From: Mobula hypostoma
Lineage: Eukaryota
Direction of reading: 5' to 3'
Assembly (NCBI RefSeq): GCF_963921235.1
Contig: NC_086097.1
Location: forward strand, 76,076,001 to 76,140,000
Length of the DNA: 64,000 nt
The notes beneath the pieces are model-generated. The model ran no database searches. It was not told the origin of the DNA and worked only from the letters and a program-made list of their open reading frames with translations. Positions 1-64,000 of this stretch are shown one piece after another (within the stretch, counting starts at the first letter, position 1; each line of letters opens with the position of its first letter). Position numbers and translations under genes: made by a program.

Positions 1-163
1 GTTTGGTATTTCTAGCATTTTGTTTTATTTCAGATTTACAGCTTCTACAGCTTTTTTCTTTAATTTTGATTTTGTGATTTGTTTAGGAATAGGCTTCAAA
101 TTCATTTTAATTTCAAATTGGAACTGTCAATGGCCCACACTTAGTCACAGGCTGAATGTGTAC

Positions 164-967
164 GTGTAAGCGGAACAAGTGCTACACATGCCCTTACACT
201 TCCTCCCTTACCACCATTCAGGGCCCCAAACAGTCCTTCCAGGTGAGGCATCACTTCACCTGTGAGTCGACTGGGGTGATATACTGCGTCCGGTGCTCCC
301 GATGTGGCCTTTTATATATTGGTGAGACCCGACGCAGACTGGGAGACCGCTTTGCTGAACATCTACGCTCTGTCCGCCAGAGAAAGCAGGATCTCCCAGT
401 GGCCACACATTTTAATTCCACATCCCATTCCCATTCTGACATGTCTATCCACGGCCTCCTCTACTGTAAAGATGAAGCCACACTCAGGTTGGAGGAACAA
501 CACCTTATATTCCGTCTGGGTAGCCTCCAACCTGATGGCATGAACATTGACTTCTCTAACTTCCGCTAGGCCCCACCTCCCCCTCGTACCCCAGCTGTCA
601 CTCATTTTTATGCACACATTCTTTCTCTCACTCTCCTCCTTTTTCTCCCTCTGTCCCTCTGAATATTCCTCTTGCCCATCCTCTGGGTCACCCCCCCCCC
701 CCGTCTTTCTCCCTAGGCCTCCTGTCCCATGATCCTCTCGTATCCCCTTTTGCCTATCACCTGTCCAGCTCTCGGCTCTATCCCTCCCCCTCCTGTCTTC
801 TCCTATCATTTTGCATCTCCCCCTCCCCCTCCAGCTTTCAAATCCCTTACTCACTCTTCCTTCAGTTAGTCCTGACGAAGGGTCTCGGCCTGAAACGTCG
901 ACTGCGCCTCTTCCTATAGATGCTGCTTGGCCTGCTGCGTTCACCAGCAACTTTGATGTGTGTTGCT
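164..967 (+). mobile_element. 5'-truncated Penelope-like element: GIY-YIG endonuclease end, pyrimidine-rich 3' region and hammerhead motif, with an 11-bp TSD
   Basis: ORF 156..569 reads CxxxxCxxC...VIYCVRCSRCGLLYIGET..RLGDRFAEH..PVATHF..EQHLIFRLGSLQPDGMN, a PLE GIY-YIG domain. TGAATGTGTAC is directly repeated at 153-163 and 968-978. Confidence 0.9.
868..903 (+). ncRNA. Minimal type-I hammerhead ribozyme motif (PLE-associated), predicted cleavage after GUC at 899
   Basis: AGTC-CTGACGA-A-GGGT-CTCG-GCCT-GAAAC-GTC-GACT. Stem I is AGUC/GACU, the CUGAnGA and GAAA core boxes are intact, stem II is a hairpin, and stem III is the loopless palindrome ACGU. Confidence 0.8.
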
Positions 968-1029
968 TGAATGTGTACATAATTTCTTTTAAAAAAATTT
1001 AATTGAAGAGGTATATTGAAGAGGTACGG

Positions 1030-1510
1030 AGGCCCAGGTTTTGAAGCTTATTGATGGGTATTGAAGGCCTCTTCTGCATCCTCTCCAACCAAAGATCCCA
1101 GCATTGACCCTTGCAGAAAACCACTAGTCATAGACCTCCAGTCAACAGCCCTTACTGCTCCCATTTGACCAAAACCGTTCCAAGTTTGATCTACCAAACC
1201 TCTATGGGTCTTGTGCTTTAATTTTCTGGATCGGCACACCATGAGGGTCCCTTGTGTAATGCTTCACTAAATTCCATGCTGATATCATCCACTGTACTAC
1301 CCAGAATGCCACTTCTTCAAAAAACACTCATTCAAATTTGTAAGATGTGATTTTCACCACATGCTGACTATCCCTAATAAATTTCTGCTTTTCTCAGACT
1401 CAAATAAATCCTATTTTAAGAACCTTAATAATTTCCTTACGACTGATGTAAGGGTCACCAGCTTATAACTTGGTTTGTTTCTATTGCCCTTCTTGAAATG
1501 TCGTACTGGC
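1030..1510 (-). mobile_element. Degraded CR1-like RT fragment
   Basis: Minus strand carries remnants such as WRSMTSGFLQGSMLG, matching CR1 RT motifs seen elsewhere in the window. Confidence 0.55.
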
Positions 1511-3028
1511 ATTTACTAAATTATTACTAATGATATATTAGAGTCCACCATCCTCTAAGGCAGGAATTTTCAACCTTTTTTATGCCATGGACCCTTACCA
1601 TCAACTGACAGACACATCTCCAAGGGAGTCACCAAAGAAGCCAATACAATGAGCAGGATTTCTTAGCAGTGTACAGAATATAAAAATCCAGATACATGTA
1701 TGCAGGTTGAAAGTAAAACTTGGCTACTTGTGGTATAAATATGAAAGTATTTTAGGCAGGGCACAATCGCATTTTTTTTTACCCCTCTCTCGTCCATTTC
1801 TGAAACAGGGCCTTCAATTTAAAACCTGAAAGACAAGTAACAACAGATACTGAATCTAAAACAATAATGGTCATAAAAGAACCAAACTGCTGGAGTAACT
1901 CAGCATTTATAGAGGCATAGGGATAATTGACTGTTTCTTTGTCTCCACAATAGATACCTGACCTACTGAGTTCTTCCAGTAGTCTGCTTCCCCATTCTAC
2001 CCCCCCCAATCCAAATGTTTTTCTTCCCTTAGAAATGCTAACCAACCTGCTAAGTGTTTCCAGTGTTTTCTGTTTTGTTATGTTAGAGATGGTCTTCTTC
2101 GGTATGCAGCAAGAACCATCATTGTAAGTAGAACTGGTGATAGATCTGATGGCAATACAAGGCCTTACAAGTTCCCACAAACAACTTGAGCAGGCATCAG
2201 ATTCGTATTAACGATTCATCATGGCTGTTGTAGCCATTTGGTCGAAAAATGTTTTTATATAGATTATGCATGAACTTCCAGTCAAGATGGCATCTGCACT
2301 AAATAAAATTAAAAATATAATTATGACTAGAGTAATCTTAGCCCAATGGTTATTTTGTGGCAATGTATTGTAGTTTTTTTGTTGTTGTCCTTCAAACAAC
2401 GCTACTAACACAAATCAAATATCATTTCTAAATTAGGGGCTAAGAGATGGCTTTATTAGTAATGACTTGAATATGATGTAGGCTTATCTTAGAATCTCAG
2501 TTAGTCAGATTTCATTGTGTGCTGTGGCTTTATTAGGAGCTCCTGGCATACAGATTCTTTGATAAGGTAGCACCATCCATCATTTTCGCTTGAATTTCTC
2601 AGGTTTGCTTTATTCTGTACAGTTTGTTTTTTTTTTGGTGTTCAGTGAACTGTAGTTTTCATTTATCATAACTTGACTTGAAGTGTATCCCCTCCATTAC
2701 CATAGAGTGCAATTGGATCAAATTGATAAGAGCTTGGGCTTTGTAAACTTATAAATCATCTTCAAAATCTTCAGTTACAGATACTTGATTGCAACTTTTT
2801 GTTGATCTACCCATTTTGATCAATGGCTTTAGTCTTTGCATTACTTACCATAAATGCAACTCCCTTCACTGTTTACTGTCGGCCCTCCTTATCCGTGAGG
2901 GATTGGTTCCGGGACCCCTCGCAGATGCTCAAGTCCCTTATTCCAGGGCTCCCCAACCTTTTCTTTGCATTGTGGAGCGGTTTAATATTGACAATATTCT
3001 TGCGGACCGGCCAACTGGGGGGGGGGTG

Positions 3029-6000
3029 ATTTTTTATTGAAGGAATGACACAATACAGAATATATAATGGATTACATTTTCCTCCATTTTGCTTTAGTAT
3101 CATACCCCCAAACAAACCTCCCCCCACCCGCCCTCCCCGAATGTATCATGGCAGTTAATGTATTTGTGAATTGTTGTGTTGTAAATATAAGTATGGACAT
3201 TTCACAACCATACCACCACACTACTTCAAGATGACAGCTCACACACATCTGCAACATGTCAGATGATCCAAAATACACTCATATTTACAATTCATCAACC
3301 ACCCTGTGAGGTAAATTATAAGTGTGTTAAATGGGAGGCAACTTCCCAAGTACAATCAAATGCCCTCAACTAGTAGGTAATTCCTTAAGACTCCCAAAAT
3401 ATGATAAGAAAGGTCCCCATTTCGAATAGAACTTTTTCACAGACCTCCTCAAAGTGAATTTAATCTTTTCTAATTTCAGAAAAACATTACATCTTCTAAC
3501 CAAGCAGCAGCAGTTGGGGGAGTGGCAGATTTCCAAACCAGCAAAATTCTCCTACGGGCCAATAGCGATGTAAATGCAATGATATCCGACTGGCTTGCAT
3601 TTAAACCCAAATCATCATCTGCCACACCAAAACAGCTATAAGTGGGCAAGGTCTCAGTGTCGCCCCCAAAACCTCACTGATAATTTTAGAAACCAGTGCC
3701 CTATAGTCATCAAGCTGAGGGCATGACCAAAATGCATGTATTAAACCAGCCGGAGAGAAGGAACACCTGTCACAGCCAGCGTCTGTCCCACGGTATATGT
3801 CCGCAAGTTTGGCTTTACTTAAATGTACCCTGTGTAAAACTTTAAATTCTATGAGCCCCAGTCTAGCACATGATGAGAAATGAACCCTATTCAATACTCT
3901 TGCCCAGTATTCCTCAGCCAGATCCATACAGAGGTCATCCTCCCACCTACTCTTAGTTTTGTTTAGATCTTGAACTCCCAAAGACATCAGCTGAGAGTAT
4001 AGTTCAGAGATCAGCCCTTTATTGTTAAAGCTAAGAGTGAGCTTTTCCCATAACATAGCAGATGGTAGATCAGGAAAAGAGGGACATTTTTCCTTGACAA
4101 AGTGGCAAATCTGCGGGTATTTAAAAAAAAAATGATTATGCGGAAGGCCATACTTACCGTGCAGGTTATCAAAACTATCAAATATGTTATCAGTATACAA
4201 ATCCTTAATGCGTGTAAGACCGTTCAAACCCCATTGTCTGAAAGCTGAATCGAATGGGGAGGGAGGAAATAATTGGTTTTTATGAATGGGGCCCAAAACT
4301 GAAGCTGATATGAACTTATAGTGGCGGCAAAATTGATTAAAAATTTTGAGAGTGGAGAGCACGACTGGGTTAGATGTAAATTGAGAGGATTTCAATGGTA
4401 AGGAAGAATACACCAAAGCTGGGAGAGACAAGGTGTGGCAAGACCGTGACTCAAGCAGGCACCAGACTATATCTGGCCGGTGGAGCCAAAATAATACTTT
4501 TTGAATGTTCCATGCCCAGTAATAATGAATAAAGCTGGGAAGACCCATTCCACCTATGTCACGACCTCTTTGGAGAGAGTGCTTATTAACCCTTGGGACC
4601 TTATTTTCCCAAATAAAGGAGGTTATAGCTTGGTCGACTGATTTAAAAAATAACTTAGATAAGAAAACTGGCAAACACTGAAAGAAATAAAGAAATTTAG
4701 TCATTTTCACTGATTGAATTCTCCCAGCTATAGTAAGGGGTAAACTGCGCCCTCTCTCGAAATCAGTCTTAATTTGGCTAACCTGAGGCCTGTAGTTAAC
4801 TTCAAACAGAGATGTAAAAGAGCGAGTAATATGTATTCCTAGGTATACAAAACCATCTTGAGACAAAGGAAAAGGCAAAGATTCCTGTTGGATCTGTAAG
4901 GCCAAGTTATTAATGGGAAAGCATTTGCTTTTTTGAAAGTTCCGTTTATAGCCAGAGAAGGCTCCAAATTGACCTAATAATGACACAATAGCAGGACTAC
5001 TACCTACAGGGTCGCTAACATAAAGTAAGAGGGATACACTGTGTTTCATGTCCCCTTTTCTAACACCTTGAAATAATGTAGTTGGCTTAAGTGTAATAGA
5101 AAGAGGCTCAATTGCAATTGCAAAAAGAAGAGGGGACAATGGGTAGCCTTGGTGAGTGCCACGTGTTAATGGGGAAATAGTCAGATCGAAAATAATTTGC
5201 CTGTATACATGCTAAAGGCGAGTGGTATAATAGCTTAAGCCAAGCTACAAATATTCTGCCAAATCCAAATTTCTCCAAAACACTAAACAAGTATACCCAC
5301 TCCACTCTATCAAACGTCTTCTCTGCGTCCAAAAAGATAACAACCTCCGGACTTGGAGAATCACTGGGTGAATAAACCACATCAGCCAGTCGACGGATAT
5401 TAAAAAAAGAATAAGCGATTTTTAATAAAACCTGTTTGATCGTGTGAAATTATCTTGGGAAGGGGACATTCTAAACGGTATGCAAGCACTTTAGCCAAAA
5501 TTTTCACATCTACATTCAAAAGTGAAATGGGGCGATATGATCCACATTGAGTCGGGTCCTTGTCCTTTTTAAGAAGTAGTGAAATAGCTGCTTGTGAAAG
5601 GGAAGGGGATAAGGAGCCGTTCTCCAAAGATTCCTGAAACACTTCTAGAAGGACCGGTATGAGCTTATCCTTAAATTTCTTATAAAATTCTATTGGATAA
5701 CCATCAGGACCTGGGGACTTGCCACTCTGCATAGCCATAATGGCATTATTCATCTCGTTCTGCCCAAGAGCCCGATCTAGGTTCTCCATCTCCTCTGGTT
5801 CAAGAGTTGGTATTTCCAATCATCTTAAAAAACGTTCCATATTTGTTTTATCTGAGGGGAACTCTGAGGCATACAGAGAGGAATAAAAAGTTGCAAAGAT
5901 GTTATTAATCTCTTTTGGATTGCTTGTCAAGTTTTGGTGTGTGTCTCTTTATCTGGCGAATAAGTCGTGATGCAGCTTGACGTTTCAACTGATGAGCCAT

Positions 6001-8814
6001 AAGACGGCTCGCCTTGTCACCATATTCATAATAGAGGCCACGTGTCTTAAGAATTAATTGTTCTGATAAGTTTGTAGATAGAAGACTAAACTTTGCTTGC
6101 AGATCAACCCAGCTTTTATATAATTCCACAGTGGGTGCCTCGGAGTATTTTCTATCCAGGTCCAAAATAGATTGCAATAACACTTGCATTTCCTTCCTAT
6201 GCTTTTTATTGGTGTGTGAAGTATAAGATATTATTTGACCCCGCAAGTAAGCTTTTAAAGTTTCCCAAAGTAAAGAGTACAATACTGACTCAGCTTTGTT
6301 AGTCTCGAAGAATGTGTCAATGTTAGCCGACGTATAACTACAAAATTTCTCATTAGAAAGCAAAAGGGGGTTAAGTCTCCACAGAGGCCGTTCTCTAACG
6401 TTTAAAGGAAAACATAGGTCCAGTTTCACGGGCGAGTGATCAGATATAACTATAGCAGTGTATTCAATTTGTCTAATCATTGGTATCAAGGAGTTATCTA
6501 TAAAGAAATAGTCTAGCCTGGAATAGGAGTGGTGAACATGAGGAAAGAAAGAGAATTGCCTAACTGATGGATTCAAAACTCTCCAAGGATCCATATAACC
6601 ATTTTGTTGCATAAACATCGAGAAGGCCTTTGCCATACCAGAAAATGTTTCCCTAGGACAAGACCTATCAAGCAGTGGGTCAATAGCCCAGTTCGAATCT
6701 CCGGAAAAGATTAGCTTATGTGTATTCAGGTTAGGTATTAATGATAAAACCTTATTTGCGAATTGGACATCGTCCCAATTAGGGGCATAAACATTTACCA
6801 AAATAACAGGTATCTGAAAGAGAGAGCCAGAGACTATAATAAAGCGACCATTAGGGTCACTGATTACATCAGATGGTGTGAACTACATTCTCTTGGTGAT
6901 TAATATTGCCACTCCCCTGGACCTACTATTAAATCTGGAATGAAAAACCTGACTAATCCATGCTTTACGAAGTCTATTATGGTCCTCCACTCTTAAATAT
7001 GTCTCTTGTAGAAATAGTATATCTGCTTTTAATTGTTTCAGATGAGAGAAAACTTTAGCTCTTTTAACCAGACCATTGAGCCCCTTTACATTCCAAGAAA
7101 TAAACCTCACAGGGTGGCCTCCATCAGCAGCACTCATGTTAACCATATCAAAAGACACACAGGGCCTACAATCCAAAACAGTGCGAGGGCATAAATTGCA
7201 CACAATAACACACAATGAAAAGAAAGTCTGATCAATCTGTAACACACAAAAGAATAAACTGCCATGGTAATCCCCCAAAACACTTCCCCCACCCCTTTAC
7301 GCATACAACAAAAAAACCCAATTAACCCCCAAAACCTAGATCTACCTCCCCAATTGAGGATGATCGCAGGCAGTACCCAACAAAAAACTTCCAAGGCGTT
7401 CTCCGTACAGCCCAACTTGCAATCTAGTCTAGGGTGGCTCCCCTCCTTAAAATTTATCCTATCACTTATACTACCTTTAATATAACATATAGGCTAAAGA
7501 TGACACAGGTCAAGCTAAGCATTAAAGACAAAAAAAAACACTAGGCAACTTAAACGCCCGAGATACAAATCCCAGATATTTACATTTTGCTGGTTGAAAG
7601 TTTTTGTTAATCAGTTTCGGCAGCATAGCAGTTCAACCCCATCGCATTCCACAAGTTAAACTGGAAAAAATGAACAAAGAAGTGGATTGTGAAAATTAAC
7701 AGTTTGCCTCGGCATGAGGCCCCTTCAATGCTGCGTGAATAACCTAAAAATAAAGTCATTGCTCTTCTCGTTCTTCTCCTCCCCAGCACGCATGGTAAAG
7801 CTCTTTGGCCGCCTCTGGTGTTTCGAAATAATGCTTTTTACCTTCATGCATGACCTGGAGCTGGGCAGGATACAAGAGGCCGAACCTGACCCCTTTCCCG
7901 TAAAGCAGGGATTTCACCTCCTTGAAAGCTGCTTGTTTTTTACCCAGCTCTGCACTAAAATCTTCATAAAAAAACACGCGGTGTCCGCGGAAATACAGCT
8001 CCTGCTTCCGTCTATTGATGATGCGTTGCTTATCTTGAAAGGAGTGAAAGCAAACCAGGAACGTTCTTGGTCTCATTTGCTTGGCTTCAGAGACACCGGA
8101 TGGTTTACATCCGACTCGGTGAGCACACGAAAGTACAAGAGGCCTTGGGAAAAAATTTGTCCCCAGCACTTCGTCAAAAAACTCGGTCATAAATTTAACA
8201 GGGTCTGAACCTTCCAAATTTTCAGGAATGTCGACCACTCTCAAATTGGATCTCCGCGACCGATTTTCGAGATCATCTAGCTTTCCCTTCAGAAATGCGT
8301 TTTCGCTCTGCAACGCTGCAATGGCGGCTTCGGCGCTCACCAGTCGGTCACTGTAATCATTCAGGCCATCCTCAACCTCACGAATGCGTTCGTCGTGCGA
8401 CTCGTAAGAAGACATAATTTGTTCCATGGTAGCATTCACTGGTGATAAAGCATCTTCAAAGTTCTCTTTTTAGGGCAGAATGCACCACTTGCGTCATGTC
8501 AATAATAAGTACTAAACGAAGCCTCTCCAAGTCATCGGGTAGCGCAGGTCCAGGTCCAGGTCCAGCAGCGTGCAACGGCGCCATTACTGTAACATCAGCC
8601 TTCTTGCTCGAGGCTTTGCTATCTTTTTCCCCAGTTTTACTTCGAAGGTACATTCTACTTGCCATTTCAATGTCCAGCTATGTCCCGCATTGTTCACAAT
8701 GGTAAATATTCAGTTATCTCGAGCATACAGCAAAGATAAACAGGTAGATTTTCAATAAAAATCGTGAGCCACACTCACATGCACCGACTCACGCCATACT
8801 CAACCCCGGAAGTC
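3029..8814 (-). mobile_element. Full-length, decayed L1-clade LINE: ORF1 about 8665-7756, ORF2 about 7140-3380 (APE, RT, CCHC)
   Basis: ORF1 coiled-coil/RRM (LENRSRRSNLRVVDIPE) has a 1-nt frameshift near 8458. ORF2 pieces include ISWNVKGLN, ILFLQETY, YSRLDYF, SDHSPV, KSPGPDG, YRPISLLNVDVKILAKVLA, LDAEKTFDRV and CDRC..HAFWSC. The 5' end reads GACTTCCGG; AATAAA and a short A-tail mark the 3' end. No clear TSD. Confidence 0.92.
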
Positions 8815-8831
8815 AACATGTCTTTTACAGT

Positions 8832-9324
8832 TAGGGTTGCCAACTTTCTCACTCCCAAATAAGGGACAAAAGTAGCAGTCAAATCCCGGGACACTTTACC
8901 TCAGGAGAGACTACCATGACCATGAAGCCTTGCGCGGGCACCTGTGTGCGCATGCGCGTACATGCCGATTTTTCCTCCCACAAATCGGTTTTGCCTTCAT
9001 CTTCCCAACTATACTGTACATACATTATTTCTACTTTATATAGGCTGTGTATTTATCATATTATTCCTGCTTTTACTGTATGTTAGTGTTATTTATTTTC
9101 GGTTTTATGTGTTATTTGGTATGATTTGTTAGGTTTTTTTTGGGTCTGAGAATGCTCAGAAATTTTTCCCATATAAATTAATGGTAATTGCTTCTTCGCT
9201 TCACGCCATTTTGGCACGAAAGGTTTCATAGGAATGTTCTACGTTAGCGGGGAAAATACAGGACAAACCAATATAGCCCAATATACGGAATGTCCCGGCA
9301 AATACAGGACAGTTGGCAACCTTA
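8832..9324. mobile_element. Small TIR element that itself contains a Tigger terminal fragment (about 8995-9258)
   Basis: 13-bp imperfect TIRs TAGGGTTGCCAAC / GTTGGCAACCTTA. The internal segment is the reverse complement of the left end of the element at 34640-36002. Confidence 0.6.
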
Positions 9325-10537
9325 TGTTCAAGTTCAACAGTGCGTGACAGGGAATGAGGAAAGGTGCAGCTGACTCGTATTGTTTCCTCATGGCCCGGTA
9401 GCACATGCTTTGCAGCCCAGCGGTTGGGGACCGCTGCCTTATTCAACCTGTCTAAATGCAGTGGACCTTAGGACCCAGTGGAACCCCGGACCTTACTTAA
9501 CTTGGCTCAGTGTGGTGGATATTAGGACTCGGTGGCGGAGCTCTGAATCAGCAGTATTTCTGTTCACGAAAATAATCATGATCGCGATTTAAAATAAAGT
9601 GGAAATAATAAAGCGATCGGAAAGGGGTGAAACACCATCAGTCATTGGAAAAGCGTTAGGCTACAGTCGGTCAATGATCGGAACAATTTTAAAGAACAAA
9701 GTGAGAAAAGCCCTGCCCCGATTAAAGCTACGATTATTACTAAGCAACGCAGTAGTTTAGTTATTGGGTTTTGGGTTTTTGAATCTTCACATCAACCCGG
9801 CACGGATGGAGAGCGTGCTCGGAAACGGTCTGTCACTGGATCGAACTCAGGAATTTCCGTTCCTGAGCCCAGTGCTGAAACATACGTTTCTTAAGTGTCT
9901 TATATGCATAGAAAGGTAAAATATATACTATATACTAAGACAAACATTTGACTAACTGACGCTAAATAATACCGTATGTACCTGTTCCCACTTACTGAGC
10001 AAGAGAACTTCTGATTTTTTTTCGATCCCAATCCATGATAACCTGCTGACATCCTCCCGTATACTTTAAATCATCTCTAGATAACTTATAATACCTAATA
10101 CAATGTAAATGCTATGTAAAATAGTTGTTATTCTGCATTGTTTAGGGAATGACGAGGAAAAAAAAGTCTGTACGTGTTCGAACAACAAGTGCTGGAAGAG
10201 CACTTCCAGGGTTTCTCAATTCGTGGTTGGTTGAATTCGCGCATGCGGAACTCGCGGATAAGGAGGGCCGACAGTACTTGTCAAGTAAAGCAACTTAAAG
10301 TCCTATGGGCTAGCGCATAATTTTTTTTCCATAGACTATGCTCGAAATCTTAGGAGTTTGCAAATCAAATGCATTGTCAAGTGTGTAAAGGAATACACTT
10401 GGAATTTAACCAAAGTTATAATTTTGTATGTTATGTGTTTTTTTTTATTATACGTGCTATCTTGGGGAATTTTGGTATTCAGTAATATTTAATTTGAAGC
10501 AAATTGTGGAATCAGTTTATTTTTGTTTTGGATTTAG

Positions 10538-10626
10538 GACAAGAAAATAACGTACAGTGGTGTGTTTGGTACCCCTCTGCATGCTCTTCCACAATGCACT
10601 CTCCTTGAACGTGCCAGCATTCCTCA
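10538..10626 (+). CDS. ARHGAP11A: ARHGAP11A exon, 89 nt ([29 protein letters not shown])
   Basis: tttag|GAC acceptor and CA|gtaagt donor; VFGxPL motif at the start of the RhoGAP domain. The 5' boundary is less certain because the upstream exon is absent. Confidence 0.85.
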
Positions 10627-13600
10627 GTAAGTAGTCAGGTCTAAATGATTCTTCACATTGTTGAAAGGCTTAGAGTATTAATTTTTTGATTTTGTTTGAT
10701 GTTTGAAACTGGAAGAGCAGTAAACTAGGATACTTTGGATCAAACTTTTTCTGCTTTGGACTACGCCTTTAAAAATCAATTTTAATTTAAATTACTAGGT
10801 ATTTAAGGTATCTTAGCCTAGCTTCCCATTATTCACTTGGATAATTCAGTGTATTGAGCAACAATGACTGAAATATGAGTGAGTAAAACATGATTTTTTC
10901 AGATTCATTGATCTATCACATGTACATTGAAATATAGAGTGAAATGTGTCGTTTGCTTCAACAAACAATGCAGCCTAAGGGTGTGCTGGCGGCTGAGAGT
11001 AGCCCACATTTGTCTGAAGGATCTGTTAATCTTGGAGGAACTTTAATGGTCAAATGAGAGTTGATCTAGTACTTTTAGTGCAAGGCACAAGCTATTGCCC
11101 TGCTTGGAGTACAAGAATTGAAACAGTTGATAAATAATCATTGTTAATATAAGCTAGCTTATAACTTCTATGATAAGTTGCTAGAGCATATGAGTTTTCA
11201 ATTGAATGTGGTATATTAGAGACGTTTAACTAGCTATATTTTCTTTGGTTACAAAGGTAAAATATATTTGGATGGATTTAGTAAGTCGCTTTTATTCCTA
11301 AGGATTTAATGGTTTGTTCAATACGAAGTGCAGTTGAGTCATAGAGAATTATGAAGATGTGCAGCAGAGAAATGGGCCCTTCCACTAATTTCATGCTGAT
11401 CTCCTCTCTTACACCTTAAACCTCCTATGCCTGTTCGTTTTTAACACCCCTACCATAGAAAAGATTCTGATCCTATTTATAATTATAATTTCATATAGTT
11501 TTATCAAGTCACCCCTGAACTTCCTTCCTTCCATGGGAAAAAAAACCCCGGCTTATCTAGTCTCAGTAAATCTAAAGTCCTCCAACATCCTAGTGAAGCG
11601 CTCTGCACCTTCTGCTGCAAAATCACATCCTTCCTTGGAGTGACACGGTGGCCTAGCAGTGAGCACAGTCACTTTTTAGTGCTTACAATCACCAGTTGGT
11701 GTTAGATTCTTACCGCTGTCTGTAAGGCATTCATGCATTCTCCCCATGGCTGCATGGGTTTTTACTGGGTGCTCTGGTTTCCTGTCGCATTCTAAAGACA
11801 TGTAGTAAGGTTATTAAGTTTTGGGTATGCTATGTTGGCACTGGAAACGTGGTGACACTCGCAGGCAGCCCCAACATAATCGTCAGATCGTGTGTCATTG
11901 ACGCAAAACCACAAGTTTCACTATGTTTCAATATACATGTGGCAAATTCCTTTACTATAGTGACCAGTATTTTATAAAGCTGCTGCATTGAACATAGAAA
12001 GGCAGAGCACAGGAACAAGCCCATGATGTTGTGTTGAACTAATTAAGTTAATGATGCCTAATTAAACTAATTACTCCTGCCTACACATTCATGCACCCAA
12101 GAGCCTCCAAAGTGCTTTTATCACATCTGCCTCCACCTACCATCCCTGGCAGCACTTCCAAGCATCCACCACACACTGCTTCTTTTTCAAAAATAGTTTG
12201 CCCCGCATCTCTATTTTGAATTTTCCCTTTTGCTTTAAATATTTGCTCCCTAGTGTTGGACATGTTGACCCTGGGACAAAAATACCAGCTGTCTATTCTG
12301 TTTTTGCCGTTCATTATTTTATGAACTTCAGTCAGGCCTCCATCACTTCCAGGGAAAACAGCTCTGGTTTATCCAACCTCTCCTTGTAGCACAGACGCTG
12401 TTATCCAGGTAGCAACCTAGTAGACCTGCACACTCTCCAAAACCTCCGCATCCTTCCTGTACTGGGGTGATGAGATTTCTATAGAATATTCCTGATGAGG
12501 CCTCACTACAGCTTTATAAAACTGTAGCATTATTTCCTAACACTTGAACTCAGTGCCTCTACTAATAAAAACAAGCATGCCATATGCTTTCTTTACCACC
12601 CTATCAACTGTGTGGCCATTTATAGAGAACTATGAACTTGGACCCTAAGTCCATTTACATTAGATTTCCTGAAGTGCATCACCTTAAATATGCCCAGAGT
12701 AAACTTCATCTGCCATCTTTCTACCCATATCTGAAGTTGATCTATATCCCGCTGATTCTTAGGTAATTTTCTATACTATCCTCAATGTCACCAATCTTTG
12801 TGTCATCTGCAAACTAACAATCTATTCATTCAATTTTTCATATCTAATAGCTGATTCCATATGTGGTTGTACCTTACTTTGAGTTCTAGTCATACAGAGG
12901 CAATTGATGGGCCCTCCACTATGTCCTTTCTAAGTTAGCTGTGATAGTATCACTAATTAGCAGTATGACTCATCACCCTCTTTTACTTCCCTCTCTATCT
13001 ACTAAAGCATCTCTATAATGTCCACAGTATCATAGTTCCAGATATTGATTCATCCTCTAAGTTCACCTCCCTTACCCTTAATACTTCTTACATGAAAATA
13101 AACACATTTAAACCCTACGTTCTGCACCAGCTCCTCAGCCGCTCATTTATCGTTTGTCTTTCTATTCCTGTCCACATTTGCACGTAATACTGGGAGTAAT
13201 CTAGAGATTATTACCCTGGTGGCTCTGCTTTTCAGCCTCTTCTAATTCCCTGTATTCGATGCACAGGACATCCTTCTTTCTAACATGTACCGTGACTTCC
13301 AAGATGTTCTTCACCCTGGCACATGGAAAGCAACACACCGTCTAAATCTACTGTCTCCCCCCATCACTGCCAACATGCCCTTCCCTGCTGAGCCTCAGAG
13401 CAAGCCACACTGCTGGCTTGCCTGCTGTTACTATGCCCAAAAATGTCAATTCCACCCCCTCCTCTCTTACCCCCCCCCCCACCAAGAGAATCCAAGAGAA
13501 TATACCTGTTAACTAAGGGGAATGACTCAGGGGAACCCTATGTTGTCTGGTTATTCCTTTTGCCCTTCACCTAACAACCTACTGCCCGCACCTTAGGTGT

Positions 13601-16600
13601 GACCACTTCAGTGAAATTCTCCAATCATGTTTATCTCAACGTCCTGGATGGTCCTAAGTACGTCCAACTCCAGTTCTTTAATGCAGCCAGTCAAGAGCTG
13701 TAGCTGGGCACACCTTCCACTTGCTAGGAGTTTCCCTGATCTCCCACATGATACCCTATCTTGTATTTTATACCCAGCTAATGAAGGTAAATGTGTCATA
13801 TTCCTTCACTGGCCTTTTGACTTCTATTGCTATTTTCAAGGAACAATGCACTTGGACCCCTCAGTCTCTTTGTTTATCAGCATTCCTCAATGCCTATTTG
13901 TTTACTGTGCATGTCCTACCCCTATTTCACTTTTCCCAAATGCACCTTGCACTTACCAGGATTAAATCTACTTGCTCTGTTCAACTTCCTAGTTGTAGCC
14001 TATCTTCTTGACTATTTATGGCATCACTGATTTTTGTTTTGCTGGCAAACTTGCTATTCATCCCTCCTACACTTGCTTCCAAGGTGATAGTGTTAATTCA
14101 CAAACAGCTAATTGGTCTGGTTGAATATTTTTGAAATAAATATTGTAAAATATATAACACATCAGATATCAAGTCTCAAACTGAACCTGATACATAATAT
14201 TTTAATCATAGTCTCCTAATGGTAACCTTTCAGTGAAAATTGTTCTGTTACACCACTTTCACACTGGTTGTAGCTCATTTAAATGTTAAGCCAGAGCTAA
14301 CCGTACATTATTTTAATAGATTAGAAATAATTAAATTATTAACCAACATCTAACTGACATTTTGTTCATGATCTGCACTTTTAGGTTTCTTGTTGATGCC
14401 TGCAGCTACTTAGAAAAGCACATTCACACAGAAGGACTCTTCAGAAAATCAGGATCTGTGACTCGTCTTAAAATTTTAAAGGTACTGAGCAATACTTAAT
14501 TTCTATTGCTAACCCTGAATCTCTATTACTGTGACATGAGGATAGTTTCACTTTCCTCATTGCTTCATAGAAGTGGATTGTTGGCACCACAAATGCTACC
14601 TTCATGGCATATTTTTCTATTATTCTCAATGGAATATCCAAAGAATCCAGATGTCACAATAGTTTGTAGTGTTGTAGAGCGAACTCATTCTGCTCATTTG
14701 TTGATTCTGAATATAATTTGATTGGTTATCATGTAAATTATTACTTCATCTGGTACTGGTTTGTTATGGAGAACTTCAAATTTTTAATATCTTCATCCTC
14801 ATTTTAATGTTCTTCCACCACCATTGATCCCTGCCACATAAAATTCTACATGCCCTTTACCCTTGAGATTCCTACTTTCTAATAATTAAGACCTCTTGAA
14901 GTTGTCTTTGCAAGTCAACTTTGCTCCATTGTTTGCTGTACTTTGGATTTTAAGGCAAACTCTGGAGTTTTGCCTTTGAATTTATCCACCCCCACCCCTC
15001 AACCTGCCTATTTAGAGTTAAAATTCTAATATCTCCTTATACCACCCAGAGTCAAATTTAAGGCAACTATCAAGCACATTCGGATATTTACTTAGTTACT
15101 TAAGTTATGTAAAAGGCATCTTGCTGTCACAACATCAATTGTTTCGTGTTCTCCACTCCCCTCACCCACTTCTGCCACATCCTGTCTGAATGTTCAACAC
15201 TACTTGTTTTGTATCAATCGCAATCTAGTCAACAAACCAGCAGACAAGGGTGAAGCTGTTGTAGTCTGATGGACTGATTTCTACCTTGCAGAGGCCAGGT
15301 GGCAGCACTTGGACACCACCTCATTCCCCTGGGCTATGACCCCACCAATGTACACCAGGCCACTTTCTCACATGCCATCACGGATCTCTCCTGAGCCTTG
15401 CACTTGATACTGCCTCAAACCCACACTTCCCACTTTTATTTCCTACCCAAGATCTATAAACTGAACTGTCCTGGTATGTCCATTATTTCTGCCTGCTGTA
15501 GCTCCACTGAACTTGTATCTTCATACTTTGACCTGATCCTGTTTGGCTGGTTCCTTCCCACCTATATCCTGGACACCACACGTGCAATCCACCATTTTGT
15601 CAACATTTAATTTGCTGTCCCATCTGCCTCACCTTCTTTGGATGCCCAATCTTTGTATACCTCTCTCCCCCCATTAGGTTGAAACTGAGGAGGAGACGCT
15701 TGTCTTTACACTTTTTTATGTTTCCTCCTTTTCTTGCATTTAGTTCTACTTGTTGCTTTTTAAAGAGTAATGAATTTTCCTTTGTTAAACTCCAAGCTTT
15801 TTTTTTGTAAAAATATAGTCTGCTAATTGAATGTCAGGTGCATTTATTTTGGTAGACAATATTTAAAATGGATAGATTAATTTTGATAAGTGATTAAGCA
15901 CATTGTAACTTTTTTCACATTTTTCAAATCATATTAATACCGGTCAGTCTTGCTGTCAAAGGAAGTAATAAATTGATGAAATTAAAGCTTGCATTTAGTT
16001 CTTTCACTGAATGTAATATTTTCAAACACAGCCTTTTAAAATTTTTTCGCATATTTAAGAAGTTTGCTCTAATCTGAGGGGTTGTGCTGTATGATTTTGG
16101 TAGGGTATCATGAGGGTTGTTCTGCATTTATATCTATTGACATCCCTGTCTGGAGTGTACACTACTAATGTGAATGCAATATGTTTGTTTCTCTAGGCCA
16201 AAGTGGATCAGGGTGAAAAATGGCTTACTCTGTCGCCACCCTGTGATGTGGCAGGTTTGGTTAAACAATTTTTTCGGGAGCTGCCTGAGCCTGTACTTCC
16301 ACTGGAATTGCATGAAGCTTTCTTCAGAGCACAACAGCTGCAAAATGATGAGAAGATTTCTGCCACAATTCTTCTTTCCTGTTTGCTCCCTGAGAAAACT
16401 ATTGATACATTGCACTATTTCCTGAAGTTCCTTAATAACGTGTCCCTCAGGTTCGTATTCTGGTCTATTGTGTGGTAAATTACTGACAAATAGATTAATT
16501 TATATTTGTATCAAAATTGTTTTCAATGTATCAGAAATATGTAATTTAATCCTGAAAAGGGGTTGCAGACCTGAAACATTCACTGTTTCTCTTTCCACAG

Positions 16601-19600
16601 ATGTTTCTTGACCCACAGAGTTATTTTCAGCATTTTCTGTCATCATTTCAGATTTCCAGTGCCTGAAGTTTTTTTTAATCTTCATTACATAGATTTTAGG
16701 GAATGTATGGTATATATTTGTTCACAAAAAAGGAAGTGTCTTTAGCTCATTCTGTTGCTTATTTGTGTCTAATTTGTCTTGATTTTCATGTTTTTTTAAC
16801 CTTATCCTAAAATAGTTTCTGCATTTTTATTTAGCTATTTTCTATTGAGGTAAATAATTACATAATTTTCAAGAATGTGTGCAAGATGAAAATTTTTTAC
16901 AAGTTTCCTAACATATGTATGAACATTTTGTAAGATGCTATGTTTAGAAGTATGTAACTCAGAACCGCACATTCCAATCCAATGGTGAGTAGGTTTATAT
17001 TATTTCCACTTGCACTGACTACCTTGAAAATGTTGTGTGGAATTCCAGAACCTTGCAGCATAAAAGCAGGGCATTTGTCAAATCAAATCGATGATTTTGT
17101 TTATTCATTTTTTTATATTTTGAGGTTCAGTTAATTTTCTCTTCCTTATCCCATGTTTTTAGTTTGGGTACTTGTGATGTCGCTACTTCAAAAGTTACAT
17201 TATTTCTGCCTAGCTACAATAAGGTAGATTGCCTGAGTCATTGTCAGCAATCTGTCCAGTCCCCAGTTATTTTGCTTTATCTAAGTGGAACTTTTTTGAG
17301 GGCAGTTAGGTATTGATCACCTTGATGTGGATCTGGAGACATGCAGGCCAGACTTGAATTATGAAAGATTTGCTTCCCTGAAGAATAGTAGAGGGAAAAA
17401 TGGTTTTAACTTCAATAGTTTCTTGGTTACTGTTAGTAAGACTAATCGTCATTTAATTTCAGATTTATTAAATTCCTAGCTTTTATGCGAACTCATGGAA
17501 CTTAAATGTGTATCCCTTTATGAATGGCTGTGTGAGAGCTTTCCAGTCCAGTCTCGTATCTTGTTCTGCATATATTGCATTTCTATTTCTTCATTTATTT
17601 TGAAATACCTTTTCAAATGATCAAATTTAAAGCAATTTCACTTAAGTAACAACATGCTATATGCTACCCTTTTCATTCCAAGTTCTGTATTTATGATGTT
17701 TTAATTTCTTCCTTTGTTCTACCTCAGTTCCCTTTATTTTCATTAAAAATTATTTGCTGTATTCCGACTAGTAAACTATTATTTGGTGTGAAAGTGAGCC
17801 TAGCTTAAGGCCAAATTCAAAATATTGTACATGCTGAAAACCTGGAATTAAACAAAAATTGCTGGAAATATTTAGCACTTGGGGATGGAGTTAATGTTTC
17901 AGGTAAGTTTGAATGAAGGACTTGAAATGTTAACTCTGTTTCCCTCTCCAATAATGTGTACTCTCTTAAATATTTGTCACCATTCAGATTTTTGGCAACT
18001 GCACTTTGCTTTTTTAAATTACTGGATATGCTGTATTCAGGACAGTCAACAAATGCAGCAAGGTAAATAGAGTTATTGTTCTGGTTTGATGGTCTTTTAT
18101 AAGAGTTAGTAACTTAAGGTGCAAAGACAGTGGAGAATACAAAAGACTGATGGACAGATGAGATTAAATGGCTGATGGAAGTAAATGGGGCAGCATGAAA
18201 GGGTAGTGAAAGCAAAAAAATGAAATGTAAGTTAGGAAGAGACATAAATAGGAGATAGTGAATAACTATGTGAAATTGCTAGCTGAAAGGAAAAAACAAT
18301 ACTGGAGGTACAAGACACAAAGACTGCAACCAATGATTTTCTGAAGTTGTTGAGTGCCAAGTTGGAAAATGAGATGGTGTCTCTTGGGCTTAAATTGGGC
18401 TTTGTCGGAAGAGTGTGATATGGGAAAGGAGCTCAGAATGGGCAGAGGTATGAGGTGGAGAATTAATGTTGCAGGCAACTGGGTGAGTGTGCTTCTGCTT
18501 GCCAACAGAACGGACGTACTCCGTGAAGTGGCCAGTAGTTTGGTTTCTCCAGTATGGAAGAGATTGTTTTAAAGTCACCAAATATCTAAAATGGAATACT
18601 TGCAGTTAAGAGTATTTTGATCTCCAATGGGGGGAAAAGGGAGAAGGGGAGAAGGTTGGGCAGTTTCTTCTGATGCTTAGAATGGTGTCATGAGAAGGGA
18701 GTGGAAAATGAACAGCTGTACCAGCAGAAATGGTTTCAAAGTGGGAATATTGCAGGTGTTGGTAATTATGGAGGATGACTTGTTAAATGTGGAGGCTGAT
18801 ATAGAAAGATTAGTATTGGGGGAAGTGAGCAGGAGGCAAAGTAATTACACAACACCAGGTAATGGAACAGATGTGGTTGTCTACAATGGTGGAAAGTCAT
18901 TCACGGTAAATACAAGTTTCAAACTATATTTTTTAATTCCTTAAGTTTTTACTGCCCTTTTTCTGGTTTCTTTATTTTTGTGAACATCCTTGTGGTTTTT
19001 CTTCTCCTCTAGCCCTTTTGTGTCTTAAAATAATTTTACTCTAACTTTTCCTATTTCTGAAATGAAATGTTAAAGTGATCTAAATTCTGTTATCACTCTG
19101 TGGATGCCTTGAGACCTGCTCAACATTTCTAGTGTTTTCTTCTTTCATTTATAATTAGTCAAGCATCTTTGACTATTGGCTCTCTTGCTATTTCATTGGT
19201 AAATTATTCCTGTTAATTTTAACATCCCTTGTGGGATGGGGTGACTAGAATTATGGTTAGTACTTCCCTAGGGCAAAAATAAATTTGATGAATAAACTCT
19301 TCGTAGAGTATCGAAACGTCTGTTATAATAGACAGCCATACCTGGCTGTAAGCCCAAGAAAAGTTTATTTGCTATATATGCTGGGAAAATGCTAGATCCT
19401 TTTTTTTTTAAAAGCAAAATTGATCTTTAAATTCTTTATCTTTATTTCCTGAAATAATTAACTGAGAAATCTTATATTTTGTTGTGATTTGAACAGAAAA
19501 AAAAATAAAATTGCCTATGTGAATCCATGAGAAATAGAGCCTTCATAGTGTACGGCAGTTACTGATGCAAAAGAGGTGTTTTTCTGACATCAGGGCAAAA

Positions 19601-22600
19601 TACTAAGTATTTTGATATGCTCTAAGGTTGGTACATTGTGTTCCCAATGAATGCCTGATGTTACAACTGGGCATCAAGATTTTATACCTCTAAGTGTGAG
19701 GTATTAAGGTGAATTGAATGCTTGTTAGCAACAGCAATTCTGGTTCATTTGGATAATGGTACAATTTGTGTGCCCTTACTTTTGTTCTATACTTGGGCTT
19801 CTGATTTCTCCCAATAAGTTAATCCTCTGCCTTTTGTTGAGTATTATTGAGAACTCCATTAATAAAATGAATCAGCATCATGCTCTGACAGGGAGTGATG
19901 ATAAATGCTGCTTTAACAATAGGCAAAAGCATATATCCCAAAAAGGAGCCCCTTACTAAATCAGTCATTGTTGTAAATAATGAGAGAATAAATTATAGCC
20001 ATTCTACATTACAAGTTTTCAGCTGTATATCTATTCCTTTGGACATGTAGCGATAGCAGTAGAATAGAGCAGCTATTTCATTATAATCATATAACAATTA
20101 CAGCACGGAAACAGGCCATCTCGGCCCTTATAGCATTTAGTAACTAATCTAGATTCCTTGAATGATCTCTGGAGTTCTATGGGTAACTCTAGAAATTAAA
20201 ATACAATAGTGTACAACTATTTTGCAGGAAAGACAAAGTTTAAAATTCAATATTCTTCTAAGGGTTGATCAAAAGAAATGTTTTAATTTTAATTGTACAA
20301 AACCAGGCACTGATATTTCTAACAATGCATGTGAGCAAGAATCAGCTTTATTATCACTGGAAAACTTGTATATAAATTAAATAAATGGTGCAGAAAGAAG
20401 GGAAGAACTATCGAGGTAATGTTCGTGGGTTCACTGTCCATTCAGAAATCTGCTGGTGGAAGGGAAGAAGCTGTTCCTGATGCATTCAGTGTGTCATTAG
20501 ATTAGATTAGATTATTGAGCCGAGTACAGAGCAAAGCCAATGAAATACAGTTAACATCTAACCAGAATTGCAAAGAATAGTGTTATTTACCACTATTAGG
20601 TTCCTGTATCACCACTATGATGGCAGCAATGAGAAGAGGGCAGTTGGAGTCCTTGAGGATGGATACTGCCTTTTGAAGGTGTCCTCCATGCTGGGGAGTC
20701 TACTGCCCCTATGGAGATAGCTGAGTTTACATAGAAACATAGCAAACCTGCAGCACAATACAGGCCCCTCGGCCTGCAAAGCTGTGCCGAACATGTCCTT
20801 ACCTTAGAACTACCTAGGCTTACCCATAGCCCTCTATTCTTCTAAGCTCCATGTACCCATCCAGGAGTCTCTTAAAAGACTCTATCGCTTCGGCCTCCAG
20901 CACCGCTGCTGGCAGCCCATTCCATGCACTTACCATTCTGCGTTGTTTTTAAAAAAAAACTTACACCAGACATCTCCTCTGTACCTACTTCCAAGCACTT
21001 TAAAACTATGCCCTCTTGTGCTAGCCATTTCAGCCCTGGGAAAAAGCCTGACTGTCCACACGATCAATGCCTCTCACTATCTTGTACAGTTCTATCAGGT
21101 CACATCTCATTCTTCGTCACTCCAATGAGAAAAGGCCAAGTTCACTCAACCTATTCTCATAAGACATGCTCCCCAATCCATGCAACATCCTTGTAAATCT
21201 CCCCTGGTTTCCACATCCTTCCTGTATTGAGGCGACCAGAACTGAGCACAGTACTCCAAGTGGGGTCTGATCAGGGTCCTATGTAGCTGCAACATTACCT
21301 CTCTACTCCTAACCTCAATCCCACGATTGATGAAGGCCAATGCACTGTATGACTTCTTAACCACAGAGTCAACAGGAGCACCAGCTTTGAGTGTCCTATG
21401 GACTCTGACCCCTAGATCCCTCTGATCCTCCACACTGCCAAGAGTCTTGCTATTAATGCTATATTCTGCCATCATATTTGACCTACCAAAATGAACCATC
21501 TCACACTTATCTGGGTTGAACTCCATCTGCCACTTCTCAGCCCAGTTTTGCATCCTATCAATGTCCCGCTGTAATCTCTGACAGCCCTCCACACTATCCA
21601 CAACACCCCCAGCCTTTATGCCATCAGCAAATTTACTAATCCATTTCCTCATACAAGTCATTGATAAAAATCACAAAGAGCAGGGGCCCCAGAACAGATC
21701 CCTGAGGCACTGCACTAGTCACTGGCCTCCATGCAGAATATGACCCGTCTACAACCACTTTGTCTTCTGTGGGCAAGCCAGTTCTGGATGCACAACGCAA
21801 TGTCCCCTCGGATCCCAGGCCTCTTTACTTTCTCAATAAGCCTTGCATGGGGTACCTTATCAAAGGCCTTGCTAAAATCCATATACACTACATCTATGGC
21901 TCTACCTTCATCAATGTGTTGAATCACATCCTCAAAAAATTCAATCAGACTCGTAAAGCATGACCTGCCTTTGACAAAGCCATGCTGACTATTCCTAATC
22001 ATATTATGCCTCTCCAAATGTTCATAAATCCTGCCTCTCAGGGTCTTCTCCATCAACTTACCAATCACTGAAGTAAGACTCACTGGTCTATAATTTCCTG
22101 GGCTATCCCTACTCCCCTTCTAGAATAAGGAAACAACATCCACAACCCTCCAATCCTCCGGAACCTCTCCTGTCCTCATTCATGATACAAAGATCATTGC
22201 CAGAGGCTCAGCAATCTCCTCCCTCGCTTCCCACAGTAACCTGGGGTACATCCCGTCTGGTCCTGGTGACTTATCCAACTTGATGCACATCCTCTTCCTT
22301 AATATCTACATGCTCAAGCTTTTCAGTCCACTACAAGTCATCCCTACAATCACCAAGATCCTTTTCTGTAGTGAATACTGAAGCAAAGTATTCATTAAGT
22401 ACCTGTGCCATCTCCTCAGGTTCCATACACACGTTTCCACTGTCACACTTGATTGGTCCTATTCTCTCATGTCTTACCCTCTTGCTCTTCACACACTTGT
22501 AGAATGCCTTGGGGTTTTCCTTAATCCTGTCTGCCAAGGCCTTCTCATGGCCCCTTCTGGCTCTCCTAATTTCATTCTTAAGCTCCTTCCTGCTAGCCTT

Positions 22601-25600
22601 ATAATCTTCTATGTCTATCATTACCTAGGTTTTTGAACCTTTTGTAAGCTCTTCTTTTCTTCTTGACTAGATTTACAGCAGCCTTTGTACACCACAGTTC
22701 CTGTACCCTACCATCCTTTCCCCATCTCATTGAAACGTACCTATGCAGAACCTCATGCAAATATCCCCTGAACATTTGCCACATTTCTTCTGTATGTTTC
22801 CCTGAGAACATCTGTTTCCAGTTTATGTTTCTAAGTTCCTGACCGATAGCCTCATATTTCCCCTTACTCCAATTAAACGTTTCCGTAACTCGTCTGTTCC
22901 TATCCCTCTCCAATGCTATGGTAAAGGAGATAGCATTGTGATCACTATCTCCAAAATGCTCTCCGACTGAGAGACCTGACACCAGGCGAGGGTCATTTCC
23001 CAATACCAGATCAAGTACAGCCTCTCCTCTTGCAGGCTTATCTACATAAATTGTGAAACCTTCCTGAACACACCTAACAAATTCCAACCCATCTAAACCC
23101 AGGACATGTCAATCGCTATTTGGGAAATTAAAATCTCCTAACACAACAACTCCTTTCTGGAATCTGTCTCCCTATCTGCTCCTCGATGTCCCTGTTACTA
23201 TTGGGTGGCCTATATATATTTTTTAAAAAAACACCCAGTAGAATTATTGACCCTTCCTATTTCTAACTTCCACCCACAGAGACTCCATATACAACCCCTC
23301 CATGACTTCCTCCTTTTCTGCAGCTGTGACACTATCTCTGATCAACAGTGCCATGCCCCCACCTCTTTTGCCTCCCTCCGTCCTTTCTGAAACATCTAAA
23401 GCCTGGTACTTGAAATAGCCATTCCTGCCCCTGCACCATCCCACTCTCTGTAATGACCACAACATCATAGCTCCAAATGCTGATCCACACTCTAAACTCA
23501 TCCGCTTTGTTCATAATACTCCTCACACTAAGATAGACACATCTCAAACCATCGGTCTGAGTGTGTCCCTTCTCTATCACCTGCCTATGCTCCCTTTCTC
23601 ACTGTCTCCAAGCTTCCTCTATTTGTGAGCCAATCTCCCTTTACTCTGTCACTTCAGTTCGGTTCCCACCCCCTAGCAATTCTAGTTTAAACTCTCCCCA
23701 ATAGCCCTTGCATACCTCCCCGCCAGGATATTGTTCCCCCTCAGATTCAAGTGCGACCTGTCCTTTTTGTACAGGTTGCTTCCGCCAAAGAAGTCCCAAT
23801 GATCCAGAAATCTGAATCCCTGCTCCCTGCTCCAATCCCTCAGCCACGCATTTATTCTCCACCTCATTCTACTCCTATACTCACTGTCACGTGGCACAGG
23901 CAGTAATCCCGAGATTACTACCTTTGATGTCCTGCTTCTCAACTTTCTTCCTAACTCCCTGTAGTCTGTTTTCAGGACCTCCTCCCTTTTCCTACCTATG
24001 TTGTTGGTACCAATATGTACTACGCCCTCTGGCTGTTCTCCTTCCCACTTCAGGATATCGTGGACGCGATCAGAAATATCCTGGACCCTGGCACCTGGGA
24101 GGCAAACTACCATCCATGCTTCGTTCCTGCGTCCACAGAATCGCCTGTCTGACCCCCTAACTATAGAGTCCCCTATCGCTGCTGCCATCCTCTTCCTTCA
24201 CCTACTCTTCTGAGCCACAGGACCAGACTCTGTGCCAGAGGCGTGACCACTATAGCTTCTCCCAGGTAGGCTGTCTCCCCCCACAACAGTACTCAAACAG
24301 GAGTACTTATTGTTAAGGGGTTCAGCCACTGGGGTACTCTATAGCATCTGCTTCTTGCCCTTCTCTCTCCTGACTGTTGCCCACTTCTGTCTCCCATGGC
24401 CCTGGAGTGACTACCTGCCTATAGCTCCTCTCTATCACCTCAGTCTCCCTGACCAGACGAAAGTCATCGAGCTGCATCTCCAGCTCCCTAACGCGGTCCC
24501 TAAGGTGCTGCAGCTCGACGCACCTGGCGCAGATGTGGCTGTCTGGGAGGCTGGGAGTCTTCAGGACCTCCCACATCTGACACCGAGCACAGAAAATCAG
24601 CCTCTCTCACACACATTGTCTGTATTCTAAACAGATAACCTACCTCCGGTTATCACCAAAGCCCTCCTTCTCTGCAGCTTTTTCTGATTCTGTGCAGTGG
24701 CCCCTCTGTACCAGACAGTGATGCAACCAGTCAGAATGCTCTCCATCATATCTTTAAAAATTTGCAAGTGTCTTTGGTGACGTAACATGTCTCCTCAGAC
24801 TCCTAATGAAATATGGCCACTCCCATTCCTTCTTTGTAATTGCATCAGGATGTTGGGCTCAGGATATATTCTTCAGAGATGTTGACACCCAGGAGTTGAA
24901 ACTGCTCACCCTTTCCACTGCTGATCCCTTGATGAGGATTGGTGTGTGTTCCCTTGACTTCCCTTTCCTGAAGTCCATAATCATTCCCTGGTCTTACTGA
25001 CATTATGTGCGAGGTTGTTGTTGTGACACCACTCAGCTGATCTATCTTGCTTCTGTGCTCTTCCTTGTCACCATCTGAAATTCTGCCAACGGTAATTGTG
25101 TCATCGACAAATTTCTAGATGGCATCTTGGCTATGCTTGGCCACAGAGTTGTGGTTGTAGACAGCAGAGCAGTGGGCTAAGCGCACACCCTTGAGATGCA
25201 CCAGTGTTGATTGTCAGTGAGGAGATGTTATTTCTCACCAGGAGACCACATACTGCAGATCAGAAAGTCAAGGATCCAGTTACAGAGGGAGGTACAGAGG
25301 CCCAGGTTTTGGAGCTTGTCAATTAGAACTGAGGGTATAATTACACAAAATGCTGGAGGAACTCTGGGGGGGGGGGGAAGGAGAGAGAGGCAGGGAGGGG
25401 GAGAGGGAGAGACACTTTGATTTCCAGCATCTGCAGATCGTCTTTTGTTTGTGAGGGTATAGAATGCTGAGCTGTAATCAATAAACAGCAGCTTGACATA
25501 CAGTACTGTGCAAAAGTCTTGTATGTGTCTTTTTTTTTATATAAAGCTTTTGCACAGTACTATAGTAATTTTATGTACTGCACTATACCACTGCTGCTGG

Positions 25601-28600
25601 AGGGAAAAAAAACAACTTCATGACATGAGTGATAATAAGCCTGATTCTGATATGGCTCTGTATTGCAGACTGAGAGTGGGAAGAGGGAAATCATGGTGGG
25701 AGAGGGGAGGGAGTGGGAAGCACCAGAGAGAGATTCTTTAATGATCAATAAACCGACTGTTTGGAATTAAATGATCTTGCCTGGTGTCTCAGGGCTGGGT
25801 TTATCTGCATACATGCCACCTTTTGCCCCTCGCATCCCCCTCTACTACCTGTCCCATGCCCCTCCAGCACTCCATCCTTGCCATTTCCAACATCCTCTGC
25901 TCCTGCCAGATTTACAAACTCTCTCTGCTCCTTGTTGACAGATACAGTACTGTGCATCAGTCTTGGCCACCGTAGCTATATATGTGCCTAAGATTTTTGC
26001 ACAGTACTGTAGGTATTACTATTGTCCAGGTGATCCAAGATGGAGTGGAGAGTCAGTAAAACTGAAATTGCTACAGTCTGCTTTCAAGGTAATTGCCAAT
26101 ACCTTCAGATCCTTTGTAATTCTTACTGAAGTAATGAAATTGTTTCATTTTCATTCCCGACTCTTTCTGGCATCTCCAATCCTGAATGTTTGAAAGTGCA
26201 GTGAGCAAAACAATTCTGAATTGTCTTGCTGCTTATTTCTCGCTAACTATCTGGGGCGGGGTGGGGGGTAATATCACTGTTTTTTGAACACCAACACACC
26301 CAACTGACGTTATTTTAAAAACTGTTCACTCTAATCACAGTGTGCTGTCTAATGGTCACACATGTTCACTCGACAGATGCTAGTTAGAAACTGTTTGGCA
26401 ACAGTTTCCTGTCTGAATTAAGCAGCATAGTGTCCCAAATAAGCAAAGGGAATCTCGGGTAATTTCTTGATCAGTTTTTGTTGTTTAAGAGTTGTCCCAA
26501 ATAAGTGGCTGCCCTGATTAATTGATGGCCCAATTAACCAGAATACACATCTTTACATGTCAGAGATGCAACAACTCTTATTATACATGAAAATAATTTA
26601 AAATATTAAAGCAAATGAAGACATAAACACGTTTGTTCTCCATCTAAAAGCACTAAATTTGTGTAAAATGTAAGGAATGTTCCTTCCGCTGCTGGTAGGG
26701 TTTTGCTCACACAGCCTCCACTGAAATAAATGGAGTTTCCAATCTTGGGCTTACCTTAAGCTTGTGAAAGATGTAATTAAACTGGGACACCTTAGCAAGA
26801 CCATTTTCTACATGGAGTTCAGTAGATGAATGACCTGCCAGACTTGACAATCAGTGAATAGTACAGGGGTTAAAAAAACAAACTGCTGTGGAAACTCTGG
26901 GTCAAGCATCATTTGTGGAGGTAAAGGGGTAGCCAGTGTTTTGAGTCAAGAGCTGTATCAGGGCTCTTGGAACCTCAAATGTTGACTACCCTTTTGCCTC
27001 TACAGATGTATCTTGACTCACTCAGTTCCTCCAGCAGTTTGTTTTTTGCCTTGGGTTTCATTACTTACATTCACTTTTTCTTTCAGAAAGTCAAAGCACT
27101 AGGTACTGGAAATCTGAAAAACATCGTTGGAAACAGTCATTAAGTTAGGCTGCATTGGTAGGAAGATAAACCATTTCAGTTTAAAGATCCTTCATTAGAG
27201 CCAAGATGTTTATGTTCAACAGCGTGTATCGACAGTTATGTTTGAAGCTGTTGCTGGAAGTCAGCAAATTCTAGCCCATTGAGTATAAAGATAACAGTTA
27301 GAATGTGTCATCTTTTCTGTGGTCACTTGTATAGTGGATCAATTTGCACAATTGCACAAATTGAGGAAAACTCACTATATTATTCTGTAAAACATAAAAA
27401 TTGGGATTATGCACAATTATATATAGTTGGTGCATTGGCATCTATTTGTCCAATAATTCTTGATTTCTATGTATGAGTGTATGCTGCAATTAAATAACGG
27501 AAGGCACATTAGACTGGGTTTTCTCTATCTTATTGTGAACAGTTACGAAGTATTATCTGTTGCGAGACTACTTGACATTTGGTCTCACAAATTTAAGTTA
27601 CAGTTGTGGAGAGGTAATCAGTCATAAATACTGAAGCGCATAAATATAGTAGAGGTGAAAAAAACTTTTAAAGTCAATATAGTGAGTTGAAATTTATTCC
27701 CTGCTCCCACTTAGGTCAAAGGATAATAAAATGGATGCTAATAACCTTGCTGTGGTGTTTGCCCCCAATCTATTCCATTCTGGAGATGGAAGTGAAAAAG
27801 TAACTTCATTGGCAGAGAAGCAACTTCATCTTCAAGCTGCAACAGTGCACACACTGATTGAAAACTTTGAAGGCATTGGTATGTAATTTGTGTTTTATTG
27901 TGATTTTCTTTTAATTTTATTACCATCGGATTTTTCGGTCAATGTTATTTTGTCTTGACTGTGAGTGGTGCTGCAGCTGACTTCTCATTACTGTAGCTGG
28001 GAACAGACACAATGTGGCTGACTCCTGGCATGCCATGTCAGTGTTTCTTTTTTATCCACTAAAAAGCTAACAAAGATAACACTGATACTTGTAACCAATA
28101 AACAGAAGCTAGGAACTGCTTGTTTACTTTGAAATTAATTATATCTATATTTTTATTCTGGTATCTTTCCCCTTCCTTTTCAGTCCTGAAGAAGGGTCTT
28201 TGCCCAAAACGTCGACTTTATTCATTTCCATGGATGTTGCCTGACCTGAGTTTCTTTAGTATTTTGTGTGTGTTGCTTTGGATTTCCAGCATCTGCAGAC
28301 TTCCTCGTTTTTAAAATCTATATAAAGTTTTATTTTTTAAAAAAATTAACCAACTTGATGTTAGGAATCTTTTCCATGTAAATCATGTACTATAATAAAT
28401 TCATATTGGCTTGCAGTATTCCATTGAAGCCAATTTCTTTTTTTATAGACCTCTTCCAAACCCATAGTTCTGGATCAAAATGTCAAATATTTCTAAGCCA
28501 CTGAAAAATAAAATCTGAAGCTATTTGAACATTTTAGATGATCTGGCTGAACTACTAACAGTCTTTCAAGAGCAGTCTACCATGCTGTTCACTGTTTCCA

Positions 28601-31600
28601 CAGAGAATAAAAATGCAGAATGCAGATTTTTAACCAAATGAATGTTATATTTCAGTCAAAAACATTAAGAATCCCAAATACAAGAGATTCTGCAGACGCT
28701 GGAAATCCAGAAGAACATATACAAAATGCTAGAGGAACTCAGCAGGTCGGGCAGCATCTATTGAAATGAGTAAAGGGGAAGCAGGTGGGGGGAGAAGAAA
28801 TACAAGCTTGAAGGTAATTGGTGAAGCAGGTGGGTGAGGGAGAGGCAATGAAGCAAGAAGCTGGAAGGTATTAGATGGAAATGGCAAAGGGCTGAAGAAG
28901 TAATCTAAAAGGAGAGGATAGTGGTTCACAGTAGGAGGGGAAGAGAGAGGGGTACCAGGAGGCAGTGATGGGCAGGTTGAAAAGAAGCGAGGAGGGAAGT
29001 CAAGAGTGGAGAATAGGGGAAGGGGGAAAATTACCGGAAGTTAGAGAAATAGATGTTCATGCCATCAGATTAGACATAACCAGATGGAATACGAGATATT
29101 AAGAATCCAGCTGGCATCTGTTCTCTGAATGTTAGTCATACTTTATTGATCCCGGGGGAAATTGGTTTTCATTACAGTTGCACTATAAATAATAAATAGT
29201 AATAAAACCATAAATAATTAAATTGTAGTATGTAAATTATGCCAGGAAATTATGAAATAAGTCCAGGACCAGCCTATTGGCTCAGGGTGTCTGACCCTCC
29301 AAGGGAGGAATTGTAAAGTTTGATGGCCACAGGCAGGAATGACTTCCTATGACGCTCTGTTTTGCATCTTGGTGGAATGAGTCTCTGGCTGAATGTACTC
29401 CTGTGCCCACCAGTACATTATGTAGTGGATGGGAGACTGTCCAAGATGGCATGCAACTTAGACAGCATCCTCTTTTCAGACACCACCGTGAGAGAGTCCA
29501 GTTCCATCCCCGCAACATCACTGGCCTTACAAATGAGTTTGTTAGTTCTGTTGGTGTCTGCTACCTGCAGCCTGCTGCCCCAGCACACAACAGCAAACAT
29601 GATAGCACTGGCCACCACAGACTCGAAGAACATCCTCGGCATTGTCCGGTAGATGTTAAAGGACCTCAGTCTCCTCAGGAAATAGAGACGGCTCTGACCC
29701 TTCTTGTAGACAGCCTCAGTGCGCTTTGACCAGTCCAGTTTATTGTCAATTCATATCCCCAGGTATTTGTAATCCTCCACCATGTCCACACTGACCCCCT
29801 GGATGGAAACAGGGGTCACCGGTACCTTAGCTCTCCTCAGGTCTACCACCAGCTCCTTAGTCTTTTTCACATTAAGCTGCAGATAATTCTGCTCACACCA
29901 TGTAACAGTTTCCTACCATAGCTCTGTACTCAGCCTCATCTCCCCTGCTGATGCATCCAACTATGGCAGAGTCATCAGAAAACTTCTGAAGATGACAAGA
30001 CTCTGTGCAGTAGTTGAAGTCCGAGGTGTAAATGGTGAAGAGAAAGGGAGACAAGACAGTCCCCTGTGGAGCCCCAGTGCGGCTGATCACTCTGTCGGAC
30101 ACACAGTGTTGCAAGCACACGTACTGTGGTCTGCCAGTCAGGTAATCAAGAATCCATGCACCAGGGAAGCATCCACCTGCGTCGCTATCAGCTTCTCCCC
30201 CAGCAGAGCAGGGCGGATGGTGTTGAACGCACTGGAGAAGTCAAAAAACATGACCCTCTCAGTGCTCGCTGGCTTGTTCAGGTGGGCGATCGTATCCTCA
30301 ACTCCTAGTCGGGGCTGGTAGGCGAACTGGAGGGGATCTAAGTGTGGCCTGACCATTGGCTGGAGCAGCTCCAGAACAAGTCTCTTCAGGGTCTTCATGA
30401 TGTGGGAGGTCAATGCCACCAGTCTGTAGTCATTGAGGCCGCTGGGAAATGTTACAGGGGTTTCAAATTCAGAACTCAACTTTGCATTTTGTGAATCACT
30501 TGACACAACTGCCGAAGTAAATTTTATTATCAAAGTGCATTTAATGTCACCATATACAACTCTGAGATATACTTTCTTCTGGGCCATCTCAAGAAACACA
30601 ATAGAATCAATGAGAGACCACAACCAGCAGGGTGGACAACAGCAATGTGCAAAAAAAAACACAAAACTATACAAATACAAAAAGAAATGATAATAAGTAA
30701 GCAATAATTATTGAGAGCATGAAGTGAAAAGTACTAGAAATAATGTATTTTAATAATAAGCACGAGACCAATTATTGTTAGCTCCTCGCCAGATCAGCAG
30801 AAAAGTAGTACTATTGAAGAGCCATTAACACCTGAATTGTTTGATCCTACATATGTTTGTGTATATAATTTATGTTTTAATGTTTGTGCTCTACCATTGG
30901 ACAAGAAGAATTCATTAAATTTTTCGCTGGTGGTATCAATCATTTGCTTTCTTCTGGAATATGTGCATGAGGGAACTTCATTGAGGAAAGTTCAAAGCTT
31001 TGGTGCTTTTTTTCCTCTAGTAATGTTTTTACTCTGGTTATATAATCAGTTTTTAGTTTGTTTAATAAATTAACTCATGAACTAGTCTTTGGAGGAGTTT
31101 TTAAAGAAAAAAATGGATTTTTGTCTTATCCTAAATTGTACTTAATATATTAATAATTACAAATAGTTGCATTGTATGTTTCATTTAAACAAGAAGAGCT
31201 TGCTTGATTAAAATCACTTCAAACAAGTTTCCTTACATAATAGAGTTAGGTTTATAATCAGACTCAAATGTAACTCTTTTCCATTCCACCTGTAGAAAAG
31301 TATCTTGGCTTTTCTCGGTTAACCTATTAATTCAGAACTGTCAGAATTCTGCATTTCTATGACCATTTTAAGTCCCACTGTAGTATTTTTTTCATATTTG
31401 TAGTCATTTTAAAAAGAGCATAAAATTTGGCACATGTTGACTATTTTCTTGAAATACGTATTCTAGTATATGTGCTTCATCATTATGGTGGTATTATGTC
31501 ACACTTTAAATCTCAATATTTTGTATATTTAATATACGTTTGTATATACCTGCATCAAGAGCAAGAGTATAACCAGGGAGATGGTAGGACCACAGAAGGA

Positions 31601-34600
31601 TAAAGAAGGGAACATTTCCTTGGATGTGGAGAATGTGAGTGAGGTACTTGAATACTTTGCTTCAGTATTTACCAAGGAAAACGACATGGAGGGCCAAGAG
31701 ATCAGTGCTGAATGTATAAATATGTTACGGCATTTAGAGGTCAAAGAGGAGGAAGGATTGGGTCTCCTAATGAGTATTAAGGTGGATAAGCCCCAGGGGC
31801 TTACGGAATTTACCCCAGGTCACTGAAGGATACAAATGACTCGACTGCTGGGGTCTTGACCAATATCTTTTGTGACCTGTCTAGGCATAGGTGAGGACTG
31901 GGGAGTGGCTAATGTACCTCTATTTAAGAAAGGAACCAGGGAAAATCCTGGGAACTATAAACGTGAGTCTCATATTAGTATGGGGAAATTGCTGGAGAAA
32001 ATTCTTAGGGATAGGATATAAGAGCATTTGGAAACTCATGGCCTAACTGGGGAGAGCCAGCACGGTGTTGTGCAGGTCAGAGCGTGTCCGACCAACTTGA
32101 TTTTTTTGACAAGGTGATGAGAGAGATTGATGAAGGTTGAGCAGTGGATGTTGTTCATATGGATTTTAGTAAGGTGTTTGATAAAGTCCATCAGGGGGAC
32201 TAATCCAGAATATTTAAGATGAAATGGGGTCTGCTGCGAATTGAGTGTTTGGATTCTGAACTGGCTTGCATGTAGAAGACTGTAGTGGTCAAAGGGACGT
32301 ATGAGCTGGAGGTCTGTAATTAGTGGTGTTCTGCAGGGATCTGTGCTAGTACTTCTGCTGTTTGTGATGTATATAAATAATCTTGATGACAATGTAGATG
32401 GGTGGGTTAGTAAGTTTGGAGATGATACCAAGATTGATGGAATTGTGGATGGTGTAGAAGACTGGGGAAGAATACAGTGCGATTTAGATCAGTTGCAGAT
32501 ATGAGCAGAGAAATAGCAGATGAAGTTTAACCCAGATAAATGTGAGGTGTTGAACCTTGGTAGAGCAAATGCAAGGATACCCTTAACAGTGTTGCTGAGC
32601 AGAGAGGTCTTGATGTCCAAGTTCATAGCTCCATGGAAGTGGCTACACAGGTTGATAAGGTAGTTGAGAAAGCTTACGGAATGCTTGTTTTTATTAATCA
32701 AGACATTGAGCTAAAAAGACAAGAGGTTATGTTGCAACTTTATAAAACTGGTTAGGGCACATCTGGAGTACTGCATAGTTCTGGTTGCCCCACTTTAGGA
32801 AAGATGTTGTGGCTTTGGGGAGGGTGCAGAAGAGGTTTACTAGGATACTACCTGATTTAGAGGGCATGTACTTTCATGAGAGGCAAGACAAATGTGGGTT
32901 GTTTTCTTTGGTGGGGAGATCTGATAGAGATTTGTAAGATTGAGTGGTGTGAATATAGTAGACACAGAGTATCTGTTTCCAGGGTAAAAATGCTTAATAT
33001 CAGGGCAGGTGTTAAAAGTGAGGGTTAGATTCAAAGTGGATGTGAAGGGTAGACCAGGCAGCCAACATTTTATGAATGATATCTATTCCTGAGGGTTCAC
33101 TTAGACTTTTAGTGATTTTGCTATTAAGCTAGTATAGGTCCTTCTCCAGCTTATGTATAGCCCAGGGGTAGGCCAGATATGGCCTGCGAGCAAATATTGA
33201 AATACTATGCTTATCCGGCCTGCGAGCGGTTTTTTCCTTATTCTGAGTGTTTCATGTGACCACACTGATGGACATGCATGGCATCTTGTTACACTGGTCC
33301 CAGGTTCTGTTTTGTTCCAAACCAAACACTGGTATATACAAATAATGGGAAGACAGACTACCTTATTAATATGTATTAGATACTCTCCATGCACGCGCAG
33401 GTTTTCAGATGGGATCGTTCAAATTTGTAAACAGAAACAACGTCACTATGTTTTAACAAGAAATCCACGCTAAATATCCAGATATTTACATGTGCTACGA
33501 TACTTGTTGAATAACTCGCGTTTCAAAATAAAATCAAAGAAAAAAATTCCAATGGCAATGAATGCAAAACGCAGGAAGGTAGACGCTTAGTGCCAAAAAA
33601 GCAGTGAAAATGAAGAAAATACCCATGCCAGCTATGAAGTTTCAAAATGTATTGCAGAAAAGATGAAGCCTTTTACAAATGGAGAATTTATCAAAGAATG
33701 TTTACTGGCAGTAGTGGATATTGTTTGTCCTGAAAAGAAATCTTTATTTGCATCTATCAGCGTGTCAGCAAGAACGATCACACGGCAAGTTGAAGAAATG
33801 TCAGCAGGTGTTAAGAGTTGTTTAAGGGATGCCTGCAACGAATTGCATTTTTTTTTTCAATTGCGCTTGATGAGAGTACAGACTTGAGAGACACTGCTCA
33901 ACTTGCAGTGTTCGTGCGAGAAGTGACCTCAACTTTTCAAATTTTTGAAGATTTTATTCAATTAATTCCTATGAAGGACACAGTTACTGGAGCAGACGTT
34001 CTTGAAGCTTTGCTGAAAATAATGTCAGAAATGCAACTTAATGTGTTGAAGCTAATTGGCATCACAACTGATGGGGCACCAGCAGTGGTGGGACAGGAAA
34101 ACTAAACTGAGTTCTTTGATTACTAATTGGCATCCTTGGTTAAGCACAAATGATTTTCTAGCATGTGTTATTCATTAATTTGAGGCAAAACATAACTAAA
34201 TGTATTCAAATGCATAATTCCCATATTTCAAGTTTTTTTTTATGGCATTTATCTAGCCCACAGTCCACTCATTAATATGCAATCTGGCCCACAGAGGCAA
34301 AAAGGTTGCCGACCCCTGGTATAGCCTGTACATACAAGGGAAAGTATAGAAGATTGGCAGTATGGATTTGTCAGCTGCTGTGGGGTTGTGAGCATCTTCT
34401 GCCACCTGAGAACTCAGTTTGTGGCTGCATTTCTGACTTGCAAGCTATTCGGGTTATGAGCATTTCCCAGGTTTGTAATCTAGTCATTACTTGAGACGGC
34501 CTGTATTGGAAGTCAAGTTCCAACAATTATCATTTAACCAATTTATCTTTAAGAAATGAGACTTTCTTTTCAATCTGACCCCCCAAAATAAAATGCAGTT

Positions 34601-37600
34601 GTAAGTTTAGCTGCTGAAGCTTCCATCCCAAGATTTGTACAGGTTTCACCCGCCATCCGAAGGTAAGGCGTTCCTATGAAACGGTTCGTAAGCTGGAATG
34701 TCGTAAAGTGAAGAAGCAATTACCATTTATTTATATGGGGAAAAATTTGTGAACGTTCGCATACCCAAAAAATAACCTACCAAATCATACCAAATAACAC
34801 ACAAAACCTAAAACAACAGTAACACATAGTAAAAGCAGGAATGATATGGTAAATACACAGCCTATATAAAGTAGAAGTACTTTTCTACAATCATTGCCGC
34901 ACTGTTCTCCATAGCGAAAATCTCACACAAGCGCTCTCGGCGGAAACATTCTCTCCAGTAACCTTTAAGCTGTGAAGCTGCCAAATCATACCAAATAACC
35001 AATAAAAATACACAGCCTATATAAAGTAGAAATAACGTATGTACAGTGTAGTATCACTTACGGGAATCTGGAAGACAGCGCCGAGCACACTGATGATGGT
35101 GTGTTAGGCTGAGTCATCGGAGGTTGGGGTGGTGCAGTGGTACCCAACCTCCGGGCAGCGAACCGATACCAATCACAATCACCTCTGATCTGGGCCCACA
35201 TTTAGGTGCCGGGCGGCACCTAATTAATTAGCTTGTTTCTTTTGGCTTTTCTCTTAAAGATGTGCTGGGTGTGTCCCGGCTACTGCTGCATTCTCTGTGG
35301 CCCGGGGTTGGGGTGGTGGGACACTGGGGTGTCAGCTCATCGTCATCAGTTTCCATCAGGGTAGGCAAGTCATCATCTTCTATGTCTGCCTGCCTTGATG
35401 TCAAAGGTCGAGGTTCGTCGGCTGATGTGGAAGGTTTGAGAAACGACAGTATGCTTGTCTGTTAGCCTCGCATATTTTTCTATCATCTCATGAAGTTACA
35501 TCATATTCAGTTCTTAGACAACTTCACTTTTGGTCCATTTGCTACTGCATTCGGTTTCGATTGTTATCTTTTCCTCTTCCAATTGTATCAGCTCTTCAAT
35601 CAGTTCTTGGTCATAGGATGCCAAAACCTCTTCAACATCATCTTCCTCGGCTTCCACAAGCCAAACTCACTTTGTCCTTACTTCGTTCATCACGATTGAA
35701 ATGCTTAATTATGTCTAGTTTTACGCTAAGTGTAACACCCTTACGAGCTCTTTTAGGCTTTTCTGATATCTTCGAACTCATCTTGCTACGGCTGCTTATA
35801 GGCACATGTTTGAACAATGCCGGCTAGAATGCAGTTCCGGGGGAGGAGTTTGGCTGCTTGGGGCGCGAGCTTTTTTTCGCGCGCTGTCTTTTTTTTTGTA
35901 ACAGTGAAAACACCTTCTGTTAGCGAAAACAGGTAGCTAATATAGGTCTTTCGTAACAGCGATATTTCATAAAGCGAATATTCGAAAAGTGGGGGACACT
36001 TGTACTACAAAATTAAAAAGAGCAATTCTTATAAATTTGTGGAAATTTGCCATCCTTAAGTTTACTTGTTCTCTTTATTGTATTTTACCTTATTTAGGAA
36101 TTATTTTTCTACAAGAATATCATTTAAAATAGTTATTGTCGTTATTAATTCAGAAGTTATGATCTCTTTAAATGCTTCTAAATATAAAACACAACCTGTT
36201 ATTAGTTGTATATAACAGTTGTTATAGCAAAAGCCTAGCTAATGTTGAGTAGTCAGGTCTGCTTCATGGAAGAGCTATGATAGTGAAGACTGGAACTCAC
36301 TTTGACCTGTGAAGCTACAGAAGGTTCAGCATGATTACCACGAGTACAGGTAGCCTTGCAGATAATGATAAACATCAAGCTTTTATTACTTTGTTATGAA
36401 CTATCAGGCCAACTGAAGTATTGTTTAATTGAACCATACTGCTTACAAGAAATTTGGTTGCTCAAATCTTTTTACTTGGTTTGCTGCTTATCAGTGTAAC
36501 CACCTCCTCACAACAGACTAACCTCCAACTCGGAACTCAACTAACTCTCAACTTTTTTTTTTCCATTCAATTGTGCCTCCCAAAGCCCCTTTTCCAATTT
36601 CCTGGCATTTGATTCATATCATGTCTTTATTTGCCTCTTTTCTATTTTTTTTAAACTTCAAACTCACCTCTTCAACTCGGTAGTTAGTCATCCTTCCAAA
36701 ATACACTCTTATCTCTAGTGGTTTCTTTTTGCCGGTTCAGGTTTTTGCTAAGTGCCCTGCCCCATTTTAACGTGTTCTTTAAATAATATTGAAAACTGAC
36801 ATTAAAATTTGCAAATGCATGTCATAAACACTTTGAATTATCACAAAGGTGTTCACAAGTTGACATTTTTAAATGCATTGAAACTTTATGCAAATATGGT
36901 AGTCATTCTGGCATCATGTATGTAACATTATACATGCTGGTCCATTTGGGGCTTCATTTTGCACTTTATTGTCTTTTATACGTTAATCTGGAAAAATAAT
37001 GTGATTGTCACAAAGTCAATAATATACACTGCTAACAACACAGACACACAAAATGCTGGAGGAACTCAGCAGGTCAGTCAGCATCTCTGGAAAAGAATAC
37101 AGTCGATCTTTCAGTCCGAGATCCTTCATCAGGACTAATGATAGATCTCAGCCCGAAACATCAACTGTACACTTTTTTCCATAGATACTGCCTGGCCTGC
37201 TGAGTTTCTCCAGCATTTTGTGTGTGTCGTTTGGATTTCCAGTATCTGCAGATTTTCTCTTGTTTGTGATTGAGCATACACTCCTATTTCTTCAGGTTGT
37301 GTTCCAGAGTTTATCTTGGAAAAAATTCCAGCAATGCTTGGTGATTGTGTAGCATCTAAAACGCCTTCATTAGAAACCTTGGAAGATGGAGATGGTTCAA
37401 GAGTGGAAGAGAGCAAAAGAAGAAGGCGTCGAAGTGTTGGAGGTTAATAAAATTTTTTCTATGTCATTTATTTTCTAAATGTTTTCATATTATTTTATAG
37501 ATTATTGTAAATCTATCTTTTATAGCCTACAATATTTACTGGCATGTTTTTGACACTTAATTCTGTTAATCATAATCTGTTTTCCATGCACATACTGTTA

Positions 37601-40600
37601 CAGCCCTTGGCAGTGAATACAGCATTTAAAAATGCTCTGAAGTCTTAGTTGAACATATTGAATAGAAAGTTAGGGCTGATAATTTTCTATCTTTTATTTT
37701 TAATTCTGAGTCATATGTGTCTTTTCAAACCTTTATTTTTCTCTGTCCATGATAAAAATAGAAATAGAAATGTTGTATCATTTCTTAATGCATGCATTAC
37801 TAAATGACAATAAAAGAGGACTGCGTGTCTTCATAATCTAATCTAATAAAAATATAATGCGGTTTAAGCAAAGGATGTTTCCGTGTATTTTCCTGCTTTC
37901 CATTTTGTGCAATTATTAGCAAGGTGACCAAAAAGGTTCTTTAATTTGCTGCCAACCTCAACTACCTGTCAATACACTACACACAAGCCATTAAAAGTAA
38001 CATGTTACTGCTTGGTTATGCAGTTCTTTGGCTTTTTCTAAAATATATGAAAACCTACCTTTAAGTAATCTGAATTGATTCATTTTATGGTGTTTGTTAA
38101 TGAATAAATGTTTTTGTGTTGAACGGCAATACCTTTGTAGAGATAACTGGAGCTTTTGCATTTTTGTCTGAAGTATGGCTGGATATGTTGTTTGACTGTC
38201 TACAACAGACCTTGAATCAAGTTGGCCGTAACAAGTAGTTCTTGGCTAAAGCATTTCTTGTGAATACCTTGCTTTATCAGTACCCTTGGACAGGAGTGCA
38301 TAGAATATCAAAGGGCTGGCATACTGTTAGTTGTCTCCAGTAGAACCTTCCCTAAATTGAGAACAGATGTCTGTCAGTTGGCCATTGAAAAAGAAATGAA
38401 ATTTGTGATGAAAAATGCCAGATGGTAATTCTCAGTTTGAGTGAATAGGCTTTTTTTTAAAAAAAAAAGTACAAGTTCATTGGCATAATTAAAAAAGATG
38501 CATTTAATTTTCTTTGAATCTATTTTGATGGAATTTATACTGGCTAAGTATACTTCGCTAATGACATTGTAAAATAGTTACCACGCACTTACATATTTTA
38601 GAGTACATTACATTTTTCAGCATTCAACCCTCTGTGTTTGGTATTTATATCCTTAATAGTCTTGCCTTCTGTGGAGAGCTGAAATTCAAACTTGTCAGTT
38701 ATCCAGTGATGATTTTTTTAAAAATTTCTCAGCAGTGGTCATTATTAGAATCTGAATTTGGTGGCTCCGAATCCTCATGGAAAATTGGAACCAGGTGCTT
38801 CCTCCAGCAAATACTTGATAGTCAGTATGGACATGGTGGGCCAAAGGGCCTGATTCTGTGATTGTACATTCTTGACTTGGTATCTGATTTGGCAGATTTG
38901 CTACATTTTCCCATGTTAATATGAATCATTCTATCCAATTACAATAAGTGTAGGGCTACACACAGGAAATGCTGGAGGAACTCAGCAGTTCAGGCACCAT
39001 CTATGGAGGGAAATATTTAACATTTCATTGGGTAAAGCTATGTGAAATTGGTCAAGAAGGTACAAAAATTAATAGACACTCTCCAGGACATTTAAACTAA
39101 ATCTCTGGAAAGAAAAATATTTGATCAAAGTTCATAAACCATTGAGTAATAGGCTACAGAATGAAAACCCAATTTACTAAACATAGCTTGCTGTTTCCCC
39201 CAAACTTTGTATACAGTGTTTGTAGCCATCAAGCAATAACCTCATTGAAAGTCCAGATCTGAACCAAGATAAAAGCCCAGTGACTAAATTTGTGCAAACT
39301 ATTGTGGGTATGGCCAAGAAATCTTTTCTAGTATAGAGTAAAGTTTGAATACAAATACAATATGAATATATTCTTAAAATGTTTAATTGTTTAATCCCAG
39401 ATTTCAAGTAAACTTAGTAAAGTTCAGATGTGCAGTTTGGGATATATTTGTGCTTAGCTGTTCAAATTCTTTTATTTCCTAAAGCTATTAAACATTATTA
39501 AATACAAGGAAAAGTACAGATCATTTTATTGGCAAGTGAATTGTTTTGGAATGAACTGTGAATCTGCCAAATTGGAAATTCATATCAGTTAAAAATGTGT
39601 GTGGATTTTAATTTCTCTCCCTCTCTTGCATTTCAGATATCGTCAGTGGAGCACTAAGTAAACTTAAATCAAATAGAACACCTGCTACTTCTCACACCGA
39701 TACATCTGGTAGGTGGAACAAGAACTGTAATCGTGACCTATTTGTACAAAATCCTAAGCAATGTACAAAAAAAAGTTACTTCCAGGAAAAGCAAACTATT
39801 AAGATTTAGTAATTTTTTAAAGTCTATCTGTTAATATTGTATCTTGTCCCTTTGCTCCAAACCAAATTCACTGAAATAATGAATGGATAATAACTAAACT
39901 TGTTATTTTAAATGGTTGCTGGATTTGCTTCAATGGTATCAAAAGAAATATAAAAATAAATACAAATACATTTAAAATAGAGGTATTTATGGAAGAGCAG
40001 AGAAATCATATACTTGTGTTATTATTAAGTTAACAGCCGAACACATGTACTTCTCATTCAGGGATGTGGTTTGGCTTTTACCCAGGCTACTCTATCTAAG
40101 ATTTAAGAAGCAGATTTATTATTGCTACATGGATTAAGATACAGTGAAAAGCTTGTCTTGCGTACTGTTCATACAGATCAAATCGTTACACAGTGCACTG
40201 AAGTAGAACAAGGTAAAACAATAGCAATGTAGAATAAAATGGAAAGACTGTAGAGAAAGTGCAGTGTATTTAAATAATAAATTGCAATGTCATGACAAGG
40301 TTGATGTGAAGTATCCATCTTGTATAAGAGGTCTGTTCAAGTGTCTGATAATAGTGGGCTAGAAGCTGACCTTGAGCTTGATAAACATGCTTTCGGGCTT
40401 TTCTATCTTCTGCCCAATGGGAGGAGGAGGAATATGTGGGGTGGGTGGGGACTTTGACTATGGTGGCTGAGTTACTGAGACAGGGAGTACATAGAGGGGA
40501 GGTTGGTTTCTGTGATGTGCTGAACAGCATCCAGAACTTGGCACTTTTGTTGGCGTCACAGGCAGAGCAGTTGCTCTACCAAATTGTAATGTATTCAGAT

Positions 40601-43600
40601 AAAAATTGGTGAGGGTCAGAGAGGACATGCCAAATTTATTTAGCAGCCTGAGGAAGTAGAGGTGTTGGTGAACTTTCTTGGCCATGGTATCAGCCTTTTT
40701 GGACTGGGCAGGCTGTTGATGATGATCACTCCTTGGAAGTTGAAGCTTTCAATCCTCTCAACCTCAGTAGTAGTGCTGTAAACATGAGCATGGGCACTGC
40801 CCTGCTTCAAATCAGTGACCATCTCTTGTTTTGCTGACATTTAGGGCAAGATTGTTGTCAAGACACCAAGTCACAAGGTTCTGTTTCCTTCATGTACTCT
40901 GACTCATCATTATTACGATATCCAAGTTCAGTGGGTGAGAATCATATGGAATGGGGGGGGGGGGGCTATAAACTGGATAATAGTGGGGCTGGGTGGTTGA
41001 AAAGAAGGCATAATTGAGAGAACCTGAGTGGATTAGGAGAGAGAAATATAGAGAAGGTGGAAGGAAGCCATGCCCGGCGGCAGAGGACACTGAATGAGAT
41101 TGATTGGCAAAAGAACCAAAGCTAACATGAGAACTACTTTTATACAGCAGGTGAATAAAGTCTGAAATACATTACCAAAGTAGTGGAGCCAGACTTAATT
41201 TTAGCGGCTCAAAAGGGAATGAATAATTTGCAGAGTTGGGGAGGGGGAAATGAGACTAACCAAATGGCTCTTGTGTAGAACAAGTTAAACTCAAATGATT
41301 CTATGGCTTCCTTCTCTGCTCCAAACACTATGTGATTCTGCAAATAAGTTGCAGAAAAAAAGCAGTGAAGGAGCCTTACTACTTAATTAAATGAAAAGTA
41401 ATAAGTCTGATTTAATTAACAATCTGGCTGTATCAATATTTATTTTAGCAGTCATTATATGGTTGAGTTCTATGAAATGTTTGATAGTTTTGCGCGTAAA
41501 TTTAGATCCAGATTTGAGTACATAAGAAATAAGAGCAGGAGTAGGCAATCTGGCCTATCTAGCCTGTTCCGCCATTCTATAAGATCATGGCTGATCTGAC
41601 TATGATCTCCACCTATCTGCCTTTTCCCCAAAACCCTTAATTCCCCTATTATGCAAAAATCTATCCAACCTTAAATATATTTCCTGAGGTAGTTTCCACT
41701 GCTTCATCAGGCAGAGAATCCCACAGATTCACCACTCTTTCAGAAAAGCAGTTCCTTCTCATTTCCATCCTAAATCCCCAAAATCTTGAGGCTATGTCCC
41801 CGGTTCTAGTCTCACCTACCAGTAGAAACAACTTTCCTGCCTCTATCTTATCCATCCCTTTCATAATTTTATGTTTCTATAAGATCTCTCATCCTTCTGA
41901 ATTCCAGTGAGTACAGTCCCAGGTGACTCAATCTCTCCTCATAGTCTAACCACCTCATCTCTGGAATCCTCCTGGTGAACCTCCGCTGCACCACCTCCAA
42001 AGCCAGTGTATCCTTCTTCAAGTAAGGAGACCAGAACTGCACGCAGTACTCCAGATACGGCCTCACCAGTACCCTGTACAATTGCAGCATACCCTCCCTG
42101 CTCTTAAATTCAATCCCTCTAGCAATGAAGGCCAGCATTCCATTTGTCGTCTTGATCTGCTGGGCCTGCAAACCAACCCTTTGCAATTCGTGCACAAGCA
42201 CTCCCAAGTCCTTCCACACAGTAGCATGCTGCAATATTTTGCTATTTAAATAATAATCTGATCTTTCATTTTTCCTTCCAAAGTGGATGACCTCGCGTTT
42301 ACCAACATTGTACTCCAACTGCTAGATCCTTGCTCACTTAACCTATCTATATCTCTCTGCAGACTCTCCGTCTCCTCTGCGTAATTTTCTTTTCCACTCA
42401 ATTTAGTGTCATCAGCAAACTCAGATACAGTAAACTCAGTCCCCTCTTCCAGACTGTTAATGTATATTGTGAACAGTTGTGGGCCCAGCACTGACCCCTG
42501 CAGCGCACTGTTCACCACTGATTGCCAACCAGAGAAATACCTATGTATCACAAGTCTCTGCTTTCTGTTCAATCCTCTATCCATGCTAATGCATCACCCC
42601 CAACTCTATGCATCCTTATCTTATAGGTAAGTCTTTTATGAGACACCTTATCGAATACCTTCTTGAAATCTGAGTAAATAACACCCAGCTGCTCCCCTCT
42701 ATCCACTGCATTTGTTATATCCTCAAAGAACTGCAGTAACTTTGTCAAACAGGACCTGCCTTTGCTGAATCCATGCTGTGTCTGCGTGATAAATCCATTT
42801 CTTTCTAGATGTCTCACTATTTCTTCTTTAATGATTGCTTCAATCATTTTCCCAACTACAGATGCTAAACTAACAGGCCTGTAGTTACCTGCCTTTTGCT
42901 TGCATTCTTTTTTGAACGGTGGCATGACATTTGCCGCCTTCCAATCTGCCGGCACCTGCCCAGACTCCAGAAAATTTTGGTAAGTTATCACCAAAGCGTC
43001 AACTATAACCTCTGCCATTTCTTTCAGTACCCTTGGATGCATTCCATCAGGATCGGGGACTTGTCTATCTTTGGGCCTACAAGTTTGCTCAGCACTACCT
43101 CTTTAGTGATAGCTATTGTATCGCGGTCCTCCACCATGAAGACCGACACAAAATAGTCATTCAAAGCCTTGGCTATTTCCTCATAACCTAATATTAATCC
43201 CCCTTCTCCTCCTCCAAGGAACCTACGTTCACTTTGGCCACCCTTTTGCTCTTTATATAATTATAAAAATTTTACTATCTGTTTTTATATTTTGTGCTAG
43301 ATTATTTTCATGATCTATCTTCCCTTTCTTTATTGCTTGCTTAGTGGTTCTTTCTTGCTTTTTAAAAGTTTTCCCAATCTTCCAGTTTCCTACTACTCTT
43401 GGTGACTTTGTACGCACGAGCATTTAGTTTGACGACGTCCTGTATTTTCTTAGTTATCCATGGCTGGCTCTCCTCACCTTTACTGTCCTTATTTTTAACT
43501 AGAATATACTTTTGTTGAGCACCATGAAAAATCTCTTAAGTCTTCCACTGTTCCTCAACTGTCCCACCACATAGCCTGTGTTCCCAGTCTACCCTATCCA

Positions 43601-46600
43601 ATTCCTCCCTCGTTCTGTTGTAGTCTCCCTTGTTTAGGCATAATATACTGGTTTTAGATTTGAACAATTGCACCCTCCATTTGTATGAGAAACTCAATCA
43701 TACTGTAATCACTCTTTCCAAGAGAATCCTTAATTGCAAGATTGCTAATTTTACCTAACTCATTGCATAGGACGAGATAGCGTGGTTCCCTTGTAGGTTC
43801 AGTAACATGCTGTTCAAGAAAGTTATCACGTATGCATTTTATGAAGTCCTCCTCAGGAGTGCCTCGACCAACTTGATGCACCCAATCTATATGCAAGTCC
43901 CCCACGATAACTACTGTTCCATTCTTACATGCCTCAGATATTTCTCGGTTTATTGCCTGTGCCTCGTAATGTTATTATTTGGTGGACTGTAGACAACTCC
44001 CACCAGTGATTTTTTTTTTTTTTGATTCCCTTTATTATTCCTAATCTCTGCCCAGATGGATTCACCATTCTGCGCCTTAGATCTTGTATCGTCTCTATCG
44101 CCCTGATCTCGTCCTTAATTAAGAGTGCTATCCCACCTCCCTTACCTTCCTGCCTATCCTTTGTATTACCTAAGTGGATATTGAATTCCCAACCTCTCTG
44201 CTCTGCAACCACAATTCAGTAATGGCCACTAAATCATACCCCTTTATACTGATTTGTGCCACAAGTTCACTGACCTTGTTACAAATACTGTGGGCATTCA
44301 GGTAAAGTGCTCTTACTCTCATTGTGCCTTTAAAATTTAGTAATCTTTGTCTCTTATGCACTTGACTCTCTGCACTCCACCCTTACTTTTCTGTAACTTC
44401 TTTTTCTCTTTTACTTTATTCATACTTCTCCAATCTGTTGAACCCACCCCTCTGCTATTTAATTTAAAGCCCTATCCAAACTAGTTTGGAAGAACCAAGC
44501 TAATAAGAATGTTATAGACGAATTTGTGAAATGCTTCAGGGGATTGATTTTTAGAACAGTGTGTTATGGGATCTACCAAAGAATGGACTTTTTTATAGAT
44601 CTGGTCATGAGTAATGAAGAAGAATTTAAAAGGGATATTGTGATTAAAGATTCCTTGGGAGCTAGCAGCCACAAATTTATAGAATTTCAAACACAATTTG
44701 TGGGTGAGCACCACAGGACCAAAACCATTGTTTTTGACTTCAGATCTGTTATAATGGTTTGAAGGTGGACTGCTAAAATAAGCTAAGAGACACCGGATGA
44801 ACATTGGCAGATATTTAAACAGCTGATCCATACCACTCAGCAGGAATATATCCCAATTAGGAAGAAGCATCGTCTGTGGTTAGTAAACAAAATTAAGGAT
44901 AACTTTGAATTAAAAGTAGGGTATTTAAAGTGTCAATAATTAGTGATAGCTAGCTTGGAGAACTAGGAAGCTTTTCGTTAAAGAGAAGCTGAGTGCATTA
45001 TTTGAATATTTTTCAGAACTTGCTAAATTGCGGGAGAATACCAGAATACTTGGAAACAGCCAATGTGACTGAAAGAAGGATAAGCTGACAGTACATAGGT
45101 TAAAGATAATTGTTGCAATCACAGAAAGGTGGCTAAGGGAAGGGTAGGGCTAGCAGCTGTGTTTCAGATTATGAATGTTTCCCAGTATTTATTGGGATTA
45201 CCTTAGTGTAAGGGGCTTAGATGGGGTGGAAATTGATAAAAATGCATTCAAAAAGGTTTCTTGATGCAGAAATTGAAGAGTCTTCTGTGGAAAGGGGTTG
45301 CACTCAACCTTCTCATAGGGAATAAGAATGGCAAGTGGTAGAAGTTTTATGCAGGAATCCTGTGACCACGTCTGGTAAACATTAAGGTATTTATAAAAGA
45401 GATAGATTTGGTCCTCAAGTTTGGGAAGATAGGTCCTTAAAATGGTAGAAGGTGAATTTCAATGGTTTAAGTCAAGACTTAGAGGACTGTTTCAATTTCA
45501 GGTAACCTACTCCCCTATGATCAGTTTTTCTTTCACACTCTTAACAATCCACCCAGGGTCTCTCTTCCTTTGTTCACGTTTTCCATTCTTCCCCCACCTC
45601 TTCACCACTGTCAATTGGAATGGGAATCTCTGCCTCAATATTTTCTCACCACCATCCAGGGACATTAACAGCTCTTACAGGTAAAGCAGAGATTAATGAA
45701 CAGCTCCAATCTGATCCCTTGCATTTACTGCTTGCGATATGGTCTGCTAGACATTGGCAAGACCAAGTGTAAACTAAGTATCAACAATGATTTTTCTAAT
45801 TTCAGGTAACCCACTTCTTTGTTCCATTCACACTCTTACCATTTCACTCATGTTCTCTCTCCTTTGTTCACCTTTCCCATTCCTTCCTTTCCACCATTTC
45901 CTTGACTCATTATCTCCTCTATGGTTTTATCTCTCCTTCATTATTCCATCCCTCCCTTACCTAGTTTCAGTTATCATGTATCAGCCTCTGTCTCTACTTT
46001 CTCCCTTCCACTCCAACCATTTTTTTTCTTAACCACACCCCCCCCCCCCCACAACACCTACCAGCTCTATATCATTACTTTCCCTCACTTCTCTTTTCTG
46101 GGTGTCTCTCCCCTACAGCCTCAGTCCTGATGCAGGGTCTCAACGCAAAATAACAACCAACCTTCTACTTCCATAGCTACTTTCTCCCAGCAGTTATGTT
46201 TGCTCCACATTTCAGCATCTGCATTATGCATTCTCCAAATATATCAATTTGACATTGTTGCCATGTGTTTATTATGTGATGAGTGGAGGACAAAACCTTT
46301 TAACACACTCTACATAAATTCTTATAAAATCAGATGGGGCAAAAAGCCATTTGATCCTCCTGAACCTGTTCTAGCATTCAGTTGGTTTCTCCAGTACCTC
46401 AGATTTACTTTCTATTCTCATCCTTATATCTTTGTGCCCCCAAATTTATTCACATCAGTTTTGGATGTGTTTTAACAGCTGAACATCCAGTCTTGGGGGA
46501 TGGAGAATTTTAACCCATCTTATGCCTATGCTAATATGTTACTCCAGCTTATGAACACTTGTATATAATAGAAGCTCTTATAATAGCTTTTGGTTTTTAA

Positions 46601-49600
46601 TCCTTTGTTCAGTTTTTTCTTCTTAACCATCTTATATGAGGTGTTGCTCCTCCAACCTGAGTTTAGCCTCATCAGGGGAAGCAGAGTTGAAGTGGGTGGC
46701 TACTGGGAGATCCTGTACCCCACTTCAACTCTGCTTCCCATTCCCATTCAGATATGTCCATACATGGCCTCCTCTACTGCCATGATGAGGCTAAACTCAG
46801 GATGGAGGAGCAACACCTCATATACTGTCTAGGTAGTCTCCAGCCCCTTGGTATGAACGTAGAATTCTCCAACTTCCGGTAACTCCCTCCCCCCCCCCCC
46901 CATCCCTATTTCACTCTACCCGCTCCCCCACACCAGCTCCCTCATGGTTCCACCTCCTTCTACTACCCATTGTTTTCAGGGCTATGACATCAATGCTTCC
47001 CCTCCCCCACCCCTTTGTCTTTCAAATTACTGGTCTTTCAACTGAAGCTACAAGCATTCTTCAAATCCTTCCCCATCTTTCGTTCTTCAGTCCTGACAAA
47101 GGGTTCCGGCCCGAAACATCGACTCATTGTTTCTAACTGATGCTGCCCGACCTGCTGAGTTCATCCAGCGTACTGAAAGTGTTGCTTTAATCACAGCATC
47201 TGCAGATTATTTTGTATATATAAAGTTTAGTACATCTCAGACTCTTGGAACTCAATTCACTTAAAGTAGGCAGGCATTCAGTTCATCCTTAACTCTTAAC
47301 GACTTTGCATTTAACTTTTCTCATTTGCTGTTTATTTATATTGAACCACAAAATCTCATGGGTAATTAGATGTAATGCATAGAAGATGAACTGGCCAGGC
47401 TCAATTCAGTGGGTTGTAGCCTGCCTTGTATTCCAAATTCAGGGTCCTCTTTTCATAATTGTTGTTTTTGGGTTATTATTGCTCATGACCTTAAGTGTTT
47501 TGTATAATTTCTCCTAATCTTTAGTCATATTCTATTCTCATATCCCAATTAAGCCCATTAAAAAGGTGAAGATTCAGCAATTTGCATGTATGGAATTTGT
47601 ACCGTATAGCCTACATTATAATAAGGGACTACTTTATAGAAACATAGAAACATAGAAAATAGGTGCAGGAGTAGGCCATTCGGCCCTTCGAGCCTGCACC
47701 GCCATTTATTATGATCATGGCTGATCATCCAACTCAGAACCCAGCCTTCCCTCCATACCCCCTGACCCCTGTAGCCACAAGGGCCATATCTAACTTCCTT
47801 TTAAACATAGCTAATGAACTGGCCTCAACAGTTTGCTGTGGCAGAGAATTCCACAGATTCACCACTCTCTGTGTGAAGAAGTTTTTCCTAACCTCGGTCC
47901 TAAAAGGCTTCCCCTCTATCCTCAAACTGTGACCCCTCGTTCTAGACCTCCCCAACATCGGGAACAATCTTCCTGCATCTAGCCTGTCCAATCCCTTTAG
48001 GATCTTATACGTTTCAATCAGATCCCCCCTCAATCTTCTAAATTCCAACGAGTACAAGCCCAGTTCATCCAGTCTTTCTTCATATGAAAGACCTGCCATC
48101 CCAGGAATCAATCTGGTGAACCTTCTTTGTACTCCCTCTATGGCAAAGATGTCTTTCCTCAGATTAGGGGACCAAAACTGCACACAATACTCCAGGTGTG
48201 GTCTCACCAAGGCCTTGTACAACTGCAGTAGTACCTCCCTGCTCCTGTACTCGAATCCTCTCGCTATAAATGCCAGCATACCGTTCGCCTTTTTCACCGC
48301 CTGCTGTACCTGCATGCCCACTTTCAATGACTGGTGTATAATGACACCCAGGTCTCGTTGCACCTCCCCTTTTCCTAATCGGCCACCATTCAGATAATAA
48401 TCTGTTTTCCTATTTTTGCCACCAAAGTGGATAACTTCACATTTATCCACATTAAATTGCATCTGCCATGAGTTTGCCCACTCACCCAACCTATCCAAGT
48501 CACCCTGCATCCTCTTAGCATCCTCCTCACTGCTAACACTGCCACCCAGCTTCGTGTCATCCGCAAACTTGGAGATGCTGCATTTAATTCCCTCATCCAA
48601 GTCATTAATATATATTGTAAACAACTGGGGTCCCAGCACTGAGCCTTGCGGTACCCCACTAGTCACCGCCTGCCATTCTGAAAAGGTCCCGTTTATTCCC
48701 ACTCTTTGCTTCCTGTCTGCTAACCAATTCTCCACCCACACCAATACCTTACCCCCAATACCGTGTGCTTTAAGTTTGCACACTAATCTCCTATGTGGGA
48801 CCTTGTCAAAAGCCTTTTGAAAATCCAAATATACCACATCCACTGGTTCTCCCCTATCCACTCTACTAGTTACATCCTCAAAAAATTCTATGAGATTCGT
48901 CAGACATGATTTTCCTTTCACAAATCCATGCTGACTTTGTCCGATCATTTCACCGCTTTCCAAATGTGCTGTTATCACATCCTTGATAACTGACTCCAGC
49001 AGTTTCCCCACCACCGACGTTAGGCTAACCGGCCTATAATTCCCCGGTTTCTCTCTCCCTCCTTTTTTATGTTGTAGTAACACGCCGTTGCATGCGCTAT
49101 TAGGCACGTATAGATCTGTATGTGTGTGAGTAAAAGTTCAGACTCTACCAGTAAAGAACCATGAAACTTAGTTCCCGTCTCCAGTGTTTTTATTAACAAC
49201 TTAGTTGTGTAAACAGGCCACATACACAACGGAATTGTTCTGCCATCATGCCAGGCTGGTTTTTTTGCCTTCCTCTTCATTTCTGGATTACATTTCTTCC
49301 ATTGTTCTCTTACCTATACTTAATCTAGTCACCTTTATGACCACAGAAACTACAAGTTCCTTAACATCAAGAGTCTGTTCATTCTGCTGTTTGGCTTACT
49401 GAAGTCTTGTAAATTGGTACACACAAAGTTGGACAACTTTTTGCATCAATTTTAGAGATCCTAATGTTAGCCAGTAATGGTATTTTTTCTAGCAATTTGG
49501 GTGGTAGAGAGGTTTCTAATGATTTGAAAGTATATTGTTTATATTGATTGCTTTAAATTATTAAATTGAACTTAATTGTTCAATAAACCTGTATTATGAT

Positions 49601-52600
49601 TTATAGAATAGCATTAAGACAACAGCATTGTATACAGCAAATTGATCAAATTCCAAGTTTCTTTAAAATCACAAGCTGAGCAGTTAAAGGCATCCTTGGG
49701 TACTTAGTGAGTATGAATCGCTGATAGGTAGGGTAGGTATTACTGAAGTAAAATAAAATACTCTGTAAAAACATTATGAATGGGGTATCAAAATAAGAAA
49801 AATGGAGTAGAGTACTTTTTTATATTCAATGCATTCTTCGCCCCTCTCTAAACCATTTCATTTTATATTGATGTTTATTTAGAATCATATAGCACTACAG
49901 CACAGAAGCAGGTCATACAGTCCATGCTGTTCTGCCTAGTCCCATCAACCCACAACTGGACCTTCCTACCCCTCCAATCCATGTACTTATCCAAACTTCT
50001 CTTAAATGTTACAATTGAACCCACAACTACTGCTTCCATTGGTAGTTTGTTCCATTCTCTGAGTGAAACCATTCCCCTTCAGGTTTCCCCTTAAATATTT
50101 CATCTCTCACCCTTAGCCTCTTGTTCCAGTCTCACCAGTCTGTACCACTCATAGTTTTGTATACCTGCATCAAAACTTCCCTTATTTCTCCTGTGCCAGG
50201 GAATAAAGTCAACCTATTCAACTTTTCCCTATAATTTAGGCCTTCATGTCTGGCAACATCATTGTAAGTTTTCTGTGTACGCTTTCAATCTTATTGATAT
50301 CTTTTCTGTAGCTAAGTGAGCAAAACGTACACAATATTCCATATTTCCCCTCGCCAATGTCTTATGCAACTTCGGCATAACACCCCAACACCTGTACTCA
50401 ATACTCTGATATGTACTTGTATCTACCTCATTACTGGGATAATTCATGAAATCAATGAGATGTTCAGGAATTGTACCATTGGAGCTCACAAAAAACAAAG
50501 CTGCAAGTTATTATATGAAGTTTCCAAATGGCACATTGCTGTAAAGCTGAGAGAATATTGACTTGGCCAGTCTTCAGTTAAAATGAGGTCTGTCCAAACA
50601 TTCTTGTTTTCTTCTGAACTGATAAGCCATTTCAGATAAACTCTCCAATAGATTTCCTATGACCTTAAATGTCTGAAACAGCATCTTTTGTTTGTATTCT
50701 ATATCATCTGATAAAATTCATTATTAGAGCTTTAAACTTATTTTGACTTTTTGGTGTGTTTACATATCAAATAAACAGCGATATAATTTTTTTATATAAA
50801 CTTGATTAGAAACATCTTCGGGAACGCCAGTAATTAAAACTCCAACATGGAAACGGAAACTACTGGTAGATTCTTCACAAAGCCTTGGATTTTCAAACAA
50901 AAAAAGGTACATTTCCCCCTATAGTATACTGCTGAGGAGAGAAGGGGCTTCAAAATCAAGGTATTTTCATTCTTGAAGATACATGATTGAGAAACTGATC
51001 ATTTTTAAAAAAGAATGCTGGATAAGTCCATAAACAGTGAGGGCTGCAGGAATGAATGTATTTTTATAATTTACAACTACCAATACAGGACTGTGCAAAA
51101 GTCTTAGGCATATGTAAAATAATTACGTAAAGCAAAGATGCTTTCAAATAATGTCTCTCCAGGTAATTCCAGACAGCCTTGATAATGTTGAGATTAGGGC
51201 TCTGTGGAGGCCATACCATATGAAAAATCTAGGATGCCTAAGATTTGCTCAGTACTGTAGGTTTTTCATTGATATTTCAAAAATATCAAAATTTGTCTGA
51301 GATAAATCTAAGATTTAAATGCTAAGTGTGTGGATTGGTATCATTCTTCTGACTTCTAATCAAATCTGAACTGATTTAGTGCTATAAAGAGGAAAATTCA
51401 TTTTGAGAGTTTTGCTCCAAGAAACCACAGGCTTCTGCTGAATATTTATTTCACTGCTGATGCAAACTGATCAAATCATAGATCTCAGATATTTCTAAGT
51501 GTCATTGGTATCGTTTGATGCATTTGAGCATTATGACAAAAAAAGCTATGGATTAGACTTCAGGTAAATTATTTCTTATTTTCCATTGAAGTCTGGATAA
51601 GAATTTCTGTTCACTACAGAGGTTAACATCAAAAAACATTAAATATGTCGTAATAAACACAAAAGCGCAGGAGTTCCCAATCTGGGGTCCAATGGATGCC
51701 TTGGTTGATGGTAGGAGTCCATGGCATAAAGAGGTTCGGAGCCCCTGGGCCAGAGGAACTCAGCTGGTTATATAGCATTTATGGAGGAGAATGAGCAGTC
51801 AACTTTGGGCTGAGACCCTTCTGAATTGGAAAGGAGTCAGAATAAGGTTGAGGGAGGGAAAGAATACAAGCTGGCAGGTGATGGGTGAAATCAGGTGATG
51901 AGAATGGTGGGTGGGGGAGGTGGGTATGAAGTGAGAAGCCAGGATTCGATAGGTGGAAGAGATATAAAGGACTGAAGGAGAAATCTGATGGAGAGGAGAA
52001 TGGACCATGTGAGAAAGGGAAGGAAGCGGGTCACTAGAGGGAGGTCACGGGCAAGTGAGAAGAGAAGGGGTTAAGATGGGAGCTGTAATGGGGGGGAGGG
52101 GAAAATTATTGGAAGTAAGAGAAATTGATGTTCATGCCATCAAGTTGGAGGTTATCCAGATGGAAGATGGAGTATTCCTCCAACATGAGTGTGCCTTCAT
52201 CTTGGCAGTAGAAAAGGCTATGGGATAGGGAAGTAGAATTAAAATGGGAGCAGTGGGAAATTCAGCCTTTAATGTCGGATGGAGCAAAGGTGTTCAATGA
52301 AGTGGTTCCCTAATATTTTATATAACAAGTTATATAAGAAGGGTAATGGAGAGTCCATCAGAATGGAAGCAGGTAATTCAGCCTGCCACTTTCAGCTGAC
52401 TAGTTAGCATGTATGCTCATTGATCCTATCTTCCAGTACATGTCCTTAATCCTTCTACGCCTAGCCAATTTAAGTGTTTTAAGATGCTTTTTAAATACTG
52501 ATAGTGAATCAGCTTCCACACACTCTCCAGCAGTACAGTACAGGTACTCATTGCTCCTGAAGTGTAAAAGGACCCCCTCAGATCTCTTCTACCTCTCATA

Positions 52601-55600
52601 CCCCTTATCCTAAGTATGTCCTTTCTCTTTATTTATCTCTGATAATGGAAAACATGTCCTGCATACTAACTGATCTACACCCCTCAATTTTATATGTCTT
52701 AATCATGTTCCCTCTAACCTCCTCTGTCCAGAGAATCATACCTAGTCTCTCCAGTCTCTCCTCAAATCTGCCACATCCATCACAGGCAACATCCTGGTGA
52801 ATTTTCTTGGTGCCTTCGCCAGTGTTATAACATTCTTTTTCTATAATATGGTGCCTAAGGATTTTCACAAGTGTCTTGTAATGTAAAATTCATAATGTAA
52901 TATAATCCTGTTTTCTCTTCATCTTTATCCTTTCCAAGGGAATTCTATGTATCAGGCAGTTTGCATTTAAAATCTGTTTTGTTAAGTGTTCATTTATTTA
53001 GAATTATCATTGTTTGATTGCAAACAGTATCCATACTTGGCTTTCTGAAAAACAATGATCAGACATTCATGGAATGCTCTTTTGCAAATTTTATTGAACC
53101 AATCAATCATCTTCTTGTCGTTTTGCTTGTGTAACAATATTAATATCAGACCAAAAATAATCGTGATCAGTAAATTTTATAATGTTTGACAGCTGAAATT
53201 CTTTGTCACAATTTTGTTTCTTCTGATATTACTTTAAACCTTACTCTGATTTCTGAATCTCATGCATGTCAACTTTAATAGAGGAAAAAAAAATGAGTGT
53301 AACACTAATATTCTGGAATAATCTTTATACCATCTTATGAAATCTGTCAGATAAAGTTGTATCTTGCATCATTAATATAGTCCTGCATCCTGTTGAATTA
53401 CATGAAGTAAAGGCAGACTGTCACTTACCACCAAGCTGATAATTTTGCTTTCCCATCTAGTTCTTGTCCCACCACATCCCACAAAAATATAATTAGGAAT
53501 TCATGAACTTTCTGAGTCGGACCTTAAGAAGGCCAACATCCTTCATACTTTTAAAAATATGGAAACTAGTTTCCCAATTAATTTATCAATTTCGATGACA
53601 ATTTAATTTGCTGGTCTATATTAATGTTTCAATATTTTTGACTTTTGAAGTTGAAATTGCCCTTGTAAAATTTGCAAAGTGAAAATTACTTCCTCTTCAC
53701 AGGCGATCACTCAGACACAATATAGCTTTGGAATTATTACCCAGTGGCTTTCTTAGCCAGAATTGTACACCATCATCTGTTGGAACCAAGAGGAATGATG
53801 GTAAAAATGAAGTTTACAAGTCTATTTTTAAAGCAGTTGTTCAGTGTCATTTAGTGTCTGGTGTAAACCCATGCTTTTTATCAAGTAAGATGATGAAGAG
53901 AGTATAATACAAATTTTAATGCTGTTTCAAAGGATTTGCAGAAAATAGTCATTTTGTCCTTCTGGCCTGTTGTCTGGCCAGTTTCTATTTCCCAACCAAT
54001 TGTCTTTACAAAACTCTAGTTTCTTCCTTAAACTGTTGAGATCCTACTTAATTCTTGCTACTTTGACCAAGGTTTCTCCCATTATCGCCTTGTATGGTTG
54101 TCAAATTTTGTTGGTAATATTTTATCACACCTTTTAATTTGTTAAAGGCTGGGTGTCCTGAAAAAAGTGACATTCCTCAGACACCCAGAGTCTTTCCATC
54201 CATCTATAATATATACATATGTCAGTGTAATGAAATATTCTTTGCTGAGATAACAGCAAGTCCAACGATATTCAAAGCTTCACACCATTTGAGGACAAAA
54301 CAGCCACCTAGATTGGCACGCTTATCCACCATGAACTTAATCTGTTCATATCTGCTTTTGTTATAGGCACTTGCTGACCTTTTAAAAATTTTTACGGTAA
54401 TCAGATATGTTTATAATGAACTTAATAAAGCTTTAAAGAGATTAGTTAGATTTATGATGTCATGCACTTGCTTAATTTGTGACAAGATACAATGTGTTTT
54501 TGTTTAAGGTAGCCCTCAAGTGTCGCTGGAATCATTGCAAGGTCCACTGTTGTTATCTACTGGAAGTGCTACAGTTAAGTCATCTGCATCAACTAATCGA
54601 CGAAAAAGTAAAAGACTAGAAAACAAAAGGCTGGAAAGGTATTTATCAAATGCTTGAAACGGTCCCATTAAGTTAATGTTCCTGAGGTTTTTACTAAATT
54701 AATTCACAGATCTGTTTCATATGTATTTGACATGACCTAAAATACAAAGGGAGTGCAGTATAAAAGTGCAAAGTCTTGCTATAATCATCCAGCCATTTAC
54801 AAGGCACCTTAAACATTGTGTGGTTTTGTTTTCCTTATTGAAACAGAGATAAACCTGCAACAGCGGCAGTTCAGAAAACAAATTGTAAATTTGTTGAAAT
54901 AAAGGTATTTACTAATGAGGAAAGGTTGAGTTTTTTGGGTCAATAACTTCTGGATTTGGAGAACGAGTGCAATGTCTGGCAAGGCTTCACAAGGGTAAAT
55001 GCTGAGAGAATATTTTTCTTGTTGGGACAATTTAGAACCAGGTTGCATGGTTTCAGAGGATAGGGGCTACTACATTAAGATAGAAATAAGTTTTTTTTAT
55101 TTGCTAGGCTCCTGGAATTGAAATAGCTTTGTCACATATACGAAGGAAAGGGAAAAGCTTGATGTGTATACTATTTATACACATTAATTCATTACACAAT
55201 GCATTGAAAATACTACAATGTAAAACAATAACAGAGTGCAAAATAAAATGTACCATCTACAGAGAAAGTGTAATGTAGATAGACAATAAGGTGCAAGATC
55301 AGAATGAGTTAGATTGTGAAATCCATGTATAGTGAATAGTAAATAACTTAACACTACAACGCAAAACAATATAGCAAATAATCATTACTTTTTTTTTAAG
55401 AATGTATTTTGACAAGTTAATATACTTTGTTTTATATTTATTCTTTAAAAAAAAACTGTGGGGTAGATTTTTGTAAAGTTGGATTTCCTAAGTCACCTAT
55501 AACATTAGAAGCTCCTGTATTTTCTCCATCTACACCCACTTTCTGTGAATACTCAATACTAATATTTTATTTTGCACTGATCCATATCTCATCTATGTAA

Positions 55601-58600
55601 CAAGGTTCTGACCCAGAAATATGGTCTGCAACTTTTAAGGAAAATTTGGACAAAAGCATGAGAAAAGTGCTGTTGTCGTTTCCAATATAACAATTACATC
55701 CAGAGTCATCCAAGGTCTGTGACAGCTTAAAATATTTAGAAATCATTTGTCTTCCAGGTTGGAATCAGGAAAAACTAGTTGCTTTTCTCCTAAACTTAAT
55801 CGCAAAGAAATTGTCCGTAAGTCCCTGCGTTTGAGATTTAGCCTTGGAAAAGGCAAAGACACAGTAAGTCGACATTGCAATAGTTTAAAATTTGAAATGT
55901 ATTTATAGTTGAATATCCTTCTTCATTTGGAAATGTCACACCCAACCTGATACTGCTACACTTTGAGTTTTTGATTTTTTTTTACTGTGCTGTGAATATG
56001 CACCTTGATGCTCCTTCCTCTGCTATCTTCTCTTCAGTACTTTGACACTGCACTTAAAACGGAAGTATTATTTACATCCCATTTAACATCTTTTGTAAAC
56101 TGTAATCTGCATAATGATGCATGTTTCTATTAGCACCTTCGATTGCTGTTATTTAAAGATTTAATTAAAATTGCTTTGGTGGAAGTTGTGGGATTAAATA
56201 TAGAGCTTCGTTAGATCATATTATTAATGCCATTTTTCACTAATTGAAAAGTAGAACTTAAATGTCAGTCAAATTGTGAAATAAGAACTTGTCTGCAGTT
56301 TTATAGCGTTGTCTTTCAGTTGGTTTATTTTGTCTGATTATAGCAGTAAAATGAAACAGCTTGCCATTTTTGATTTTGTTTTCCTGGCTAATCACCCTCC
56401 CTCCATATTACACCACTCTTCATACAAACTTGTTCCTTTTGCCTACAAATACTCAGTGTTTTGCTGTGCTGTTTTGAGGTCCATCAACCTTTACTGACAG
56501 CACAGTAAGAAAAGATGGCATATTATTTACAACAAAACTTTAACTAACACATGTTGAAATAATTTGAACTCAGAAAATAAAGGTCTAGATGGTTGAAGGG
56601 AATTGCCAGAATTTTAAGATAGATTACTTGATTAGTTGAAGATTTTCTCAGCTATTGGAAACTACTGGAGGTTTTGAGGCATCGCAAATCTCCTGGTTAT
56701 TAACTAAAAATTTGAGTTTTTAATCTTATGTAATTAAAACTTGGTGAAATCATAGTTTGCCAAAATAGGCATGTTTTTGGAGTATGTGCCCTCACACAAA
56801 AAGTTCTATAATCCAAGAATTGAAATACAAGTTTATATGATGAACTGGCAACAAATATCTCTGAACCCAATTCTGGGTTTATTTGTACATGCTTGGCCAT
56901 CAAAAGCTAATGTCCAAATTACTCTAACAACAAGAACTTTTAACTTTTTCATTATAACTCAGTCTGGATCAAAATATCCTTTTGTGTATTAATGTAAATT
57001 ACAATTCTGTTTTATTGGTTTACATGTTCAATGTTTGACATGGCAACTAAAACTTTGACAAACTGCCATAGACGTGTGGCACAGATTACATAGACTGGTT
57101 GCATCACAGCCTGGTGTAGAAACACCAATGCCTTTGAATAGAAAATCCTACAAAAAGTAGTGGATACAGCCCAGCACATCATGGGTAAAGTCCTCCCAGC
57201 TGTTGAGCAAATCTACATGGTGTGCTGTTGCGGGAAAGTCATACTCTTCTCACTCCTGCTGCCGTAAGGAAGGAGGAGCCTCAGGAACCACACTACCAGA
57301 TTCAGGAACAGATAATACCTCTTAACTACCAGATCCTTGGCCAGTGGGGATAACTTCACTCAACTTCACCTGTCCCGTCACTGAACTGTTCCCACAAACT
57401 ATGGATTCTCTTTCAAGCACTTTTCATCTCATGTTCTTGATATTTATTGCTTATTTATTATATTTAGTAGTTTTTTTGTATTTGCAGTTTGTTGTCTTTT
57501 GCACATTGTCTGTCCTGTTGAGTGTAGTCTTTCATTGACTCTATGGTTTCTTGGATTTATTGTGTATGCTTGCAAGGAAATGAATCTCAAGGTTGTATAT
57601 GGTGACAAATATGTACTTTGGTAATAAATTTACTTTGAACAAGGTAATTTGAACCTATTGTCTCAAATCAAGTTTTCTTTTCACATTTTTATGCTTCTTT
57701 GCAGAATACCTTCTCCTTTGGAGTCCCAGCACCAAATGGTTCAGAAAACATTGGCTGCCGACTTGCAAATCAAGGTGAAGGTCACAGCCACAACTGGTTC
57801 TCAGTTGATCCCCCATTTACCTCAGATGAGAAGGACAGTAGTGCAAAGGGTAAATATTAATAATGTTCTGCTATTTAATAAGCCACTTCTATCCACACAA
57901 CATGCATTTTAAGAATATCATGTTCAAACTATATAAATGGAAAATATGTGATTGCAGAGAAGTGGTTCTAAATGTTGCTATTATACACAAGTCCCAGAAC
58001 TGTATATTAGCATCTTGTAGCTCCCAGATTTAAATGTTGCTTTTTTTGCCAAAATAACTGCAAAGAATTCAGACTTAAAGTAGTAAACTAACAAATTACT
58101 TCTCCATTTGCTTTTTATGGTAATTGAAGAATAATGGAAAATAGGAATTGATGTTGAAAATATTGCTTAATATGAGAGAGCAATAAATGTTAAGAATATC
58201 TATTCCTCCATCTTTTGAACTAACTCATTTTTCAGACCAAAACTAGATGATCTTTGGTTAAAAAGGTTCATTAACCAGTTACTGATATGTGTATATTTGA
58301 AATATAAAGATGAACAACCTTTCTTGACTTTCGTACTCAGTTACAATTTAATAAAGAAAAATTCAAATTGAAAGCGTATAGGGGGAACAGCACCCCATAC
58401 TTTATAAGTAACCTATAAAACCTCACAATACTTGTCTTTTTTTGTGTTTGTGATAGCATTACATTCATCAAAACCACAGTAGCATAGCGGGTGGCACGAT
58501 GCTTTTACACCTCAATGCATTCCAGAGTTCAATTCCCGCTCCACCTGTACCTCCTTCCTGTCGAATGCATGGGTTTTTTCTGGGTACTCCAGTTTCCGTC

Positions 58601-61600
58601 CGCAGTTCAAAGATGTACTGGTCAGTTAATTGGTCATTGTAAGTTGCCCCATGATTAGGCTAGGGTTAAATCAGGGGTTACTGGGTGGCACGACTCGAGG
58701 GCCTCTTCTGGGCTGTAACTCAATAAATAAATAATCCAACACGCTTTCCACTGGATTGAAGATAACCTGATGGGATAAATGGAACTGTTCCCTTAAGGTG
58801 CCTACACTCCAAAGCTACGGTCATCCTAACCTGAGTAGTAAAGGTTCATTATGCAGACAAACATTGCTCAAAGCTCATGGCCTTCTAGAGAACAGTGATC
58901 CCTGCCCATGTATACAAGCGTTAAGACTTGAATAGCTTAAAGTGGAAAGGATGCTGCAAATATTTCTCCTCAAAATAAACAAACTCGACGGCAAATTCTT
59001 GAAATTGACACTGTATCAACAACGCATTCTCAGACAGATGGAGTAAACTTGAGGTTTGCCCTCAAAGACATTTTGGGAAGGGGGGGGAATGTTTATTAAA
59101 GCTTGCAAAATAATCTCGACCATCTGGGGAAAAAATGGGCTGAAAAATGGCAGATGGAATTTAATGCAGACAATTGTGAGGAGTTGCAGTTTGGGAGGAC
59201 AAACCAGGGTAAGGTTCACACAGTGACTGGTAGGGCATTAAGGAGTGTGGTAGAACAGAGATCTGGGAATGTAGATCCATAACTCCTTGAAAGTGACAAC
59301 ACAGGTAGCTACACAGAGAGCTTTTGACAAGTTGGCTTTCATAATGCAGAGTATTGAGTATAGGAGATTGTGTAGTGTTCTCGTGCAGTGTGTTGAAACT
59401 CTTGATTAAAGACCAAGTTAAACCGGAGCCAATGAAGACAGTCGTAGTAAGGTTAACCATTTACTCTTCACTCTTCCACATTAACATCGTATGGTGAAAA
59501 CTGTTGATTTAAAAAAAGAATACAAACATATACAGCATCTGTTTCATTCTGGAGACCACACGTGCTCTCTTTTAGCGAGTGTCTCCAGCTGCCCCGAGTA
59601 GCGGGCGAGAGGGGGTCCCGTCAAACCGCCATCGGGCTCGAGCCGACCCCGCGTTTGAAATTGAAAAGGCGGCACACATGCCGCCCCAACCGCCACTTCC
59701 TTAACAGAAACCGCGTTAATATTTTTACTTCAAACACATTCTTACGAACTTACAGCGTTGCTTCTACAATGTTTCCTCGTGGGTAGAAACGGAGCTCTTC
59801 ACGGTCATGCTGCACGCATGGCACCCACCTTCACACCTCCGAACCGGAGGTTACACATAAGACGCGGCAAAACTGGAGGTGGCGTCATCACATGCCGCGA
59901 TATACCATAGACAATGAATTTACCCTTGTTAAACTGTAACTTAATTATTAACCTTTAACTAGAAAGTAATTACAAACAAATCATTTAAAATGTAGACCCA
60001 ACAAAGTCAAATAAATGCCTTAAGGGCAACACAGATAGGATGTTATGTTGAATGAGACTTTTGAGGCCAAATTTGGAGTAATGTGTGCAGTTCTGGTCAC
60101 CTACGTACAGGAAAGATTTCAATAAGATTGAAAGAGTACAGAGAAAATTTACAAGGATGTTGCCAGAACATGAGGATTTGAGTTAGGGAAAAGTTGAATG
60201 GGTTAGGACTTGACTCCCTGGAGTGTAGGTGAATGAGGGGAGATTTGATAGAAGTATACAAAATTATATGGGGCATAGATAGGTAAATTTTCCCTTCAGG
60301 TTGGATGAGAATAGAACTAGAGGTCCTATGTTTGAGTAAAAAGGGAATTTGAGGGGTAGCTTCACTCAGAGGATGGTACAAGTGTGTGGAATGAGCTGCC
60401 AGTTTGGTTAAGTGCATGGATGGGAGGATTATGGAGGGCTATAGTCCAGGTGCGGGTTGATGGAACTTGCAAAGTAACATTTTGGCATGAGCTAGATGGG
60501 TCAAAGAGCCTGTTTCTGTGTTGTAGTGTTCTATGACTTTCTAACTAACTTTAAAAGCGAGATATTGAAACAACCAGTGATCCAGAAAATCTGCCAGACT
60601 ATTGGACTTTTGTTCTATCCAGTCAGTCAGCCCATCAAATACTGTACCTCCTACCCAAATGTGGATGAATTTGTGGTTACATCGTTAACCTCAGAACTCT
60701 CAGCACAAGAGTGGAAACAAATCATTCTTTATCAGCAGGCACTGCCAAAGAAGAAAATGGTGGCCAGCGCGTGGCTTGAATTCCATGTGTGCTGAGGTAA
60801 AAATAAAACCTGATTTTATTGAATTACAAATAGGTGCAAGCTGCTTAACAGCCGCTTCTTTAGAGCTGATAAGTCTGTATTCCTGTGGAATAGATGGCAA
60901 AGCACAAGAAAACATACTTGCACTAACCACTGTATATTCTGCTAAATAAACAAAGGCCTGAGAGATATCCTGCTGTCTTGTAGAAAATTAAGTTGCTCAT
61001 GCTATCAGGAGAGGAGGAGGAAAAGTGATGCCTTCCCTCATGAATACGAGTTCCTCTGTTCTCATACCTATCTTAGTTTCAAGTCACTGATGTGCTTCAT
61101 AAGACGGTAACTTTCAAAGTTAACAGTGTTAGTTCTCTGCTTCATTTTGTACTGATTTGAAATTGATTTTGTTTATTCTATTTATTTCCTTTTCAGGTTG
61201 GAAGCGCAGAAGTAAATCAGAAGAAAATCTTATTTCTCCAGTGTGCAAAAATGATTCTCATCGAAAATCTTGGAATTGTGCTAGTCCTACAGAGTCCCTA
61301 ATAACATGTGACCATTTGGAAGTGGGAACCACATTAGAGAGTTATCTAAATTCCAGAAGCTGTCGATCAGAACCTGCACTAATTGTAGGAAAGCCACCTG
61401 CTGTACCAGGGGAATTGCACAATCGGAATGTTGCTCAGAACAACAGCATCAAAAAAAGTGGTGGTTCTTTAAACGAGGATGGTCAGACTGGAGAAACTGT
61501 ATTGAAAATTAAAAAAGCATTTTCTGAATCAGGATGTAACCTCTGTTCATTGATTGCTGGCCACAAATGTTCCACTGGAAATGAGTTATGTGGAAATAAT

Positions 61601-62878
61601 TTGCTTTCTCAGCAAGTTCCCAGTACATCTACCCTTAAAGCTGATCAACCATTAGAAGGGCAATCTGATTGGTCATCCTCTGAATTGCCAGCCCAACCTG
61701 TTACAAATACACTACTCGCAAATGGCAAAATAAATCCCTGCCCAACTGACACGAGCAGAACATCTAAGAAGAGCAATAATCAAAATTGCATTAGTAGTTC
61801 AGATCAGCAAGAGAAAAATGGAATTGTAGTTCCTCAAAGCAAGAATACATCTTCGCCTTCAGTTAAAGATCCTACTAACACTGACAAAAATTGTGCTACA
61901 GTATTTTCATTACCAGGACTGGTGTCTGAGCAAGTAACATCAAGCTATAAACAAAAAGAGCAGGATGAAAATTGTGATCCTGGTGAGTTAACTGCCCCAA
62001 CATCTTCAGGCATATATGGTGGTCATCCTCCCTTTGAATTGCACCAGTCTGTATTCCTGGCCAATGAATTGGGGGTTACTTTCAATAAGGGTGACAGCTC
62101 AGCTTCTACAGATGGAACTTCAGCTTTAGAATTTTCTGCAAAGTTGCCTACTTTGGACATTCCTCTGAGAAATATTTCAGTAGAAGAGCTGCCAGACACT
62201 GAACATGGTCATCACTTCAAAGTGGTTGAACATATTCAGCGATTTAATAGTCTTTCATTAAATGATCAAACTCCAAAATATAAAACTGTGCGGTCACCTT
62301 TAAAGTTCAAACGTACTCCAGTCCGTCAGTCTGTTAGAAGGATGAATGCACTGTCGTCTGGCAATGAAAAGTTAGTAGCAAGCAGGAACAGAATGTGTAA
62401 AATTTCATTTGGTTCTCCAAAAATTAAGCCATTAAGTCATGAAAGTGGTTTGTCATTTAATCAAAATTCATTAGCGTTGAAACAAAATTTTAATATAAAA
62501 CAAAATAAGCTCAGAGACAATGCTTGTCAAAATGATTTATCTACTGAAGGATTCTGGAAAACTGAATTAGCAATACATACAAAACATACTGCTGAGTTTA
62601 AAGAAAAGAATTTGGGCAGCAAACCGAAGAACTCTGCTCAAAATGTCAACCAGTCCATTTCTCAGGATTGGACTAGTAAGACAATATCAGGAGTTTACCA
62701 AGCCGACTGTGTGCTGCCAAAGCATAATCTAGTTACTAAAATGTCTGCTGCAACTCCAGAAAAATCCTTTTCTAATGTTATACTGCATAAAGTTTCAGAG
62801 AAAGAAAAACATCAATACAAAGGTTCACCAAAGTGCCCCATATCAACAAAATTGACAACTAAAGCCATAGACCTATAA
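10538..62878 (+). CDS. ARHGAP11A: Rho GTPase-activating protein 11A orthologue, multi-exon and 5'-partial. Join 10538-10626, 14385-14481, 16197-16450, 27715-27878, 37296-37442, 39637-39708, 50810-50906, 53703-53800, 54509-54638, 55758-55863, 57705-57849, 61197-62878
   Basis: All 12 exons have AG acceptors, the first 11 have GT donors, phases are compatible, and the total is 3081 nt with no internal stop. The translation has a RhoGAP domain ([51 protein letters not shown]) and ARHGAP11A-type downstream motifs ([46 protein letters not shown]) recognised from the human protein. Confidence 0.95.
11642..11950 (+). mobile_element. tRNA-derived V-SINE-like element, diverged
   Basis: Degenerate A/B boxes followed by V-domain-like text (ttctccccatggctgcatgggttttt..gggtgctctggtttcct..ctaaagacatg). 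Confidence 0.65.
11990..14110 (-). mobile_element. Patchwork of old CR1-like LINE fragments
   Basis: CATAGAAA-type tail at about 11993, FADDT-type remnants (gtgtcatctgcaaa) and ORF1-like remnants ([14 protein letters not shown]). Confidence 0.6.
14385..14481 (+). CDS. ARHGAP11A: ARHGAP11A exon, 97 nt, containing the arginine finger (EGLFRKSG, Arg codon 14443-14445)
   Basis: ttttag|G acceptor and AAG|gtactg donor; [32 protein letters not shown]. Confidence 0.95.
15150..15680 (+). mobile_element. Degraded Penelope-like RT fragment
   Basis: [11 protein letters not shown] at about 15234 and [16 protein letters not shown] in ORF 15398..15610 are PLE RT motifs. Confidence 0.7.
16197..16450 (+). 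CDS. ARHGAP11A: ARHGAP11A exon, 254 nt (RhoGAP core)
   Basis: ctctag|GCC acceptor and CAG|gttcgt donor; overlaps ORF 16203..16478 ([22 protein letters not shown]...FLNNVSLR). Confidence 0.95.
17820..18600 (-). mobile_element. Old Penelope-derived fold-back end plus GIY-YIG remnant
   Basis: ORFs 18266..18505 and 18390..18581 retain [14 protein letters not shown] and [10 protein letters not shown]; there is an inverted tail pair at about 17830-18000. Confidence 0.55.
20330..25500 (-). mobile_element. Rex/Babar-like LINE remnant split by the CR1 insertion (pieces at about 20330-20729 and 24669-25500)
   Basis: Similar to the LINE fragments at 29133-30445 and 40110-40900; KFVDDT remnant at about 25100; the text resumes across the CR1. 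Confidence 0.6.
20730..24665 (-). mobile_element. Near-full-length CR1-clade LINE with zinc-finger plus SGNH-esterase ORF1 and fragmented APE-RT ORF2
   Basis: ORF1 has HICARC plus coiled coil, then GDS / CLPGA / VHIGTNN / DRSHLN. ORF2 has [33 protein letters not shown] and [15 protein letters not shown]. (TTTCTATG)n-type tail at about 20730. Confidence 0.9.
25501..26009. mobile_element. Tc1/mariner-type MITE with a short palindromic unit at each end
   Basis: TA|CAGTACTGTGCAAAAGTCTT ... AAGATTTTTGCACAGTACTG|TA; internal TIR copies close mini-units at 25501-25560 and 25945-26009. Confidence 0.75.
26876..27055. repeat. Fold-back (inverted) Penelope-end element
   Basis: aaaacaaactgctgtggaaactc.. 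pairs with ..cagttcctccagcagtttgttttt; decayed hammerhead halves lie in the centre. Confidence 0.65.
27715..27878 (+). CDS. ARHGAP11A: ARHGAP11A exon, 164 nt ([20 protein letters not shown]...TLIENFEGI)
   Basis: cttag|G acceptor and TTG|gtatgt donor; canonical RhoGAP NKM..NLA.VFAPNL motif. Confidence 0.95.
28150..28312 (+). mobile_element. Penelope 3'-end fragment with a mutated hammerhead (28182-28217)
   Basis: AGTC-CTGAAGA-A-GGGT-CTTT-GCCC-AAAAC-GTC-GACT (GAAA changed to AAAA), then the shared tail tttgtgtgtgttgctttggatttccagcatctgcaga. Confidence 0.75.
28676..29100 (-). mobile_element. Penelope 3'-end fragment
   Basis: Reverse complement of the tail, pyrimidine tract and end of the GIY-YIG coding sequence seen at 500-967. 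Confidence 0.75.
29133..30445 (-). mobile_element. Rex1/Babar-like LINE, 5'-truncated RT
   Basis: [62 protein letters not shown] and [15 protein letters not shown] motifs. Confidence 0.85.
31549..33050 (+). mobile_element. Degraded CR1 ORF2 fragment
   Basis: [32 protein letters not shown] and SKFGDDTK motifs. Confidence 0.8.
33163..34318 (+). mobile_element. Internally deleted hAT transposon (Charlie/Buster/SPIN-type transposase remnant)
   Basis: TIRs CAGGGGTAGGC / GCCGACCCCTG and a perfect 8-bp TSD GTATAGCC (33155-33162, 34319-34326). Coding remnants [32 protein letters not shown] and [12 protein letters not shown]. Confidence 0.9.
34640..36002 (-). mobile_element. Tigger/pogo-type deletion derivative
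   Basis: TA-flanked imperfect TIRs (CAGGTTTCACCCG.. / ..GGGGGACACTTG); minus-strand acidic C-terminal remnant [24 protein letters not shown]; internal direct repeat at about 34780-34876 and 34981-35032. Confidence 0.7.
37043..37270. repeat. Fold-back Penelope-end element with two opposed hammerhead-derived motifs, just upstream of an exon
   Basis: Arms 37043-37125 and 37143-37228 are reverse complements. Minus strand 37136-37101 reads AGTC-CTGATGA-A-GGAT-CTCG-GACT-GAAAG-ATC-GACT. Confidence 0.8.
37296..37442 (+). CDS. ARHGAP11A: ARHGAP11A exon, 147 nt ([15 protein letters not shown]...KRRRRRSVG)
   Basis: ttcag|GT acceptor and GAG|gttaat donor; ends in a basic, NLS-like cluster. Confidence 0.93.
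39637..39708 (+). CDS. ARHGAP11A: ARHGAP11A exon, 72 nt ([24 protein letters not shown])
   Basis: Pyrimidine tract then tttcag acceptor; CTG|gtaggt donor; resembles human DFVSGALNKFKPNRTP. Confidence 0.92.
40110..40900 (-). mobile_element. Degraded Rex/Babar-like LINE 3' fragment
   Basis: [20 protein letters not shown] and [13 protein letters not shown] remnants. Confidence 0.65.
41520..44480 (-). mobile_element. Degraded CR1 ORF2 (APE and RT) with 3' tail
   Basis: [46 protein letters not shown] and [15 protein letters not shown] motifs. Confidence 0.88.
44481..45420 (+). mobile_element. Highly degraded CR1-like fragment in the opposite orientation
   Basis: [20 protein letters not shown] resembles the CR1 endonuclease C-terminus. 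Confidence 0.5.
45500..46225 (+). mobile_element. Old Penelope remnant (GIY-YIG end, pyrimidine tract, decayed hammerhead at about 46123-46160)
   Basis: [24 protein letters not shown] text, then cagtcctgatgcagggtctc and the shared tail. Confidence 0.55.
46633..47215 (+). mobile_element. Penelope 3' fragment with an inverted 5' duplication and a mutated hammerhead (47089-47124)
   Basis: 46719-46880 is homologous to 405-569; 46633-46715 is an inverted, internally deleted copy of the same region; motif AGTC-CTGACAA-A-GGGT-TCCG-GCCC-GAAAC-ATC-GACT. Confidence 0.85.
47636..49068 (-). mobile_element. Young 5'-truncated CR1 LINE with an uninterrupted RT C-terminal reading frame
   Basis: ORF 47734..49107 is open for more than 440 codons ([45 protein letters not shown]); (TTTCTATG)n tail at about 47636-47658. 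Confidence 0.93.
49070..49231 (+). mobile_element. Possible short solo LTR
   Basis: TGTTGT...ACAAC(G) termini, CpG-containing, AGTAAA motifs; no TSD resolved. Confidence 0.35.
49879..50410 (-). mobile_element. CR1 3' fragment
   Basis: [19 protein letters not shown] and [12 protein letters not shown] remnants plus tail. Confidence 0.65.
50810..50906 (+). CDS. ARHGAP11A: ARHGAP11A exon, 97 nt ([32 protein letters not shown])
   Basis: gattag acceptor and AAG|gtacat donor; resembles human SPVILTPNAKRTLPVDSSHGFSSKK. Confidence 0.88.
51086..51257. mobile_element. Tc1/mariner MITE of the same TIR family as 25501-26009
   Basis: TA|CAGGACTGTGCAAAAGTCTTAGGCA...TGCCTAAGATTTGCTCAGTACTG|TA. Confidence 0.75.
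51655..52310 (-). mobile_element. Penelope 3' fragment interrupted by an 80-bp hAT MITE (51668-51747)
   Basis: Reverse complement of the PLE tail, pyrimidine tract and GIY-YIG end. MITE ends are CAGGAGTTCCCAA / TTCGGAGCCCCTG; a related fragment lies at about 1560-1600. Confidence 0.7.
52350..52880 (-). mobile_element. Old CR1 3' fragment
   Basis: [19 protein letters not shown] remnant. Confidence 0.6.
53703..53800 (+). CDS. ARHGAP11A: ARHGAP11A exon, 98 nt ([32 protein letters not shown])
   Basis: cttcacag acceptor and ATG|gtaaaa donor; resembles human KSIKHNFNFELLPS. Confidence 0.88.
54509..54638 (+). CDS. ARHGAP11A: ARHGAP11A exon, 130 nt (GSPQVSLES...[13 protein letters not shown])
   Basis: tttaag acceptor and AAG|gtattt donor; phases fit both neighbours; RRKSKR motif. 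Confidence 0.88.
55758..55863 (+). CDS. ARHGAP11A: ARHGAP11A exon, 106 nt ([35 protein letters not shown])
   Basis: cttccag acceptor and ACA|gtaagt donor; resembles human [31 protein letters not shown]. Confidence 0.94.
57050..57640 (+). mobile_element. Rex/Babar-like LINE 3' end just upstream of an exon
   Basis: [21 protein letters not shown] text; the tail ending aataaatttactttgaac is also seen inverted at about 30480-30560. Confidence 0.6.
57705..57849 (+). CDS. ARHGAP11A: ARHGAP11A exon, 145 nt ([23 protein letters not shown]...)
   Basis: tttgcag acceptor and AGG|gtaaat donor; [10 protein letters not shown] resembles human ESVGWRLANQ. Confidence 0.9.
58474..58733 (+). mobile_element. 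V-SINE-like element with (AATA)n tail
   Basis: A box tagcatagcgg, B box gagttcaattcc, V-domain-like core and aataaataaataa tail. Confidence 0.7.
59087..60535 (+). mobile_element. CR1 3' fragment interrupted by an LTR-like insertion
   Basis: [15 protein letters not shown]..; the CR1 text resumes at about 60039 (..RPNLE*CVQFWSP). Confidence 0.75.
59371..60033. mobile_element. Probable solo LTR, 663 bp
   Basis: TG...CA ends, flanks GATTG/GATAG (5-bp TSD with one mismatch), clean interruption of a CR1, CpG-rich core. Confidence 0.6.
61197..62878 (+). CDS. ARHGAP11A: ARHGAP11A last coding exon, 1682 nt to TAA
   Basis: Long pyrimidine tract then tttcag acceptor; this is ORF 61157..62878, whose N-terminal residues are intronic; ends ...[20 protein letters not shown]. 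Confidence 0.95.
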
Positions 62879-63750
62879 ATATATGGGAAAACCTTTTTTT
62901 TCTTCAAATAGCATTGCTGCTGTTCAATACTTCGAATTGCACAAACTATTTTCCTTAAGTTAATTTTATTGTTGACTTTCAGGTATAATTACTTGGAATG
63001 CTGGAATTCCCTGAATTTTAATTGTATAAGTATTTTCTGAAAATAATGATTCACAATATGTGTACTTGGGTAATACCTTTTTGAAACTATTTCAAAATAT
63101 GCTATAGACTTAAAGCAAACTATTTCAATAGCTTATAGTCAGCTAATAGTTTTATTCAGTTTTCTGTTGATAGCTTTACACTTTTTAACTCGCTGAGTAA
63201 AATTCTAGGATTTTATGAACATTTGTCAATAAAATTATGTGAAAATTTGGGGAAAAAAAAAACAAATTCAACTGCTTAGTTGGATCCAAAATGATACTAA
63301 TATATATAGCTCGTTGATCAGCTGGGCTTTCTGTCATGCCATTCTGATTCTATTTAAAAGTACATTTTGCTGGTTTTGAAATCTTCTCATCCAGAAATCC
63401 TGTTAAGCACTTTTAGTATACTGTAGTTTTGATGCAATTTATTGTATTGTAGCTTTGAACAGAATAAGTACTCCATAAGCAGTATTGTGTTCAAGAAAAG
63501 CACATGCAATAATCTTTCAACTTTTTACAGCCAGTTCTGTTGGGTTTGACTTAATATTTTAATACTGTAATAATTCTAGTATGATTGGTGCAAGTTGATC
63601 GTGAACGAATGTAAACAGTAAGAATCTTATGAAGATAAAAGTAAATTATGATATGGAAGTGTTTACAACATTTGACATGAAGCAGAATTTGAAATAAAAT
63701 ATGCTTTATTATTTACTATGCTGTTGTATTCCCAAGGTGGAAATAAATGG
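62879..63750 (+). promoter_or_regulatory. AT-rich 3'UTR with candidate polyadenylation signals AATAAA at 63228, 63693 and 63742
   Basis: No recognisable repeats between the stop codon and about 63760. The hexamer at 63693 is followed by a T/GT-rich tract. The true cleavage site cannot be determined from sequence. Confidence 0.6.
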
Positions 63751-63759
63751 CTAATTCAT

Positions 63760-63995
63760 ATGGGCATAATTTTAAGGTGATTGGGAGAAAGTACAGAAGT
63801 GGGTATTAGGAGTAAGCCTTTTACACTGTGACGGTTGCGTGGAACGTACTGCTGGGGGTGGTAGTGAAAGATACATTAGGGGCATTTAAGTGACTTGGAT
63901 GAAAGAAAATGGAGGGCTATGATGGGAGAGGGTTATAATGAACTTGGAGTAGGTTAAAAGGTTGGCACATCATGCTGTGCTGTACTGTTCCATAT
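63760..63995 (+). mobile_element. CR1 3' end fragment
   Basis: FTL..AWNVLLGVVV-like text and the CR1 terminal ..tgtgctgtactgttc motif. Confidence 0.6.
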
Positions 63996-64000
63996 AGAAA

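Follow-up and report, generated by a model that had tools for sequence, protein, structure and literature searches.

A minimal hammerhead motif in a young Penelope-like insertion within intron 1 of Mobula hypostoma ARHGAP11A

A stretch of 64,000 nt of the Mobula hypostoma genome (contig NC_086097.1, positions 76,076,001 to 76,140,000 of the forward strand), referred to as a whole as the window, carries near its beginning a minimal type-I hammerhead motif in the truncated end of a young Penelope-like element (PLE), inserted in coding intron 1 of ARHGAP11A. This solitary, Neptune-type copy is probably a passenger of the intron, predicted to cut its transcript rarely or never and likely without any role for the host. 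Judged by its letters, the motif is a real minimal hammerhead motif of the Penelope type and an ordinary member of a class already described, the PLE minimal hammerheads. The features on which this reading builds are collected in Table 1.

Table 1. Features of the element and the host gene in the window.
Feature	Positions	Strand	Basis or remark
ARHGAP11A coding intron 1, part in the window	1..10537	+	14,815 nt in total, with its start 4,277 nt ahead of the window
5' target-site duplication, 11 bp	153..163	+	identical 11-mer at 968-978; its final 1-3 nt are shared with the element
Open frame: C-x4-C-x2-C linker and GIY-YIG end of the element ORF	156..569	+	PF01541, E 3.3e-5
5'-truncated 3' end (pLTR part) of a young Neptune-type PLE	161..972	+	29 closest copies 95-99% identical; without the ~30-nt tail
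Pyrimidine-rich 3' UTR of the element	570..867	+	common to other copies
Minimal type-I hammerhead motif	868..903	+	read from sequence; fits the PLE consensus of PMC4209133 Fig. S3
Element 3' end	904..972	+	belongs to the first of two end clusters; +73 nt after the cut site here
3' target-site duplication	968..978	+	read from sequence; its first 5 nt are shared with the element
ARHGAP11A coding exon 2	10538..10626	+	flanked by AG/GT; keeps the frame of exons 1 and 3; spliced contigs cover it
ARHGAP11A coding exon 3, start of the RhoGAP domain	14385..14481	+	PF00620; tblastn with ARHGAP11A proteins

Architecture of the hammerhead motif

Stem I (868-871/900-903), to which U867-G904 could add a fifth pair, closes a core in which CUGANGA (C3-A9, 872-878), GAAA (G12-A15.1, 892-895) and UH (U16.1 at 898, C17 at 899) are all present. 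Stem II is formed by 880-883 and 888-891 around a loop at 884-887. Helix III consists of a loopless palindrome, ACGU (895-898, including C896 and G897), helix I is short at 4-5 bp, and the cut is predicted to fall between 899 and 900. A preliminary description of this DNA had claimed an intact core, stems I and II and a loopless palindromic stem III, all of which are borne out letter by letter. A879 is an additional nucleotide between A9 and G10.1, and PMC4209133 reports such an insertion after A9 as a conserved feature of the minimal hammerheads of PLEs. In secondary-structure prediction, the register that leaves A879 unpaired has pair probabilities of 0.87-0.97, against 0.02 for the alternative register with an A879-U891 pair, which was set aside as disfavoured. 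At 10.1-11.1, G880 pairs with U891 where a G-C pair is usual, and the motif agrees with the cross-phylum PLE consensus everywhere but at position 11.1. In Fig. S3 of PMC4209133, 11.1 is C in the >80% consensus, G-U is found in the cichlid, coelacanth(1), Xenopus(1) and Lottia rows, and the stems differ between PLE families.

It is hardly conceivable that the motif is a chance look-alike of a hammerhead, because it matches the PLE consensus except at 11.1, occupies the expected place in the pLTR and belongs to a set with a clean descriptor control. A minimal-hammerhead descriptor returned 32 matches in 1.55 Mb, every one of them in this Penelope family, and none in the reversed control. An Rfam scan of positions 1-3000 returned no hammerhead at E ≤ 10 and three weak unrelated matches. 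The exact 34-mer (869-902) had no match in 100 shuffles of the window; the loose core pattern alone was not significant in the window, its count being reached in 17 of 100 shuffles. Besides the lack of an Rfam match, a chance origin could draw on the fold of the 36-mer, which is no better than that of shuffles (z -0.37), and on the stems of the genomic copies. Stem covariation across these copies, whose absence the preliminary description would have taken as a refutation, did not emerge: among 48 distinct variants, which belong to one family and are uninformative on this point, the stems showed decay, changes were one-sided or pair-breaking, two-sided cases were single at most, and none was compensatory.

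A young, truncated Penelope-like element

The description of the host sequence as a young Penelope insertion held up: the 11-bp target-site duplication is intact, only one private change is present, and the relatives are 95-99% identical, a range that applies to the best 29 other genomic copies, with 40 of 349 candidates scored. The element match in those 29 copies starts at 161-163, and since most of them continue further upstream, the window copy is taken to be 5'-truncated. Position 667 is the only letter of the window copy absent from all 29, and a single private letter points to a very young insertion. The motif had been placed about 300 nt downstream of the GIY-YIG frame, and the distance measured from the stop at 569 is 299 nt. 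The in-frame ATG of this frame comes from the target duplication, with the result that the truncated copy reads as a linker and GIY-YIG frame of 137 aa; its translation is unlikely, since it is intronic.

Longer copies have a reverse transcriptase (RT) ahead of GIY-YIG in a single ORF, open frames of 825-828 codons occur, and two loci (L009 and L016) show RVT_1 followed by GIY-YIG, both under curated cut-offs. The arrangement pLTR-ORF-pLTR was found in one of the five loci extended (L289+L009), where 3.5 kb separate two hammerheads on the same strand and an inverted 5' copy is present; partial tandems with pLTRs and an inverted 5' copy have been described for PLEs (PMC8557442). The optional tail of 30-40 nt that such elements have is matched here by the two clusters of 3' ends. 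According to the same source, a CX2-5CxxC linker between RT and EN marks Neptune and Nematis, and the element is called Neptune rather than Nematis because its host is a vertebrate. We infer a Neptune-type EN+ Penelope-like element, an assignment drawn from the linker and the host.

Position in ARHGAP11A

The final exon matches ARHGAP11A proteins, with the best protein match in Callorhinchus, and the RhoGAP exons lie on the + strand. The preliminary description had supposed that the missing first exon lay upstream, which would place the motif in sense orientation within an intron, and this proved right. Coding exon 1, which occupies 4,391-4,278 nt ahead of the first letter of the window, sits under a CpG island; exons 1, 2 and 3 join in frame, and spliced contigs connect exon 1 with exon 2. 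The exon 1-2-3 junctions are present in contigs of three of four runs (X1, X3 and X5, from two studies), which shows splicing of the gene, whether or not the animals sampled carry this insertion. None of the runs listed with the sequence is recorded as RNA; their contigs carry no read ends, strand or level, and repeat depth in them is summed over the whole family. Two further repeats accompany the gene: a G-rich tandem repeat ~4,800-4,420 nt before the window (L031), which separates the CpG island from the start codon of ARHGAP11A, and a fragmented LINE in the same intron (window 3601-6882, - strand) with endonuclease and RT frames (PF14529, PF00078).

Copy number and orientation in genes

The exact 34-mer occurs in 36,060 copies in 3.48 Gb, with none in the reversed-genome control, and the core-intact pattern in 101,427 copies genome-wide, with 124 in the control. 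At one exact copy per 96 kb, a sense intronic occurrence is ordinary. Copy number is the only notable aspect of the motif, being about ten times the counts given in PMC4209133, which were obtained by different methods. The variant with G-C at 10.1-11.1 accounts for 5,457 copies against the 36,060 with G-U, and a dominant young subfamily with G-U instead of G10.1-C11.1 fits either tolerance of this pair or a relaxed need for the canonical one.

These numbers bear on the idea that ARHGAP11A has recruited, or is recruiting, the insertion as a regulator, a domestication in the manner of the conserved amniote intronic hammerheads. A domesticated hammerhead of the RECK type would be locus-specific and conserved; here 36,060 identical copies and a young insertion are found. 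The motif does lie in sense orientation in intron 1 with its core intact, as domestication would have it, but the insertion is very young, as its single private change and unbroken target duplication show, is identical in its motif to 36,060 others and lacks a stable helix III, which makes domestication very improbable.

Orientation was sampled in 12 gene spans, from which 140 pieces of 10 kb each were taken between Sushi or spectrin exon matches on the same strand; the sample is small and its spans are defined by domain matches alone. Of the intact copies, 17 lay in sense and 12 in antisense orientation (p 0.46; 95% CI 0.39-0.76 sense); exact copies were 14 sense and 7 antisense, the 21 seen comparing with ~14.5 expected from the genome mean. 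Core-only copies were 28 sense and 16 antisense, and degenerate ones 118 and 132. Nothing in these 12 gene spans points to sense copies being selected against. An absent sense depletion does not imply absent cutting, because an intron cut by a hammerhead can still be spliced (PMC2995048); it bears more on the cost to the host.

Capacity of the solitary copy to cut

Of the 11 family matches in the window, the motif alone is intact, and of the seven in intron 1 it alone bears the core; no intact same-strand partner was found within this intron. The nearest sense relatives in which the core is largely retained lie at ~28.2 and ~47.1 kb and carry altered core letters. Older related sequences in the window include a remnant at 46691-47172 (+) with a GIY-YIG end and a hammerhead with a changed core, and a head-to-head pair of degenerate hammerhead-bearing pLTR ends at 37048-37222. 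The predicted monomer fold pairs G874-G877 with C896-C899, which buries the core. By secondary-structure prediction, the core is open with a probability of 1e-3 in the motif by itself and of 1e-6 within its surroundings, and the ACGU duplex is assigned -1.7 kcal/mol, values that leave out tertiary contacts, Mg2+ and proteins.

Minimal PLE hammerheads in published work have not cut as monomers. The minimal PLE monomer of Schistosoma was reported without cleavage, and dimers or multimers cut little or weakly (PMC4209133). One of nine Xenopus retrozyme dimers has been reported to cut. The Anolis motif cuts only when the element protein is present; insertion in vitro does not require the motif, and RNA-seq shows no read ends at its cut site (PMC11167929).

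The motif would serve the full element, in which the two copies that flank the ORF, 3.5 kb apart, could pair through their 4-nt palindromes, probably with the assistance of the element protein; in the transcript of such a tandem source it would act as a weak ribozyme, either dimeric or protein-aided. Alone in the pre-mRNA, the motif may fold with its core paired off and leave with the spliced intron. That the core was kept in an amplifying lineage suggests that it matters to the element. Elsewhere in the genome, core-intact same-strand hammerheads lie 460 nt apart (L042:1976 and 2436) and 676 nt apart (L040:973 and 1649), and are candidate natural dimers.

Genomic record of cutting

Copies that start at G900, the first nucleotide after the predicted cut, number 338, compared with 39 at 899, 87 at 901, 152 at 892 and 993 at 874; the comparison is rough, as the patterns differ in prefix and denominator. 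An excess at G900 was considered as a cut-site signature and rejected, given the controls at 874 and 892 and the nature of the junctions, which are mostly inversions. Among the G900 starts inspected, 22 of 29 are inversion junctions, 21 of these with 1-5 nt of microhomology, and inversions make up 27 of 30 and 22 of 30 loci in the two control sets; the junction lay outside the element assignment at 3, 3 and 6 loci in the three inspected start sets, and L194, which overlaps L193, was excluded. The hammerhead core also contains an inversion hotspot: in 18 of the 30 inspected 874 starts (L216-L245), the junction with the inverted arm falls at one and the same position and shows 3 nt of microhomology.

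T-run junctions at G900 number 13, five of which are clean insertions. The latter, ~65-105 nt long (L278, L279, L280, L283 and L285), begin at the predicted cut or at most 2 nt from it in T-rich host DNA, and form a class without a control. Neither U6 nor any other Rfam RNA was found in the 13 T-run junctions and 28 other loci with cut-site starts, and a U6 fusion at the cut site was rejected for this subfamily. At the other end of the element, 26 of 27 young copies terminate +60-71 or +99-107 nt past the cut site, from which it would follow that reverse transcription began 3' of the site and that the cDNA crossed it in an uncut or re-ligated state. As read from these junctions, the genomic record leans towards the absence of a clear signature of cutting.

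It is nevertheless conceivable, if unlikely, that this copy cuts its pre-mRNA at a low rate, with help from a PLE protein or through trans pairing to other PLE-derived RNAs, and that splicing tolerates the cut, leaving it neutral. Cleavage of the Anolis motif with protein, the more than 100,000 core-intact copies in the genome, the deep coverage of the family sequence in RNA-like contig sets (a depth that belongs to the whole family), the continued splicing of hammerhead-cut introns and the 338 starts at G900 are all in keeping with such cutting. The last of these is countered by the predominance of microhomology-bearing inversions at G900 and by the far more numerous starts at 874; the absence of an Rfam RNA such as U6 at the loci with cut-site starts and the weakness of the 4-bp palindrome also speak against it. 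A broader variant, in which an expressed Penelope protein or RNA licenses trans cutting of many host pre-mRNAs, with ARHGAP11A intron 1 among them, is quite improbable. The reading of the copy as a passenger is preferred, and the view of the motif as a notable self-cleaving element of the intron, raised as a potential in the preliminary description, is not supported: it is one of 36,060 identical copies, has no same-strand dimer partner in the intron, and comes with neither sense depletion nor a clear cut-site signature.

Significance

The single locus in ARHGAP11A is of small importance. The family, with 36,060 identical motifs and full tandem sources, makes up a set of unusual size, youth and uniformity in which to ask whether PLE minimal hammerheads cut in vivo. 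If they did so in host transcripts, ~100,000 core-intact hammerheads, about half of the intragenic ones in sense orientation, would amount to a transposon-switched, transcriptome-wide system of intron cutting, and protein-licensed cutting of host introns would be a new route by which a transposon affects host RNA processing.

Comparison with known systems

No paper specific to PLE hammerheads of sharks or rays was found, although the supplements of existing papers may cover them; in the part of the PMC4209133 supplement that was searched, no cartilaginous fish was seen. The closest relatives of the motif are the metazoan PLE minimal hammerheads of Cervera and de la Pena 2014 (PMC4209133), which are reported there from Neptune, Poseidon and Xena elements of fishes. 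They share with it the core, the nucleotide after A9, the loopless palindrome at 15.2-16.2 and the short helix I, as well as the position in the pLTR and the mostly solitary occurrence in copies from truncated elements. Relative to that set, helix II is at the short end of the range with 4 bp, and the dominant subfamily closes with G-U, as do the cichlid, coelacanth(1) and Xenopus(1) rows. The ~101,000 core-intact copies of the ray compare with ~4,000 in coelacanth and ~9,000 in Xenopus, counted by other search methods.

The Anolis PAc Poseidon element (Frangieh et al. 2024, PMC11167929) likewise has a pLTR hammerhead, copies derived from unprocessed RNA and two 3' end positions ~30-40 nt apart beyond the cut site (the tail); it differs from the present element, which has the Cys linker of the Neptune/Nematis type. 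The amniote intronic hammerheads of the RECK type (PMC6155905) are also type I and also reside in an intron of a protein-coding gene, but they are conserved across species, whereas the motif described here is of minimal form and travels with a young, high-copy transposon. Non-LTR retrozymes (bioRxiv 10.64898/2026.07.22.740005) carry PLE-related type I hammerheads in vertebrates, including one chondrichthyan, and 42-44% of their Xenopus copies overlap introns. Retrozymes are short tandem non-coding units with a hammerhead in each, in contrast to the window copy, which is solitary and carries the end of an ORF.
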